64,000 nt of DNA from Bacteroidales bacterium. GTDB lineage: Bacteria > Bacteroidota > Bacteroidia > Bacteroidales > WCHB1-69. The stretch lies in contig JAGCCZ010000001.1 of assembly GCA_017651425.1 (NCBI GenBank), positions 6,222 to 70,221 on the forward strand, given 5' to 3'. A program made the translations under genes and the position numbers. This document shows, piece by piece, positions 1-64,000 of the stretch (position 1 is its first letter; every line of letters begins with the position of its first letter). A model generated the notes under the pieces. The model did no database searches, had not been told where the DNA came from, and saw only the letters and a program-made list of their open reading frames with translations.

Positions 1-594
1 GATAACACCTGCCGTGGAAAGCGTAATGCGCGTGGGAGAGAGGCCAAAACCCTTGGGGTCGGTCAGCTTGTCGATGGCTGTCATCACATTGTCGAAGTTC
101 AGCAGCGGCTCGCCCATGCCCATGAAGACGATGTTGGAGATGCTGTTCCCATACAGCCTCTTGGCGCGGGCGTTCATCAGCACATACTCGTCCACAATCT
201 CAGCATAGTGCAGATTTCGTTTGAAGCCCATCGTGCCGGTGGCGCAGAAGGAGCAGTGCAAGGGACAGCCCACCTGCGAGGAGACACATGCCGTGACGCG
301 GTCACCGGAGGGGATGAGCACACCCTCCACCAAAAGCCCGTCATGGAGCTTGAGGGCAAATTTGGCCGTCTTGTCGCGACTTTGCACCTCCTGGTCTATG
401 ACGGTGCGTGCGAAGGCGAACTGTTCCGCCAACTTCGAGCGCAACGCCAACGAGAGGTCGGTCATCTCGTCAAAGGATCCGACACCCCGCTGCCACAGCC
501 ACGTCCAGATCTGCTTGGCCCGGAATTTCTTTTCTTGAATGGAGAAGAGGAATTGCTCCAACTCCTCGTATGTAAGGGTGCGAATATCGGTCAT
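1..594 (-). CDS. rlmN: Radical-SAM rRNA/tRNA adenine-C2 methyltransferase RlmN, N-terminal ~198 codons; the 3' end runs off the window
   Basis: Absent from the ORF track because it is open at the window edge. My reverse-strand translation from ATG 594..592 gives MTDIRTLTYEELEQFLFSIQEKKFRAKQIWTWLWQRGV...SSQVGCPLHCSFCATGTMGFKRNL...FMGMGEPLLN, which has the CxxxCxxC radical-SAM motif. Confidence 0.9.
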   Translation of the reverse strand, partial: MTDIRTLTYEELEQFLFSIQEKKFRAKQIWTWLWQRGVGSFDEMTDLSLALRSKLAEQFAFARTVIDQEVQSRDKTAKFALKLHDGLLVEGVLIPSGDRVTACVSSQVGCPLHCSFCATGTMGFKRNLHYAEIVDEYVLMNARAKRLYGNSISNIVFMGMGEPLLNFDNVMTAIDKLTDPKGFGLSPTRITLSTAGVI

Positions 595-599
595 GGTCG

Positions 600-2033
600 T
601 TATTTTTCTTGAGCGGTATGTTTTAGTATGATGTTGATTTCAGGATATTTGCGGGCAAGATGCTGTGCCGTGCGCTCGGCAAAGAAGACGGAGCGGTGCT
701 GGCCGCCCGTACAGCCAAAGCTGACCATCAGGTGGTCGAAACGGCGTGTCAGGTAGTTGTCCACCGCCGCATCGACAAGGGCGAACACATGCTGCTCAAA
801 GTCGTGAACCTCGGGACAGGCGAGCAGATACTCCTGCACACAGGCATCGCGACCCGTGAAGGTGCGGAAACGGGGTTCGCGGCCAGGGTTAGGCAGGGCG
901 CGACAGTCGAAAACGAAGCCGCCGCCATTGGGTGAAGGGTCCTGCGGGATGGCAGCCTTGAAGGAGAAACTCTGCACCCGCACGGTCAACGTGGTTCCCG
1001 GCTGGTAAGGCTTCCCGAAATCGGAGGCTATGATTGCCCGCATGGCGGAGGTGAGCTCCGGCAACTCCATGGGCAACTCATAGTGGTCCAGGATGCCCTG
1101 CAAGTTGCGGACTGCAAACGGGATGCTCTGCAGGAAATGCGATTTACGCTCAAAGTAGCCCCGATAGCCATACGCGCCCATCGCCTGGAGAATACGGATA
1201 AGCACAAAGCCCTGAAAATAGGAGGCAAATGTTTTGCGGTCAACGGGCATGCGCTCCGAAAGGGCATCAAGATAGACGTTGAGCAGGTGTTCCCGCAAGG
1301 CGGGCGACAGGTCGGCCCGGACCTGATAGAGCAACGAAGCGAGGTCGTATTGCAACGCCCCCTTGCGCCCTCCCTGATAGTCGATGAAATAGACCTCCCC
1401 GTCCTTCAGCATGATGTTGCGCGACTGGAAATCGCGATAGAGGAAATAGTCGCTCTCAGCGGTCAACAGATAGTCCATCAAGGTGTTGAAGTCGTCTTCC
1501 AAGCGCTGTTCGTTGAAGGGGACGTTGGCGAGCTTCAGAAAGAAGTATTTGAAGTAGTTAAGGTCCCACTGCATCGACTGCCGGTCGAAGGCGGCGCGGG
1601 GGTAAGCCACAGAGAAGTCGAGGCCCTCCTTGCCGGAGAGCTGCAGGGCGGGCAGGGCGCGCACAGCCTTCTCGTAGTAGGTAACCGTCTCCTGCGACGG
1701 GCCGTTCTCGGTCCGGTTGGCAAAGAGATGGTCGTAGAGGGTGACATTGCCGAGGTCGCTTTGCAGGTAGTGCATGTTGTCGGGCGCGACGGCGAGAAGC
1801 GTGGGCACCGGGAACCCCTTTTCCGTGAAAAAGCGGGTGTAAGTAAAGAAGGCGCGGTTCTCCTCAATGTCGTCGTTGAAGGCCCCGATGAGGGTGCTGC
1901 CGTCCTGCAGGGCGATGCGATAGTAGGCACGATGCGAGCCCGACTTGGGCAAAGCCGTGATGTCGGTCACGGTCTGGTTCTTCAAAGACTGCGCCAGGGT
2001 GCGCAGGAGTTCGGTGTTGGGGGCGTTTTCCAT
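600..2033 (-). CDS. APH/AmgK-type phosphotransferase-like kinase domain fused to a RapZ C-terminal domain
   Basis: 477-aa ORF with ATG at 2033. The N-terminal part is kinase-like (RDFQSRNIML...FIDYQGG). The C-terminal ~130 aa match the E. coli RapZ C-domain by eye: LPNP, TGRD..VQEYL, GCTGGQHRSVFFAE. Confidence 0.75.
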   Translation of the reverse strand: MENAPNTELLRTLAQSLKNQTVTDITALPKSGSHRAYYRIALQDGSTLIGAFNDDIEENRAFFTYTRFFTEKGFPVPTLLAVAPDNMHYLQSDLGNVTLYDHLFANRTENGPSQETVTYYEKAVRALPALQLSGKEGLDFSVAYPRAAFDRQSMQWDLNYFKYFFLKLANVPFNEQRLEDDFNTLMDYLLTAESDYFLYRDFQSRNIMLKDGEVYFIDYQGGRKGALQYDLASLLYQVRADLSPALREHLLNVYLDALSERMPVDRKTFASYFQGFVLIRILQAMGAYGYRGYFERKSHFLQSIPFAVRNLQGILDHYELPMELPELTSAMRAIIASDFGKPYQPGTTLTVRVQSFSFKAAIPQDPSPNGGGFVFDCRALPNPGREPRFRTFTGRDACVQEYLLACPEVHDFEQHVFALVDAAVDNYLTRRFDHLMVSFGCTGGQHRSVFFAERTAQHLARKYPEINIILKHTAQEK

Positions 2034-2052
2034 GAAAGGTTATTAGAAAGTG

Positions 2053-2060
2053 CAAATGTA
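2053..2060 (-). promoter_or_regulatory. Bacteroidetes -7 box TAnnTTTG (TACATTTG) for the kinase/rlmN operon
   Basis: The box lies 19 nt upstream of the ATG at 2033. The same TATGTACATTTG context recurs upstream of yicC. Confidence 0.55.
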
Positions 2061-2102
2061 CATAAATTTCAAATATACACAGGCACATGAAATTGCCGTA
2101 TG

Positions 2103-2128
2103 TATAGACGTGCCGCGGCACGTCTATA
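2103..2128. repeat. Perfect 26-bp palindrome TATAGACGTGCCGCGGCACGTCTATA
   Basis: Read directly. It belongs to an AGACG..CGTCT hairpin family also seen at 26330-26357 and 28688-28717. It lies between the C10 terminator and the kinase promoter. Confidence 0.8.
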
Positions 2129-2143
2129 TGAATAGGAAAGATA

Positions 2144-2173
2144 CAAAAAAGGAGAGCTTCACGCTCTCCTTTT
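2144..2173 (-). terminator. Rho-independent terminator downstream of the C10 peptidase gene, possibly bidirectional
   Basis: GGAGAGC/GCTCTCC stem with a 5-nt loop. It is followed by TTTTTTG on the minus strand and by TTTT on the plus strand. Confidence 0.7.
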
Positions 2174-2196
2174 CCATATATAATATATTGTATCGC

Positions 2197-4467
2197 TTAT
2201 TCGACGATGAATTTGCGGATCACCTTGCCGTTCTCGTTCTGGAGGTTGAGGAAGTAGAATCCGCTGGCGAGGCCGCTGACAGAGATGTCGTGGGTCTCGG
2301 TGCCGCCGCCGAAGGAGATCTGCTCGGTGCGCACAATCTTGCCTGTCATGTCCACCACAGTGGCTTTGAAGTTCTGGGCTTGTTCGCCCTCGATGGCCAC
2401 GTGAAGCACGCTGGAAACGGGATTCGGGTAGGTGGTCACGTTGGCAATGTCGCTATGCTCGTCAATACCGGCGATTTTCCAGAATTCCATTTCAAAACCT
2501 TCACCTTCAAGCCAGTTGTCGGTGTTGAACTTGATTTGGATTCTTGAGGCGTTTGCATTGATGACACCCATGGGAGGATTTTCGGCATCGAAGTGGGCCA
2601 AAATAGGATAGTCGTTACCGGAGGTGCTATAGACATCGATGAAATCACCACCCTTGAGGTCGAATTTTCTGAAATAGAGTGCATAACCGGCGGCCTGGGG
2701 CACACGAAGTTGCCAAGAGCAGGAGTGGAGAGCCTTGTAGGGGTTGTCGTTGCCTTGCTCGTTGTTGGGCTTGTCCGTGAACACACCAAACCATTGGTCG
2801 GTATTGATGGGAGCCGTCACGGCAGCACAACCGGAAGTGGTGATGTTGGTGGCCTCAAATCTGAGCACGAAGCCATAGTCGGTCAGGCTGTCACCATTGG
2901 TGGTGAAGACCACAAGGACGCTGTCCGCATTGACCGTCACGGCAGCAGGGAGGGCCTGGCCTTGATAGTCGCCATGCATACATCCCGGAATGCTGGTATA
3001 ATCGCTGCAGGCAGCCATCAGGTAGTTGCCGGAGTACTCGGCGAGAACAGGGCTGTTGGGGGTGCCGCCGTTGTAGATGATCACCTTGTCGCCCGGTTGG
3101 GTTTTGAGTTTGGAGAACTGCAAAGAGTAACGGGTTGCATCCGGGGTTGCAATGGTCCAGCTACGGGAGGTGTTGGGCTGGTATTTCATGTTGCCGGCAC
3201 CATCACTGATGGTTCCAATGGCAGCGGTGATGCGCATATCGCCCGTGGTCGGCTTAATGATGTCTTCGCTTTCGGGAGCCAGGAGGGTCATCATGGATTC
3301 CGAATTCTCATAGTTGAAGTTGCCGTAGGAAGATGTGTTCTGATTGTTGATCAGATAGAAGCCGTTGCTGCTGCCAGCCCAGCCCCAGTTCACATGGAAA
3401 TAGGTCAGGGTGTCGTCAATGGTCGTATAGCCGTCCACAATCCAGGCATGGCCGCCTTCTGTTTCGCTTTGTCCAGAGAAGAACAAAGGACGACGGGCAT
3501 CCAGTTCAGCCTTGGCCATGTTTTCCCAATCGGCCAAAGTGGCGCCGCTCTCCAAGACATCCGCATATTCTTTGAATTGGGCATCCTGGGAGAATCTGAA
3601 ATTATCCTGCAGGGCCGTGATGGCATATTCGGACTGGGAACCGGATCCGTCATGACCATAGCTCATACGGACGGAGACACCGGCATTGTAGATCAACTTG
3701 GCCAGTTCGCCATTGTACTTTTCCAAACGATCGGTCATAGCCTCGTATGTATAGGTCTGTTGGCTGAAATTGACCATCTGGGAAGGATAGGTGTAGAACA
3801 GTTCACCGTTTTCATACTCGCGGGGAATGTAGCTGAGGGCGCCCGCACCGCTGTGGGGGAAACGGTAGTAATACATGATGTTTGCCATAGTCAGGGCGAC
3901 GCAACCCACGGGCGTACGATAGTCCATATTTTCTCCTGGCACGGAGCTGAACGGACAGCGGGCGTTGTAATACGTCTCCTGGGTCCAGCGGGTGGTCACG
4001 AGAGGTTCCACACAAGGATTGCTCTTTCCTCCCTTGATAGCCGGCAGGCGGAAAGAACTGCTGGCATACTTGTCCCACAACCTGGCAGCCTCCGGACGGG
4101 CCGTGGCAGGATTCTCGTTCAGATAGGTGAGTTGCTTTTTGTATTTGTCGCAATAGAAATCAGCCGAGGTGCCGGGCTTGAAGTCGGACTCCAAAGAGTA
4201 CGCCAACACGGGGACGGCGAGATCCGTGGCGGAAACAATCATGAATCCTTTTTCACCCACCTGGAAACGGTAGAAAAGAGGCGTGCCGTCTTCGGCATAC
4301 TCGGTGTAAACGTGGGTCATCGAAATGCCCTTGCTGTCCTGCATGCCGATACGCTCGGACAGGAAATTCCGGGATGCGTTCATGGCGGTCTCCACGGACA
4401 CCATGTTCTGGGAATATCCGAGCAGGACCAGCATGACCAATGCAAAAGAGATAAAAATTTTCTTCAT
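2197..4467 (-). CDS. Secreted C10-family (streptopain/SpeB-like) cysteine peptidase with a T9SS C-terminal sorting domain
   Basis: It has a signal peptide. The catalytic Cys context VGCVALTMANIMYY matches SpeB TGCVATATAQIMKY. The His context GGHAWIVDGY...HVNWGWAG also matches. The C-terminus YPNPVSSVLHV...GFYFLNLQNENGKVIRKFIVE is a typical T9SS CTD. Confidence 0.85.
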   Translation of the reverse strand: MKKIFISFALVMLVLLGYSQNMVSVETAMNASRNFLSERIGMQDSKGISMTHVYTEYAEDGTPLFYRFQVGEKGFMIVSATDLAVPVLAYSLESDFKPGTSADFYCDKYKKQLTYLNENPATARPEAARLWDKYASSSFRLPAIKGGKSNPCVEPLVTTRWTQETYYNARCPFSSVPGENMDYRTPVGCVALTMANIMYYYRFPHSGAGALSYIPREYENGELFYTYPSQMVNFSQQTYTYEAMTDRLEKYNGELAKLIYNAGVSVRMSYGHDGSGSQSEYAITALQDNFRFSQDAQFKEYADVLESGATLADWENMAKAELDARRPLFFSGQSETEGGHAWIVDGYTTIDDTLTYFHVNWGWAGSSNGFYLINNQNTSSYGNFNYENSESMMTLLAPESEDIIKPTTGDMRITAAIGTISDGAGNMKYQPNTSRSWTIATPDATRYSLQFSKLKTQPGDKVIIYNGGTPNSPVLAEYSGNYLMAACSDYTSIPGCMHGDYQGQALPAAVTVNADSVLVVFTTNGDSLTDYGFVLRFEATNITTSGCAAVTAPINTDQWFGVFTDKPNNEQGNDNPYKALHSCSWQLRVPQAAGYALYFRKFDLKGGDFIDVYSTSGNDYPILAHFDAENPPMGVINANASRIQIKFNTDNWLEGEGFEMEFWKIAGIDEHSDIANVTTYPNPVSSVLHVAIEGEQAQNFKATVVDMTGKIVRTEQISFGGGTETHDISVSGLASGFYFLNLQNENGKVIRKFIVE

Positions 4468-4513
4468 TATAGTACGGTTTTAAAAATAATAATCTACAAT
4501 TTCAAAAAGTTGC

Positions 4514-4521
4514 CAAAAGTA
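4514..4521 (-). promoter_or_regulatory. -7 box TACTTTTG upstream of the C10 peptidase gene
   Basis: TAnnTTTG on the minus strand, 46 nt upstream of the ATG at 4467. Confidence 0.45.
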
Positions 4522-4599
4522 CAAAAAATATCAAAATGACACCTTGTTGTATGATTTTTTGTAATATATTGATTTTCGTGTCTTTAAGATTGGTTCAAA

Positions 4600-5631
4600 C
4601 TATTTTGTCAAAATATCCACACCCTCTTTGTCTGTCACGCGGCCGATGACACTTGCCTTTTCGCCCAGTTCTTGGAACAGAGAAAGCGTCTGATCCGCAT
4701 CTTCGGGACGGACGACAAGGACCATGCCGATGCCCATGTTGAAAATATTGAACATTTCGCGGTGGTCAACTTTGCCATATTTTTCGAGGAAGGGGAAGAT
4801 CGGGGGCATCTCCCACGTGCCCTCTTCCACATGGATGCCCTGGCCGGGCTGCAGCACACGGGGGATGTTCTCGTCGAAGCCGCCGCCGGTGATGTGGCAG
4901 ATGGCATGGATGTCGATTTTCTCCAACACTTGCAGAACAGGCTTCACATATATGCGCGTGGGGGTGAGCAGGACGTTGCCCAGTGTGTCGGGCAGCCCTT
5001 CGTATTGGGTGTTGAGGTCCAAGTGGTTGTCTTTGAAGACGATTTTGCGGACGAGGGAGAAGCCGTTGGAGTGGACGCCCGTGGAGGCAAGCCCCACCAG
5101 TAGGTCGCCCACCTGCACTTTGCTGCCATCGATGAGCTTGGATTTCTCCACCGCACCGACGGTAAAGCCGGCGATGTCATATTCGTCCTCGTCGTACATG
5201 TCCGGCATCTCGGCGGTCTCGCCGCCGATGAGGGCGCAGTTGGACATGACGCAACCATCGGCCACGCCTTTGACGATGGCCTCGATCTTGGCAGGGTCGT
5301 TTTTACCCACGGCGATGTAGTCGAGGAAAAACAGCGGTGCGGCGCCCTGGGCGAGCACGTCGTTGACGCACATGGCCACAGCATCCTGCCCGATAGTGTC
5401 GTGCTTGTCCATCATGAAGGCGATTTTGAGCTTGGTGCCCACACCATCAGTGCCGCTGACAAGGATCGGTTCCTTATAGTTGAGCGAAGCGAGGTCGAAC
5501 ATGCCGCCAAAGCTGCCGATGTTGCCCATCATGCCGGGACGCTGCGTGGCCGCAATGTGCTTCTTGATACGTCTCACCGACTCATAGCCGGCCTCCAATG
5601 TCACACCCGCCTCTTCGTAAGATTTTGCCAT
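4600..5631 (-). CDS. purM: Phosphoribosylformylglycinamidine cyclo-ligase (AIR synthetase)
   Basis: The 343-aa ORF has full-length PurM-like sequence (YEEAGV..., [19 protein letters not shown]). Confidence 0.93.
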
Positions 5632-5673
5632 ATTTTGTTTTATTTTGAGTTATGAACTTTGAAAAAATTGGGA

Positions 5674-6747
5674 TTACAGGATAAGCATGGCGTCGCCATA
5701 GGTGAGGAAACGGTATTTTTCCGCGACAGCCTCCTTGTAGGCACGCATGACGAACTCGTATCCGCCGAAGGCGGCGACCATCATCAGCATGGAGCTTTGG
5801 GAAGCATGGAAATTGGTGATCATGGCGTTGCCCACCATGAAGTTGTAGGGCGGATAGATGAACTTGTTGGTCCACATGTCCTCCTTGCCGTTCATCTCGG
5901 TTGTCTTGACATGGCCGTTGGCATAGACGGAGGACTCGAGTGCTTTCATGGTGGTGGTGCCCACCACGACGATCTTGTGCCCGTCGTCCTTGGCCTTGTT
6001 GATGGTGTCGGCCACTTCGGCACGGATGATCATTCGTTCGGAGTCGGCCTTGTGCTTGGAGAGGTCCTCAACATCGATGTCGGTGAAGTTGCTCAATCCC
6101 GCATGAAGGGTGATGTAAGTGGTCTCTATCCCTTTGAGTTCCATTCTCTTGAGGAGTTCTCGGCTGAAATGGAATCCTGCGGCGGGAGCCACCACGGCAC
6201 CCTCTTCGGAAGCATAGATGGTCTGATAGTCGTTCTCGTCTTCCGGTTCGATCTCGCGCAGGCGCTGAATGTCGTCGGGCACGGGTGTGGTGCCTATGTC
6301 CATCAGCTTCTGCTTGAAGGCATCATGGTCGCCATCGAAGAGGAAGCGGAGCGTTCTTCCGCGGGAGGTGGTGTTGTCAATGACCTCGGCCACCAAGCTG
6401 TCGTCCTCGCAAAAACAGAGTTTGTTGCCGATGCGGATTTTACGGGCGGGGTCCACTAAGACATCCCACAGCCGGCTTTCGGCATCCAACTCACGCAACA
6501 GGAAGACGCGGATTTTGGCACGGGTCTGCTCCTTTTCGCCGTACAGGAGCGCCGGGAAGACGCGCGTATTGTTCATCACGAACATATCGCCTTCGTCAAA
6601 ATAATTAATGACATCCTTAAACAACTTGTGCTCAATCGTTTTAGTCTTACGATCCAGCACCATCAAACGGGCTTCGTCCCGTTCTTGCACAGGATGAAGG
6701 GCAATCAACTCCTGTGGCAAATAGTACTTGAATTCTGATAATTTCAT
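5674..6747 (-). CDS. queA: S-adenosylmethionine:tRNA ribosyltransferase-isomerase
   Basis: [19 protein letters not shown] is a typical QueA N-terminus. The track ORF starts at a TTG (6768) that overlaps the promoter box, so I start at ATG 6747. Confidence 0.9.
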
Positions 6748-6765
6748 TGTGAAAAAATTGGCCTG

Positions 6766-6773
6766 CAAAGATA
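6766..6773 (-). promoter_or_regulatory. -7 box TATCTTTG upstream of queA
   Basis: Lies 18 nt upstream of ATG 6747. Confidence 0.55.
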
Positions 6774-6853
6774 CAACAAAAAAGCACTTTTGTCAAGTGT
6801 TTTTTTGAGATTTTTGAAAGAAAAACATTTTTTAACGTTCGGCCACTCGGAAA

Positions 6854-7720
6854 TTATTCCTTCCGCAAGCGCCTGTGGTTGAGGAAGCGGTTTTCCTGGC
6901 TGATGGCGCGCAACCGCTCCACCGTTTCCGGCGAGAAGAAAGATTCCGCCACTTTTTCCTCCAAGTAATCGATTGCCAGATCGTTAGGATGGCAGAGATC
7001 CTTGGCGTAAAAACGATAGTCGCGCAAGTCGTCCACCAAATATTCGTACGACGGGAAATAGAAGGTGCTTTCCTGGTCCACTAACTTCTCCTCGGCCAGC
7101 AGCAACACGGCCTTGCTCAGGCTGTTCTCGTGCATGCCGTCGCCGGCGTGGCGCACCGGACTCACCGTGAACACCACCTTCATGTCGGGCCGCACTTCGC
7201 GCACCGCCTGCAAGGTCGTGTTCCACAAGGAGACAATCTTCTTCACGTCGAGCCGCAAGCGGTCGAACTGATAGTTGGGGATTTTGTGGCAATTGGCCAC
7301 GATGAGGTCGCGGGGAATGTATTTGTAGCAAAACGCCGTGCCGAACGTGACAAAAAGGATGTCCGTTTCGCGGAAAAACTGCGCCGCCGCCGCCAATTGC
7401 TCATCGATGTTGCGTTCAAACTCCTCGAAATTTTCACGGGAGAACTTACCATGATGCGCAAAACTCACCCACAAATCCCTGTTTTTCAAAAAATAACGGT
7501 CCTTGTCGAAAGATTCGGGATGCATCAGAAGCCTAAGCGCATGATCAATGGAAACAGGGTTGAACAGCACGCCGAACGGATTAGAGCAGACCTGAAAACG
7601 ATGACGGTAGAAATAGCTGCCGATGTTGTCGGAAAAACAGGATCCGAGCAACATGATTTTGCTGTTATAATTGATTTCAAATGGGTATTCCGGAGCGGGT
7701 ATATTTGTTCTAAAAATCAT
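6854..7720 (-). CDS. GSCFA-domain family protein
   Basis: 288 aa with the eponymous LLGSCFSDNIG motif near the N-terminus. Confidence 0.75.
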   Translation of the reverse strand: MIFRTNIPAPEYPFEINYNSKIMLLGSCFSDNIGSYFYRHRFQVCSNPFGVLFNPVSIDHALRLLMHPESFDKDRYFLKNRDLWVSFAHHGKFSRENFEEFERNIDEQLAAAAQFFRETDILFVTFGTAFCYKYIPRDLIVANCHKIPNYQFDRLRLDVKKIVSLWNTTLQAVREVRPDMKVVFTVSPVRHAGDGMHENSLSKAVLLLAEEKLVDQESTFYFPSYEYLVDDLRDYRFYAKDLCHPNDLAIDYLEEKVAESFFSPETVERLRAISQENRFLNHRRLRKE

Positions 7721-7728
7721 ATCTTCAA

Positions 7729-10098
7729 TTATTTAGGAATAATTAACTTGGCAAATTTCAGCAAGAGGGTCTTGAGTCCGACCGTATCGAAGAGCACCTG
7801 GGCCTTGGCATCGGGGCCGGCACCGTCCATGTTCTGCACCACACCATAGCCGAACTTGCTGTGATAGACGCGCATGCCGACCCTGATTTGATCAAAGGTG
7901 GCCGACGAGCCCATCTGTTCGAGACGCACATCGCGTACACTCTTCATTTTCGGCTTGGGGGCAGGTGCGAACGTGCCGCCGGAAGTTTTCGGTTGCGTTG
8001 TGGCGGAACGGGAAGCGAAGGGACGGAAAGAACCAAATCGCGTTTTCGGCTCCTCTTCGCGAGGTGCGCCGAAGCCTCCCCATCCTTGCGATGCCTTCAC
8101 GCTGACATTCAGGTATTTTTCCGGGATTTCCTCAAGGAACCGGCTCTCTTCGCAAAACTGCAGGGAACCGAACCTGTAGCGTGTCTGCGCGCAAGTGAGC
8201 GTCACCTTCTTGCGGGCCCGGGTGAGCGCAACGTAAAAAAGCCGCCGCTCCTCCTCCATCTCCTGCCGTGAGTTGACGCACATCGACGAGGGAAAGAGGT
8301 TCTCTTCCAAACCCGTGATGAAAACGTAGTCGAACTCCAATCCCTTGGCGGAGTGGATGGTCATGAGACTCACGCGGTCGGCATTCTCCTCGGCGCTGTT
8401 TTCCTCGTCGTCGCTCAGCAGGGCGATGGATTCCATGAAATGGTCCAATGAGGGGAAATAGTCCTCAATCAGCTCGCCGGTGCGCTCGTCGATGCTACTT
8501 TCGGGTTCCTTTTCGATGAAGCCCTTGATGGCGTCAAGGAGCTCTTCGAGGTGATCGACGCGCTCCTTTTCGTCGGTGTTGTCCTTGAGCATCTTGACAA
8601 TGCCCGTCTTGAATGCGATTTGTTTGGCTAACTCGTAGGCATCGGTCGTGCGGAGCTGCGCGGAAAAGCCCTTGATCATGTCCGCAAACTCTACAAGCTT
8701 GTTGGCGACGGCACTGCTCACGCCGAGATCGAAGAGGGCGGGTTCCTCGACCACTTCCCAGAAGTGGACATTCTGTTCCTGGGCGGCGGCGGCGATGCGG
8801 GAAACCGTGGTGTCGCCGATGCCGCGCAGAGGATAGTTGATGATGCGACGCAGCGACTCCTCGTCGTAATGGTTGATGGTCAGCCGGAAATAGGCCAACA
8901 TATCCTTGATTTCCTTGCGTTTGTAGAAGGAAAGGCCCCCGTATATCTTGTACGGGATGTTGCGCTTGACAAGCGCCTCCTCCAACGTGCGCGACTGGAT
9001 GTTGGTGCGGTAAAGGATGGCGAACTGCCGGTTGGCGGCATGCTCGACCATCTTGGTCTCGAATATGGCGTTAGCAACCGTGAAGGCTTCGTCGGTGTCG
9101 CTGTTAGAATGGATCACCTGGATGGGTGCGCCAACCTCGTTCCCGCTCCATACCTCCTTGGGCATCTGGTCCTTGTTGTTCTTGATGACGGCATTGGCGG
9201 CGTTGACGATATTCTGGGTGGAGCGGTAGTTGCGCTCAAGCTTGTAAATCTGCGCGGTTGGGAAATCGCGGCGGAAGTTGAGGATGTTCTGGATGTCGGC
9301 CCCGCGGAAGCCGTAGATGCTCTGCGCATCATCGCCGACCACGCAGAGGTTCTGGTGGGCGGCGGAGAGTTTCTTGACAATGAGGTATTGCGCGAAGTTG
9401 GTGTCCTGGTACTCGTCCACGAGAATGTAGCTGTAGCGGTTCTGGTACTTGTAGAGCATGTCGGGAAAGTCGCGCAGCAAAACGTTCATGTAGTAGAGCA
9501 GATCGTCAAAATCCATGGCGTCGGCACGGCGCAGGCGAGCGTTATAGCGGGCAAAAATGTCGTGAATGAGAGGTCGTCCGGCCGCCGCGTCCGCAATCAT
9601 GATATCCTGGTTGTTGGCATACTCCTGGGCGGACAGCAGGTTCGACTTGGCCATGGAGATGCGGTTAAGGATAAAGTTGGGGGCATAGACTTTCGGGTCG
9701 AGGTTCAAGTCGCGCACAATGTTCTTTATCAACGACTTGGAATCATCGGTGTCATAAACGGTAAGGTTGTGGGTGAAGCCGAGCTTCTCGGCCTCGGCAC
9801 GGAGGATGCGGTAAAAGACGGAGTGGAAGGTGCCCATGGTGACAGCCTTGGCCACATCGCCACCCACCAGCGACACGATACGGGCCCGCATCTCGGCGGC
9901 GGCCTTGTTGGTGAAGGTCAAGGCCAGTATGCGGTACGGGTTGATGCGGTGCGACAGCATGTAGGCGATGCGATAGGTCAGCACCCGGGTCTTTCCGGAA
10001 CCGGCCCCCGCCAACACCATGACTGGTCCATCTATCTGTTTGACAGCAAGTTGTTGCTGGTCATTCAATTCCGACAATATCTTTTCTTCCTGCGTCAT
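7729..10098 (-). CDS. UvrD/PcrA/Rep-family ATP-dependent DNA helicase
   Basis: Walker A AGAGSGKTRVL, an SF1 motif series, and a C-terminal Tudor-like tail (VYHSKFGYGVV). Confidence 0.92.
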   Translation of the reverse strand: MTQEEKILSELNDQQQLAVKQIDGPVMVLAGAGSGKTRVLTYRIAYMLSHRINPYRILALTFTNKAAAEMRARIVSLVGGDVAKAVTMGTFHSVFYRILRAEAEKLGFTHNLTVYDTDDSKSLIKNIVRDLNLDPKVYAPNFILNRISMAKSNLLSAQEYANNQDIMIADAAAGRPLIHDIFARYNARLRRADAMDFDDLLYYMNVLLRDFPDMLYKYQNRYSYILVDEYQDTNFAQYLIVKKLSAAHQNLCVVGDDAQSIYGFRGADIQNILNFRRDFPTAQIYKLERNYRSTQNIVNAANAVIKNNKDQMPKEVWSGNEVGAPIQVIHSNSDTDEAFTVANAIFETKMVEHAANRQFAILYRTNIQSRTLEEALVKRNIPYKIYGGLSFYKRKEIKDMLAYFRLTINHYDEESLRRIINYPLRGIGDTTVSRIAAAAQEQNVHFWEVVEEPALFDLGVSSAVANKLVEFADMIKGFSAQLRTTDAYELAKQIAFKTGIVKMLKDNTDEKERVDHLEELLDAIKGFIEKEPESSIDERTGELIEDYFPSLDHFMESIALLSDDEENSAEENADRVSLMTIHSAKGLEFDYVFITGLEENLFPSSMCVNSRQEMEEERRLFYVALTRARKKVTLTCAQTRYRFGSLQFCEESRFLEEIPEKYLNVSVKASQGWGGFGAPREEEPKTRFGSFRPFASRSATTQPKTSGGTFAPAPKPKMKSVRDVRLEQMGSSATFDQIRVGMRVYHSKFGYGVVQNMDGAGPDAKAQVLFDTVGLKTLLLKFAKLIIPK

Positions 10099-10118
10099 CT
10101 CTCATTTTTAAAAGGGTG

Positions 10119-10126
10119 CAAAATTA
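10119..10126 (-). promoter_or_regulatory. -7 box TAATTTTG upstream of the helicase gene
   Basis: Lies 20 nt upstream of ATG 10098. Confidence 0.55.
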
Positions 10127-10471
10127 CTATTTTTTCATCAAATCTTATTGTTAATATTATGTTAATAACTTTTTTATAAAAACATGTTGTATTATTAATA
10201 ATTTGTCTATTTTTGCCGCGCATTGTTTGACAAAGGTAACCGGTAAGTCCCACCTATAAATACAATAAACAATTATCCCACATACTTTTGGCAATTACTT
10301 CATTCAAAATCCGGTTACCTTGTTTTAATTAGAAAAATAAATTAACAATTTATCATTAAAATCGGCAGGAAGCGACTATCTGTCCGCTGTCAGCATGCGC
10401 ATGTCGGATGACTGTCGGACATCGGCCGATGGTCAACCGCCTTTGACCTTTGACCCTATTTTCTTTTTTTG

Positions 10472-10479
10472 TATTTTTG
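10472..10479 (+). promoter_or_regulatory. -7 box TATTTTTG upstream of aspS
   Basis: Lies 22 nt upstream of ATG 10502. Confidence 0.55.
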
Positions 10480-10501
10480 CGCCCTCTAAAATTATAATAT
10501 A

Positions 10502-12262
10502 ATGTATAGAACTCATACTTGCGGCGAGTTACGTCTCGCCGATGTGCAGAAAGAGGTCACCCTGTGCGGGTGGGTTCAGAAAATACGCCATCTTGGCGGC
10601 ATGATATTCATCGATTTGCGCGACCGCTACGGCATCACGCAGTTAGCCTTCAACCACGAGCTGAAGTCCGAGTTGTGCGAGCAGGTGGAGAAGATGGGCC
10701 GCGAATGGGTCATCCAGGCCACCGGCATTGTCATCGAAAGATACAGCAAGAATCCGAATATCCCCACGGGTGAAATCGAGATTGACGTGCAAAAAGTGAA
10801 TGTGCTCAACGAGGCCATCACTCCGCCATTCACCATCGAGGACGTGTCTGACGGCGGCGACGAGCTCCGCATGAAGTACCGTTACCTCGACTTGCGCCGC
10901 AACCCCGTCAAAAACAACATCATTTTCCGTCACAAACTGGGCCTTGAAATCCGCAAATACCTCAACGGCCAAGGTTTCCTCGAAATCGAGACTCCCTTCT
11001 TGGTGAACAGCACGCCCGAGGGCGCACGCGACTTCCTCGTGCCCTCCCGCATGAACCCAGGCGAATTCTACGCCCTCCCGCAGTCGCCCCAGACCCTCAA
11101 GCAGCTGCTCATGATCTCCGGCATGGACCGCTATTTCCAGATCGTGCGCTGTTTCCGCGACGAGGACCTGCGCGCCGACCGCCAACCCGAGTTCACCCAA
11201 ATCGACTGCGAGATGTCGTTCATCGAACAGGAAGACATCCTCAACCTCTTCGAGGGCTTGGTGAAACATATTTTCAAGACATTCAAGAACATCGACCTGG
11301 AGCCCATCGAGCGCATCACTTGGGCCGATGCCATGAAATATTACGGTTCCGACAAGCCCGACGCACGCTTCGGCATGCGTTTCGTGGAACTCAACGACCT
11401 GTTGCAGCACAAGGAGTTCAAGGTCTTCAACGAGGCCGAGCTCGTGGTCGGCATCAAGGTCGATGGTTGCGGCAACTACTCCCGCAAGCAGCTTGACGGC
11501 CTCGTGGAGTTCGTCAAGAGCCCGCACGTGGGCGCTGGCGGATTGGTCTATATCCTTTGCAACGCCGACGGCACCTTCAAGTCGTCGGTGGACAAGTTCT
11601 ACGACCAAGAGGACCTCAAGGCGGTGGCGGCACGTTGTGAAGCCAAGCCCGGCGATCTCATCCTCATCATGTCCGGCAAGGCCATGAAGACCCGCACGCA
11701 GCTGTCGGCCCTCCGTTTGGAGATGGGCAACCGTCTCGGCCTGCGCAAGGCGGGCGAGTACAAGGTGCTGTGGGTCGTCGATTTCCCGCTGTTGGAGTGG
11801 GACGAGGAGACGCAGCGCTTCTATGCCATGCACCATCCCTTCACGGCTCCGAAGCCGGAGCATGAGGGCATGTTGGAAAGCGATCCGGGCGCTGTGAACG
11901 CCAACGCCTACGACCTGGTCATCAACGGCTCCGAGGTGGGCGGCGGCTCCATCCGTATCCACGACCCGGAGCTGCAGAAGCGGATGTTCAAGGCCCTGAA
12001 CTTCACCGAGGAACAGGCACAGAGCCAGTTCGGCTTCCTCATCGATGCCTTCCGCTTCGGCGCACCCCCTCATGGCGGCATCGCTTTCGGCTTCGACCGT
12101 CTCTGTGCCGTGCTCTCCGACTGCGACAGCATCCGCGACTTCATTGCCTTCCCCAAGAACAACGCCGGCCGCGACACGATGCTGCCCGCCCCCACCCCCA
12201 TCGCCCAAGCCCAGCTGGACGAACTGAACATCGACATCAAAAGCCCACAAAATGCAAAATAA
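10502..12262 (+). CDS. aspS: Aspartate--tRNA ligase
   Basis: 586 aa with class II aaRS motifs, including [18 protein letters not shown] and GGGSIRIH. Confidence 0.95.
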
Positions 12263-13280
12263 CGACTCCTACAATTCCTTCGGCCTTCTGAAGTTCATTT
12301 GGAAGTGGCGCTGGTGGTTTGTCATCATCGGTCTGGCCACCGCCATCCTCTCCCTGCTCTGTTCCTATCTCGTGGCACCACGATACAAGTCCACCGCCGT
12401 GGTCTATGCCACACGCACCAACTCCAACGCCAAGATTCTTCTCAACAAAGAGAACTATAACGAGCGGCTCGAAGTGAAGGCATACGGCACAGAAGAGGAG
12501 ACCGAACAGCTCATGCAGTTGTTCAACGCATTGGAAATCAAAGATTCTCTTATCCAACGTTACAAGTTGGCCGAGCATTACGACATCAGCACCAATTCAA
12601 AGGGCTGGCAGACGAAGCTCTACAAGAAGTTGACCAGCAACCTGACGATCAAGCGCACGGACTTCGGGGCCGTCTCCGTCTCGGTGTCGGATGAGGACCC
12701 GCAGACGGCCTGCGACATGGCCAACTACGTCTTGCAGCTCATCGACACGGTGAAGAACCGCACGGAGTGTGAACGCGCCGCTGCGGCATACGCCGCCCTG
12801 AAGCGCCAAGTCGATTCCGTGGACAAGGAGATTGCCCGCATCGACGACTCCATCAAAGTGTGTATGGAGCACGGCGTCTTCCAGCTCGACGAGCAGACCA
12901 ACCGCGTCATGCAGCAATACGCCATCGCCGTGGCCCAAGGCAACCAGGCCGCCATCGCCCGTCTTGACAACGAGCAGCGCAAGCTCGCCACCTGGGGCCC
13001 GAAACTCGACGCCTGGCAGGACCTGCAGTACAACTTCCGCGAATACCAATCGCTCTGCAAAGAGAAAATGATGAGCGTCCAACTCGACATGCAGGGTGCC
13101 ATACCGGTCAAGTTTGTCGTGGACAGACCCATCGTTGCCGACAAGAAATACTTCCCCAAGCGCTCCGTCATCATGATTGTCTCCACCTTCTGTGTGCTGG
13201 CCATCACTTTGATTGTGCTCCTAATGATTGACAAAATTGAAGAAAAGCCTGCCACCAAGCCTGAAAAAGCTGTTGACTAA
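12252..13280 (+). CDS. Wzz-like polysaccharide chain-length determinant family protein
   Basis: It has N- and C-terminal TM helices flanking a coiled-coil periplasmic region. The ATG overlaps the aspS 3' end by 11 nt. Confidence 0.6.
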
Positions 13281-13302
13281 ACCGACAGGCGGACAATGGG
13301 CC

Positions 13303-14727
13303 ATGTTGCTCACCGCCATCGTGGTTGTCGTCATCAACTGCTTCGCCATCACCAAGGAACTTCCCATCATCCCCTTGCTGACTGGCGGTGTCCTCTTGGT
13401 CTATCTGCTCATCTTCCACGTCGATTGGGTGATGTACCTCATGGCGTTCCTCACCCCTCTTTCCATCGCCCTCGAAATCAAAGATTACAAGTTGGGGCTC
13501 TCGTTTCCAGGGGAAATCGTGATGATTGCCGTCACCTTCCTTTTCCTTTGCCGCATCATCTACGATCTGAGTCTTGACCGCAAGCTGCTGCGTCACCCCA
13601 TTTCCATTGCCATCTTCGTCTATCTGACCTGGATGTTTCTGACCTGTCTCACCAGCGAGATTCCGTTGGTGTCGTTCAAATTCTGGGCTGCGAAACTATG
13701 GTTCACCACTGCCTGCTATTGGATGGCCATCCAGCTTATCAAGGATGACAACCGCAACCTTTTGCGCTATTTCAACAGTTATGCGGTCGCCTTGGCCATC
13801 GTGGTCATCATCACCACTATCAAGCACGCACTCAGCGGCTTTGACGACAACTATGCCCACTGGGTGATGGATCCTTTCTACAATGACCACACCGCATACG
13901 GTGCGGTGCTGGCTTTCTTCTTGCCCATATCGGTCTGCTGTTTTTTCCTGCCGGGGAACAACATCCTGCAGAAGTTCTTCTATGCCGGCCTGTCGCTGAT
14001 TTTCTTAATGGGGTTCTACCTCTCCTTCAGCCGGGCGGCCTGGATCAGCTTAATGGTGGCCATCGGAGTCTTCGTGGTGCTGAAGTTGCGCATCAAGCTC
14101 TCGTGGCTTGTGGCCGCCGGAATCGTTTTGGGCACCGCTTTCTATTTCTATGCCGACGATATTCTCTACAAGATGAGCCGCAACAGCCAGGACTCCTCCG
14201 GCAACCTCACGGAGCAGTTGCAGTCCATATCGAACATCACGACGGACGCCTCCAATGTGGAGCGACTGAACCGCTGGAACTCGGCATTCGGCATGATTCG
14301 CGAGCGGCCCGTGGTGGGCTGGGGCCCCGGCACCTATCAGTTTGTCTATGCCCCATTCCAAAAAAGCCAATTCAAGACCATCATCACCACAGACTTCGGT
14401 GACGGCGGCAATGCGCACAGCGAGTACATCGGCCCCTGCGCCGAAAGCGGCATCATCGGGATGCTCACCGTATTTGCCCTCCTGTTTTGCAGCCTTTACA
14501 CGGGCATCCGCACCTACAACCATTCGCACGACCCCACCAAGCGTCTCTTCTGCCTGATGATGACCCTTGCCCTTGTCACCTATTTCGTCCACGGCACACT
14601 CAACAACTTCCTCGACACCGACAAGCTCTCGCTTCCCTTCTGGGGCGCTTTTGCCGTCATCACCGTGATGAGCCTCAAACCAGACAACCAACCTTACGCT
14701 GTCGAACCAGCGCAACAAAATCCATAA
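13303..14727 (+). CDS. O-antigen ligase/polymerase-like polytopic membrane protein
   Basis: Multi-TM protein with SFSRAAWISL and GWGPGTY...GGNAHSEY motifs typical of the family. The track start at 13228 is a TTG inside the upstream gene. The first ATG is at 13303. Confidence 0.7.
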   Translation: MLLTAIVVVVINCFAITKELPIIPLLTGGVLLVYLLIFHVDWVMYLMAFLTPLSIALEIKDYKLGLSFPGEIVMIAVTFLFLCRIIYDLSLDRKLLRHPISIAIFVYLTWMFLTCLTSEIPLVSFKFWAAKLWFTTACYWMAIQLIKDDNRNLLRYFNSYAVALAIVVIITTIKHALSGFDDNYAHWVMDPFYNDHTAYGAVLAFFLPISVCCFFLPGNNILQKFFYAGLSLIFLMGFYLSFSRAAWISLMVAIGVFVVLKLRIKLSWLVAAGIVLGTAFYFYADDILYKMSRNSQDSSGNLTEQLQSISNITTDASNVERLNRWNSAFGMIRERPVVGWGPGTYQFVYAPFQKSQFKTIITTDFGDGGNAHSEYIGPCAESGIIGMLTVFALLFCSLYTGIRTYNHSHDPTKRLFCLMMTLALVTYFVHGTLNNFLDTDKLSLPFWGAFAVITVMSLKPDNQPYAVEPAQQNP

Positions 14728-14730
14728 CCT

Positions 14731-16206
14731 ATGGCAAACTCCTTGAAAAAACTGGCGGGACAAACCGCCATCTACGGCCTCAGCAGCATTATCGGGCGTT
14801 TCCTGAACTACATGCTGGTGCCGCTTTACACCTACAAAATCGCCGCCGCATCCGGCGGCTACGGCATCGTCACCAACATCTACGCCTATACCGCGCTGTT
14901 GTTGGTGCTGCTCACCTTCGGCATGGAGACGACCTTCTTCTACTATGCCAACCGGGAAGACATAGACTCACGCAAGGCCTTCTCCACCGCCGGCAACGCC
15001 GTGGGCATCGTATCCCTGATATTCTGGCTGATATGCCTGGTGTTTGGCGGCGTGATTGCCAAAGGACTTCACTATGAGAGCCATCCGGAATACATCCGCG
15101 TAATGGCCACCGTGGTCGCCCTCGATGCCTTTCAGGCCATCCTCTTCGCCCGCTTGCGTAACGAGAACCGCGCCCTGAAGTTCGTCACTCTGAAACTCTC
15201 CTTCATCTTCAGCAACATACTGCTCAACCTTTTCATCTTCCTGGTGGCCCCGGCTTTGCAACAAAGCCACCCCGGCCTCATGAGTTGGTACGACCCCAAC
15301 TACCAGGTGGGCTACGTGTTCATCGTCAACCTCCTCTGCACCGCCGGCGTCACCTTTGGCTTCATCCCTGAAATCAAAGGGTTGCGCTATGGCATTGACC
15401 GCACATTGCTGAAAGACATGCTCAAATACACCTGGCCGCTGCTGCTGCTCGGCCTTATCGGCATCCTCAACCAGGTGGCCGACAAGATCTGCTACAAGTT
15501 CATCGTGCCCGGACAAGCCGGTGAAGTGCAACTCGGCATCTACGGCGCCTGCGTCAAAATCGCCATGATCATCGCCATCTTCACCCAGGCTTTTCGCTAT
15601 GCCTACGAACCCTTCGTCTTTGGTGGACAAAAAGACAAAAACAGCAAAGAGATGCAGGCCGACGTGATGAAGTATTATGTGATCTTCACCCTCATGGCCT
15701 TCCTGATTGTTGTACTCTACCTCGACATTTTCAAATATATTATCCAAGAAAACTACTGGGAAGGTTTGCGCACGGTGCCGATTGTGATGATGGCCGAAAT
15801 TTTCATGGGGGTCTATTTCAACCTCTCGTTCTGGTACAAACTCAACAAACAGACCTGGTGGGGCGCTATCTTCTCCGCCATCGGATGCGCCGTGATGCTG
15901 GCCATCAATTTCATCTTCGTGCCGAAGTATGGCTACATGGCCTGCGCGTGGGGCGGTCTCGCCGGCTATGGCACCTGCATGGTGCTCTCTTATATCGTCG
16001 GACAGCTCAAGAGCCCCATCCCCTACAAGCTGGGACCGTTGTTCGGCTACTTCGCCCTCGCCTTGCTGCTCTACTACTTCAGCATCCTCTTCCACCCGCA
16101 AAAGCAAATCTGGGTTTTTGTGGTCAACACGGTGCTGATGCTGGTCTATGTGGGCGTGGTGGTCTATAACGAACGCGAACTCGTCATGAAAGCGCTCCGA
16201 CGCTAA
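14731..16206 (+). CDS. Wzx-type oligosaccharide/polysaccharide flippase family protein
   Basis: 491 aa with roughly 12-14 TM segments. The N-terminus LAGQTAIYGLSSIIGRFLNYMLVPLYT is typical of the family. Confidence 0.75.
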   Translation: MANSLKKLAGQTAIYGLSSIIGRFLNYMLVPLYTYKIAAASGGYGIVTNIYAYTALLLVLLTFGMETTFFYYANREDIDSRKAFSTAGNAVGIVSLIFWLICLVFGGVIAKGLHYESHPEYIRVMATVVALDAFQAILFARLRNENRALKFVTLKLSFIFSNILLNLFIFLVAPALQQSHPGLMSWYDPNYQVGYVFIVNLLCTAGVTFGFIPEIKGLRYGIDRTLLKDMLKYTWPLLLLGLIGILNQVADKICYKFIVPGQAGEVQLGIYGACVKIAMIIAIFTQAFRYAYEPFVFGGQKDKNSKEMQADVMKYYVIFTLMAFLIVVLYLDIFKYIIQENYWEGLRTVPIVMMAEIFMGVYFNLSFWYKLNKQTWWGAIFSAIGCAVMLAINFIFVPKYGYMACAWGGLAGYGTCMVLSYIVGQLKSPIPYKLGPLFGYFALALLLYYFSILFHPQKQIWVFVVNTVLMLVYVGVVVYNERELVMKALRR

Positions 16207-16260
16207 CTGCCAGCTCTTGTCAATCTGTCATTTTTTAATCACTAACAATTTATCAATATC

Positions 16261-18696
16261 ATGAAGCGACTGGCTCTCCTCCTGCTCCTCTCTCTCCCTT
16301 TGCTCACCTTTGCTCAGACCTATACCGTGCGTGGTACGGTAGTGGACAGCGCCCGTCATGAACGGCTTTTCTATGTGCGTGTCGGACTTGTGACACCCGA
16401 CTCGAACATGAATGCGGTGGCGATGACCTTTACCGACGCGGAGGGCAACTTCACGCTTACCGATGTGTCGGCAGGCCGGTATAATCTCATGGCATTTTTG
16501 GTGAGTTACGCGCCCGTCACAAAACCTGTGGTCTTAGAGGGGGATAATTCCATTGTAGATGTGGGGCGCATCCGCTTGCGCAAGCAGAGCAACGCCTTGC
16601 AAGAGGTCACCATCGCCGGCGAGCGGCCCGTCTATATGGTGGACGGCGAGAAGACGATGTACAATGTGGCCGAGGACCCGACCATACAGGACGGTACGGC
16701 CGCCGATGCGCTGGAAAACGCTCCCGGCGTGGAGGTTGATATTGAGGGCAACATCACCCTCCGTGGCGTCTCCTCCGTGGAAATATGGCTCAACGACAGA
16801 CCCTCCCACCTCACCGAGGAGAACCTCAAGGAGTTCATCCAGCAACTGCCCGCCAACTCTTTGGAACGCATCGAGGTCATCACCAACCCTTCCGCCAAGT
16901 ACAGCTCCAAGAGCGATGCCGGCATTATCAATATCGTGACCACTTCCGCCATCAAGAAAAACAGCTTTGTCAGCTTCGGCATCCGGGGCTCCTCCTCGCC
17001 CAATGTCACCCCGTGGGTCTCCTACGTTTGGGCCAACCAGAAGCTCTCCCTGAACTTCTACCTCAACGCCAGCTATTCGTTCAAACGGAACAACAGTTCA
17101 ATGGCCTACACCCAATTCAACAACGAACACGACACCGCCACCACCTTCTACGGTTCCGGCAAAGGTCGTAGCCATAACATCAACACGGGCTTTAACTTCA
17201 ACGGGTCCTACGTCTTCGACACCCTCAACACCATGCGTTTCTGGGCCGGCACCTACCCTCGCTACAGCATCTCCAACAGCCTGTCCCAATCTCTGCGGCA
17301 GGAGTATTTCCCATACGAACTGTTCCAATACAACACCTCGGAGATTTCTGAAAGCCTCAGCGCCGGCGCCTACGGCGGATTAGCCTTCGAGCATATTTTC
17401 AACCGGCAGACAGGACACAAGATTGATGCCGACTGGACCTTCAACTATCGGCACAACCACGGCAGCTCCGACTATTTTCGCGACTATATGCAGCAAAACG
17501 AGCTGGACAAGCGACGCTTAGGCTCGCCCAAAGGCAACAGCTTCTCCACCTCGGCCAGTCTCGACTATGTGATTCCTTACCACAAAAACGGCGAAATAAG
17601 CGTGGGTGTCAGTGGCGACATCGAGATCGACAAGAGCCTCACCCTGTACGACACATTGGTGCCTGAAACGGACATCTACAACACGGACTCCTTGCGGCTC
17701 AAGGATGTGGATGACCGCGAGTACGACCTCGACGCCTACGTCACCATCCAGCACAAGTTCGGCAACTTCACCGTCAAGGGCGGCCTGCGTTCCGAATATG
17801 TCTTCTACGACTATCACATCCTCAACGCCCCTTACGGCGACGTGGCCAAGGGCTATTTCAGCCTCTACCCCTCCCTGCACCTCAGCTACCGCACCAAATC
17901 CATGCACAACTTCAGCCTGAGCTACACCCGAAGGGTCAGCAACCCGTCGGCATCGCGGCTGTCAACCTACATTTCATACGGGGAAGACGACTTTTCCATG
18001 GGCAACCCCTACCTGCGTCCCACCTACACCAACTCCGTGGAGGCCGGCTGGACCAAGTTCTTCAAGAAGTTCGGCAATGTGGGTATCAACGCCTATTTCC
18101 GAAACTCCAAGGATCTGACCAGCAACATGACCGATGTGATTTTCAATGACTATTTCGGGCGCATCGTCTCCTTCTCGCAGCCCGTGAATGCCGGAAAATC
18201 CTTCAACACGGGTACGGACCTGAATGTCACCTACCGTCTGAAGGCTTTCATGAACATCCGGTTTTACGCCAACCTTTACTACACGCGGTCGGAGTTCCAA
18301 TTCCGTAACGAAACCGACCCGCGCATCACTTCCAACCTCGGCTACAGCTTCCGTTTGCGTTTCTGGGCAAAGCTGTGGAAGAAACTGGAGGTCAACGTCT
18401 CCGCCAACTACCGTTCCAAGAATGTGTCGCTTTTCACGACCACACTGCCGCACTACTCCATCAACGCCGGCTTGCGCGCCGACTTTTTCGACCGGAAGCT
18501 CTCTGTTCATCTCAATGTGAACGACATCTTCAATTGGAACCGCCGCCGCACGACCAACGAGAACCCCTATTATGTGTCCACCAGCACCTACAAGAACGTG
18601 AGCCGCTTCATCACAGCGGGCATCACTTTCCGTTTCGGCAAGATGGAATTGGAGAAGAAGGCCACCGAGGACAGTGGCGTGGAAAGCACGGATTAA
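16261..18696 (+). CDS. Outer-membrane beta-barrel protein, TonB-dependent-receptor-like, with an N-terminal carboxypeptidase-regulatory-like domain
   Basis: It has a signal peptide, a YTVRGTVVDS...GNFTL Cna/CarbopepD_reg-like domain, a plug-like segment (DALENAPGVEVD) and an aromatic-rich barrel ending in GITFRFG. Confidence 0.8.
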   Translation: MKRLALLLLLSLPLLTFAQTYTVRGTVVDSARHERLFYVRVGLVTPDSNMNAVAMTFTDAEGNFTLTDVSAGRYNLMAFLVSYAPVTKPVVLEGDNSIVDVGRIRLRKQSNALQEVTIAGERPVYMVDGEKTMYNVAEDPTIQDGTAADALENAPGVEVDIEGNITLRGVSSVEIWLNDRPSHLTEENLKEFIQQLPANSLERIEVITNPSAKYSSKSDAGIINIVTTSAIKKNSFVSFGIRGSSSPNVTPWVSYVWANQKLSLNFYLNASYSFKRNNSSMAYTQFNNEHDTATTFYGSGKGRSHNINTGFNFNGSYVFDTLNTMRFWAGTYPRYSISNSLSQSLRQEYFPYELFQYNTSEISESLSAGAYGGLAFEHIFNRQTGHKIDADWTFNYRHNHGSSDYFRDYMQQNELDKRRLGSPKGNSFSTSASLDYVIPYHKNGEISVGVSGDIEIDKSLTLYDTLVPETDIYNTDSLRLKDVDDREYDLDAYVTIQHKFGNFTVKGGLRSEYVFYDYHILNAPYGDVAKGYFSLYPSLHLSYRTKSMHNFSLSYTRRVSNPSASRLSTYISYGEDDFSMGNPYLRPTYTNSVEAGWTKFFKKFGNVGINAYFRNSKDLTSNMTDVIFNDYFGRIVSFSQPVNAGKSFNTGTDLNVTYRLKAFMNIRFYANLYYTRSEFQFRNETDPRITSNLGYSFRLRFWAKLWKKLEVNVSANYRSKNVSLFTTTLPHYSINAGLRADFFDRKLSVHLNVNDIFNWNRRRTTNENPYYVSTSTYKNVSRFITAGITFRFGKMELEKKATEDSGVESTD

Positions 18697-18701
18697 TCAA
18701 A

Positions 18702-20006
18702 CTATTTTCTTCTGAAAAAGATCTCCATCGGCACGCCGCTGAAGTCCCAGTTCTTGCGAATCTGGTTTTCCAAGAATCGCTTGTAAGAATCAACGACGTA
18801 TTGCGGCAGGTTGCAGAAGAAGGCAAAGGCCGGATAGGCAAGGGGCAGCTGGGTGGCGTACTTGATGCGGATGACCTTGTCCTTGTTCATCGGGGGCGGC
18901 GTGTTCTGGATGATCGGCAACATCACATCATTCAGCTCTGACGTGGAAATTTTCCGCGTGCGGTTCTGATAAACCTGCACAGCCGTCTCCAACACCTTGA
19001 AGATGCGCTGTTTCTCCAACACGGAGGTGAAAATGATGGGCACGTCGTTGAAGGGCGCGATGCGGCCCTTGACGAGGTCTTCGTACTGCTTGTGGGTGTG
19101 GTTGTCTTTCTCAATAAGGTCCCACTTGTTAAGCACCAACACAACACCTTTGTGGTTGCGGGCGGCAAGACCGAAGATGTTGAGGTCCTGCTGTTCGAAG
19201 CCCTGCGAGGCATCGGCCATGACGATGCAGACATCCGAGTTTTCGATGGAGCGCACCGCGCGCATCACGGAGTAGAATTCCAAGTCTTCCTCCACCTTGC
19301 TCTTTTTGCGCAGACCTGCGGTGTCAATGAGGTAGAAGTCGAAGCCGAAACTGCGATAGCGGGTGAAGATGGTGTCGCGGGTGGTGCCGGCCAACGGGGT
19401 CACGATGTGCCGCTCCTCACCCAAGAAGGCGTTGATGATGGAAGACTTGCCCACGTTGGGTTTGCCCACGATGGCGATACGGGGCAGGTCATCGGGCAGG
19501 TTGTCGATCTCCTTGCTGAAATGTTTCACCACTTCGTCGAGCAACTCGCCAGTGCCGCCGCCGGAGGCAGCTGAGATGGGAAACACCTGTTCCACACCGA
19601 GCGCATAGAACTCCGCGTAGTCTAAAAAGTTGCTGGGACTGTCAATTTTGTTGACCGCCAAGTAGTAGGGCTTCTTGGAGCGGCGCAGAATCTGCGCAAT
19701 CTCCTCATCTAACGGGGTCAGCCCCTCGCGCCCATCGACCATAAAGACAATAACATCGGACTCATCGATGGCCAACTGCGCCTGCTTGCGGATCTCCGCC
19801 TCGAAGATGTCGTCGGAGCCCACCACATAGCCACCCGTGTCAATGACCGAGAATTCGTAACCGTTCCAGTCGGACTTGCCATAGTGACGGTCGCGCGTCA
19901 CGCCTGCCACGGAATCGACGATGGCTTCGCGCGCCTTGATCAAGCGGTTAAACAAGGTTGACTTGCCCACATTGGGCCTTCCAATCAGCGATAATATATT
20001 GGACAT
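18702..20006 (-). CDS. der: Ribosome-associated GTPase Der (EngA)
   Basis: It has two tandem G domains (GRPNVGKSTLFN and GKPNVGKSSIIN) and a KH-like C-terminus. Confidence 0.95.
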   Translation of the reverse strand: MSNILSLIGRPNVGKSTLFNRLIKAREAIVDSVAGVTRDRHYGKSDWNGYEFSVIDTGGYVVGSDDIFEAEIRKQAQLAIDESDVIVFMVDGREGLTPLDEEIAQILRRSKKPYYLAVNKIDSPSNFLDYAEFYALGVEQVFPISAASGGGTGELLDEVVKHFSKEIDNLPDDLPRIAIVGKPNVGKSSIINAFLGEERHIVTPLAGTTRDTIFTRYRSFGFDFYLIDTAGLRKKSKVEEDLEFYSVMRAVRSIENSDVCIVMADASQGFEQQDLNIFGLAARNHKGVVLVLNKWDLIEKDNHTHKQYEDLVKGRIAPFNDVPIIFTSVLEKQRIFKVLETAVQVYQNRTRKISTSELNDVMLPIIQNTPPPMNKDKVIRIKYATQLPLAYPAFAFFCNLPQYVVDSYKRFLENQIRKNWDFSGVPMEIFFRRK

Positions 20007-20008
20007 CT

Positions 20009-20028
20009 CTTAATTTCTTAGTTTCTTA
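20009..20028 (-). repeat. 20-nt A-rich motif TAAGAAACTAAGAAATTAAG that fills the yicC-der spacer
   Basis: Exact inverted match to 24196-24215. Confidence 0.8.
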
Positions 20029-20029
20029 A

Positions 20030-20902
20030 CTATAAAATATTTGCCAGCTGCTCCTTGAGTTTCTCCAACTCGTCCTTCATCCGGACCACGATCTGCTGAA
20101 TGTCAAAGTCGTTGCTTTTGGAGCCGAGGGTGTTGATTTCACGACCGCACTCCTGCACGATGAAGCCGAGTTTCTTGCCGTTGGCCTGGGGTTCTTCCAT
20201 GGTTTCGAGGAAGTAGTTGCAGTGTTTGCGCAATCGAACCTTCTCCTCGGTGATGTCGAGTTTTTCGATATAGTAGAAAATCTCCTGTTCAAGGCGGCTG
20301 GGGTCGTACTGGGTCTTGGTGGCCAGTTCGGCGAGCGATTTCTCGAATTTGGCCCGAAGGGTGACAATGCGGTTTTCCTCAAAGGGGGTCACCTCGTCGA
20401 TGGTGTCGCGGATGAGGCAGATGCGTTTCTCAAAGTCCTTGGCCAGCACGGCGCCCTCGGTGGTGCGGAACTCGTTGACCTGTCGGCAGGCATCGAGGAT
20501 GGCGTTGCGAACAGCCTCCCACAGCGTGTCGGACAGCTCCTCCTGCGGGGTGGAGATGACATCGGGCATACGCAGTGCCTGCAGGAAAATGTCGCTCTGC
20601 ACGGGATTGCCCAAAGACAGGGAGAGTTGCGACAGCGTGTCGTAGTACGACTTGGCGAGGGTCTCGTTGATGGAAACGGTCGTGGCCGTATTGCGGTCGA
20701 GCGTTAGGGTGAAATCGATCTTGCCGCGCTCGAGCTCTCGGGCGAGGATGGCGCGGATTTCGTTTTCCTTGTTGCGGAACAGCGGTGCAATGCGCGTGTT
20801 CACATCGAGTTGCTTGCTGTTCAAAGTGCGCACCTCAACGGTGACGGACTTGCCTTCGGTCTCTATGGTGGTGCGACCGAAACCGGTCATGGATTTGATC
20901 AT
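20030..20902 (-). CDS. yicC: YicC-family stress-induced protein
   Basis: MIKSMTGFGR is a typical N-terminus. The longer track ORF (start 20938) overlaps the -7 box, so I use ATG 20902. Confidence 0.88.
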   Translation of the reverse strand: MIKSMTGFGRTTIETEGKSVTVEVRTLNSKQLDVNTRIAPLFRNKENEIRAILARELERGKIDFTLTLDRNTATTVSINETLAKSYYDTLSQLSLSLGNPVQSDIFLQALRMPDVISTPQEELSDTLWEAVRNAILDACRQVNEFRTTEGAVLAKDFEKRICLIRDTIDEVTPFEENRIVTLRAKFEKSLAELATKTQYDPSRLEQEIFYYIEKLDITEEKVRLRKHCNYFLETMEEPQANGKKLGFIVQECGREINTLGSKSNDFDIQQIVVRMKDELEKLKEQLANIL

Positions 20903-20927
20903 AGCAGGGCGGTTTTTAAAAAGCGTA

Positions 20928-20935
20928 CAAATGTA
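20928..20935 (-). promoter_or_regulatory. -7 box TACATTTG upstream of yicC-der
   Basis: Lies 25 nt upstream of ATG 20902. Confidence 0.55.
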
Positions 20936-21207
20936 CATAATTTTTAAAATCGCACGGATGAATAATAATTACAAGCAAAAGCCATGGGCTTCGTTATCCT
21001 TGTAATTTCATTCACAAACAGTTACAAAGATAATAATCTGTGGTTCAGAAATTGTTCACTGCAATTAGTGATCGGTGATCAGTGATCAGTTTTGGGGTGG
21101 GCAGCGGAATATGTCGCAAACAGCTCATCTCCGAGGGGATGCCTATCTGTAGAGCGCTCCCGTATGCGGGCCAAATCCCCGTCAGGGGATTCATAACAGG
21201 GCTCGTC

Positions 21208-22761
21208 TTAAAACGTGTGAAGAAATTTGGAGACTATGGCGAACAGTTTATCACTATTGTAGATCCAAACTCCGTCGTGATCCACAAATAGTGGAACGTA
21301 AACCCTGGTTTTTGCTTTTTTGAAATCAATCAGCATTGTCGGGGAGGAAATGTTCTGCTGCGAATCTATCGTGCAACAGGCCATACAATATTTTCCGGAT
21401 GAATAGCCGCCCACAACGCATGCCTCCCCACTTTTTCCCTGATAGTTGGCGATATTATCGATGAAGAAGACGTGAATCATGTCGTCTTTCATATATGTAT
21501 TAAATGAGAACATACTTATTCTCAGTAAGTTCAAAGACCTGGCAGCTGACATTATCGCCTGACTTTTTTGAATCATACTCGCATCGGAAAGATCTCCCTT
21601 CTTGTTGACAAAATTGACTATGATATTTCCGGCCAGCGTATATGTGTCTGACATGATGGACGTCTCGTTATGGGGTTCGCCCAGAAGTGCCAGTGTGCCA
21701 TCGCTGAACTCGTAAAAATCCAGCGGCCAAACTGTGTATTCCTTGGCGGGATCCCCTGATTTCGGATGCTTATATGAAAAATATTCCTGCGGGAATTTTG
21801 CAAAGCTGATTATAGGGTTGTAAAAAGATTCGTTCTCAAAACAAATGGTGTAAGTCCCGACTTCTTTGCCGCCGAGCTCGGATGCATAATACCCGCCGAT
21901 GACTGGTCTTCCGTCCTCTGTTACCAGAATTTTTCCGTTAGAGGGTGACCCGAACTCGAAAGTGGAAAAATCGTCGGTAGTTGCCATAACATCATCTCTG
22001 TTCAGTCTGAAAGAATGCAATGTCTCATTGGAATAAGCATTCCCTTTTTTGTTAAATGATTTGATGACAGCGAACGCAGTGGCATCGTTTCCGATGGCGA
22101 AATCGAAAAGCTGAAGGGTATTGTTGGCTGTGCCCACAGCAATGGATTGTGACCAAACCAGGCCTTCTTCCCCGAATGCGACAGCCGCTGCTCCTTTGAA
22201 AGTGTAATCGTTTCTTTCAATCAGGACGCTGTTATTCCTGGTGTGCATCATCAGCACGGCAGCTTTAGAGTCATCCTTAGAACGTGCCACATGAACCAGC
22301 ATGTCGTCCCTTCTCTCCATCGGAATTGAGATTATTTTTTCCGGATTCCATACGCCGCTTTGCCCTGTTTCTTTAGGTACTCTGTTCAGATAGAGTACGA
22401 AATTCTTTTCACTATCCTTGAATTGGCAATAGACAAGAATCAGCTCTTCGGCCCCCTCGTATGCCGTCAGAAGCTCATATTCAGCCGTGTGTTCGACGTT
22501 TATTCTCTTCCCGGTTGTGCCGTCTTTCTGGGCGAGAACGATAACGTCCCGCACGATCCATTTGCTGTATGACGGGTTTGCCGAATTAATCACAATTCCG
22601 CTGAAAAAGAGGTAATGGTCGGAACCATTTCCTTCCAAACGTGTGAGATAATTGCGGTACGTGCCCACTTTGTCCACCACTTTGGAGACTGTCTCCTGTG
22701 AATAGACAGAAAGTGTGGCAAGCATGAACAGGAAAAATAAAATCTTTCTCATTGTCAACAT
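21208..22761 (-). CDS. Hypothetical secreted protein, no family recognised
   Basis: 517-aa ORF with signal peptide MRKILFFLFMLATLSVYSQ. It is visibly more AT-rich than its neighbours. Confidence 0.6.
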   Translation of the reverse strand: MLTMRKILFFLFMLATLSVYSQETVSKVVDKVGTYRNYLTRLEGNGSDHYLFFSGIVINSANPSYSKWIVRDVIVLAQKDGTTGKRINVEHTAEYELLTAYEGAEELILVYCQFKDSEKNFVLYLNRVPKETGQSGVWNPEKIISIPMERRDDMLVHVARSKDDSKAAVLMMHTRNNSVLIERNDYTFKGAAAVAFGEEGLVWSQSIAVGTANNTLQLFDFAIGNDATAFAVIKSFNKKGNAYSNETLHSFRLNRDDVMATTDDFSTFEFGSPSNGKILVTEDGRPVIGGYYASELGGKEVGTYTICFENESFYNPIISFAKFPQEYFSYKHPKSGDPAKEYTVWPLDFYEFSDGTLALLGEPHNETSIMSDTYTLAGNIIVNFVNKKGDLSDASMIQKSQAIMSAARSLNLLRISMFSFNTYMKDDMIHVFFIDNIANYQGKSGEACVVGGYSSGKYCMACCTIDSQQNISSPTMLIDFKKAKTRVYVPLFVDHDGVWIYNSDKLFAIVSKFLHTF

Positions 22762-22908
22762 TTCGGGTTCTGGATTTATTTTCCATATCCGTGCAAGCAG
22801 AACCCATTAACCTGCACTTCAATTTAATTGGGGCCGCCACAATCAGAGCCGCCACAATGTGACGGCTCTGCGTTGTGTTATTTTGTATGGTATTAGGAAT
22901 ACATCGTG

Positions 22909-24141
22909 TTATTTCATCGCTTCCACGGCGGCCTTGATGCGACGGCAGGCCTCCTGGAGCTTTTCCTCAGAGGTGGCGTAGGAGAGGCGGATACAGTCGT
23001 CGTCGCCAAAGGCGCTGCCCTGCACGGTGGAGACGTTGGCGTCGAGCAGGATGTAGAAGGCGAGGTCCTTGGAGTTCTCAATGACGGTTTTGCCATACTC
23101 CTTGGCGAACTCGGAATCGGCGGGCACATGCTTGCCGAAAAGGGATTTCACCTTCGGGAAGAAGTAGAAGGCGCCCTGGGGCAGGCACACCTCGAAACCG
23201 GGGATCTGCTGGAGCAGTCCATAGACCAGGTCGCGGCGCTTTTGGAAGGTGGCGCGCATCTGGAGGATGTCCTCGGAAGTGGCGGGGTCCATCTCCATTG
23301 CGCGCAGGGCGGCGCGCTGCGAAATGGAGCCGGTGGCGGACGTGATCTGACCCTGCATCTTGCCGCAGGCCTTGGCCACATCGACAGGAGCGCCGATGAA
23401 ACCGATACGCCAGCCCGTCATCGCGAAGCCCTTCGCCACACCGTTCACCGTGACCACTTGGTCCTTGATGAAGTCGAACTGGGCGATGCTCTCGTGACGG
23501 CCCACGAAGTTGATGTGCTCGTAAATCTCGTCGGACATCACCATCATCTGCGGGTGCTTGGCCACCACCTCGGCGAGGGCGCGCAACTCCTCCTTGCTAT
23601 ACACCATACCCGTCGGGTTGGAGGGGCTGCTGAACATCATCAGCTTGGTGTTGGGTGTGATGGCGGCCTCGAGCTGCTCGGGCGTGATCTTGAAGTCGTT
23701 CTCCAACTTGGCGGGCACATAGATGCATTTGCCTTCGGCCATCTCCACGATGGCGCGATAGGAGACCCAGTAGGGGGTTGGGATGATGACCTCGTCGCCG
23801 GGGTTCACCAACGCCATCACCACCTGGTAGATGGACTGCTTGCCGCCGGTGGAGACCACAATCTGGTTGGTGGCGTAGTCCAAGTTGTTGTCTCTCTTGA
23901 ATTTATTGCTGATGGCCTTCAACAGATCGGCATAACCGGGCACGGGAGGATAATGCGTGAAATTATCGTCAATAGCCTTTTTGGCATACTCCTTGACCGT
24001 TTCCGGGGTGTTGAAGTCGGGCTCACCGATGCTCAAACTGATGACATCCTTGCCCTTTTCCTTGAGGTCGCGGGCCAAAGCGGTCATGGCTAACGTCTCC
24101 GACGCGGCCATAGAAGTGACTCTTTTTGATAAACGTTCCAT
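22909..24141 (-). CDS. Class I pyridoxal-phosphate-dependent (aspartate-type) aminotransferase
   Basis: 410 aa with SIGEPDFNTP and the SKGFAMTGWRIG PLP-lysine context. Confidence 0.88.
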   Translation of the reverse strand: MERLSKRVTSMAASETLAMTALARDLKEKGKDVISLSIGEPDFNTPETVKEYAKKAIDDNFTHYPPVPGYADLLKAISNKFKRDNNLDYATNQIVVSTGGKQSIYQVVMALVNPGDEVIIPTPYWVSYRAIVEMAEGKCIYVPAKLENDFKITPEQLEAAITPNTKLMMFSSPSNPTGMVYSKEELRALAEVVAKHPQMMVMSDEIYEHINFVGRHESIAQFDFIKDQVVTVNGVAKGFAMTGWRIGFIGAPVDVAKACGKMQGQITSATGSISQRAALRAMEMDPATSEDILQMRATFQKRRDLVYGLLQQIPGFEVCLPQGAFYFFPKVKSLFGKHVPADSEFAKEYGKTVIENSKDLAFYILLDANVSTVQGSAFGDDDCIRLSYATSEEKLQEACRRIKAAVEAMK

Positions 24142-24174
24142 ATATGAGGGTTCCTTTTTGATAATAATTACTTG

Positions 24175-24215
24175 AAAATAAGAAAATTAAGAAAATAAGA
24201 AACTAAGAAATTAAG
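24175..24215. repeat. Five tandem units of AAAWTAAG, followed at 24228-24253 by ~3.5 units of TTAACTC
   Basis: Read directly in the 111-bp spacer between the two aminotransferase genes. Confidence 0.8.
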
Positions 24216-24252
24216 GGCGTTCAACTTTTAACTCTTAACTCTAAACTCTTAA

Positions 24253-25452
24253 CTATTCCGTTCTTCCCGGATACACCTTAAGGGCTTCTTCGAGGCACTT
24301 GACGGCCTTCCGGAGGTCTTCGACCTTGAGGCAGTAGCTGATGCGCACCTCGTTCTTGCCCTTTCCGGGAGTGGAGTAGAAACCGGTGGCGGGGGCCATC
24401 ATTGTGGTTTCGCCGTTGTAGTTGAACTCTTCGAGCATCCAGCGGCAGAAGCGGTCGGAGTCGTCGATGGGCAGGCGGGCCACACAGTAGAAGGCGCCCT
24501 TGGGCATCGGCACAAAGCAGCCGGGGATGGCGTTGACACCGTTCACCACGGTGTTGCGGCGGGCCACATAGTCGGTGATGACGGCATCGAAGTACTCCTT
24601 GGGGGTGCTGACGGCAGCCTCGCCGAGGATCTGGCCGTAGGTCGGGGGGCTCAGACGGGCCTGGGCAAACTTCATCGCCGTGTTATAGACATCCTTGTTG
24701 TGGGTGATGAGGGCGCCGGTACGCACACCGCAGGCGCTGTAACGCTTGGAAACGGAGTCCAAAAGCACCACATTCTGCTCCAAACCTTCCAGCTGCATCA
24801 CGGAGAAATGCTTGACACCGTCGTAGCAGAACTCGCGATAGACCTCGTCGGCAAAGAGGAACAGGTCGTGTTTCTTGGCGATCTCGCCCAATTGGCGAAT
24901 TTCCTCTTCCGTGTAGAGATAGCCCGTCGGGTTGTTGGGGTTGCACACCATAATGGCCTTGGTCTTCGGGGTGATGAGTTTCTCGAACTCCTCGATGGAG
25001 GGCAGTGCGAAACCGTTGTCGATGGTAGAAACGATGGGTTTCACCACGACACCGCAGGTGACGGCGAAGCCGTTGTAGTTGGCGTAGAAGGGTTCGGGGA
25101 TGATGATCTCGTCGCCCGGATCCATACAGCTGTTGAAGGCGAAAAGGAGGCCTTCGCTGCCGCCGGTGGTGATAAGGATCTCGTCAGGGGTGATCTCGAT
25201 GCCCACGCTGTGGTAGTACTCCACGAGTTTCTTGCGGTAGCTGAGGTTGCCGGCGGAGTGGGTATAGGCGATGACGGGGATGTCGGCCTGTCGGACAGCC
25301 TCGCGGGCGCCCTTCGGCGTCTCGATGTCGGGCTGGCCGATATTGAGGTGATACACGTGAACTCCGCGTTGCTTGGCAGCGTCGGAGAAGGGCACTAATT
25401 TACGGATCGGCGAGGAGGGCATGGTTTGCCCTTTTTTGGATATTTGCGGCAT
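24253..25452 (-). CDS. Class I/II pyridoxal-phosphate-dependent aminotransferase
   Basis: 399 aa with NIGQPDIETP and SVSKRYSACGVRTG motifs. Confidence 0.85.
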   Translation of the reverse strand: MPQISKKGQTMPSSPIRKLVPFSDAAKQRGVHVYHLNIGQPDIETPKGAREAVRQADIPVIAYTHSAGNLSYRKKLVEYYHSVGIEITPDEILITTGGSEGLLFAFNSCMDPGDEIIIPEPFYANYNGFAVTCGVVVKPIVSTIDNGFALPSIEEFEKLITPKTKAIMVCNPNNPTGYLYTEEEIRQLGEIAKKHDLFLFADEVYREFCYDGVKHFSVMQLEGLEQNVVLLDSVSKRYSACGVRTGALITHNKDVYNTAMKFAQARLSPPTYGQILGEAAVSTPKEYFDAVITDYVARRNTVVNGVNAIPGCFVPMPKGAFYCVARLPIDDSDRFCRWMLEEFNYNGETTMMAPATGFYSTPGKGKNEVRISYCLKVEDLRKAVKCLEEALKVYPGRTE

Positions 25453-25500
25453 AGTTTTTTAGGTTATGTTGTTAATAATAATACTCTTAAAAATGGGGCG

Positions 25501-25508
25501 CAAAGATA
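25501..25508 (-). promoter_or_regulatory. -7 box TATCTTTG upstream of the aminotransferase gene
   Basis: Lies 48 nt upstream of ATG 25452. Confidence 0.5.
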
Positions 25509-25664
25509 CTATTTTTTTCAAGGCAATGGCTAACACCTTTTTATTGGGGATGAGTTGACCCGCTCACCATCGCCCCCATCGGCAGAATGCTGTCATTCAG
25601 TCCGATACGTGTGTCGGCGGTAAATTCGACAAAGCGGTGATAGGTTCTTTCCTGCACAGCCGCT

Positions 25665-25936
25665 GAAGCCCGTCAGGGCTTCCATATCTGCAGCCGATGG
25701 CGTTCCCATGGTGTTCCACAACCCCGTGAGGGGTTGCATGACGAATATGACAATGTTTTGACAACATGTTGTATATGAATCCCCTACGGGGATTTTGGGT
25801 TGCGGAGGGCACCCTTTTTCTACAGATATGGATCCCCTAACGGGGATGGTGGTTGGTTGTTGGTGGGGGCGTGTGAAAACGATGTCTGGTAGATATATAT
25901 AATAGATAATATTCCTTAAGCAGCCCCGTTAGGGGC
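25665..25936. repeat. Cluster of five short GC hairpins of the form (G/C)CCC-N3-4-GGG(G/C)
   Basis: The hairpins are at 25665-25682 (GAAGCCC gtca GGGCTTC), 25719-25736 (CAACCCC gtga GGGGTTG), 25778-25794 (AATCCCC tac GGGGATT), 25832-25847 (ATCCCC taac GGGGAT) and 25923-25936 (GCCCC gtta GGGGC). Confidence 0.85.
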
Positions 25937-26033
25937 AAGAGCTTGGTAGCCAGGGGTTAAAGCGCGAGGAACGAGCGCTGCAACCCCTGGAATGGGGTGC
26001 GTGCGCGGGAAAATCGCGGCGCGGGAGAAGGTT

Positions 26034-26328
26034 GAGACGAGGTTGTGGGGTGCTCGCCGCGAAACGGATGTGGGGTTCGACGAGCCTGCGTGAGGGATTG
26101 CAGTGGAAATGATTTTGGCGAGAATGCGCTCCTTAGTGAGACGGAGGTTCCGCTTGACGCTTCGCGTCTCGCGGAATGGTGGTGGGCACTAAGCCAAAAT
26201 CATTGGAACGGAAAGCCCGACGGCGCGGCGGCATTGGACGACGTGTGCGAACGGAATGTGATTTTCCGCCGCCGCGCCGGCACGCCCAAATAAAAAAAAG
26301 GATGCAAAAGCACTGATTTGTGCCATCA
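26034..26328 (-). repeat. Copy A of a ~300-bp GC-rich structured repeat with two long nested hairpins, inverted relative to copy B
   Basis: The reverse complement aligns by eye with 28602-28922. Shared blocks are TTTTTTTATTTGGGCGTGCCGGCGCGGCGGC, GCCGCCGCGCCGTCGGGCTTTCCGTTCCAATGATTTTGGC, CTCGCCAAAATCATTTCCACTGCAATCCCTCACGCA and CACAACCTCGTCTC. Confidence 0.85.
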
Positions 26329-26329
26329 T

Positions 26330-26368
26330 GTTGAGACGCGACGCGACGCGTCTCAACGATTTTTTTTT
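26330..26368 (+). terminator. Strong intrinsic-terminator-like hairpin with no annotated upstream plus-strand gene
   Basis: 11-bp stem GTTGAGACGCG/CGCGTCTCAAC with a 6-nt loop, then GA followed by nine T. Confidence 0.65.
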
Positions 26369-26413
26369 AATGAATAAGTCCCGGCAAGAAAACCTTCATA
26401 TTGAAATAATACC

Positions 26414-26421
26414 TATTTTTG
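26414..26421 (+). promoter_or_regulatory. -7 box TATTTTTG upstream of trxA, with a long leader
   Basis: Lies 107 nt upstream of ATG 26529. The leader contains a 10-bp inverted repeat, AATGGGCTTC..GAAGCCCATT. Confidence 0.4.
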
Positions 26422-26528
26422 CAGCCGCAATTTCCATATCGTGTACAATGGGCTTCGCACGGCCTGGAAGTTGCGCGACTAATAAAGACTAATGAAGCCC
26501 ATTTACTTATTATACAAAGATATACACT

Positions 26529-26843
26529 ATGGCATTAGCAATTGATTCTTCCAATTTCGAGACCCTTGTCAACGGCGACAAGCTGGTCGTGATTGACTTC
26601 TGGGCACCGTGGTGCGGCCCTTGCCGCCACCTGGCCCCCACCATCGATGAGTTGGCCGCCGAATACGAAGGCAAGGCCGTCATCGGCAAGTGCGACACCG
26701 ACGAGAACAACGACATCGCCATGCAGTTCGGCGTGATGAACATCCCCATGCTCGTCTTCGTCAAGAACAAGGAGGTCGTGGACAGCCTGGTGGGCCTGGT
26801 CCCCAAGGATATGATCGTCGAAAAGATCAACCAGTATCTGTAA
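26529..26843 (+). CDS. trxA: Thioredoxin
   Basis: 104 aa with the WAPWCGPC active site. Confidence 0.95.
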   Translation: MALAIDSSNFETLVNGDKLVVIDFWAPWCGPCRHLAPTIDELAAEYEGKAVIGKCDTDENNDIAMQFGVMNIPMLVFVKNKEVVDSLVGLVPKDMIVEKINQYL

Positions 26844-26874
26844 ATTCTATTTTTTCATTCTAAATTTTACGCCT

Positions 26875-28533
26875 ATGAATTTCATTTCCAATTTATGGCA
26901 TGACCATCGAACGCTGATGGTGTTTTTCATGGTCCTGATTGTTGTCATCCCCTTCTTGCTTTTCTATTTGAAGAAAGCCAAGAACGAACATCCCAAAGGT
27001 TTGATCGCCGCCGCCTTGAGCAACATGGGCGAGCGTTTCGGCTATTACATCATGAATGCCGTTTTGGTGTTGTTCATCTGTTCCAAATTCGGCATCTCCG
27101 ATGAGACCTCCGGCCTTATTTTCGGGGTGTTCTATTTCCTGATCTATGTGCTGGCCCTGCCGGGCGGTATCATTGCCGACCGCACCCAGAACTACAAGAG
27201 GACCATCATCACCGGTATCATTGTGATGGCTATCGGCTATGCCTTGCTGTCTATTCCGGTATTCAGCGAGCACGGAGCCAAATCCTGGGTGTTCGTGCTG
27301 GCCATGATTGCCCTGCTGCTCATCGCCTGTGGTAACGGTCTCTTCAAAGGAAACCTGCAAGCCATTGTGGGCCAGCTGTATGACGACTTTGAAGCCGAAG
27401 CCGCCAAGCAAGGTCCTGAAGCTTTGGCCAAGGCCAAGGAGAAAAGAGACAGCGGATTCCAGATTTTCTACGTGTTCATCAACATCGGCGGTGTGATCGC
27501 CCCCTTTGTGGCTCCCATTATCCGCGACTGGTGGCTGAGCGCCCGCAATCTGGTTTACAACGCCGACCTTCCCCGCTTGTGCCACAAGTTCATCATGGGC
27601 ACGATGGAGGGTAACGACATGTCCAACTTGACAGAGCTTTCTCAGAAATTTGCGGGAGCAGCCGACAATCTCCCCGCCTTCTGCCAGAACTACCTGCAAG
27701 TCTATAACACCGGCGTACACCTCTCCTTCATCGTCTCCGTGGTGGCCATGCTGATCTCCCTTTGCATCTTCGTTGCAGTTCGTCACAAACTTCCGAACCC
27801 TGTCAAGAAAGAAAAAGTCGATGTGCAAGAATACACCCACGAGGAGCGTCTCGCCAATGCCAAAGAGATCAAACAACGTATGATGGCCTTGTATGCCGTT
27901 CTCGGTATCGCTGTGTTCTTCTGGTTCTCCTTCCACCAGAACGCCCAGTCGTTGTCCATCTTTGCCCGCGATTTCGTTGACACGACGAATCTCCCGCCTG
28001 AGATCATGCAGTTTATCAATCCGTTCTTTGTGATTGTGCTGACGCCCATTATCATGTGGATATTCGCCTCTTTTGCCCGCAGAGGCAAGGAGGTTTCCAC
28101 TCCGAAAAAGATCGCCTTGGGTATGTTTATCGCGGCATGTGCCTATATTTTCCTGATTATCATTGCCGTCATGCACAACTATCCTTCCGGCACCGAATTC
28201 AAGGCCATGGAGGAAGGTGTCAAGATGAGCATGAAAGCCAGCCCCGGCGTGCTGATTGTGACCTACTTCTTCCTCACGGTGGCAGAATTGTTCATCTCCC
28301 CGCTGGGATTGTCGTTCGTTTCCAAGATTGCACCGCGTCACATGGTCGGCAAATGCCAAGGCTTGTGGTTGTCCGCAACCGCCATCGGCAACTTGTTCAT
28401 CTTCCTCGGTGTCAGAATGTTGAATGCATTCCCGCACCAGTGGATGACTTGGGGTGTCTTCGCCCTGATCTGTCTCGCCTCCATGTCCATCATGCTCGGC
28501 ATGCTCAAATGGCTGGAGAGAGTGACGCAATAA
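26875..28533 (+). CDS. Proton-dependent oligopeptide transporter (POT/PTR2 family, DtpT-like)
   Basis: 552 aa, polytopic. NMGERFGYYIMN matches the ExxERFxYY motif region. Confidence 0.88.
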   Translation: MNFISNLWHDHRTLMVFFMVLIVVIPFLLFYLKKAKNEHPKGLIAAALSNMGERFGYYIMNAVLVLFICSKFGISDETSGLIFGVFYFLIYVLALPGGIIADRTQNYKRTIITGIIVMAIGYALLSIPVFSEHGAKSWVFVLAMIALLLIACGNGLFKGNLQAIVGQLYDDFEAEAAKQGPEALAKAKEKRDSGFQIFYVFINIGGVIAPFVAPIIRDWWLSARNLVYNADLPRLCHKFIMGTMEGNDMSNLTELSQKFAGAADNLPAFCQNYLQVYNTGVHLSFIVSVVAMLISLCIFVAVRHKLPNPVKKEKVDVQEYTHEERLANAKEIKQRMMALYAVLGIAVFFWFSFHQNAQSLSIFARDFVDTTNLPPEIMQFINPFFVIVLTPIIMWIFASFARRGKEVSTPKKIALGMFIAACAYIFLIIIAVMHNYPSGTEFKAMEEGVKMSMKASPGVLIVTYFFLTVAELFISPLGLSFVSKIAPRHMVGKCQGLWLSATAIGNLFIFLGVRMLNAFPHQWMTWGVFALICLASMSIMLGMLKWLERVTQ

Positions 28534-28557
28534 TGTGACACTTCAAACCACACTACA

Positions 28558-28588
28558 GAGGATGGCGCAAGGCCATCCTCTTTTTTTT
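28558..28588 (+). terminator. Rho-independent terminator of the trxA/POT unit
   Basis: 9-bp stem GAGGATGGC/GCCATCCTC with a 5-nt loop, followed by eight T. Confidence 0.8.
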
Positions 28589-28601
28589 GCAATGATATAC
28601 C

Positions 28602-28922
28602 TGATGACACGAATCAGGGTTCTGCATCTTTTTTTTTATTTGGGCGTGCCGGCGCGGCGGCTATGGCGGCATCTGCGTTCTCGCAGATGTAGAGACGTGC
28701 CATGGCGCGTCTCTACAGAACGGACGTGATTTCCGCCGCCGCGCCGTCGGGCTTTCCGTTCCAATGATTTTGGCGTAGTTCCGCCGCCGACGATAGGAGG
28801 TAGCGGAATCTCCGACTGGCAACGGCACCCATTCTCGCCAAAATCATTTCCACTGCAATCCCTCACGCATGTTCGTGGAAACCCACACCCTTTTCGTGGC
28901 GGGCAACGCACAACCTCGTCTC
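28602..28922 (+). repeat. Copy B of the ~300-bp GC-rich structured repeat
   Basis: Hairpin 1 is at 28650-28746, with 12-bp arms CGGCGCGGCGGC/GCCGCCGCGCCG. Hairpin 2 is at 28761-28851, with arms CCAATGATTTTGGC/GCCAAAATCATTTCC. An internal palindrome lies at 28688-28717. Confidence 0.85.
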
Positions 28923-28952
28923 TTTGTCCGCACACCCGTGCGGACACCCCAT

Positions 28953-29215
28953 AACTCCCCTTCTGATTTTCAGAAGGGGTGCCCGAAGGGCGGGGTAGTT
29001 AATATATAGATTTATAATACCTTATAAAAGAAACAACCACCTTTAATAGCAGCAGAATCAAAGATCTCTATGTCCAAGATCTCCCCCATGAATAGAAATT
29101 TTGTCGGATTATTCTCACACGATCCACAGATAGATAACAAGGATGGCCTAACGGCCAATCTCTCATATATCTACCCCGCCCTTCGGGCACCCCTTCTTCA
29201 AAAAGAAGGGGAGTT
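28953..29215. repeat. MITE-like unit: ~45-bp terminal inverted repeats around a 173-bp AT-rich core
   Basis: The left arm is AACTCCCCTTCTGATTTTCAGAAGGGGTGCCCGAAGGGCGGGGTAG (28953-28997). The right arm (29171-29215) is its reverse complement apart from changes in one hairpin. Confidence 0.7.
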
Positions 29216-29320
29216 TTTGGGTGCGGCACCCAAGGTGCCGCGAACATAATGAACGATGAAATTCACGCCGTTATTGGTCTCCTTGGGTCAACTATTATAT
29301 TATCTTTACCTTTTTTTTCA

Positions 29321-30043
29321 TCAAACCAACAGATAGGGCTCCATCAACCGCAGATACGCCTCCGTGTATCGGTTGGCGGCGTCGCGGATGACGAGACGCT
29401 CCTCCTCGCATGGGGAGCCCGTGCGGGCGTAAGACAGCACCACACGGTGCGCGGGCTTAAGCGAAGTGGGCTGCACGGTCACACGACGCACACAAGTCAG
29501 CGACTGGCAGGCTATCCTGTCGAACGCCTCCCCCTCCCGCACAGGCAGGATGAGTGAGAACCGTCCCTCATCGTCAAGGATTTTTAACACACCCTCTAAC
29601 AGGTCCGCGAACGGCAAGTTGCCATCACCATGGCGGCTTTGGCGGCGCGAAGGATTGTCCGGCTTGAGGTCGTTGTGATAAAAAGGCGGATTAGAGAGGA
29701 TATAATCGAAGGGGGCGCCCTGCCACTGTTGTGCAAACTCCTGTATTGTTGCCTGTTCAAAGTGCAGGTTTTCGGCGGGCAGCAGCGGATAGGACGCTGC
29801 GTTTTGTCGGGCCTCCGCAATGGAGGCCGCATCAGGGTCGATGCCGAAAACGACAGGGTTAACAGATTTTAACACCGCCTGCTGTGCGGCACAGAAGGCC
29901 ACCACCCCGCAACCGCAACCCACATCCAAGACACGTCGCGCACCGCTGGTGTCGCACAAAGACACCAAAAGCATCGCGTCAGTGCCCACCTTCATCGTGC
30001 TGCGATCGTGGTGGAGCGAAAAACGTTTGAAGCTGAAATCCAT
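29321..30043 (-). CDS. tRNA (adenine37-N6)-methyltransferase, TrmN6/YfiC-like
   Basis: FSFKRF..., VGTDAMLL, LDVGCGCG and SNPPFYH motifs. The track start is a TTG. ATG 30043 overlaps the manA stop as TGATG. Confidence 0.8.
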   Translation of the reverse strand: MDFSFKRFSLHHDRSTMKVGTDAMLLVSLCDTSGARRVLDVGCGCGVVAFCAAQQAVLKSVNPVVFGIDPDAASIAEARQNAASYPLLPAENLHFEQATIQEFAQQWQGAPFDYILSNPPFYHNDLKPDNPSRRQSRHGDGNLPFADLLEGVLKILDDEGRFSLILPVREGEAFDRIACQSLTCVRRVTVQPTSLKPAHRVVLSYARTGSPCEEERLVIRDAANRYTEAYLRLMEPYLLV

Positions 30044-31029
30044 CAGCAATAGACCTCCAACAACTTGGCACGACTGTCGGGGATAAGCTGCACCTCCTCG
30101 ACTTCGGCAGGCACAAGGGTCACGGCACCCGTCTCCAACACGAGGTGGCCGTCACCGTAAAAGAGATGCACGCGCCCTTCAAGACACATATAGACCACAA
30201 AAGAGTCGATTTCCACAAACGTCTTCTTGAGCGGCTGTTCAAACTCAAGCACGTTGGTGTTGAAATAGGGGGAGCGCACAAGCTTGACGGTCTGGTTCAA
30301 CTTCGGGGTGTAGTCAACCTTGAAGCCGCCTTGGCTGTTCTCCTCAAAATGGATGGCTTCGAGGGCTTCGGCGGTGTGCAGCTCGCGACTGTTGCCCTCG
30401 TCATCAACTCGATTCCAGTCGAAGATGCGGAAGGTCACGTCGGAGGGCTGCTGGATTTCGGCAAGGAGCACGCCCTTGCCGATAGCATGCACCGTGCCGG
30501 CGGGGATCATGAAGGTGTCGCCCGCTACAACAGGATAGAACTGCAGCAGCTCGTGAAGCACCCCCGTGTCCACCGCTTCCACATACTGCGCCTTCGTGAC
30601 CTTCTGCTTGAAGCCCACATACAGTCCGGCGCCCGGCTCGGCTGCGATAACGTGCCACATCTCCGTTTTGCCGTTCTGCCCATATTTTTTTTGCGCCAAC
30701 TCATCGTCAGGATGCACCTGCACGGAGAGATTGTCTTGCGCATCTATATACTTGATTAACAATGGGAAACCGAGTCCATACTTCTCGTAATTCTTCTCTC
30801 CCACCAAATCGGTGAGATAGACCTCGAGAAGTTCATTGATGTTGTTCTCCGCCAAAAAGCCGTTGGTCACCACGGACTCGTCGTCGATGATGCCGGAGAT
30901 TTCCCAGCTCTCGCCGCAACGTGCCATGCCGCCGGTTTCGTGTTTGAGAATTTTCTGGATTCTGCCGCCACCCCATATTTTTTCCTTCAAGATGGGCTTA
31001 AAGAGGAAAGGATATAAGAATTTGCTCAT
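30043..31029 (-). CDS. manA: Class I mannose-6-phosphate isomerase
   Basis: FKPILKEKIWGG N-terminus, with cupin QVHPDD and H..G motifs. Confidence 0.85.
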   Translation of the reverse strand: MSKFLYPFLFKPILKEKIWGGGRIQKILKHETGGMARCGESWEISGIIDDESVVTNGFLAENNINELLEVYLTDLVGEKNYEKYGLGFPLLIKYIDAQDNLSVQVHPDDELAQKKYGQNGKTEMWHVIAAEPGAGLYVGFKQKVTKAQYVEAVDTGVLHELLQFYPVVAGDTFMIPAGTVHAIGKGVLLAEIQQPSDVTFRIFDWNRVDDEGNSRELHTAEALEAIHFEENSQGGFKVDYTPKLNQTVKLVRSPYFNTNVLEFEQPLKKTFVEIDSFVVYMCLEGRVHLFYGDGHLVLETGAVTLVPAEVEEVQLIPDSRAKLLEVYC

Positions 31030-31031
31030 TA

Positions 31032-31988
31032 TCAGTTATTTGGATTATAAATTTGTCGGGGTTTATATTCATAGTCGGGTTTAACCTTGTCGGGATTGCT
31101 GCCGATCACGCTTTTCATGAAGAGCCAGCGGCCGTCCTCCTCGATGAATCCCTGACTCAGGCTGGATTCGGGCACCATGTAGGCGGGAATGGAGGGCATG
31201 TTCTCGTCCAACGGGATAAGCTGGTCGAAAATGATCATCGGGCTGGTCACGCGACGGTAGTCCACCTGGCGCGTCTTGGGGTTGTACTTGCCCGTGCTGA
31301 CAAGATACTCCTGGGTCTCGTAGTTGAGATGCAGCGATGCATTTTTGGAATACTCGAAAATGACGCGGCTGACTTTCCCGGGATAATTTTTAAAAACGCG
31401 CGCCCCGAAGACAGGTACCATCTCCTTGTTAAAATGCAGTATTTCAATAATCTTCTGGTTTGTAAACAGATTATTCCCATTCAATCCCAACAAGGTGTAG
31501 TATGTGATGTTTTTCTCCTTGACCGGAATCATCTTGTAATAGACGGCGCCGTACCAGCGGTTGTGGTTACCCACTTGCGTGTTGGGATAGTCTATTGTGC
31601 CGCGCTTGTCATACAGTGGGAAAAGCACATGTTTTTTTCGGGATTCATTGTAAACCTGCACAAAACCGAAATTCTCCACCGTATAGTCTTTTTTCACCAC
31701 ATGCCAGGTGAAAATCTTGAACACCTTGTCGGGGGAGGCCAGCACGGCGAAGTTGCGCACCGAGTCCCATGGATATTCAAAGGAGTGGGGTTTTTGCAAG
31801 ACCGTCTCCAACAGGGTCATGAACTCCTCGTTCATCTCCAACCGGACGGTCTCGTCAGGCTCGTTCATCACAATGTCGCGCAATGCGATCAGGGAATCCT
31901 CCCAGAATCGGAACTCCGACTGGCTTTTTTGGGCGAACACCGCCGTGCAAAGCAGCATCAGCATAATATGACAAAGGAGCTTCTTCAT
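31032..31988 (-). CDS. Hypothetical secreted protein
   Basis: 318 aa with a signal peptide. Its stop is 3 nt upstream of the manA ATG. Confidence 0.6.
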   Translation of the reverse strand: MKKLLCHIMLMLLCTAVFAQKSQSEFRFWEDSLIALRDIVMNEPDETVRLEMNEEFMTLLETVLQKPHSFEYPWDSVRNFAVLASPDKVFKIFTWHVVKKDYTVENFGFVQVYNESRKKHVLFPLYDKRGTIDYPNTQVGNHNRWYGAVYYKMIPVKEKNITYYTLLGLNGNNLFTNQKIIEILHFNKEMVPVFGARVFKNYPGKVSRVIFEYSKNASLHLNYETQEYLVSTGKYNPKTRQVDYRRVTSPMIIFDQLIPLDENMPSIPAYMVPESSLSQGFIEEDGRWLFMKSVIGSNPDKVKPDYEYKPRQIYNPNN

Positions 31989-32051
31989 AAAAGAGAGCGC
32001 AAAAGTAATAAAATTGTTGCTATATAACGTGCATTATTCAGTTTTGTTTTA

Positions 32052-32059
32052 TATCTTTG
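32052..32059 (+). promoter_or_regulatory. -7 box TATCTTTG
   Basis: Lies 25 nt upstream of ATG 32085. This supports the plus-strand ORF over the antisense one. Confidence 0.55.
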
Positions 32060-32084
32060 CAGGCTCATTATAAACATCCTTGTT

Positions 32085-32975
32085 ATGAAAACTTTGAAAA
32101 TCATCAAAAAAGAGTACCAACGCATTGGTTACGACGAAAACGACATCCAGCCTGTGGAGTATCTGGAGGTCTCCGCGCAGTACAACGACCACGGACAAAT
32201 CCTTCGCGAGGAGCGTTTCGACCCTGATGGAAACCTCAACACCCTGACGGTCAACAGTTACAACGACAACAACCTCCTTTGGAAGACGGAACAGTACGAC
32301 ATGGACAACATCCTTCTGCAAAAGACGGTGAACGAGTATGACGATCAGCAGCAGTTGGTGCAGGAAAACAACTATTTTGGTGACAGTGACCAAGTTTATG
32401 TCACAAAACTCATTTATGACGAGGATGGCAATCTGCTGCGACGGGAGATGTATTTCGAAGGAAAACTCGACTACGTGGAGAACATCTACGAATACAAGGA
32501 TGGTTTGTTGGTCAAGGAGGTGGAAAACGACGAATACGGCAAGGAGCTCAATGTCCACACCTACTCCTACAACGACAAGGGGCTGCTGGCCCGGCATGTT
32601 CGCGACGAGGTGCAGAACAAGGACCGCCGGTCCTACGAATACACTTACGACGACAATGACAATTGTATCAAGGAGTTGGTTTATGATTACGACAACGCCC
32701 TCATCGCAAAGGTCTATCGTAAGTATAACGAAAATGGTAAAATTGTGGAGACCGAGGAGGAGGATTTGGACCATTATCGCAAAATCACCTTGGAATATGA
32801 CGGCGACCTGGTGGTCAAGAACTCCATCCTCGACCGTGACGGGAACCTGCAAGGATGGGCGGAGTACTCTTACAACGAGGATGGGAAGGAAAACGCCTCG
32901 CGCGAGTTCATCAAGGACGAGGTGCAACCCGACCATTTCCGCCAGTTGCGTGAAACCAGATACGTGAGAGAGTAG
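32085..32975 (+). CDS. Acidic protein built of YD/RHS-like repeats, with no signal peptide
   Basis: About 10 repeats match the YD-repeat idea G..x..Y.YD..G.L: YSYNDKGLL, LIYDEDGNLL, YEYTYDDNDN, YSYNEDGKE. Confidence 0.65.
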   Translation: MKTLKIIKKEYQRIGYDENDIQPVEYLEVSAQYNDHGQILREERFDPDGNLNTLTVNSYNDNNLLWKTEQYDMDNILLQKTVNEYDDQQQLVQENNYFGDSDQVYVTKLIYDEDGNLLRREMYFEGKLDYVENIYEYKDGLLVKEVENDEYGKELNVHTYSYNDKGLLARHVRDEVQNKDRRSYEYTYDDNDNCIKELVYDYDNALIAKVYRKYNENGKIVETEEEDLDHYRKITLEYDGDLVVKNSILDRDGNLQGWAEYSYNEDGKENASREFIKDEVQPDHFRQLRETRYVRE

Positions 32976-33055
32976 GGAAAAACAATTATTCAGGAATTCC
33001 ACCGTTATTATCAGGAAGCTTTTGCAAAACCAAAAGCCGCTTCGTACATTTTTTG

Positions 33056-33063
33056 TATTTTTG
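33056..33063 (+). promoter_or_regulatory. -7 box TATTTTTG upstream of serS
   Basis: Lies 20 nt upstream of ATG 33084. Confidence 0.55.
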
Positions 33064-33083
33064 CGGCTTAAAATTTTTGAGCA

Positions 33084-34355
33084 ATGTTACAAATACAACT
33101 TTTACGCGAAAATCCGCAAGAAGTAATTGATAGATTGAAGATTAAAAACTTCGATGCAACCGAATTGGTGGCTCTGATCCGCCAGCTTGACACAGAAGCC
33201 CGCAATCTCAAAAAGGGGCTTGACGACAATCTCATGGAGCAAAACAAGGGAGCGAAGGAGATCGGCAAGCTCTTCAAGGAGGGCCGCCGCGACGAGGCCG
33301 AGGTGCTCAAGGCCCGCATGGCCGAGCTCAAGGAGAGCGAGAAGCGCGACCGCGCACGCATGCAGGAGGCCGAGGCCGAATTGTTGGAGAAGATGGTGCT
33401 GCTGCCCAACCTGCCCAACCATGCTGTGGCCCCCGGCAAGGGTGCCGAAGACAACGAGATTGTCTATACCGAAGGCGATGCCTCCAACATGGGTCCCGAT
33501 GCCCTGCCCCACTGGGACTTGGTGAAAAAATACGATATCATCGACTTCGAGTTGGGCAACAAGATCACGGGCGCAGGATTCCCCGTCTATAAGGGCAAGG
33601 GAGCCCGCATGCAGCGTGCCCTCATCGACTTTTTCCTCGACAGCGCCATCGAACACGGCTTCACCGAAATACAACCCCCGTACATGGTCAACGAGGATTC
33701 CGCCTACGGCACAGGCCAGCTGCCTGACAAGGAGGGCCAGATGTACCACTGCCAAGTCGATAACTTCTACCTGATCCCCACCGCCGAGGTGCCCGTCACC
33801 AACATCTACCGCGATGTCATCCTCAAGGAGAGCGACTTTCCGTTGAAGAACTGCGCCTATTCCGCCTGTTTCCGTCGCGAGGCCGGCTCCTATGGCAAGG
33901 ATGTGCGCGGACTCAACCGCCTGCACCAGTTCGACAAGGTCGAAATCGTCACCATTGAGCATCCCGACCGCTCGTACGAGACTTTGGAGAAGATGACCGA
34001 CTACGCCAAGAGTCTGCTCACCAAGCTGGGCCTGCCTTTCCGCGTGCTGCGTCTCTGCGGCGGCGACATCAGCTTCACCTCCGCGCTCACCTACGACCTT
34101 GAAGTTTATTCCAAGGCCCAGCAGAAATGGTTGGAAGTCAGCTCCGTGTCCAACTTCGAGTCCTATCAGGCCAACCGTCTGAAGTTGCGTTTCAAAGACG
34201 CCAACGGCAAAACCCGCTTGGCACACACCCTCAACGGCAGTGCTCTCGCCCTGCCCCGCGTGATGGCCGCCCTTCTCGAGAACAACCAAACCCCCGAAGG
34301 CATCATCGTGCCCGAAGTGTTGCGCCCCTACACCCATTTCGACATCATCGACTAA
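33084..34355 (+). CDS. serS: Serine--tRNA ligase
   Basis: 423 aa with an N-terminal coiled-coil arm and class II motifs (TAEVPVTN, FRREAGS). Confidence 0.95.
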   Translation: MLQIQLLRENPQEVIDRLKIKNFDATELVALIRQLDTEARNLKKGLDDNLMEQNKGAKEIGKLFKEGRRDEAEVLKARMAELKESEKRDRARMQEAEAELLEKMVLLPNLPNHAVAPGKGAEDNEIVYTEGDASNMGPDALPHWDLVKKYDIIDFELGNKITGAGFPVYKGKGARMQRALIDFFLDSAIEHGFTEIQPPYMVNEDSAYGTGQLPDKEGQMYHCQVDNFYLIPTAEVPVTNIYRDVILKESDFPLKNCAYSACFRREAGSYGKDVRGLNRLHQFDKVEIVTIEHPDRSYETLEKMTDYAKSLLTKLGLPFRVLRLCGGDISFTSALTYDLEVYSKAQQKWLEVSSVSNFESYQANRLKLRFKDANGKTRLAHTLNGSALALPRVMAALLENNQTPEGIIVPEVLRPYTHFDIID

Positions 34356-34363
34356 CCGCCGAA

Positions 34364-36241
34364 ATGAAACGCATCCTCTTTGTTTTCTTGCTCGTGCTGT
34401 CCTGCGTCGCGCTCTGGGCCCAACAGAGCGAAGACGAGAAGTTGGCTTTGCAATATTACAAGGATAAGGAATTCGACAAGGCCATCACACTCTTCGAGAA
34501 AATACAGAACCAAAAGCCGAACTCTTACATATACTATTATTACTACGCCTCCCTGATGGAACTGGAACGCTACTCTGATCTGGAAAAGCTGACCAAGAAA
34601 CAGATCAAGGCGTTCCCCAACGTGCAACGCTACAAGGTCGATCAAGGATATGCCTACGAACGGGCCGGCGACAACGCCAAGGCGGAAAAGATCTACCAAG
34701 ACCTCATCAAGAGCTTGCAAGCCAAAGAGTTTTCCGTGCAGGAACTCTACAGCGCCTTCTATTCGCGTGCCAAATACGACTATGCTATCGAGACGATCTT
34801 GAAAGGGAGAAAAATGCTGAACAACAGCAACCTCCTGTCCAAGGAACTGCTCTCTATTTACCAGCACCTCAACCAAACGGACAAGATTATCGAGGAGGTG
34901 CTCTCTCTTGTGAAAGACGACAACTCCGCCAACATGGAGCCTGCGCAAAACGCCCTCCAGAACCTGCTGCTTGACGACGAAGACAACCAGAAATACCTGG
35001 CTGTCAAAGGAACCTTGCAGAAATATTCCCAAAAATCGCCCGACAACATCTGCTATCTGATGCTGCTCTCTTGGATCAACCAGCTGCACAAGGAGTACGG
35101 TGAGGCGCTGATTCTGGCCAAGGCCATCGACAAACGGCAAAAAACGGAATGCATCCGCACCTACGACTTGGCCTGCGTTGCAGCCGACAACCACGACTAT
35201 GCCACCGCCATCGAAGCATTGGAATACATCGTTTCCAAAGGGGAATCTGTACACAACTACGTCCAGGCTAAAATGAAAATTCTGGATGTCAAGTATTTAC
35301 AACTTACGGAAACCTATCCTATCAAGATGGTGGATGCTATCAACCTTGAACGGAATTTCAAGAAGGTGTTGGATGAAAACGGCATGCACTCCGGCACGGC
35401 CGACTGGATCCGCAAGTACGCCCACCTGCTCGCCTTTTATGTCAACAAGCCCCAGGAGGCCGTCGATGTGCTCACCGAAGCGATGAACAACGCCACCCGA
35501 GACCCGAAGGAGAAAAACCAGTTTAAGATCGACCTGGCCGATGTGCAACTCTACATGGGCAATGTGTGGGATGCCACGCTCAACTATTCGCAAGTCAACA
35601 AAGACCTGCCTAACGACGATCTCGGCAACGAAGCCAAGTTCAAGAACGCCAAGCTCTCCTTCTACATCGGCGAGTTTGACTGGGCCAAGAGCCAGCTTGA
35701 CGTGCTCTCCTCCGCCACCACCAAGCTCATCGCCAACGATGCCATCTATTTCTCCTTGCTCATTTCCGACAACCAGGAAGAGGAGGAGGAAGAAGAAGGC
35801 GAAGAGGAGGACACTACATACTTGCTCTTCGAGAAACCCTCCACCAACATGCCGCTCCTGAAATATGCCGAAGCCGATTTTCTCATCTTCCAGAACAAGG
35901 ACGACAAAGCGCTTGAAAAACTCGACTCCGTCATTGCGCTCGCACCCTTTGGAACGCTGGTGGACGATGCCCTCTACCAAAAGGCCCTCATCTTCATCAA
36001 AAGGAAGGATTACCTCGGTGCCGAGAATTTGCTCAAGAACATCATCGAAAACCACGGCACTGAGTTGCTGGCCGACGATGCCGTTTTCAAGTTGGCGGAA
36101 CTGTATGAATATTACATCAAGGATATTCCCAAGGCCATGGAGTATTACCAGAAGATACTGAAAGACCACAGTGGCAGTCTCTTCGTGGTGGAAGCCCGGA
36201 AGCGCTATCGTGCTCTTCGCGGTGACAACGTCATAGAATAG
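34364..36241 (+). CDS. Secreted tetratricopeptide-repeat protein with an internal poly-Glu tract
   Basis: The true start MKRILFVFLLVLSCVALWAQ is at 34364. The track ORF from 34127 overlaps serS out of frame. TPR-like helices run throughout. Confidence 0.75.
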   Translation: MKRILFVFLLVLSCVALWAQQSEDEKLALQYYKDKEFDKAITLFEKIQNQKPNSYIYYYYYASLMELERYSDLEKLTKKQIKAFPNVQRYKVDQGYAYERAGDNAKAEKIYQDLIKSLQAKEFSVQELYSAFYSRAKYDYAIETILKGRKMLNNSNLLSKELLSIYQHLNQTDKIIEEVLSLVKDDNSANMEPAQNALQNLLLDDEDNQKYLAVKGTLQKYSQKSPDNICYLMLLSWINQLHKEYGEALILAKAIDKRQKTECIRTYDLACVAADNHDYATAIEALEYIVSKGESVHNYVQAKMKILDVKYLQLTETYPIKMVDAINLERNFKKVLDENGMHSGTADWIRKYAHLLAFYVNKPQEAVDVLTEAMNNATRDPKEKNQFKIDLADVQLYMGNVWDATLNYSQVNKDLPNDDLGNEAKFKNAKLSFYIGEFDWAKSQLDVLSSATTKLIANDAIYFSLLISDNQEEEEEEEGEEEDTTYLLFEKPSTNMPLLKYAEADFLIFQNKDDKALEKLDSVIALAPFGTLVDDALYQKALIFIKRKDYLGAENLLKNIIENHGTELLADDAVFKLAELYEYYIKDIPKAMEYYQKILKDHSGSLFVVEARKRYRALRGDNVIE

Positions 36242-36270
36242 TTTGATAATCAAAATATTATAAGAAAGTC

Positions 36271-37080
36271 TTGAAAAAACCCGCGAGGACATACTCATAT
36301 TCGGAGGTCAAGGCCAAGAAGCGGTTGGGGCAGCATTTCCTCAAGAACGAGGAGATCGCCCGACGCATTGCGGAGGCCGTACGCACCCCCGACGCCCATG
36401 TGCTTGAGGTGGGTCCCGGCATGGGTGTGCTCACCCAATATCTGCTCCAGCAGCCCTTCGCCTCCTTTTCCGCCGTCGAGCTTGACGAGGAATCCGTCAC
36501 CTACCTGCAAGAGCACTTCCCGCAGTTGGGCGACAACCTCATAGCGGGCGATTTTTTGCGCATGGACCTTGCCGCACGCTATCCTGGCAAGTTCGTCATC
36601 GTGGGAAACTTCCCCTACAACATCTCTTCGCAGATTCTCTTCAAGCTGCTCGAGTACCGCGACCAAGCCGTCGAGCTGGTCGGGATGTTCCAAAAGGAGG
36701 TCGGGGAGCGCGCCACCACCAGCCCCGGCAACAAGCAATACGGCATCGTCAGTGTGCTGCTCCAGGCCTTCTACGACACCGAATATCTCTTCACGGTGGA
36801 TGAGCACGAGTTCAACCCGCCGCCGCAAGTCAAATCCGCCGTCATCCGCGTCACCCGCAATTTCGACAAGAAGCTGCACTGTGACGAGAACACCTTCAAG
36901 ACGGTGGTCAAGACCGCCTTCAACTACCGCCGCAAGACGCTTCGCAACGCCTTGCAGGCGTTGCCTTTTCCGCCTGACATCGTGGCCGCCGACCCCCTCT
37001 TCGCCCTCCGTGCAGAACAACTCTCCCTACAGGATTACGAGCGACTCAGCAACCTCTTGATTCAAAACGAGAAAAAGTAA
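36271..37080 (+). CDS. rsmA: 16S rRNA (adenine1518/1519-N6)-dimethyltransferase
   Basis: KKRLGQHFL, EVGPGMG and GNFPYNISS motifs. The only in-frame start after the upstream stop is TTG 36271, so a non-ATG start is inferred. Confidence 0.88.
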   Translation: MKKPARTYSYSEVKAKKRLGQHFLKNEEIARRIAEAVRTPDAHVLEVGPGMGVLTQYLLQQPFASFSAVELDEESVTYLQEHFPQLGDNLIAGDFLRMDLAARYPGKFVIVGNFPYNISSQILFKLLEYRDQAVELVGMFQKEVGERATTSPGNKQYGIVSVLLQAFYDTEYLFTVDEHEFNPPPQVKSAVIRVTRNFDKKLHCDENTFKTVVKTAFNYRRKTLRNALQALPFPPDIVAADPLFALRAEQLSLQDYERLSNLLIQNEKK

Positions 37081-37137
37081 GACACAAGGTGTAGTCCGAT
37101 TAAACATTTCCCTTTCGAAACCAATCAAAATAATTCG

Positions 37138-37145
37138 TAATTTTG
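37138..37145 (+). promoter_or_regulatory. -7 box TAATTTTG
   Basis: Lies 25 nt upstream of ATG 37171. Confidence 0.55.
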
Positions 37146-37170
37146 CACCGGAAATAAATCATACAAGAAA

Positions 37171-37548
37171 ATGAAAAAACTCTTTTATATCAGCATGCTG
37201 TTGCTTTTGATGACGGGTTGCCAGTCCCAGAAAAAAATCGTCTCCGTCAGCAAGGAGACCAATGAGTTCACCATGCGCAAGGGGCAATATTGCGAAATCG
37301 CCTTCCGCACGAACGCCTCCACCGGATTCTGGTGGCAACTGGCAAACAAGGATGAGATCACCATTGTGGACTCTTTGGAGTCGCGCTACGAAAGCGACGC
37401 CCCGAAGGGCATGGTGGGCGCCTCCTCGGATCGTTATTGGAAGTTCTACGCCAAGGAAAAGGGCACACAGACGCTGAGGTTCGTCTATGCCCGCGACAAT
37501 CAAGACGAGGCCATCCGGACCCGCGAGGTCACCATCACCGTCAAGTGA
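37171..37548 (+). CDS. Chagasin-family (I42) cysteine-peptidase inhibitor lipoprotein
   Basis: Lipobox LLMTGC. NASTGFWW matches the NPTTGY.W loop, and there are further G-rich and W.F loops. 125 aa. Confidence 0.72.
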   Translation: MKKLFYISMLLLLMTGCQSQKKIVSVSKETNEFTMRKGQYCEIAFRTNASTGFWWQLANKDEITIVDSLESRYESDAPKGMVGASSDRYWKFYAKEKGTQTLRFVYARDNQDEAIRTREVTITVK

Positions 37549-38783
37549 TGCCCTCCCCCCGTCTGTTCGTCGCCATCCCCGCGATGGATGAATGTGACCA
37601 CTTGCCCCTCACGCTTCAGGATTTGAAGGAACAAGTGGATGTTTCCTCTTTTGACACTTACATCTGCGTAAACCAGCCCGACGACTACTGGCAACAGCCG
37701 GAAAAGAGAGGTTTGTGCGAGCGCAACATGCAGACGCTGCGCTTGTTGGAGCTTGAAGCTCAAAATTCGGCTCAAAGCGGTGCTGGTATGCTTCATGTGT
37801 TGGACCATGCCTCGCCGGGCAAGGGATGGCAAGGGCGGAAGCGTGGTGTGGGTTGGGCCCGCAAGACGCTCTTCGACACCATCATGCAGGTGGCCGATGC
37901 CGACGACCTTATCGTCAGCTTGGATGCCGACACCCGCGTGCCTGCCGACTATCTGCACGCCGTGACCGAGGCCATGGTGCTGCATCCCGAATGGCCGGCG
38001 CTCTCCGTGCCCTACTACCACCCGCTCGCGGGCAACGATGCCCAGGACCGGGCCATGTTGCGCTATGAAATCTACATGCGCAACTACGCCCTCAATCTCT
38101 TCAAGATCGGAAGTCCGTACAGTTTCACCGCCCTCGGGTCCGCCATCGTCATGCGCGTGGGCGCCCTGAGAAAAATCGGCGGCATAACGCCCGTACAGAG
38201 CGGCGAGGACTTCTACTTGTTGCAAAAATTCCGCAAGATGGCATCCATCGGAAATTACTGCAACACCACGGTTTATCCATCCTCCCGTCTCTCCGACCGC
38301 GTCCTTTTCGGCACCGGTCCCGCCCTCATCAAAGGAACGCAAGGCGACTGGGAAAGCTATCCTGTTTACCATCACAGCCTCTTTGAGAGCATTGCCGAAA
38401 CCTACCGGCGACTGCCGCAACTCTACCGTGAAGATGTGGAGACCGACTTCCTCCTTTTTCTGCAAAAACAGTTCAACGAAAAGCATATTTGGGACAAAAT
38501 CCGGCATAATGTGACCGATTTCCGACATTTTGCACTGGCCTTTCACCAAAAAGCCGACGGCTTGCGCATCCTGCAGTATCTTCGCCTCAAACATCGCGAG
38601 TTGCCGATGTCAACAGAGAAATCGTTGTTTGAAAACATGGTCCGATGGATTCCGGAAAAAGTTCCTTCCTGGCTCAAAAAAGAGGCCGCATTTGCTGATT
38701 TTACTACCGAACAGATGGACAAAATCCGGAGATTATTATTCGGGATTGAAAATGAATGTCGTAGAAATAATTTTTCCATATAA
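37548..38783 (+). CDS. Family-2-like glycosyltransferase
   Basis: The start MPSPRLFVAIPAMDE overlaps the upstream stop as ATGA. It has an SLDADTRVP DxD-type motif and QSGEDFY. Confidence 0.62.
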   Translation: MPSPRLFVAIPAMDECDHLPLTLQDLKEQVDVSSFDTYICVNQPDDYWQQPEKRGLCERNMQTLRLLELEAQNSAQSGAGMLHVLDHASPGKGWQGRKRGVGWARKTLFDTIMQVADADDLIVSLDADTRVPADYLHAVTEAMVLHPEWPALSVPYYHPLAGNDAQDRAMLRYEIYMRNYALNLFKIGSPYSFTALGSAIVMRVGALRKIGGITPVQSGEDFYLLQKFRKMASIGNYCNTTVYPSSRLSDRVLFGTGPALIKGTQGDWESYPVYHHSLFESIAETYRRLPQLYREDVETDFLLFLQKQFNEKHIWDKIRHNVTDFRHFALAFHQKADGLRILQYLRLKHRELPMSTEKSLFENMVRWIPEKVPSWLKKEAAFADFTTEQMDKIRRLLFGIENECRRNNFSI

Positions 38784-38801
38784 AACTATGGATAAAAATA
38801 G

Positions 38802-38809
38802 TATCTTTG
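38802..38809 (+). promoter_or_regulatory. -7 box TATCTTTG upstream of gapA
   Basis: Lies 45 nt upstream of ATG 38855. Confidence 0.5.
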
Positions 38810-38833
38810 CACGCTTATTTCAGCAACACATAA

Positions 38834-39865
<1,032 letters not shown>

Positions 39866-39899
39866 TCAAAAACCCATTTGCCTTTTATGGCATCAAAAA

Positions 39900-39930
39900 G
39901 GAGGATGTTGAAAAACGTCCTCCTTTTTTT
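39900..39930 (+). terminator. Rho-independent terminator after gapA, A-run upstream so possibly bidirectional
   Basis: GGAGGATG/CGTCCTCC stem with an 8-nt loop, followed by seven T. Confidence 0.75.
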
Positions 39931-40035
39931 GTCACATATAGTTGTCTTTTTTCGCGTTTTCAAAACTGTGCATGTGCGAAACATGAGACTGCAAAAATAA
40001 AAAAACTTGAGAGATAGAGAACTGTAAATGCAATA

Positions 40036-42081
40036 TCATTCTTTATTCTTCACCACAAATTTAATCGCTGTGCTCCCGACAGAGGTGCTTACGTGCGCGA
40101 CGTACAACCCGGAAGGGAGATTACGGACGGAAAGCTCGGTGCTGCAGGAGGCGGCGGGCTTCAGGAAGAGCAGCTGGCCGGACTCGTTGGTGACGGCCAC
40201 CATGCTGACAGACAGTCCCTCGGGACTCTCGATGACCACCCGGTCGGTGGCGGGGTTGGGGTAGAGCCGGATTTCCGACAGCCGCTCGTCATACTGCGCC
40301 ACGCCTGTCGTATCTTCCGGATATGGTTCCAATATGGACGGGTCGTAGCGAAGGGCGATGACGGCACTGGATTGTGAAGATGGGCAATCCACCAAAACAT
40401 CATTGCCAAATTGCACTGGCCCTATGGCAGTTAAACTGGTGAAAATGTAACCGTTTTCATTCACAATCGGCATACCATCCTCCATTTTGTCACCAATCAA
40501 GGTGTCTGCTTTGATAAAAGAACCATCAATTCCCCACTGTATCAGTATTCTTCCTTGGCCAGACAAATTATAAGGACCAATACCAAAAACCCTGTTATTT
40601 ATACAAAAAGGTATTCTGTCTGTTCCTGCATTCATCATTGGGACAATTCCTTGGTTGATGTATCTGCCATCATCTTTGTTATATCTGACAAAAAAACCAA
40701 TATGATCTGAGTCTTCCTGATAATACTGAAGTGGCGTGTCTTCATCGTCGAAGTATAATAGAGAGTTATTAGAGACGGTATATCCACCGTCACCTAAAAC
40801 AAAAACAGAATTTCCCATAACACAACTCCTTCCCCAGCGAGCTGCAGGGTGGAGATTCTGATTGTTGCCACATCTTGATGAAAGTTGGTTACACCATTGT
40901 ACATCACCGGATGTGTTATATTTTACTATGAAATTTAGCCTGATCGCAGAAGAAAAATCATGCATGGTTTGGACATGTAAACTGTCCCACCATATATGTA
41001 CGGGGTATTGATTCAATAACCCTCCCAGACCTGGCAAAGACTGAAATAATCGGATAAAGCCAGTCAAATACATGTTATCATCGTCGTCAAAAGACAAGCC
41101 TTCTAAATGGGGTTCGAACTGATACTTGACATAATCTCCCGGTTGTTGTCCGCTATATGGTGCTATTCCTTCAGTTTCAGCAACAAGTGGCTTTGCAAAT
41201 TCCAACTCCCAATTAGACGAAAATTTATACAAAATGAAATTGTTTATGTACCACGGAGCATTCGCACTGCCGGGAAAATATTGGTTGTATGTTTTGTTTG
41301 AATCTTCATCAATGACTATTGTGTAGGGCTGGTTTTCGTTTCCTGTGTACTGTATGGGAGTATAAACGTACACGCTCCCGTCATCTCCTATGTGGACAGG
41401 ACTAATGTCATTCATGCACAAATTCATGTTTCTTCTAATGGAATCTGTTCCATTGATAATCTTTTCTCTTGAATATGCCACTACAAAATGGTCTTCTAAC
41501 AGATTGCCGTCCAAATCCATCTGGGCAAAGAACGTCCACCTGCTGTATGCTTTAAACGGCAATTCTTGTTGTTCCAAAGGAATGTTGTTGATCTGATTTC
41601 TAAAAACAAGTGTGTCCAAATAATATAGCCAGTCATTAGGATTGCTTCCATAAAAGCCACAATTTCCCGCAATAGTAATTTTGTTGTTTCGGACCTCCAT
41701 CCATAGGGGAAAAGCCATTTCGGCACTGCTTTTCACTACCTTATACCACAACATATTCCCTAATGTGTCAAACTTGGTTAATAATATAGTCCGTTCATTG
41801 TCAGAGAGTACTTGGGGGTGGTTATCATAATGGAATAATTCTCCATCAAAGGCTGCATGTCCTCCCATTGAGCCATAGACGTAGATATTGCCATCATCGT
41901 CAAAGGCTGTGTTGATGATTTTATTGTAATAGATACTTGCTGATTCATCGTTGCCGCTCCAATAATGCGCCCACTTCCACTCGCCCTGGGCGTGGACAGT
42001 AACAGCGGCCAGAAGAATGGGGACAAGGGAAATCAGGTGTTCAAATATGGCCTTGCAAAATTGTAGGGAATTGAGTTTCAT
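40036..42081 (-). CDS. Secreted protein of unknown function with a T9SS C-terminal sorting domain
   Basis: 681 aa. The C-terminus LYPNPATDRVVIE...GLYVAHVSTSVGSTAIKFVVKN is a T9SS CTD. The gene is AT-richer than flanking gapA and metG. Confidence 0.75.
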   Translation of the reverse strand: MKLNSLQFCKAIFEHLISLVPILLAAVTVHAQGEWKWAHYWSGNDESASIYYNKIINTAFDDDGNIYVYGSMGGHAAFDGELFHYDNHPQVLSDNERTILLTKFDTLGNMLWYKVVKSSAEMAFPLWMEVRNNKITIAGNCGFYGSNPNDWLYYLDTLVFRNQINNIPLEQQELPFKAYSRWTFFAQMDLDGNLLEDHFVVAYSREKIINGTDSIRRNMNLCMNDISPVHIGDDGSVYVYTPIQYTGNENQPYTIVIDEDSNKTYNQYFPGSANAPWYINNFILYKFSSNWELEFAKPLVAETEGIAPYSGQQPGDYVKYQFEPHLEGLSFDDDDNMYLTGFIRLFQSLPGLGGLLNQYPVHIWWDSLHVQTMHDFSSAIRLNFIVKYNTSGDVQWCNQLSSRCGNNQNLHPAARWGRSCVMGNSVFVLGDGGYTVSNNSLLYFDDEDTPLQYYQEDSDHIGFFVRYNKDDGRYINQGIVPMMNAGTDRIPFCINNRVFGIGPYNLSGQGRILIQWGIDGSFIKADTLIGDKMEDGMPIVNENGYIFTSLTAIGPVQFGNDVLVDCPSSQSSAVIALRYDPSILEPYPEDTTGVAQYDERLSEIRLYPNPATDRVVIESPEGLSVSMVAVTNESGQLLFLKPAASCSTELSVRNLPSGLYVAHVSTSVGSTAIKFVVKNKE

Positions 42082-42108
42082 GTTGTTATAATTTTATTTA
42101 ACATCCAA

Positions 42109-42116
42109 CAAAGATA
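42109..42116 (-). promoter_or_regulatory. -7 box TATCTTTG
   Basis: Lies 27 nt upstream of ATG 42081. Confidence 0.55.
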
Positions 42117-42219
42117 CTATTTTCTTTTATAGGAGGTACACAAAAATGCAATTTTGTTATAAAGAAACGGAAGCCTTCGGGCAACCACCATATCCACACC
42201 TTCGTATAAGCAATTTTCG

Positions 42220-42227
42220 TACTTTTG
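42220..42227 (+). promoter_or_regulatory. -7 box TACTTTTG upstream of metG
   Basis: Lies 28 nt upstream of ATG 42256. Confidence 0.55.
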
Positions 42228-42255
42228 CAGCCTTAAAATAAAATCATATCAAGAC

Positions 42256-44304
42256 ATGGAAAATCCTAAACGATACACGGTTACCTCTGCCCTGCCCTAC
42301 GCCAACGGCCCCGTCCACATCGGCCACCTCGCCGGCGTCTATATCCCTGCCGACATCTACGCGCGCTACCTGCGCAACAACGGCAAGGAGGTGCTCTTCA
42401 TCGGCGGCTCCGACGAGCACGGCGTGCCCATCACCATCAAGGCCCGCAAGGAGGGCGTGACCCCGCAGGACATCGTGGACCGCTACCATAACATCATCAA
42501 GCAATCGTTCGAGGACCTCGGCATCTCCTTCGACATCTACTCCAGAACCTCCAACCCCACCCACCACGAGACCGCCGCCGCCTACTTCAAGAAACTGTAC
42601 GACGAGGGCAAGCTCATCGAGAAGACCTCTATGCAGTACTACGACGAGGAGGCCAAGCAGTTCCTCGCCGACCGCTACATCACCGGCACGTGCCCCCACT
42701 GTAAGAACGAGCACGCCTACGGCGACCAGTGCGAGGTGTGCGGCACCTCCCTCAACGCCACCGACCTCATCGACCCCAAGTCGGCACTCAGCGGCAACAC
42801 CCCTGTGCTGAAGGAGACCAAGCACTGGTATTTGCCTTTGGACCAGTACGATCCGTGGCTCCGCGAGTGGATCCTCCAGGGGCACAAGGACGACTGGCGC
42901 CCCACGGTGTATGGCCAGTGCAAGTCGTGGATTGACCAAGGGCTGCAGCCCCGCGCCGTCACCCGCGACCTCAACTGGGGCGTGAAAGTCCCCCTGGAAG
43001 ATGCCGATGGCAAGGTGCTCTATGTCTGGTTCGACGCTCCCATCGGCTACATCTCCGCCACCAAGGAGTGGGCCGAGGCGCACCACACCGACTGGCAGCC
43101 CTGGTGGAAAGACCAGGAGACCCAGCTGGTACACTTCATCGGCAAGGACAACATCGTGTTCCACTGCATCATATTTCCCTGTATGCTGAAGGCCGACGGC
43201 TCTTACATACTGCCCGACAACGTGCCCGCCAACGAGTTCCTGAACCTCGAGGGCGACAAGATCTCCACCTCCCGCAACTGGGCCGTCTGGGCGCACGAGT
43301 ATCTCCACGACTTCCCCGGCAAGCAGGACGTGCTGCGCTACACGCTCACCGCCATCGCGCCGGAGACCAAGGATGCCGACTTCACATGGGCCGACTACCA
43401 GGCGCGCAACAACAACGAGCTGCTGGCCATCTTCGGCAACTTCGTGAACCGCACCGTGGTGCTCACCCATAAATACTACGGAGGCATTGTGCCCGCCCCG
43501 GGCGAGTACTCCGACTACGAGAAGGAAATCGTGGCCAAGATGGCCGAGTTCCCCAAGACCATCGGCGACTCGATTGAGCATTACCGTTTCCGCGAGGCGC
43601 TGCAGGAGTTTATGAACCTGGCCCGCATCGGCAACAAGTACCTCACCGACACCGAGCCGTGGAAGAAGCAGAAGGAGAACCCCGAAGCCGTGAAGACCAT
43701 CCTGCACCTGTCGTTGCAGATCTGCGCCGCCCTTTCTGTGTTGTGCGAGCCGTTTTTGCCCTTCACTGCCAAGAAGTTGCAGCACATCCTCAACATCGAC
43801 AACAAGAACTGGCAGGATGGCGGCCGTGCCGACCTGCTGAAGGTGGGCGCGCAGCTCAACCCTGCCGAGTACCTTTTCGAGAAGATCGAGGACGCCGTCA
43901 TCGCCCAGCAGATCCAGAAGTTGGAGGACACCAAGAAGGCCAACGAGATTGCCACCGCCGAGGCCGTGGCTGCCAAGGAGGACGTCACCTTCGAGGAGTT
44001 CCAGAAGATGGACTTGCGGGTAGTCACCGTGTTGGAGGCCGAGAAGGTGGCCAAGACCAAGAAGCTGTTGAAGTTGAAGGTGAACACGGGCGTGGACGTG
44101 CGCGAGATCGTGTCGGGCATTGCCGAGTACTACGAGCCGCAGGACCTTGTGGGCAAGCAGGTGCTGATGCTCATCAACCTGGCCCCGAAGAACATCAAGG
44201 GTGTGGAGTCGCACGGAATGGTATTGATGGCCGAGCACGCCGACGGCACCCTGAGCCTGATGCAGCCGCAGAAGGCAGTGAAAGAGGGAAGTACTGTGAA
44301 ATAG
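42256..44304 (+). CDS. metG: Methionine--tRNA ligase
   Basis: HIGHLAG (HIGH) and KISTSRN (KMSKS-like) motifs, zinc knuckles CPHC/CEVC, and a C-terminal tRNA-binding domain. Confidence 0.95.
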
Positions 44305-44318
44305 ACAGGAACGCACCT

Positions 44319-45470
44319 ATGGCCGACGGATATTTGAATTTTGACGAATACATACGCCAAGGTGAACCGGCGCAGCGGGAACGGGCCGAAGCTTGGCGCG
44401 TGGCTATAGGATTGCAGGCCGTGGATGGGCTGAAGACCTCTGAGTATCTGCAAGAGACCGCCCGTCGCAACATCAAAGGGGAAATCACTATTGACGAGGC
44501 CCGTGAGATGGTGAAACAATACTATATCACCAAAACCACCCACGACGAGGATGATGGTGATAAAGCAGAAGCCGACAACGTTTCCGGAAACATTTCAAAG
44601 TTGCTTCAAACAGATACGTTTACCTATAGTGCAGCCGGGGTGGCAGCCATCCATCGGGCTATCTTCGAAGGCGTGTTCAAACACGCTGGACAATTCCGCG
44701 AATATGACATTTCAAAAAAGGAATGGGTGCTACGTGGTGACTCTGTGCTTTACGGACGTTGGCAGGATCTACGCATGGCAATAGACTACGACCTTGAACA
44801 AGAACGTCAGTTTGACTATTCAACATTGGATAAAGGACAGATAGTGGAGCATCTTGCCAAGTTTGTTGCGGGTTTATGGCAGATTCATCCGTTTCGGGAA
44901 GGCAACACTCGTACAACTGCCGTTTTCACCATCAAGTACCTGCGGGCTCAAGGTTTTCAGGTCAACAACGAAATGTTTGAGCAGCATTCGTGGTATTTCC
45001 GCAACGCACTGGTGCGCGCCAACTATCGGAATCTTGCAAAAGGGATAGGTTATGAACCGAAGTTCCTTGTGCGTTTCTTCCGTAATTTGCTGCTTGGCGA
45101 AAACAACATATTGAAGAACCGTTATATGGTAATTAATCCACCCGAAAAATGGAAGATGCCGGAAAGCGAACAAGTACCCGACAAGCACGGGATAAGCACA
45201 GGACAAGTACAGGACAAGCTGTACACCGACAACTATAATATTGTTGAGATCATTAAGGTTGTTGGGGGCAATATGTTGTCTGTAAAAGAGATGATGGCTG
45301 GTCTAAACCTCAAAGGAAGAGATAACTTTTTAAACCTTTATCTATCGCCCTCAATAGCAGAGGGGTATATCCGTCTGCTTTATCCCCAATCGCCCCGTCA
45401 CCCCCGCCAGAAGTATCTGCTGACCGTAAAGGGAATGGCCTTGTATAATGAGTTGATGAAAGGGGAATAG
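44319..45470 (+). CDS. Fic/DOC-family protein with an N-terminal VbhA-antitoxin-like helix and a C-terminal winged-helix-like tail
   Basis: The real start MADGYLNFDEY is at ATG 44319. The track ORF from 43659 runs out of frame through metG. The Fic motif region reads HPFREGNTRTTA. Confidence 0.8.
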   Translation: MADGYLNFDEYIRQGEPAQRERAEAWRVAIGLQAVDGLKTSEYLQETARRNIKGEITIDEAREMVKQYYITKTTHDEDDGDKAEADNVSGNISKLLQTDTFTYSAAGVAAIHRAIFEGVFKHAGQFREYDISKKEWVLRGDSVLYGRWQDLRMAIDYDLEQERQFDYSTLDKGQIVEHLAKFVAGLWQIHPFREGNTRTTAVFTIKYLRAQGFQVNNEMFEQHSWYFRNALVRANYRNLAKGIGYEPKFLVRFFRNLLLGENNILKNRYMVINPPEKWKMPESEQVPDKHGISTGQVQDKLYTDNYNIVEIIKVVGGNMLSVKEMMAGLNLKGRDNFLNLYLSPSIAEGYIRLLYPQSPRHPRQKYLLTVKGMALYNELMKGE

Positions 45471-45596
45471 GGGGTAGCGTCGCCCGCCGCGACCCGCCAT
45501 CTCAGCCAAAAGAGCTTGGTGAGGACGGAGGGGATTGCTGTGTTCCGTAACTGTCACTTTCCCGCAGGAAAGTGGAAGATTATGGTGGTTTTTTGT

Positions 45597-45604
45597 TATT
45601 TTTG
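45597..45604 (+). promoter_or_regulatory. -7 box TATTTTTG upstream of hsdM
   Basis: Lies 25 nt upstream of ATG 45630. A weak hairpin at 45555-45574 precedes it. Confidence 0.55.
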
Positions 45605-45629
45605 CAGGTTGAATATCTAACGACTAAAA

Positions 45630-47138
45630 ATGGCAAAGAAAACCAATACAGCAGACCTCGGATTTGAGGATAAGATATGGAAGGCGGCTAATATTCTTCG
45701 AGGTAATATTGCAGCTGCTGAATACAAGAATGTGGTGTTAGGTCTCATTTTCTTGAAATACATTTCCGATTGCTTTGATGTTAAGCACCAACAATTAGTG
45801 GACGAAGGTGATGGTTTTGAAGAAGATAAGGACGAATACATCTCTGAAAACATCTTTTATGTGCCTACTGATGCTCGTTGGAGCGTGATTGCTAATGCTG
45901 CTCACACCCCTGAAATTGGCAAAGTGATAGACAATGCCATGATGGAAATTGAGAAAGAGAATGACCGTCTAAAAGGCATTTTGCCCAAGAACTTTGCACG
46001 ACCAGAACTGGACAAACGTCGTTTGGGTGATGTGGTAGATCTCTTCACCAACACCATTGATCTTGGAAAAGAGGAAGAAAACAAAGATCTTTTAGGCCGC
46101 ACATACGAATATTGTCTCGCCAAGTTTGCATCGCTTGAAGGCAAGAATGCTGGTGAATTTTATACACCAAGTTGTATTGTACGAACAATCGTAGCTGTTC
46201 TTCAGCCTTTCAAAGGGCGTTGTTATGACCCGGCAATGGGAAGTGGCGGAATGTTTGTGCAAAGTGCAGAATTTGTACGCCATCATCAGGGTGACATTAA
46301 GAATCTTTCTATTTTTGGTCAAGAGTTTGTTGCCGAGACGCGCAAGATGGCCATGATGAACCTCGCTATCCGCGGCATTGAGGCCAATTTGGGCGAAAAG
46401 AACGCAGATACTTTTTTCGATGACCAGCATCCGACTTTGAAAGCCGATTTTGTGATGGCCAATCCTCCATTCAATATGAGTGATTGGGGTGCAGATAAGC
46501 TGCAAGATGATGTGCGTTGGAAATACGGCATTCCTCCGGCGGGCAATGCCAACTTTGCTTGGATGGAACACATGATCAGCCATCTCTCTCCGACAGGTCG
46601 GATAGGTTTGGTATTGGCCAACGGTTCTTTGAGCAGCCAGACGGGTGGTGAAGGAGAGATTCGTAAAAACATCTTGCAGGCCGACTTGGTGGAAGGCATT
46701 GTGGCGCTTCCCAGCCAGTTGTTCTACAGTACAGGCATTCCTGTTTGTCTTTGGTTCTTATGCAGGCAAAAAGCACAACCCGGCAAGGTACTTTTCGTTG
46801 ATGCCCGCAATATGGGCAAGATGGTGACACGCAAGCTGCGTGAGCTGACCGAAGCCGATATTGAGCGCATTGCCCAGACCTTTACCGATTACCGGAATGG
46901 CACACTCACTGATGAAAAAGGTTATTGCGCCGTTAAGACACTTGATGAGGTGGCTGCGCAAGACCATATCCTAACTCCCGGCCGTTATGTGGGCATTGCC
47001 GAGCAGGAGGATGATGGGGAACCTTTTGAGGAGAAGATGAATCGCCTCACCACCGAATTGAGCGGACTTTTCCAAGAAAGCCATAGATTGGAAGAGGAAA
47101 TAAAGAAACAGTTGGGGAGCATTGGTTTTTTTGTTTAA
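45630..47138 (+). CDS. hsdM: Type I restriction-modification system, N6-adenine DNA methyltransferase subunit
   Basis: HsdM N-terminal domain (LRGNIAAAEYKNVVLGLIFLKY), then GEFYTP, DPAMGSGGM and MANPPF. Confidence 0.93.
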   Translation: MAKKTNTADLGFEDKIWKAANILRGNIAAAEYKNVVLGLIFLKYISDCFDVKHQQLVDEGDGFEEDKDEYISENIFYVPTDARWSVIANAAHTPEIGKVIDNAMMEIEKENDRLKGILPKNFARPELDKRRLGDVVDLFTNTIDLGKEEENKDLLGRTYEYCLAKFASLEGKNAGEFYTPSCIVRTIVAVLQPFKGRCYDPAMGSGGMFVQSAEFVRHHQGDIKNLSIFGQEFVAETRKMAMMNLAIRGIEANLGEKNADTFFDDQHPTLKADFVMANPPFNMSDWGADKLQDDVRWKYGIPPAGNANFAWMEHMISHLSPTGRIGLVLANGSLSSQTGGEGEIRKNILQADLVEGIVALPSQLFYSTGIPVCLWFLCRQKAQPGKVLFVDARNMGKMVTRKLRELTEADIERIAQTFTDYRNGTLTDEKGYCAVKTLDEVAAQDHILTPGRYVGIAEQEDDGEPFEEKMNRLTTELSGLFQESHRLEEEIKKQLGSIGFFV

Positions 47139-47150
47139 TTTCAAATCTAA

Positions 47151-47987
47151 ATGATTCCTAATATGAAAGATATGTTTTATCCAAATATCGAATTTCTGAA
47201 TATTGATGATTTAAATGTCTTTTTGGGAGACATGCCTGTTTTGTATAAATATATGCCGTTGGAGAACACTTTAAATACTTTGAAAAATAAAACAATATGG
47301 TTAGCTGACCCTAAAACATGGGAAGATCCTTTTGAAAAGAGATTCCTCAATGCTAAATATAAGAATTCAAAGGGGGTAGAAATGGTATTTCCGTATTCGG
47401 GAAAAACATTTGCAACATGTTTAACACGCAATCCATCCAGTGAAGCTCAATGGAATGTATACTCAAGAAATGAAATTGGAATCAAATTTAAAATAAGTAC
47501 AAAAGTACTTCTTGAACAATTGAATAAATTCTCACAAAATCATCCTAAATACAAGGTGTATTTTGGAAAGGTTGAGTATCACAAAAGAGAAGAAATAGAA
47601 CAAACACAACTATCTAAATTGACATTTGAAGCAGAAAGAAAAGGAGTTAAAATAAACAAGAGTTTGCAAAATAAAGACTTTTGCGCTCGTTTGTTTCTTT
47701 TAAAAAGACGTGATTTTGAATATGAAGACGAGGTTCGTATAATTGTTTTTAAGGATATTAAGAATACTGCGGCAGGAATCAGCTTTGATTATACTTGTTC
47801 TAACAGTATGATCTTTCCTCAATTAACAATTTCACCTCGTGTAAAAAACAATGTTGAAAACATGCTAAAAGAATACCTTATCCAATTCGGCATGAATCCT
47901 CTTGTAGACAGCCTCGGGAGAAAACAACATCGCGTTGTTAAAAGCCATCTTTTTGATGACGAAAACGAGGTTACAATAAGCATATGA
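47151..47987 (+). CDS. DUF2971-family protein embedded in the R-M operon
   Basis: VLYKYMPLENTLNTLKNKTIWLADPKTWEDPFE, AQWNVYS..IGIKF and LLKRRDFEYEDEVRII match my recollection of the DUF2971 signature. It starts 12 nt after the hsdM stop. Confidence 0.7.
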   Translation: MIPNMKDMFYPNIEFLNIDDLNVFLGDMPVLYKYMPLENTLNTLKNKTIWLADPKTWEDPFEKRFLNAKYKNSKGVEMVFPYSGKTFATCLTRNPSSEAQWNVYSRNEIGIKFKISTKVLLEQLNKFSQNHPKYKVYFGKVEYHKREEIEQTQLSKLTFEAERKGVKINKSLQNKDFCARLFLLKRRDFEYEDEVRIIVFKDIKNTAAGISFDYTCSNSMIFPQLTISPRVKNNVENMLKEYLIQFGMNPLVDSLGRKQHRVVKSHLFDDENEVTISI

Positions 47988-48037
47988 CATTAACTTGGAT
48001 AAAAGATATGTTAGGAAATAGACTTTATTATTAAAAT

Positions 48038-48466
48038 ATGGAAACGATAGTACAATGGACAACAATCTTAAGCCCGATTATTGCGGTTATTATAGCAATA
48101 TTGATGGTTAGAAGCAGCAATAGAGATACTGCCAAACAAATTGAGAGCATTAAGGAAAGTACCTCTCGTCAGATTGAAAGTATCAAGAACTTATCCAGAC
48201 AAATGATAGATTCTTCCATTAAACAAGTGGAATTAGAAATAGAAAAGACCCTTATTCTAGCACAACAAGCACAACAAGAATGGGAAGGTGTTGAAGAGAT
48301 TAATCGTTCTGGATTATCTCACATGGTATCTTTTAGAAATGAAGCTATGAGACAGTATCACGAGGAAAAGCCTAAAAGAGATCATCAGTTATATTCCTCA
48401 TCTATTAAGAATCTTCAGGCTATTAAGAAAGACCTGGAAGCTCATAAAAAAGAATTGAACTCATAA
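48038..48466 (+). CDS. Small protein with one N-terminal TM helix and a coiled-coil tail
   Basis: 142 aa. The TM segment is WTTILSPIIAVIIAILMV. It has heptad-like repeats KQIESIKESTSRQIESIKNLSRQ. Its stop TAA 48464-48466 is 1 nt before the hsdS ATG. Confidence 0.6.
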   Translation: METIVQWTTILSPIIAVIIAILMVRSSNRDTAKQIESIKESTSRQIESIKNLSRQMIDSSIKQVELEIEKTLILAQQAQQEWEGVEEINRSGLSHMVSFRNEAMRQYHEEKPKRDHQLYSSSIKNLQAIKKDLEAHKKELNS

Positions 48467-48467
48467 T

Positions 48468-49631
48468 ATGGAAGAGTGGAAAGAATATAGGTTGGGAGAT
48501 ATAGCGGTTGTAACCATGGGACAATCACCAAATTCCTCTTATTATAACAATGTAGGAGATGGAGTGCCATTTCTGCAAGGCAACAGAACTTTTGGAATGA
48601 AATATCCAACTTTTGATACGTTCACTACTTCTGCCACAAAATACGCCGAAGGAAACGACGTAATTATGAGTGTACGAGCACCTGTAGGGGATGTGAATAT
48701 TACTCCAATAAGAATGTGCTTGGGGCGTGGACTATGTGGGTTGCGTTTAAACAATGGTAATCAGGAGTTTTTGTATTATTTGATGCGTTATTACGCTAAT
48801 AATCTGATTAACAAAGAATCAGGAACGGTTTTTGGGTCTATCAATCGCAATGATATTGCAAATCTTATAGTGAGAGTCCCGTCATTTGAACTTCAGAAAA
48901 AAATAGCCTATATATTATCTTCCTTTGATGACAAAATCGAAGTAAATCAGCGTATAAATGATAATTTAGAGCAACAAGCCACAGCTTTATTCAAGTATTG
49001 GTTTGTGGATTTCGGGCCATTCAAGGATGGCGAGTTTGAGGAAAGTGTATTGGGAATGATACCTAAAGGGTGGAGAGTGGGAAAACTATTAGATGTTGCA
49101 AATATCACGATGGGAACTTCACCTGTAGGTTCAAGTTATAATGTGACAGGAGAAGGAGATGTTTTTTATCAAGGTCGAGCAGAATTTGGTTTTAGATTTC
49201 CAAAGAGAAATATGTACACTACAGAGGCCAAGAGATTTGCTGATATTGATAGCGTTTTGTTAAGTGTCCGTGCTCCTGTTGGAGATATTAATGTTGCAGA
49301 TGAAAGATGTTGTATTGGTCGAGGGTTAGCTTCGATTCAATCGAGGGATGGGAACAACTCTTACATTCTATATTTGATGAAAAGTCTGTATCCACAATTC
49401 GAAAAGTATAATAGCGAAGGCACTGTTTTTGGGTGTATTAATAAGAAAGCATTGGAACAATTAGCTGTGGTGACTCCTCCGAATGAAACGATAAGTAGAT
49501 TTGATAAAATATGCAGTGAAATAGATGGCCAAATTAAAATACTTGATCAAGAAACCCGCCGACTTGCCACCCTTCGGGACACATTATTGCCGAGATTAAT
49601 GTCAGGAAAGTTAAAAGTAAATGAATTATAA
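48468..49631 (+). CDS. hsdS: Type I restriction-modification system, specificity subunit
   Basis: Two target-recognition domains are separated by conserved helices (LEQQATALFKYWFVDF and LATLRDTLLPRLMSGKL). Confidence 0.9.
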   Translation: MEEWKEYRLGDIAVVTMGQSPNSSYYNNVGDGVPFLQGNRTFGMKYPTFDTFTTSATKYAEGNDVIMSVRAPVGDVNITPIRMCLGRGLCGLRLNNGNQEFLYYLMRYYANNLINKESGTVFGSINRNDIANLIVRVPSFELQKKIAYILSSFDDKIEVNQRINDNLEQQATALFKYWFVDFGPFKDGEFEESVLGMIPKGWRVGKLLDVANITMGTSPVGSSYNVTGEGDVFYQGRAEFGFRFPKRNMYTTEAKRFADIDSVLLSVRAPVGDINVADERCCIGRGLASIQSRDGNNSYILYLMKSLYPQFEKYNSEGTVFGCINKKALEQLAVVTPPNETISRFDKICSEIDGQIKILDQETRRLATLRDTLLPRLMSGKLKVNEL

Positions 49632-49639
49632 GTACTACT

Positions 49640-51475
49640 ATGAGAATTAAGAAAGTAATTATTGACAATTTTAAATCCATTGATCATATTGATTTAGATT
49701 TTGACAAGGTCGGGGATAGTTATACGAAGATTTTTGTAGGTATAAATGAGTCTGGTAAAAGTAATATATTAGAGGCATTATCATATTTCAAGGTTCCGGA
49801 TAATAATGTTTCTTTCGATAGTTACTGTAACCAAAAGATTGAAGACAGGGATATATGCAGTATCCTCTTCGAATTAGAATTTGAGCCTAATACGCCATTT
49901 GTCCTTAATGAAAAAAAAGGAAAAGGACAAGGTTTAAATCTCTCTCTTTCTAATATTACCAAGAAAGTGTATCTTTCCAAGGGTGCAAATAGGTTTGATC
50001 ACTCCTATAGTTTTGATATACAATTATTAGATGCTAATCTTTTTATAAAAAAAACACCAACACCAAATCAATATGGCATTGGTCGTGGTGTTAACGATAG
50101 TATTGTGCCTGAATCAGAAAAAGATGATAATTCCGAACCGCTCACAATTAAGCATGTTGAACATATTTATAATGACACCATAATAAAGTATATTGAAAAT
50201 AATGAACCTTCAGTTTCCGTGTGGAAAGCGTCATCGGAATATTTATTCTCAAATGTTAATTTGAATGCTTTCGCGCAAAATATCGATTCAAATAAACCAT
50301 TAAAAAATATTTTCCATTTAAGTGGTTTTAAAGATCAACCATCTATTGTCGAAGCAATTAGCAAGGTTAGAAACCCTAAAAACAGAAGTATTCTTTCAAG
50401 TAGATTAAATGAATCCTTAAACAATTATATAAACAAGGTCTGGAGTAATAAAATAAACATTGTTATTGAGATAACTGAAACTGGTGCATTGTCTTTTCTT
50501 ATTAAAGATCAGGGTGCAGAAAATGAGCACAACCGCTTTGATATAACGGAAAGAAGCCAAGGTGCTCAACAATTCTTGTCACTTATTTTATCATTATCCC
50601 TTGAAGCCGAAAATCAAGAAAGAAAAAATGAATTGATCTTGATAGATGAACCTGAAACACACTTGCATCCTTCTGGTATTAGGGATTTAGGACGAGAATT
50701 ACTAAAAGTTGGAAAAGAAAATTATGTTTTCTTAGCAACACATTCTCCTTTCATCATTGATAAAAGTCATAAGGAGAGACATTATATTGTGAAAAAGGAC
50801 AAGAAATCTATCACAGAAATAAAAAGAATAAGAGAAAGTGACAACATTATTGATGATGAAGTGCTTAATGAGGCATTTGGAATCAATGTATATCAAGATC
50901 TATTAAATCCTCATAGCGTTTTGGTTGAAGGAGCATCTGATAAAGTTATCTTGCAAAAAGTTTTTTCTCTATTGGGCCGGAAAGATATTGGAATCACTAA
51001 CGGACATGGAACAAATATTGATACATTGGCTTCGAAAATGAACTTTGATAATATTTCTGTTTTAGTTGTTACTGACGATGACAAAGATGGTAAAAAATAT
51101 AAAGAAAAAATACTCAAAATAGGTGGCGTGTTTAATGAGAATAATGTTTTCACTATTCGTGATCTGGAAGGTAGAATTGTTGATCAAGGAACCATTGAGG
51201 ATACGTTAGGTATAGGATACGTTAAGTCTCAATTTCAAGAATTCTATAGGAATAGATTTGATGAGGAATTGTCGGATTTTGATCTATTAGATGATAGAAC
51301 TGTTATTTCACAAATCGAAGAATTCTTGAAAGGTAAAAGAAAATTCAGCAGTTGGGATATGGATGCTTTTAAGAAGCTTGTTTCTGATAATTTCAATCCC
51401 GGTAAATCTGCTTTAAACAAACAATTTGGAATTTTGAAGGGTTTAGCGGAAAAAATGATTGAAAAGTTGAATTAA
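49640..51475 (+). CDS. OLD-family-like ABC-type ATPase fused to a TOPRIM nuclease domain
   Basis: Walker A GINESGKSN, signature-like RSQGAQQF, Walker B LILIDEPETHLHP and LATHSPF. The TOPRIM motifs are VLVEGASDKV and VLVVTDDDKDGKK. Confidence 0.8.
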   Translation: MRIKKVIIDNFKSIDHIDLDFDKVGDSYTKIFVGINESGKSNILEALSYFKVPDNNVSFDSYCNQKIEDRDICSILFELEFEPNTPFVLNEKKGKGQGLNLSLSNITKKVYLSKGANRFDHSYSFDIQLLDANLFIKKTPTPNQYGIGRGVNDSIVPESEKDDNSEPLTIKHVEHIYNDTIIKYIENNEPSVSVWKASSEYLFSNVNLNAFAQNIDSNKPLKNIFHLSGFKDQPSIVEAISKVRNPKNRSILSSRLNESLNNYINKVWSNKINIVIEITETGALSFLIKDQGAENEHNRFDITERSQGAQQFLSLILSLSLEAENQERKNELILIDEPETHLHPSGIRDLGRELLKVGKENYVFLATHSPFIIDKSHKERHYIVKKDKKSITEIKRIRESDNIIDDEVLNEAFGINVYQDLLNPHSVLVEGASDKVILQKVFSLLGRKDIGITNGHGTNIDTLASKMNFDNISVLVVTDDDKDGKKYKEKILKIGGVFNENNVFTIRDLEGRIVDQGTIEDTLGIGYVKSQFQEFYRNRFDEELSDFDLLDDRTVISQIEEFLKGKRKFSSWDMDAFKKLVSDNFNPGKSALNKQFGILKGLAEKMIEKLN

Positions 51476-51489
51476 TTTACTTCAGCAAT

Positions 51490-54400
51490 ATGTCAGACTT
51501 CAACGAAGATCATTACGAGCAGACGCTGATTGAGCTGTTTAAAGAGCGATTGGACTACAAGTATCTCAACGGCTACGAGGCACAAGAGGCATTTGAGGAC
51601 AAGGACTACTATTGTCCTGTCTATCTCGAACGGCTGCAGATGAAACTGCGCGACCTCAATCCCAAACTGCCGCAATCGGCACTCGATGAAGCGGAGCGGA
51701 AGTTGCTTCATATTGAAGCGGGCAATATGGTTCAGAACAACGAGCTCTTCATGGACTACCTGCAACATGGCGTGGAGGTGACCTTTCATGATGGTCATGA
51801 GTTGAAGAATGACATTGTTTATCTGGTTGATTATAAAGATATCTTAGAGAATGACTTCCTACTGGCGAACCAATGGACATTCGTGGAGAAGTCTAAAAAA
51901 CGCGCCGATTTAATCCTTTTCCTTAACGGTCTGCCTGTAGTGTTGATGGAACTGAAATCGCCTTCGCGCGAAGAAACCGATGCCAGCGCCGCTTACCGCC
52001 AACTCAAAAACTATATGAAGGAGATTCCTACCATGTTCACCTACAATGTATTCTGTGTAATGAGCGATATGGCGGAATCAAAAGCAGGCACCATCACCTC
52101 CAACGAGGATCGTTTTATGCAATGGAAATCAAAAGATGGCGTCTATGAAAGCACAGAGGTGGTGGATTACGATGTGTTCTTCGAGGGAATGTTCCGAAAG
52201 GAGAGGCTGTTGGATATTATCCGCAATTTCGTCTGCTACAGCAAGGACGAGGGAAAGGACAACAAGATATTGGCAGGTTACCATCAGTATTTTGCGGTGA
52301 AGAAAGCGGTGGAGCGTACCAAATTGGCGGTCACTGGCGATGGAAAGATCGGCGTATTTTGGCACACCCAGGGCAGCGGCAAGAGTCTCTCGATGGTGTT
52401 TTATGCCCATCTGCTGCAATCCACTATTTCGCAACCAACCATTGTGGTCATTACCGACCGTAACGACCTTGACAATCAACTTTATAGTCAGTTTGCCAAG
52501 TGCAAGGATTTTCTGCGACAAGTGCCAGTGCAAGCCATTTCTCGTCAGCATTTGCGCGAACTACTTGAGGGCCGCACAGCCAATGGCATCATATTTACCA
52601 CAATGCAGAAGTTCGAGGAATACGATGCGCCATTGTCCACCCGCCGAAACATCATTGTGATGAGCGATGAAGCCCATCGCGGGCAGTACGGTTTTGAGGA
52701 GAAGATTGACCCGGCGACAGGAAAAGTCAGCGTCGGCACCGCCCGTCTCATCCACGATTCGCTGCCTCACGCCTCGTTCATTGGCTTCACCGGCACCCCT
52801 ATCGCCAAGACAGACCGAAACACCATCGAGGTGTTTGGTGACTGCATTGATGTGTATGATATGACGCAGAGCGTTTTGGACCACGCCACCGTACCAGTCT
52901 ATTACGAAAGCCGCGTCATCAATCTCAAACTTGACGACGAGACGCTCCAACTTATCGACAAAGAATTTGAACTTTTGGAAGCGGAAGGTGCCGATGCACA
53001 GCAAGTTGAAAAGAGCAAGCGAGACCTCTCGCATCTTGAAGAGCTGCTTGGAGCTGATTCCACCATAGATTCGTTGGTACAAGACATTCTTAACCACTAT
53101 GAAAACTATCGTGAGCAAGAACTGACCGGCAAAGCGATGATTGTGGCATACAGCCGCCCGATTGCTATCAAGATATACAAGCGAATACTTGAATTGAGGC
53201 CTGAATGGACGGAGAAGGTGAAATGCGTAATGTCAGGCGACAACAATGACCCCGAGGAATGGCACAACATCATTGGCAACAAGCAGTACAAACAAGAACT
53301 GGCGAAGAAGTTCAAGGATGACAATGATCCGATGAAGATTGCCATAGTGGTTGATATGTGGCTCACGGGGTTCGATGTTCCATCCTTGGCTACAATGTAC
53401 GTTTTCAAGCCACTGAATGGGCACAACCTGATGCAGGCCATTGCCCGTGTAAACCGCGTGTTCAATGGGAAAGAAGGCGGTCTGGTGGTCGATTACATCG
53501 GCATCGCACAAGCTTTGAAGTCGGCTATGAAATTTTACAGCGCTCACGACCGTCAAAAGTTCGGTGATCCGGACATCAAGACCACCGCCTTGAAAAAATT
53601 CCAGGAGGAGTTGGAAATCTGTCGCGATCTGATGCACGGTTTCGATTATTCAAAGTTCAAAGATTCTTCAGACCTGAAACGGGCTGAACTCATCAAAGGC
53701 GGCACCAACTTCCTGCTGTCCAAAGATATGCAGGAGAAGAAATCGGACTATATGAAACACGCCACCTTGCTGCACCAGTCCATCACACTGTGTCGCAGCC
53801 TGCTCAATGAAAACCAACGTTGGGAAAGTGCCTTTTTTGAGACGGTGCGTGTGATGATTCTGCGTTTGAGCGGCAAAGGAAAGATAACCAAGAAGGAAAT
53901 CGACGAACGCATCCGTGAACTGCTGAAACAGAGCGTAAAGAGCGAAGGCGTCATCAACCTGTTCCAAGACGCTGGCAAAGAGTTTTCATTAAACGATCCT
54001 GCTTTCTTGGAAGAGTTGACCAAGATGAAGGAGAAGAACATCTCCATCCAAATTTTGGAAAACCTGTTGAAAGACAAGGTGAAAGCGTTCCAACACAAGA
54101 ATCTCGTGCAAAGTGAGAAGTTTTCTGAGCTGCTGAACCATGCGTTAAGCAACTATCTGAAAGGGATGTTGACCAATGAAGAGGTGATTCAGGAATTGCT
54201 CAAGTTGGCATCGCAAATCAAGGAAACCGAGCAACAGGGCAATGAGCTTGGTTTGACCGATGAGGAAAAGGCCTTTTATGATGCGCTGACGCGTCCACAA
54301 GCGGTGCGAGACATTTATGAGAACGACGAATTGGTGGCTATGACCAAGGAACTGACCGAAACACTCCGCAAGAATCGCACCATCGACTGGCAACACAAAG

Positions 54401-54645
54401 AGTCTGCCCGTGCGGGCATGCGCAAGATGGTGAAACGACTGTTGAAGAAATACAAATATCCGCCCGAGGAGGCTGAGCACGCCATGGACATTGTGCTGAA
54501 GCAGTGTGAGGAGTGGGCGGACGAAGATGAATACACTGTGACAGAACCGAAAGTCATACGGTTTTATTCTCAAAAAGAGGAAGAATCTAGGAATATTGCT
54601 GCTGAAGACGAATTACCGTACAACACTGAATTTATTGAATCATAA
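51490..54645 (+). CDS. hsdR: Type I restriction endonuclease, R subunit
   Basis: 1051 aa with an N-terminal nuclease region (ADLILFLNGLPVVLMELK), then TQGSGKS and the DEAH box SDEAHRGQ. Confidence 0.93.
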   Translation: MSDFNEDHYEQTLIELFKERLDYKYLNGYEAQEAFEDKDYYCPVYLERLQMKLRDLNPKLPQSALDEAERKLLHIEAGNMVQNNELFMDYLQHGVEVTFHDGHELKNDIVYLVDYKDILENDFLLANQWTFVEKSKKRADLILFLNGLPVVLMELKSPSREETDASAAYRQLKNYMKEIPTMFTYNVFCVMSDMAESKAGTITSNEDRFMQWKSKDGVYESTEVVDYDVFFEGMFRKERLLDIIRNFVCYSKDEGKDNKILAGYHQYFAVKKAVERTKLAVTGDGKIGVFWHTQGSGKSLSMVFYAHLLQSTISQPTIVVITDRNDLDNQLYSQFAKCKDFLRQVPVQAISRQHLRELLEGRTANGIIFTTMQKFEEYDAPLSTRRNIIVMSDEAHRGQYGFEEKIDPATGKVSVGTARLIHDSLPHASFIGFTGTPIAKTDRNTIEVFGDCIDVYDMTQSVLDHATVPVYYESRVINLKLDDETLQLIDKEFELLEAEGADAQQVEKSKRDLSHLEELLGADSTIDSLVQDILNHYENYREQELTGKAMIVAYSRPIAIKIYKRILELRPEWTEKVKCVMSGDNNDPEEWHNIIGNKQYKQELAKKFKDDNDPMKIAIVVDMWLTGFDVPSLATMYVFKPLNGHNLMQAIARVNRVFNGKEGGLVVDYIGIAQALKSAMKFYSAHDRQKFGDPDIKTTALKKFQEELEICRDLMHGFDYSKFKDSSDLKRAELIKGGTNFLLSKDMQEKKSDYMKHATLLHQSITLCRSLLNENQRWESAFFETVRVMILRLSGKGKITKKEIDERIRELLKQSVKSEGVINLFQDAGKEFSLNDPAFLEELTKMKEKNISIQILENLLKDKVKAFQHKNLVQSEKFSELLNHALSNYLKGMLTNEEVIQELLKLASQIKETEQQGNELGLTDEEKAFYDALTRPQAVRDIYENDELVAMTKELTETLRKNRTIDWQHKESARAGMRKMVKRLLKKYKYPPEEAEHAMDIVLKQCEEWADEDEYTVTEPKVIRFYSQKEEESRNIAAEDELPYNTEFIES

Positions 54646-54658
54646 ATCCAATAGCACT

Positions 54659-55240
54659 ATGCAAAAACACCTCCCTCTCCTCCTCGCCTGCCTCATGTTT
54701 GCAGGCTCCATCTTCGCCCAACAGCATCTTTCCTTCAAAGGCGTGCCCATTGACGGCACATTGAAGGCATACACCGACGCCATGGTGAAAGCCGGATTCC
54801 ACTACGAAGACACCCAAGATGGAATTGCGCTGCTGACAGGCGATTTTGCCGGATATAAAAACTGCGTCGTCGGGGTATCCACCCTGGAAAATCTGGATGT
54901 GGTCAGCCATATAGCTGTGCTCTTCCCCGAAAAGGAAACCTGGACGGCCGTGCTTAATGACTATGAAACTCTCAAAGCAATGCTCACCGAAAAATATGGC
55001 AAACCATCGGACTCGCAGGAAAAATTTACCGGTTATGTCGGAGACAACAGCAATGGTTTTATTATGCACGCCTTGAATGAGGGTGAATACGTATGGTACA
55101 CCACATTCACAACCGAATTGGGCGACATCCAGCTGTCCATTGCAGAGGGAACCAAATATGCCACCGCAATGGTCCGTCTCGTCTATCGCGACAAGGCCAA
55201 TGGTGAGAAGGTGCGCAGCGCGGCGATGGATGATCTGTAG
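54659..55240 (+). CDS. Hypothetical secreted protein
   Basis: The start MQKHLPLLLACLMFAGSIFAQQ (signal peptide) is at ATG 54659, 13 nt after the hsdR stop. Confidence 0.55.
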   Translation: MQKHLPLLLACLMFAGSIFAQQHLSFKGVPIDGTLKAYTDAMVKAGFHYEDTQDGIALLTGDFAGYKNCVVGVSTLENLDVVSHIAVLFPEKETWTAVLNDYETLKAMLTEKYGKPSDSQEKFTGYVGDNSNGFIMHALNEGEYVWYTTFTTELGDIQLSIAEGTKYATAMVRLVYRDKANGEKVRSAAMDDL

Positions 55241-55282
55241 TCTATCTCTTCGCCTGCCCTGCCAGCATAGCTCACCCCCTCC

Positions 55283-55332
55283 CCTTCCGCGGCGAGCCAT
55301 CCACAACCTCTTGGCGGGCCATCCCCGCGCCG
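55283..55332 (+). repeat. GC-rich ~50-bp repeat, direct partner at 57295-57346
   Basis: CCTTCCGCGGCGAGCCATCCACAACCTCTTGGCGGGCCATCCCCGCGCCG compared with CCCTTCCGCGGAGAACATGTCCACACCTTTGTGGCGGGCCATCCCCGCGCCG. The core also resembles 26039-26061 (reverse complement) and 28895-28917. Confidence 0.8.
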
Positions 55333-55671
55333 CGGCGGATGCCCGGGACACCGCATACCTACCGGGCCACCCACCCCCGCACGCCGCCGGCGTGCGACAT
55401 CCGCCCGCACATCCTCAACGCTACCAACCCCCGCAGCCCGATGGGCTGCGACGACAGCGCACATAATTGCAAACATGTTGATTTTCCCCACGGACCGTGT
55501 CCCGGAGGGAGACAATCTTAGTAAGGAGCACGGCAACTCGACTGCAACCCGCGACGTAGTTTTCAAAACCATCTTCGAGCAGGCGGAGAGTTTTAAGAAG
55601 AATAGCGATCTTGGGGATGATCCCGAGATGATAAAAAATTTCAACATACACTTTCTGTTATTAAAAAATTG

Positions 55672-55679
55672 TATCTTTG
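55672..55679 (+). promoter_or_regulatory. -7 box TATCTTTG upstream of the toxin gene
   Basis: Lies 22 nt upstream of ATG 55702. Confidence 0.55.
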
Positions 55680-55701
55680 CAAACTAAAAAAACATTCGCA
55701 G

Positions 55702-56043
55702 ATGGATTTGACTTTTGCAGATAAGAATCTAAAGAAATGTGCTTTGGATCAACGTAAATGCCAGAAGGAGATGGGAAAGCAACGTGCCGAGTTGTATCTT
55801 AGAAGAATCGCAGATCTTGATGCAGCATACACTCTCGAGGACGTCAGGTATTTGCCAGGGCATTACCATGAGCTGACACAGGATAAAAAGGGGAAATGGG
55901 CTTGTGATTTAGACCAACCTTATCGACTGGTTTTCAAACCCCATGAAGACCCTATTCCAGAGGATGAAAATCACAAATACATTTGGGCTGAAATATTAGG
56001 AGTGGAGATTATTGAAATAGTTAATTACCATAAGGAAAAGTAA
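55702..56043 (+). CDS. HigB-like (plasmid-maintenance killer, RelE/ParE superfamily) toxin
   Basis: 113 aa: MDLTFADKNLKKC...RRIADLDAAYTLEDV...HELTQDKKGKWACDLDQPYRLVF matches the killer-protein family pattern. Confidence 0.72.
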   Translation: MDLTFADKNLKKCALDQRKCQKEMGKQRAELYLRRIADLDAAYTLEDVRYLPGHYHELTQDKKGKWACDLDQPYRLVFKPHEDPIPEDENHKYIWAEILGVEIIEIVNYHKEK

Positions 56044-56055
56044 AATAATAAAGAT

Positions 56056-57165
56056 ATGGCACAAAAGAAAAAATTCAGAGCAGTTTACGCATTTCATCCT
56101 GGAACCACATTGAGGGAGAAACTGGACGAAATGGGAATGAGCGTGAAAGAATTCGCAGTGAGAACCTCCAAACCTGAGAAAACCATCAATGCAGTGTTGA
56201 TGGGTGATAGCTCTTTGACACCAGACATGGCTGTTGCTTTTGAACAAATCACTATGATTCCCGCCCACATGTGGCTAAACCTCCAGCGGAATTACGATGA
56301 ATATATGGCGCGTCAAAAGCGGGAGTCGATTCTCAACGATGAAGACACCATCGCTTGGGCAAGGCGCTTCCCATATTCTATTATGGCAAATTTAGGTTGG
56401 GTTCCTGCGACACGCAGCATTAGCGAAAAAATCACAAATCTTTTTTCGTTTTTTAAAATCACTACGGCAAATGCCTGGACAAATTTATTCCTAAACCAAG
56501 CTTTGAAGTCTGAATTTAGACTTTCTTTGTCGGGCACTAAAGATCCTTACGCCATCTCAGCGTGGTTAAGACAAGGGGAAATCTTAGCCGATAATACGAG
56601 CACTAATAACAGCTATTCGGCAGAACGCTTGAAAGAGGAACTGCCTCTGATGTTGAAATTGGTGCAATCACAACCTGATAATTTTGATGCACAATTAAAG
56701 GAGTTATGTTCCAATGCGGGAGTGAAGTTGATCTATATCAGTCATATCACTCATGCTCCCGTGAATGGATGTGCTCGATGGATTGACAACACGCCCTGTA
56801 TTCAGATGACAGACCGTCAAAAGCGTAATGATGTTTTTTGGTTTTCTTTCTTTCACGAAATAGGACATATTCTCTTACATGGGAAAAAAGATGTTTTTTT
56901 AGAGGACACAGAATATCATGATCAACAAAAAGAAAAAGAAATGGCAGCCGATCGATTCGCTTCGGACATTCTTCTTGACAAGAAAAATGAGCAAGCTATC
57001 ATTAGAGAGATTCACGAAAAGACCGTTCAAGCCGATCTAATAAGTGAATTGGCAGACAAATACAAAACACATCCGGCGATTATTATTGGCCGTCTTCAGC
57101 ATCTTCAGATATTGCCTCAGAACTCGGCTTTGAACAGTTTGAAGGCCACTGTTCGCTTCAATTAA
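56056..57165 (+). CDS. HigA/VapI-type HTH antitoxin domain fused to an ImmA/IrrE (COG2856) zinc-metallopeptidase domain
   Basis: The N-terminus has FHPGTTLREKLDEMGMSVKEFA...INAVLMG...WLNLQRNYD. The C-terminus has the HEXXH motif FFHEIGHILLH. Confidence 0.78.
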   Translation: MAQKKKFRAVYAFHPGTTLREKLDEMGMSVKEFAVRTSKPEKTINAVLMGDSSLTPDMAVAFEQITMIPAHMWLNLQRNYDEYMARQKRESILNDEDTIAWARRFPYSIMANLGWVPATRSISEKITNLFSFFKITTANAWTNLFLNQALKSEFRLSLSGTKDPYAISAWLRQGEILADNTSTNNSYSAERLKEELPLMLKLVQSQPDNFDAQLKELCSNAGVKLIYISHITHAPVNGCARWIDNTPCIQMTDRQKRNDVFWFSFFHEIGHILLHGKKDVFLEDTEYHDQQKEKEMAADRFASDILLDKKNEQAIIREIHEKTVQADLISELADKYKTHPAIIIGRLQHLQILPQNSALNSLKATVRFN

Positions 57166-57294
57166 TCTTATCATTTTTGTTTCCTCTATAAAGGTACATT
57201 TCTTTCTACGTAAATGGATGTACCAAACGAACAGGTGCGTACATACCTTAACAGCAAGGATTTTCGTCACGGTGTCTGCGGGCAACAAAGGGAA

Positions 57295-57346
57295 CCCTTC
57301 CGCGGAGAACATGTCCACACCTTTGTGGCGGGCCATCCCCGCGCCG
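57295..57346 (+). repeat. Second copy of the GC-rich ~50-bp repeat
   Basis: See 55283-55332. Confidence 0.8.
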
Positions 57347-57480
57347 GACTGCCAAAATATCAAGACACAGGAAAACAGATTGCCATTCACATTTTTCTTA
57401 TCTTTGCCCTTTCTTTTTTGTGACCAATTTTTTTAATGAAAAATAATCTACAATAACAACCCTGCTAAAAACATCATACA

Positions 57481-58167
57481 ATGAGACACTCTTTTTTAAC
57501 CTTATTATTCACATTGTTGGCGGTTTTCTGCTATGCGCAGGACATTATAGTCACCACAGATGCCCGAAGGATAGAAGCCAAAATTCTGGAAGTTTCTGAA
57601 TCGGAAATAAAATACAAGGAGCTCGACAATCTGGAAGGCCCGATTTACATATTGTCCACCCAAAGCATCGTGTCCATTATTTATGCCAACGGGAAGGTTA
57701 CGATATTTCAGGACTCCTCATCAGAAAAGGAGTATCAGCAGGAAACAACCCCGAGCCTTCTCACCCGTTTAGGTGAAACATACACCTATAAAGGTCATGC
57801 GATGAGAGGCGATGTCTATGCCAATTTCTTGAATGACCATTGCCCAAGTGCCTATGAAATATACCATAGCGGATACATTATCTCCTATACCGGAATATGT
57901 TTGCTGTCTGCCGCAATCGGAATGGAATTGGGTACACTTATTGGCTGTGCCATTGCGGGAGGCAACCTCAACTATTCCATTCCTTACATGTATTGCGCCC
58001 TGGGGTTGTCTGTCGCCAGCATCCCCCTGTTGATTGTTGGATACAACAAAATGCATAAGAGTGTGGATGTCTTCAATCAAAAATGTGCCCCGGATGTCGA
58101 TCATCGTCAAATCTACTGGAGCATTAACACAAATCGGCATGGTGTGGGATTGACACTGAACTTCTGA
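57481..58167 (+). CDS. Hypothetical membrane protein with a signal peptide, a small beta-rich domain and C-terminal TM helices
   Basis: 228-aa ORF. MRHSFLTLLFTLLAVFCYAQ, with hydrophobic segments in the C-terminal half. Confidence 0.5.
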   Translation: MRHSFLTLLFTLLAVFCYAQDIIVTTDARRIEAKILEVSESEIKYKELDNLEGPIYILSTQSIVSIIYANGKVTIFQDSSSEKEYQQETTPSLLTRLGETYTYKGHAMRGDVYANFLNDHCPSAYEIYHSGYIISYTGICLLSAAIGMELGTLIGCAIAGGNLNYSIPYMYCALGLSVASIPLLIVGYNKMHKSVDVFNQKCAPDVDHRQIYWSINTNRHGVGLTLNF

Positions 58168-58261
58168 AAATTAGTTGATCGGTTTTCTCACTTGCCTCTT
58201 CTCCCGTTCCCTCCGACTCCACATTTTTTCTTCCTCCCCATTTTTTGAAAGATAAAAAGAC

Positions 58262-58269
58262 TATTTTTG
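58262..58269 (+). promoter_or_regulatory. -7 box TATTTTTG upstream of the giant surface-protein gene
   Basis: Lies 28 nt upstream of ATG 58298. Confidence 0.55.
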
Positions 58270-58297
58270 CACCTTGGAAACACGAACGCCTCGACTT

Positions 58298-61200
58298 ATG
58301 TTAAAGTTTTTCATAAGGTTGTTTTGGGCATCATTCTTGTTTTTGATGTTGCCATGGACCATGCAGGGCCAAAGTTTCCCTTATGTAGTTTCCGTACAGA
58401 CTGTTCAGGGACTCTGCTATGACGATTCCCACATCATAATCACCCTGTCCGACAACAGCGGACATACGGTGCAAATAGACCCGGAGACCCACAATGCGGC
58501 GGATTCGATCTCCTATCCGCTGCGCAACGTTCAATACTACTACCAAAACATCACAGCCGGGACATCGTTGCAGTATAGCTATGACAATGACATCATAGTG
58601 ACCGCCGGCACATATCTCGTGGGCGTTGTGGCCAATATTCCTGGGGCAAACGGCGTGTGGACAAGCGTCAATGTCCCGTATGGGAACGTCCAGGTCACCA
58701 CCCAATACAATCACCTCGTGGCCACCGTGTTGGATTTGGCCAGCACCAATGTCTATGGCTCTGAGCGATGTGGAATGCACCCGTCGCTGACCTGCATTGA
58801 CTGCGGGCGACTGCAACTGAAACTTACCGACGGCCGTTTCCCCTTTCATGTGGTGATCCTCAACGATCAAAACGATACGGTTCAGGATGTCATCTATACC
58901 CAGCGGGTTCAATCCGGGACGAATGTCAACTACGCCAATTACCGGGACTACTACACGTTTGATGGAATGGCTGCGGGAAACTACTCCATCTTCGTTTCCG
59001 ATGCGTGCAACTACTCCATATCGCTGTCTGCCACCATCCCCGATGCATCCCCAAGCAGTTATTATCTTTATACCCATGCCATTGAGACATGTACGGAGAG
59101 TCCCAACACGATATCCTTCGCTTTTGATATGAGAGGTGATGGGATTCTTCGCGATTATATGCACCCCTATCTGGACAGTATGGTCCAATACCGTTTTGTG
59201 AATCCCGGACACGACACGACGGTTTGGAGACACGCGCAGTTCCAAGATCCGAGTGGAGGATGGGAATTTGCCACGGACACCCTCTCCTTGAATTCCCGCT
59301 TCTGTGACATATTGGGTGACACCATTGAATTCCAGCTGTATGACCTCTGCTTGGACAGCATTTTCCGGGCCTTCTGGCATGTTGTTTCCGGTTTTTCTTT
59401 GGAGGACTCCGTTACAACCATTTCTCCAAATGCCACTGAAATCCCGGACACCTGTTTGATACATGTTACAGGAGGGACGACCACCCAGTCTTATCTCTAT
59501 TATGGCGCAGATTCAGGACATTTTGGCTGGTGGATAGGGTCTACTGGAAATTATATTAGTACTTATCAGGTGTGTTATTCCGGATGCCCCCTGTATTTTG
59601 ACGTGTGGTCACAGATTGATTCTTCCCTTTTGGCCCACGCCGAGTCCAATGACTATATCGGATTGGGGGCTCCTGTGAGTTTTGCCGTGGACACGACGAT
59701 ACCCGTACATATTGCCATCAGCGATGCCTATGGCTGTGTTTTATCCGAACATGACACCGTATTCACCTTCCAAACAACACCTGCCACAGACAGACACTAT
59801 TGGTGGGAGTGCGGACATTTCGAGAACAACATTCACGGATGGCCAACCTGTTGCGAATATCGCTATATGTGGATTCAGGAGCATTGGGTGGAGGCGGACT
59901 CCTTCCGCAGAAACATGACCCTGCATCTCATAGAAAGCCCGTTGTATAATCGTTTCAATTTCACGGCAGTGCGGCAGAACGGAGTCTGGACCGTGACGAA
60001 CGACAACCCGGCCAACACTTCCACATACGTACAATTCACCTACGAAGACGGTTGGCGTGCCACAATCCGTGATTCCGAATGTCTCGCCCCGGGACGCTAT
60101 GTGTTTGAGATACTTACCGACTGCGGTCTCGACACCGTTACATACCAGTGGGACGGATATTATACGGACTCCGCGTTTTTCCCCACGCCGCCTCGATACG
60201 AGATCCATCAGGTCTGCGACCAGCTCGTGATCCAGCCAATCGACATTTCCGTTGCCCGAAATTTCTATTACATCCACCCTGATATTGACAACAACGTGCC
60301 GGAAGTCCAGGTACGTCAAAATCAAAGTTTTTACTATACAGTCGCTGGTCTGACCAACGATGTTTACTTTTATGTGTCTGCTCCTGCATCGAACCTCACC
60401 ATTTCCACTCCCGGAACTTACCGTTTATCCATAACGACAAATGATGGAAGCGCTTATTGTAGTCGTCTCATTCATCACGACACCATCACCTTCACACCGA
60501 CTTTTCTTGAATTTGATGTTGCGGATGCCTACGTTTGTGATGTGACGAGTTCTTATGGCTCCGTAATGGCGCAAGCCATCCATGGAAACAAACCTTACAC
60601 CTATAGTCTATACGACCAATGGAACGCCACCGGCAATGTCATCGCCACCAGTGACACCGGGTTTTTCAACAACGTCCCCATGATGGCGGGGCAGCATCTG
60701 TCCGTATTGGTAACGGATTCCTGCAACAACAGCTTCTCGGTCAACCTTACGGCTTCCGCACTGACCCAAGAAAACCTGATTTGGACAGTCGGCGATTCCA
60801 TACACTGCGAAGGGGATTCCATACACCTGGAGGCAAAACAGTTCGCGTTCCCGACAAGCTACCAGTGGACGGGACCCAACGGATTCAGCGACACATCGCG
60901 GGTCATTGATGTCCATATCCCCTACGGCAGCGAAAGTGGCTGGTATAGGGTAAGCATCACAAACAGCTTGTGTGAAAGCACCCTTTCCGACAGCATTTAC
61001 ATCACGGTGACACCAGCCCCGAGAGTGACCATCTTGGGCGACACGATTGTTTGCCCCGACAGGCAGGTCACCTTGAACTTCGTCCCACATGGAACAGGAA
61101 CCGTCAACTTCGACATTTTTCATTCCGACATCAATGATAGCACACACTACTCGGTACCTGCCGGCGACACCGTGCAACAAGAGGTGCAAATCCTTTCCAA

Positions 61201-64000
61201 CATCGTTTTCTGGGCCGACAATATCGTGGACGAGGCCTGCGCCTACCACTCCTTTATCGACAGTTTCCCTGTCTTGATGAGGGTGTTGGACTATGGTCCC
61301 ACCCATGTTTACGACACCGTCTTGGAAAACGACCTGCCTGTCAACATCCATGATACTGTTTTTCAAGATGCTGGTGTTTACGAGATTATTCTCCCGGACC
61401 AATTCGGATGTGACAGTGTGGTATTTGTTCACCTTACCGTCCTCTACAACGTCACCGCAGAGGATGACCTCACCGTGTGTTTCAGTGCGTTGCCATTTAC
61501 ATGGAACAACACGGTATTCCGTGCAGACATGATGGACACCCTTGCTGGTTCAAGCGTTCCCGTCATAACACAATCCGCCGTGCTTACAGCCTCCAACGGG
61601 GTGGACAGCACCGTGACGATGACTCTGTACGTCCGCCCGACCTACTCCGTCGCCGACACCGCAACTATCTGCGCTAACGAACTCCCCTATACTTGGAACG
61701 GTGTCACTTTCACAGAGGCGGGTACCCAATATGTCACTCTCCCGACCGTGGACAACTGCGACTCCATGGTCGCGATGACGCTGATTGTCAAACCGCTCTA
61801 TTCCGTCACCGACACCGCCGCCGTCTGCCAGAATGCGTTTCCCCACATCTGGAACGGTGTCACCTTCACGGAGGCGGGCACGCAAAGCGCCACCCTCCAG
61901 AGCGTGGACGGCTGCGACTCCGTCGTCGCGATGACTTTGACTGTAATCACGACATACTCCGTCACCGACACTAAGACCGTCTGCGCCAACGAGCTCCCCT
62001 ACACCTGGAACGGTGTCACTTTCACCGAGGCGGGTACTCAAAGCACCACCCTGCCGACCGTCAGCAGCTGCGACTCTGTCGTTACCATGACACTGATGGT
62101 CAAACCGCTCTATTCCGTCACCGACACCGCCGTCATTTGCGCCAATGAGCTCCCCCATACCTGGAACGGGGTCACCTTCACGGAAGCGGGCACCCAAAGC
62201 ACCACTCTCCAGAGCATGTATGGCTGCGACTCCGTCGTTGCGATGACCTTGATTGTCAACCCGACCTACTCCGTCAATGACACCGTGACCATCTGCGCTG
62301 ACGAGCTCCCCTACAGCTGGAACGGTGTTACCTTCACGGAGGCGGGCACCCATAGCACCACCCTCCAGAGTGTCAGCGGCTGCGACTCCATAATTGCGAT
62401 GATGTTGGTGGTCAAGCCGCTCTATGCCGTCACCGACACCGCTGTCATCTGCGCTGACGAACTCCCCTACACCTGGAACGGGGTCACCTTCACGGAGGCG
62501 GGCAACCAAAACGCCACCCTCCCGACCGTCCATGGCTGCGACTCCGTGGTGGCCATGGCGCTGATGGTCAACCCGACCTACTCCGTCACCGACACCACTG
62601 TCGTCTGTGCCAACGAGCTCCCCTACACTTGGAACGGCGTCGTCTTCACCGGGGCAGGGACCCAAAGCGCCACCCTCCAGACCGTGAACGGCTGCGACTC
62701 TGTGGTCGCGATGATGCTGATTGTCAACCCGACCTACACCATCAATGACACCACTGTCATCTGCGCTGACGAGCTCCCCTACATCTGGAACGGGGTCACC
62801 TTTACCGAGGCCGGCACCCAAAGTATCACCTTCCCTACTGTGGATGGCTGCGACTCCGTGGTTGCGATGACGCTGATTGTAAACCCGCTCTACTCCGTCG
62901 CCGACACCGCTGCCATTTGCGCTGACGAACTCCCCCACACTTGGAACGGGGTCACTTTCACGGAGGCGGGCACCCAAAGCGTTATCCTCCAGAGTGTCAA
63001 CGGCTGCGACTCCGTGGTGGCGATGACGCTGGTGGTCAAGCCGCTCTATGCCGTCACCGACACCGCTGTCATCTGTGCCAGTGAGCTCCCCTACAGTTGG
63101 AACGGCGTCACCTTTACCGGGGCCGGCACCCAAAGTGCCACCCTCCAGACTGTCTATGGTTGCGACTCCGTGGTGGCGATGACGCTGCTGGTTAACCCGA
63201 CCTACTCCGTTACGGACACGGACACCATCTGTGCCATAGAACTCCCCCACATTTGGAACGGCGTCACTTTCACCGGGGCAGGGACCCAAAGCGCCACCCT
63301 CCAGACCGTGGACGGCTGCGACTCCGTCGTTGCGATGACGCTCGTCGTGCTGCCCATGCCTGAATTTTACGACACCCTGCATTTGGTCCAGAACCAAATG
63401 CCGTATCATTTCCTGCCTAACGACACGATACTGACGTTGAGCTCGACATTCATACAGTTCCAATACATCCACCCTGCCGAGGGCTGCGACTCCATCTTCC
63501 ACCAGACGGTCTTCGTACACCTGAACACGGCACAACAGGTGGACACTGTCGTATGTGCCGCATCGTTGCCGATCTCCTGGCACGGGCATCTCTTCACCGG
63601 GAACGCCTCCTTCACCGACACACTGCGGACGGTCTTCCAGAGCGACAGCGTCGTGACTTACTCACTCACCGTCACGAACATCTCCGCCGACATCGGCAAC
63701 GTTGTCCATATCGTCTGTTTTGGTGACTCCACGGGCACCGCCACCGCCACTGTTTCGGGCGGCAACGCACCGCTGACCCTGCGGTGGACCAACGCGGCAA
63801 ACGCTCTCGTCTCCTCGACCGTCAACCTCGTCGGCCAGCCGGCGGGATTTTATACCTTCACTGTCACCGACAACCTTGGTTGCTCCGCCTCCGACACGGT
63901 CACCCTCCGGCACCTGCATGCCACGATGGCACCGGGTGCTGTCTCCGAAGACCAGGACCTCTGCGAAGGCAACACGCCGGATCCCTTCCTCGGAACCCCG
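58298..64000 (+). CDS. Giant secreted adhesin-like protein (>1900 aa, 3' end beyond the window) with SprB-type and Cys-containing repeat modules
   Basis: Absent from the ORF track because it is open-ended. I translated frame 2 from ATG 58298 (MLKFFIRLFWASFLFLMLPWTMQGQ) without meeting a stop. SprB-like segments include VCFGDSTGTATATVSGGNAPLTLRW and YVCDVTSSYGSVMAQAIHGNKPYTYSL. Confidence 0.85.
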   Translation, partial: MLKFFIRLFWASFLFLMLPWTMQGQSFPYVVSVQTVQGLCYDDSHIIITLSDNSGHTVQIDPETHNAADSISYPLRNVQYYYQNITAGTSLQYSYDNDIIVTAGTYLVGVVANIPGANGVWTSVNVPYGNVQVTTQYNHLVATVLDLASTNVYGSERCGMHPSLTCIDCGRLQLKLTDGRFPFHVVILNDQNDTVQDVIYTQRVQSGTNVNYANYRDYYTFDGMAAGNYSIFVSDACNYSISLSATIPDASPSSYYLYTHAIETCTESPNTISFAFDMRGDGILRDYMHPYLDSMVQYRFVNPGHDTTVWRHAQFQDPSGGWEFATDTLSLNSRFCDILGDTIEFQLYDLCLDSIFRAFWHVVSGFSLEDSVTTISPNATEIPDTCLIHVTGGTTTQSYLYYGADSGHFGWWIGSTGNYISTYQVCYSGCPLYFDVWSQIDSSLLAHAESNDYIGLGAPVSFAVDTTIPVHIAISDAYGCVLSEHDTVFTFQTTPATDRHYWWECGHFENNIHGWPTCCEYRYMWIQEHWVEADSFRRNMTLHLIESPLYNRFNFTAVRQNGVWTVTNDNPANTSTYVQFTYEDGWRATIRDSECLAPGRYVFEILTDCGLDTVTYQWDGYYTDSAFFPTPPRYEIHQVCDQLVIQPIDISVARNFYYIHPDIDNNVPEVQVRQNQSFYYTVAGLTNDVYFYVSAPASNLTISTPGTYRLSITTNDGSAYCSRLIHHDTITFTPTFLEFDVADAYVCDVTSSYGSVMAQAIHGNKPYTYSLYDQWNATGNVIATSDTGFFNNVPMMAGQHLSVLVTDSCNNSFSVNLTASALTQENLIWTVGDSIHCEGDSIHLEAKQFAFPTSYQWTGPNGFSDTSRVIDVHIPYGSESGWYRVSITNSLCESTLSDSIYITVTPAPRVTILGDTIVCPDRQVTLNFVPHGTGTVNFDIFHSDINDSTHYSVPAGDTVQQEVQILSNIVFWADNIVDEACAYHSFIDSFPVLMRVLDYGPTHVYDTVLENDLPVNIHDTVFQDAGVYEIILPDQFGCDSVVFVHLTVLYNVTAEDDLTVCFSALPFTWNNTVFRADMMDTLAGSSVPVITQSAVLTASNGVDSTVTMTLYVRPTYSVADTATICANELPYTWNGVTFTEAGTQYVTLPTVDNCDSMVAMTLIVKPLYSVTDTAAVCQNAFPHIWNGVTFTEAGTQSATLQSVDGCDSVVAMTLTVITTYSVTDTKTVCANELPYTWNGVTFTEAGTQSTTLPTVSSCDSVVTMTLMVKPLYSVTDTAVICANELPHTWNGVTFTEAGTQSTTLQSMYGCDSVVAMTLIVNPTYSVNDTVTICADELPYSWNGVTFTEAGTHSTTLQSVSGCDSIIAMMLVVKPLYAVTDTAVICADELPYTWNGVTFTEAGNQNATLPTVHGCDSVVAMALMVNPTYSVTDTTVVCANELPYTWNGVVFTGAGTQSATLQTVNGCDSVVAMMLIVNPTYTINDTTVICADELPYIWNGVTFTEAGTQSITFPTVDGCDSVVAMTLIVNPLYSVADTAAICADELPHTWNGVTFTEAGTQSVILQSVNGCDSVVAMTLVVKPLYAVTDTAVICASELPYSWNGVTFTGAGTQSATLQTVYGCDSVVAMTLLVNPTYSVTDTDTICAIELPHIWNGVTFTGAGTQSATLQTVDGCDSVVAMTLVVLPMPEFYDTLHLVQNQMPYHFLPNDTILTLSSTFIQFQYIHPAEGCDSIFHQTVFVHLNTAQQVDTVVCAASLPISWHGHLFTGNASFTDTLRTVFQSDSVVTYSLTVTNISADIGNVVHIVCFGDSTGTATATVSGGNAPLTLRWTNAANALVSSTVNLVGQPAGFYTFTVTDNLGCSASDTVTLRHLHATMAPGAVSEDQDLCEGNTPDPFLGTP
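61640..63355 (+). repeat. 11 tandem copies of a 156-bp (52-aa) coding repeat
   Basis: The period was verified at 61640, 61796, ... 63200. The consensus is xYSVTDTxxICAxELPYTWNGVTFTEAGTQSxTLQxVxGCDSVVAMTLxVxP. Degenerate copies lie on both sides. Confidence 0.92.

What the first reader, a model, noticed from the sequence alone, without database searches (positions are those of the whole stretch)
55702..57165. HigB-like toxin paired with an HTH-ImmA/IrrE metallopeptidase fusion instead of a simple antitoxin
Seen: a 113-aa killer-protein-like ORF is followed 12 nt later by a 369-aa ORF. The N-terminus of the second ORF is a HigA/VapI-type HTH, and its C-terminus carries HEIGH in an ImmA/IrrE-like context. 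One TATCTTTG box precedes the pair. Established: ImmA/IrrE peptidases cleave partner repressors in response to damage or phage signals. XRE-COG2856 pairs have been predicted as TA-like or defence modules. Inference: this may be an antitoxin that is a signal-responsive protease, so toxin release could be proteolytically triggered. The location next to an R-M island fits a defence role.
Basis: partly seen in the sequence, partly recalled or inferred. Interest (0 to 1): 0.6.

Follow-up and report, generated by a model that had tools for sequence, protein, structure and literature searches.

The report
HigB toxin with HigA–zinc-peptidase antitoxin
This is a real two-gene toxin-antitoxin module (a HigB-type RNase plus a HigA DNA-binding domain fused to an ImmA/IrrE-type zinc peptidase) at the edge of a phage-defence island in a rumen Bacteroidales genome, but it belongs to a kind predicted in 2009, tested in E. 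coli in 2022 and common in Bacteroidota.

Summary
Observation confirmed. A (55702-56043, 113 aa) folds as HigB and keeps the HigB catalytic set. Twelve bases later comes B (56056-57165, 369 aa), which is a HigA-type HTH joined to an M78 peptidase with HEIGH plus a downstream Glu.

The kind is known. Makarova 2009 predicted RelE plus Xre-COG2856 fusions. PD-lambda-2 (Vassallo 2022) has the same first two genes, and RosmerTA antitoxins are HTH-ImmA proteases. B matches the PD-Lambda-2_B model (117 bits). The PD-Lambda-2 A and C models find nothing in this genome, and no third gene is conserved in 39 related loci, so this is a strict two-gene form. This scan has already noted such pairs in at least 49 other genomes.

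New here:
- Two relatives have cleanly deleted A yet keep B under strong purifying selection (dN/dS 0.056). This argues that A is the toxin and that B is harmless and useful alone, unlike PD-lambda-2 B.
- A conserved ACA-N5-TGT operator sits at the promoter.
- B also heads darT-darG operons.
- 19 of 53 related loci lie within 8 kb of type I R-M genes, several between hsdS and hsdR.

The proteolytic trigger remains inference. Interest is low to moderate.

The parts
55282..55520 (+). GC-rich (about 0.6) non-coding element upstream of the cassette. Its first 52 nt (55282-55332) are repeated downstream of B.
   Evidence: Composition profile. Direct repeats D1 and D6. Both copies are present in all conspecific contigs, whatever gene lies to the left. 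Tandem copies occur in a congeneric genome. Partial copies occur elsewhere in the own genome. No Rfam hit.
55646..55660 (+). Operator-like inverted repeat ATACA-CTTTC-TGTTA at the -33 region of the promoter.
   Evidence: ACA-N5-TGT is found in 17 of 34 orthologous upstream regions, against a mean of 1.07 (maximum 5) in 1000 shuffles. Where a TAnnTTTG box is present it sits about 18-21 nt upstream of the box (box minus motif start). It is kept as a perfect TAACA-N5-TGTTA in the loci that have lost A.
55672..55679 (+). Bacteroidota-type -7 promoter box TATCTTTG.
   Evidence: Sequence. TAnnTTTG is enriched in the window, 50 against 28.5 expected. The position is conserved in L003, L004 and L005.
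55702..56043 (+). Gene A: HigB-family RNase toxin, 113 aa.
   Evidence: H56, R75, Y109 and H110 are invariant in the family. HMM alignment to P. vulgaris HigB puts H56 on His54 and R75 on Arg73. The C-terminal N-Y-H corresponds to D90-Y91-H92 (PMC5027501). dN/dS is 0.010 against the L005 orthologue.
56044..56055 (+). 12-nt spacer between A and B.
   Evidence: No terminator-like site lies on the + strand between the genes.
56056..57165 (+). Gene B, 369 aa: HigA-type HTH (residues about 13-87, 56092-56316), a helical middle region, and an M78 ImmA/IrrE-type zinc peptidase (residues about 224-362).
   Evidence: PD-Lambda-2_B HMM gives 3e-34 over residues 86-349. Fold matches are E. coli and P. 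vulgaris HigA for the N-terminus, and PprI/IrrE (8sln) and CapP (7t5t) for the C-terminus.
56854..56868 (+). HEIGH zinc-binding and catalytic motif (residues 267-271). The likely third ligand E295 is at 56938-56940.
   Evidence: Invariant columns H267, H271 and E295, and E268 in at least 90% of 37 homologues. Sequence.
57295..57346 (+). Right-hand copy of the 52-nt direct repeat that brackets the cassette.

Best explanation
A and B form a type II toxin-antitoxin module of the HigBA lineage. It has been elaborated with a protease sensor and serves as an abortive-infection-type defence gene pair.

A is a ribosome-dependent mRNA endonuclease.

B does two things through its HigA domain. It binds and neutralises A. 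It also represses the promoter by binding the ACA-N5-TGT operator that overlaps the -33 region.

The C-terminal M78 zinc peptidase is the trigger. By analogy with ImmA/ImmR, IrrE/DdrO and CapP/CapH, a signal activates it. The signal could be phage-derived single-stranded DNA, a phage protein or DNA damage. The peptidase then cuts B itself or a neighbouring B molecule between the HTH and the peptidase. This both derepresses the operon and frees A, and translation stops.

What is shown: gene structure, folds, catalytic residues, operator conservation, the dispensability of A, selection on B, and the defence-island and type I R-M neighbourhood.

What is inferred: A-B binding, DNA binding, the peptidase substrate, the signal, and the defence phenotype.
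For: - A has the HigB fold and catalytic residues under strong constraint.
- B's N-terminus passes the HigA equivalog cut-off and matches solved HigA structures.
- B's M78 motif is conserved across a family with 959 50%-identity clusters at E<=1e-30.
- In L003 and L004 gene A is reduced to its first 6-7 codons, while B and the promoter/operator stay intact. B in those two loci shows dS 0.675 and dN/dS 0.056. This is the asymmetry expected if A is the toxin.
- In L005 an intact A coexists with a B that lacks its last ~55 residues. This fits neutralisation through the N-terminal part of B.
- The operator motif is conserved.
- The identical pair sits at the fixed edge of a variable defence hotspot in conspecific strains.
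- Type I R-M genes lie within 8 kb in 19 of 53 related loci. The expectation is about 1%, because about 150 of 401 genomes carry mostly 1-2 HsdR matches.
- Published precedents: PMC2701414, PMC9519451, PMC10440598.
Against: - No experiment exists on this family in Bacteroidota.
- In PD-lambda-2 the fusion protein was the toxic component and HigB rescued it. A third gene, absent here, was needed for defence.
- B also heads complete darT-darG operons, where DarG is the antitoxin. So B need not be an antitoxin at all.
- A scores below Pfam's gathering threshold.
- The window's A has N108 where P. vulgaris HigB has the important Asp90.
Confidence: 0.55

Rival explanations
1. B is mainly a protease-gated transcriptional repressor, in effect a fused CapH/CapP- or ImmR/ImmA-type switch. 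It sits in front of different toxic or defence modules and controls their expression. Neutralisation of A by direct binding is secondary or absent.
For: - B homologues lie directly upstream of complete darT-darG operons.
- Orphan B keeps its own operator and stays under purifying selection.
- The pair is often nested just upstream of hsdR on the same strand.
- B matches the capP model at 3.7e-12.
Against: - The HTH is specifically of the HigA equivalog type, which binds HigB in solved complexes.
- The toxin-first order with a 12-nt gap is classic HigBA.
- 26 of 29 sampled loci pair B with a HigB-like gene.
Confidence: 0.2
2. Roles are reversed, as reported for PD-lambda-2. The B peptidase fusion is the toxic effector and A, the HigB-like protein, keeps it in check.
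For: Overexpressed PD-lambda-2B was toxic and PD-lambda-2A rescued it (PMC9519451). B matches the PD-Lambda-2_B model at 117 bits.
Against: - B exists without A in two species and is conserved there.
- A solo B homologue is carried by gut phages.
- COG2856 proteins of S. pneumoniae were not toxic (PMC4257102).
- A keeps a full RNase active site at dN/dS 0.01.
- The PD-Lambda-2_A model does not recognise A.
Confidence: 0.08
3. It is a plain addiction module that stabilises the edge of the genomic island. It has no phage-sensing role, and the peptidase domain is a regulatory relic.
For: The pair and its flanking repeats are constant, while everything to the left varies among strains. No mobility gene is nearby.
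Against: The peptidase motif is invariant across a very large family. The strong and repeated embedding in type I R-M operons, together with tested relatives (PD-lambda-2, RosmerTA), points to defence.
Confidence: 0.12

Closest known systems
PD-lambda-2 (E. coli; Vassallo et al. 2022, PMC9519451; PADLOC PDLC03981-03983)
   Same: The first gene is HigB-like. The second gene is a HigA-type HTH fused to an ImmA/IrrE peptidase. B matches the PD-Lambda-2_B HMM at 3e-34 over residues 86-349. The setting is a defence context.
   Different: There is no third gene. The PD-Lambda-2_C model finds nothing in the 97.6%-complete genome, and no downstream gene is conserved in 39 related loci. The PD-Lambda-2_A model does not recognise A. 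Natural orphan B genes argue that B is not the toxin here, unlike PD-lambda-2B.
RosmerTA / NetFlax node D25 (ImmA-protease antitoxins RmrA; Millman 2022, Ernits 2023 PMC10440598)
   Same: It is a two-gene toxin-antitoxin defence module whose antitoxin carries an ImmA-type zinc peptidase, often with an N-terminal HTH. The antitoxin swaps between many toxins. B hits 13 RmrA models, the best at 5e-13.
   Different: The RmrA matches cover only the peptidase part (residues about 214-360) and are much weaker than the PD-Lambda-2_B match. The toxin here is a HigB RNase, not one of the RmrT families (no PADLOC hit for A). The HTH is specifically of HigA type.
Canonical HigBA (P. vulgaris Rts1 HigB-HigA; PDB 4mct, 4ypb)
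   Same: Toxin-first order, HigB fold and catalytic residues, HigA HTH, and a palindromic operator at the promoter.
   Different: The antitoxin is about 270 residues longer and carries an active-looking metallopeptidase. A has a 20-residue insertion and is only 16-19% identical to P. vulgaris HigB.
Separate protease/repressor switches: ImmA/ImmR (ICEBs1), IrrE(PprI)/DdrO (Deinococcus), CapP/CapH (CBASS)
   Same: An M78 peptidase is paired with an XRE-family HTH, and in those systems signal-activated cleavage of the HTH protein derepresses target genes. The fold of B's C-terminus matches PprI (8sln) and CapP (7t5t).
   Different: Here the two are fused in one chain and coupled to a toxin. No cleavage has been shown.
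PrrC anticodon nuclease in the EcoprrI type I R-M operon
   Same: In several related genomes the pair is an RNase-encoding insert between hsdS and hsdR of a type I R-M operon.
   Different: There is no sequence or fold relation. In this window the pair lies after hsdR behind another gene, with its own promoter. In conspecific strains the R-M system is replaced by other defence genes.

Membership tests
HigB toxin (PF05015, RelE/ParE superfamily) | Profile match above the curated threshold | tested here: not met
   23.3 bits against a gathering score of 27. Some homologues at 65-85% identity carry PF05015 in precomputed annotation.
HigB toxin (PF05015, RelE/ParE superfamily) | RelE-type microbial RNase fold closest to HigB | tested here: met
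   AF2 pLDDT 90.6. The top 13 PDB fold hits are all P. vulgaris HigB, with E 2e-5 to 8e-4 and TM up to 0.72 on the target. The profile search of the PDB also finds only HigB and GraT.
HigB toxin (PF05015, RelE/ParE superfamily) | Catalytic residues His54, Arg73, Asp90, Tyr91, His92 (PMC5027501) | tested here: inconclusive
   H56 and R75 align to His54 and Arg73 and are invariant. Y109-H110 are invariant at the C-terminus. The Asp90 position is N108 in the window protein (N or D across the family). The C-terminal equivalence rests on position, not on a printed alignment.
HigB toxin (PF05015, RelE/ParE superfamily) | Ribosome-dependent mRNA cleavage and growth arrest | not testable with these tools
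   Needs expression and cleavage assays.
HigA antitoxin (TIGR02607) | Equivalog model above cut-off, encoded directly downstream of higB | tested here: met
   56.5 bits against a cut-off of 47.7, over residues 13-87. The profile matches solved HigA structures at 2e-10. The spacer after A is 12 nt.
HigA antitoxin (TIGR02607) | Binds a palindromic operator in its own promoter | tested here: inconclusive
   A conserved ACA-N5-TGT inverted repeat sits at the -33 region in 17 of 34 loci, against about 1 in shuffles. Binding itself was not tested.
Peptidase M78 (ImmA/IrrE, COG2856) | Profile above threshold, with HExxH plus a downstream Glu ligand | tested here: met
   36.7 bits against a gathering score of 22. 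H267, H271 and E295 are invariant and E268 is kept in at least 90%. Fold matches are PprI and CapP.
Peptidase M78 (ImmA/IrrE, COG2856) | Signal-dependent cleavage of an XRE-family HTH partner | not testable with these tools
   Needs biochemistry.
PD-lambda-2 defence system | Component B (HTH-peptidase fusion) | tested here: met
   PDLC03982 gives 3e-34 and 117 bits.
PD-lambda-2 defence system | Component A recognised by the system's model | tested here: not met
   No PADLOC hit for A. PDLC03981 finds nothing in the genome. That model also rang in no control genome, so the negative result is weak.
PD-lambda-2 defence system | Component C (P4 antitoxin-like, required for defence) | tested here: not met
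   PDLC03983 has no match in the own genome (it rang in no control genome either). After B come 315 nt of non-coding DNA and then an unrelated 228-aa gene with its own promoter box. No third gene is conserved in 39 loci.
RosmerTA | RmrA antitoxin model and an RmrT toxin | tested here: inconclusive
   RmrA models hit only the peptidase part, the best at 5e-13. A matches no RmrT or other PADLOC model.

The most novel reading that the evidence does not exclude
The HigB / HigA-M78 pair is a guard of type I restriction systems, a functional analogue of PrrC. It is repeatedly nested between hsdS and hsdR. Its peptidase domain might sense phage anti-restriction activity or stalled restriction complexes and then release the RNase. 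Orphan B genes and B-darTG operons would be other outputs of the same sensor.
Probability: 0.1. Interest if true: 0.65.

Novelty: new member of a known kind. Interest (0 to 1): 0.27.

Why it matters
As a find it matters little. The architecture has been in the literature since 2009, a relative has been shown to defend E. coli, public annotation already names both proteins, and this scan has met it in dozens of genomes.

Its use is as comparative material for the open mechanistic question about these modules: which partner is the toxin, and what the peptidase does. The natural experiments seen here give clear, cheap hypotheses for bench work. They are the toxin deleted with the fusion protein kept under selection, a C-terminally truncated fusion coexisting with an intact toxin, the same fusion in front of darTG, and frequent nesting in type I R-M operons. 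They also suggest that the toxicity of PD-lambda-2B in E. coli may not generalise.

Tried and rejected
- PD-lambda-2 membership was rejected. The C and A models find nothing, and no third gene is conserved downstream.
- I considered the 228-aa gene after B as a third component. It has no relatives next to B elsewhere, no Pfam family and its own promoter box at 57399, so I rejected it.
- I considered the 69/72-aa ORFs at 57214-57436 as genes. They overlap the GC-rich repeat and look non-coding. They were not pursued.
- I considered the 52-nt direct repeats as attachment sites of a mobile cassette. The repeat belongs to a low-copy GC-rich intergenic element with tandem and partial copies elsewhere. 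No empty site was found among 24 congeners, so this is left unexplained.
- Rfam found no RNA family in 44-64 kb.
- The sigma-70 promoter scan is uninformative for Bacteroidota.
- Fold search of the whole B model gave only domain-level hits with E above 1e-3.

Full report
**What is there**

The two ORFs are as described. A runs from ATG 55702 to the stop at 56043 and encodes 113 aa. B runs from ATG 56056 to 57165 and encodes 369 aa. The gap between them is 12 nt. The mechanically longest ORF for A starts at TTG 55669. That codon lies upstream of the promoter box at 55672-55679, and 37 homologues all align from the ATG.

TAnnTTTG, the Bacteroidota -7 motif, occurs 50 times in the window against 28.5 expected. 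The box is therefore meaningful only because its position is kept in orthologous loci. A second box at 57399 precedes the next gene, so A-B is its own transcription unit. No terminator-like site separates A from B.

**Gene A**

- Pfam HigB-like_toxin scores 23.3 bits, below the gathering score of 27.
- The family is tight: more than 1000 homologues, with mean column identity of 75% among 38 aligned.
- The AlphaFold model is confident (pLDDT 90.6).
- Its 13 best PDB matches are all Proteus vulgaris HigB.
- A profile search of PDB sequences finds only HigB and GraT. It aligns H56 to HigB His54 and R75 to Arg73.
- The protein ends in N-Y-H followed by three residues. P. vulgaris HigB ends in D90-Y91-H92, which with His54 are the residues critical for mRNA cleavage (PMC5027501).
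- H56, R75, Y109 and H110 are invariant. Position 108 is N or D across the family.
- Against its orthologue in L005, dN/dS is 0.010.

I read A as an active ribosome-dependent RNase. This is an inference from fold and residues.

**Gene B**

- Residues 13-87 pass NCBI's HigA equivalog model, with 56.5 bits against a cut-off of 47.7. They match solved HigA structures by sequence profile at 2e-10 and by fold.
- Residues 242-337 pass Peptidase_M78, with 36.7 bits against a gathering score of 22.
- In 37 homologues H267, H271 and E295 are invariant, and E268 is present in at least 90%.
- The AlphaFold model (pLDDT 83.9) is all-helical up to residue 220, followed by a small sheet and helices.
- Its C-terminal half resembles PprI/IrrE bound to ssDNA (8sln) and CapP (7t5t).
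- A strongly conserved stretch around residues 148-164 is modelled with low confidence. Its role is unknown.
- The full-length architecture is very common. There are 6576 cluster representatives at E<=1e-3 and 959 at E<=1e-30, most about 360-370 aa and aligned end to end.
- Public sources already call these proteins 'HigA family addiction module antidote' or 'ImmA/IrrE family metallo-endopeptidase', and call A's relatives 'RelE/ParE family toxin'.

**Relation to known systems**

PADLOC's PD-Lambda-2_B model matches B at 3e-34 over residues 86-349. RmrA (Rosmer antitoxin) and capP models match the peptidase part more weakly.

Vassallo et al. describe PD-lambda-2 as three genes: a HigB-like protein, a HigA-HTH-peptidase fusion, and a P4-antitoxin-like third gene. 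In their assays the fusion was toxic alone, HigB rescued it, and the third gene was required for defence. They cite earlier sequence-based sightings of Xre-peptidase fusions behind toxin-like genes.

Makarova et al. 2009 reported that Xre-COG2856 fusions are often in operons with RelE or PIN toxins. They proposed a protease that cleaves the Xre repressor/antitoxin.

Ernits et al. 2023 place ImmA-protease antitoxins (RmrA) in a hyper-promiscuous toxin-antitoxin node, often with an N-terminal HTH, and suggest HTH cleavage as the control step.

**Why it is not PD-lambda-2 proper**

- The PD-Lambda-2_C and _A models find nothing in this 97.6%-complete genome. Neither model rang in the control genomes either, so these negatives are soft.
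- After B come 315 nt without a credible gene, then a 228-aa protein with no Pfam family.
- Across 39 related loci no downstream ORF family recurs in more than two loci, and the 228-aa protein never recurs.

The Bacteroidota form is a strict two-gene module.

**Comparative evidence on who is the toxin**

In a sample of 401 genomes of the phylum, 55 carry a B homologue. Of 29 loci fetched:
- 24 have A directly upstream by tblastn;
- two more have a diverged 111-aa HigB-like ORF ending in DYH;
- three have no A upstream. Two of these have a downstream DarT (Pfam 5e-60), and in the one locus I extended (L060) DarT is followed by a macrodomain DarG.

The two closest species-level relatives found (sheep and yak rumen MAGs, B 87% and 85% identical) have lost A. 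The promoter, the operator and the first 6-7 codons of A (ATGGATTTGACTTT..) are still there, followed within about 10-15 nt by B's ATG. Between these two orphan B genes dS is 0.675 and dN/dS is 0.056.

B has therefore been kept by selection for a long time without A. This is the pattern expected for antitoxin or regulator genes, and it is hard to square with B being a toxin that A restrains.

Three further observations fit this reading:
- In L005 an intact A (96% identical) sits with a B truncated after residue about 309. That B still holds the HTH and HEIGH.
- Human-gut phages carry a solo B homologue between the terminase and portal genes.
- COG2856 proteins of S. pneumoniae were not toxic when overexpressed.

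**Operator**

An inverted repeat with core ACA-N5-TGT lies at the -33 region. In the window it is ATACA-CTTTC-TGTTA at 55646-55660. The exact core occurs in 17 of 34 orthologous upstream regions, against a mean of 1.07 (maximum 5) in 1000 shuffles. Most of the rest carry near-variants. The orphan-B loci have perfect TAACA-N5-TGTTA. This supports a DNA-binding, autoregulatory role for the HigA domain.

**Setting**

To the left lies a type I R-M operon with nested genes: HsdM, DUF2971, a small protein, HsdS, an OLD-type ATPase-TOPRIM protein and HsdR. A 193-aa secreted protein follows.

Contigs from other samples encode the identical B protein and keep A-B and the right flank. To the left they carry different defence genes:
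- another type I system with Mrr;
- GmrSD plus a kinase plus an SNF2 helicase plus an SMC-like ATPase;
- a KAP/YobI NTPase;
- NERD and T5orf172 proteins.

The pair thus marks the fixed edge of a defence hotspot.

More widely, 19 of 53 B-family loci have HsdM, HsdS or HsdR homologues within 8 kb, 18 of them on the same strand. In at least five genomes the pair lies between hsdS and hsdR, ending 20-260 nt before hsdR. Only 150 of 401 genomes of the phylum have an HsdR C-domain match, mostly one or two. Chance proximity should therefore be around 1%. The related genomes are not independent, but the arrangements differ. This is guilt by embedding, a known habit of defence genes.

**Mechanism**

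I commit to the following. A is a HigB RNase toxin. B is its antitoxin and autorepressor through the HigA domain. The M78 domain is a signal-activated protease whose cleavage of B, in cis or in trans, releases A and derepresses the operon, giving abortive infection. Confidence is about 0.55.

The main alternative is that B is chiefly a protease-gated repressor used in front of several toxic modules (0.2). The reversed PD-lambda-2 roles (0.08) and a plain addiction module (0.12) are less likely.

**Verdict**

The locus is a new member of a known kind. Earlier notes of this scan list HigB plus HigA-M78 pairs in at least 49 other genomes, all filed beside PD-lambda-2, usually with a variable third gene. 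The present case is the two-gene form. Interest is 0.27.

Noticed in passing
window 55282-55520 and 57295-57346; L067 (G421:C17) 1300-2080: A GC-rich (about 0.6), roughly 240-nt non-coding element lies upstream of A, and its first 52 nt recur just after B. The cassette is therefore bracketed by direct repeats 2014 nt apart in every conspecific contig. A congeneric genome has two tandem copies 446 nt apart. The own genome has partial copies on four other contigs. No Rfam family matches. Its nature is unknown (REP-like element, recombination site or small RNA).
   Followed up: partly
L017-L024 (contigs with the identical B protein): The DNA to the left of A-B is a strain-variable defence hotspot. 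It carries type I R-M with OLD, or Mrr, or GmrSD+kinase+SNF2+SMC-like ATPase, or a KAP/YobI NTPase, or NERD+T5orf172. A-B, the 228-aa gene and the giant surface protein to the right are constant.
   Followed up: partly
L060 (G262:C37) 4622-7541; also L061; L062 has this B subtype without DarT: In this subclade of B homologues (46% identical to the window's B), no HigB gene lies upstream. In L060 B instead precedes a complete darT-darG operon, behind an HNH protein and a possible reverse transcriptase (my reading of the sequence, not tested against a profile). L061 also has DarT downstream.
   Followed up: partly
L074-L077, L080, L081, L009, L110: In these loci the HigB / HigA-M78 pair is nested inside type I R-M operons between hsdS and hsdR. 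This is the position PrrC occupies in EcoprrI. In L074-L077, B's stop is 3 nt before hsdR's start.
   Followed up: partly
L003 4905-5003 and L004 4912-5003: In these two loci gene A is deleted down to its first 6-7 codons. The promoter and operator are retained, and an intact B is expressed from the same site.
   Followed up: yes
L005 3064-5951: An AbiH-like 412-aa gene lies just upstream of A (my reading of its N-terminal motif, not tested against a profile). B in this MAG is truncated to 316 aa, with homology to the window ending at residue about 309.
   Followed up: no
L059 (phage PV036448.1) 2989-4044: A human-gut Caudoviricetes phage carries a solo B homologue (32% identical, annotated 'transcriptional regulator') between the terminase and portal genes.
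   Followed up: no
window 57481-58167: A 228-aa protein with a signal peptide and C-terminal membrane helices has no Pfam family. It has its own TATCTTTG box at 57399. Homologues at 67% DNA identity occur in two congeners.
   Followed up: no
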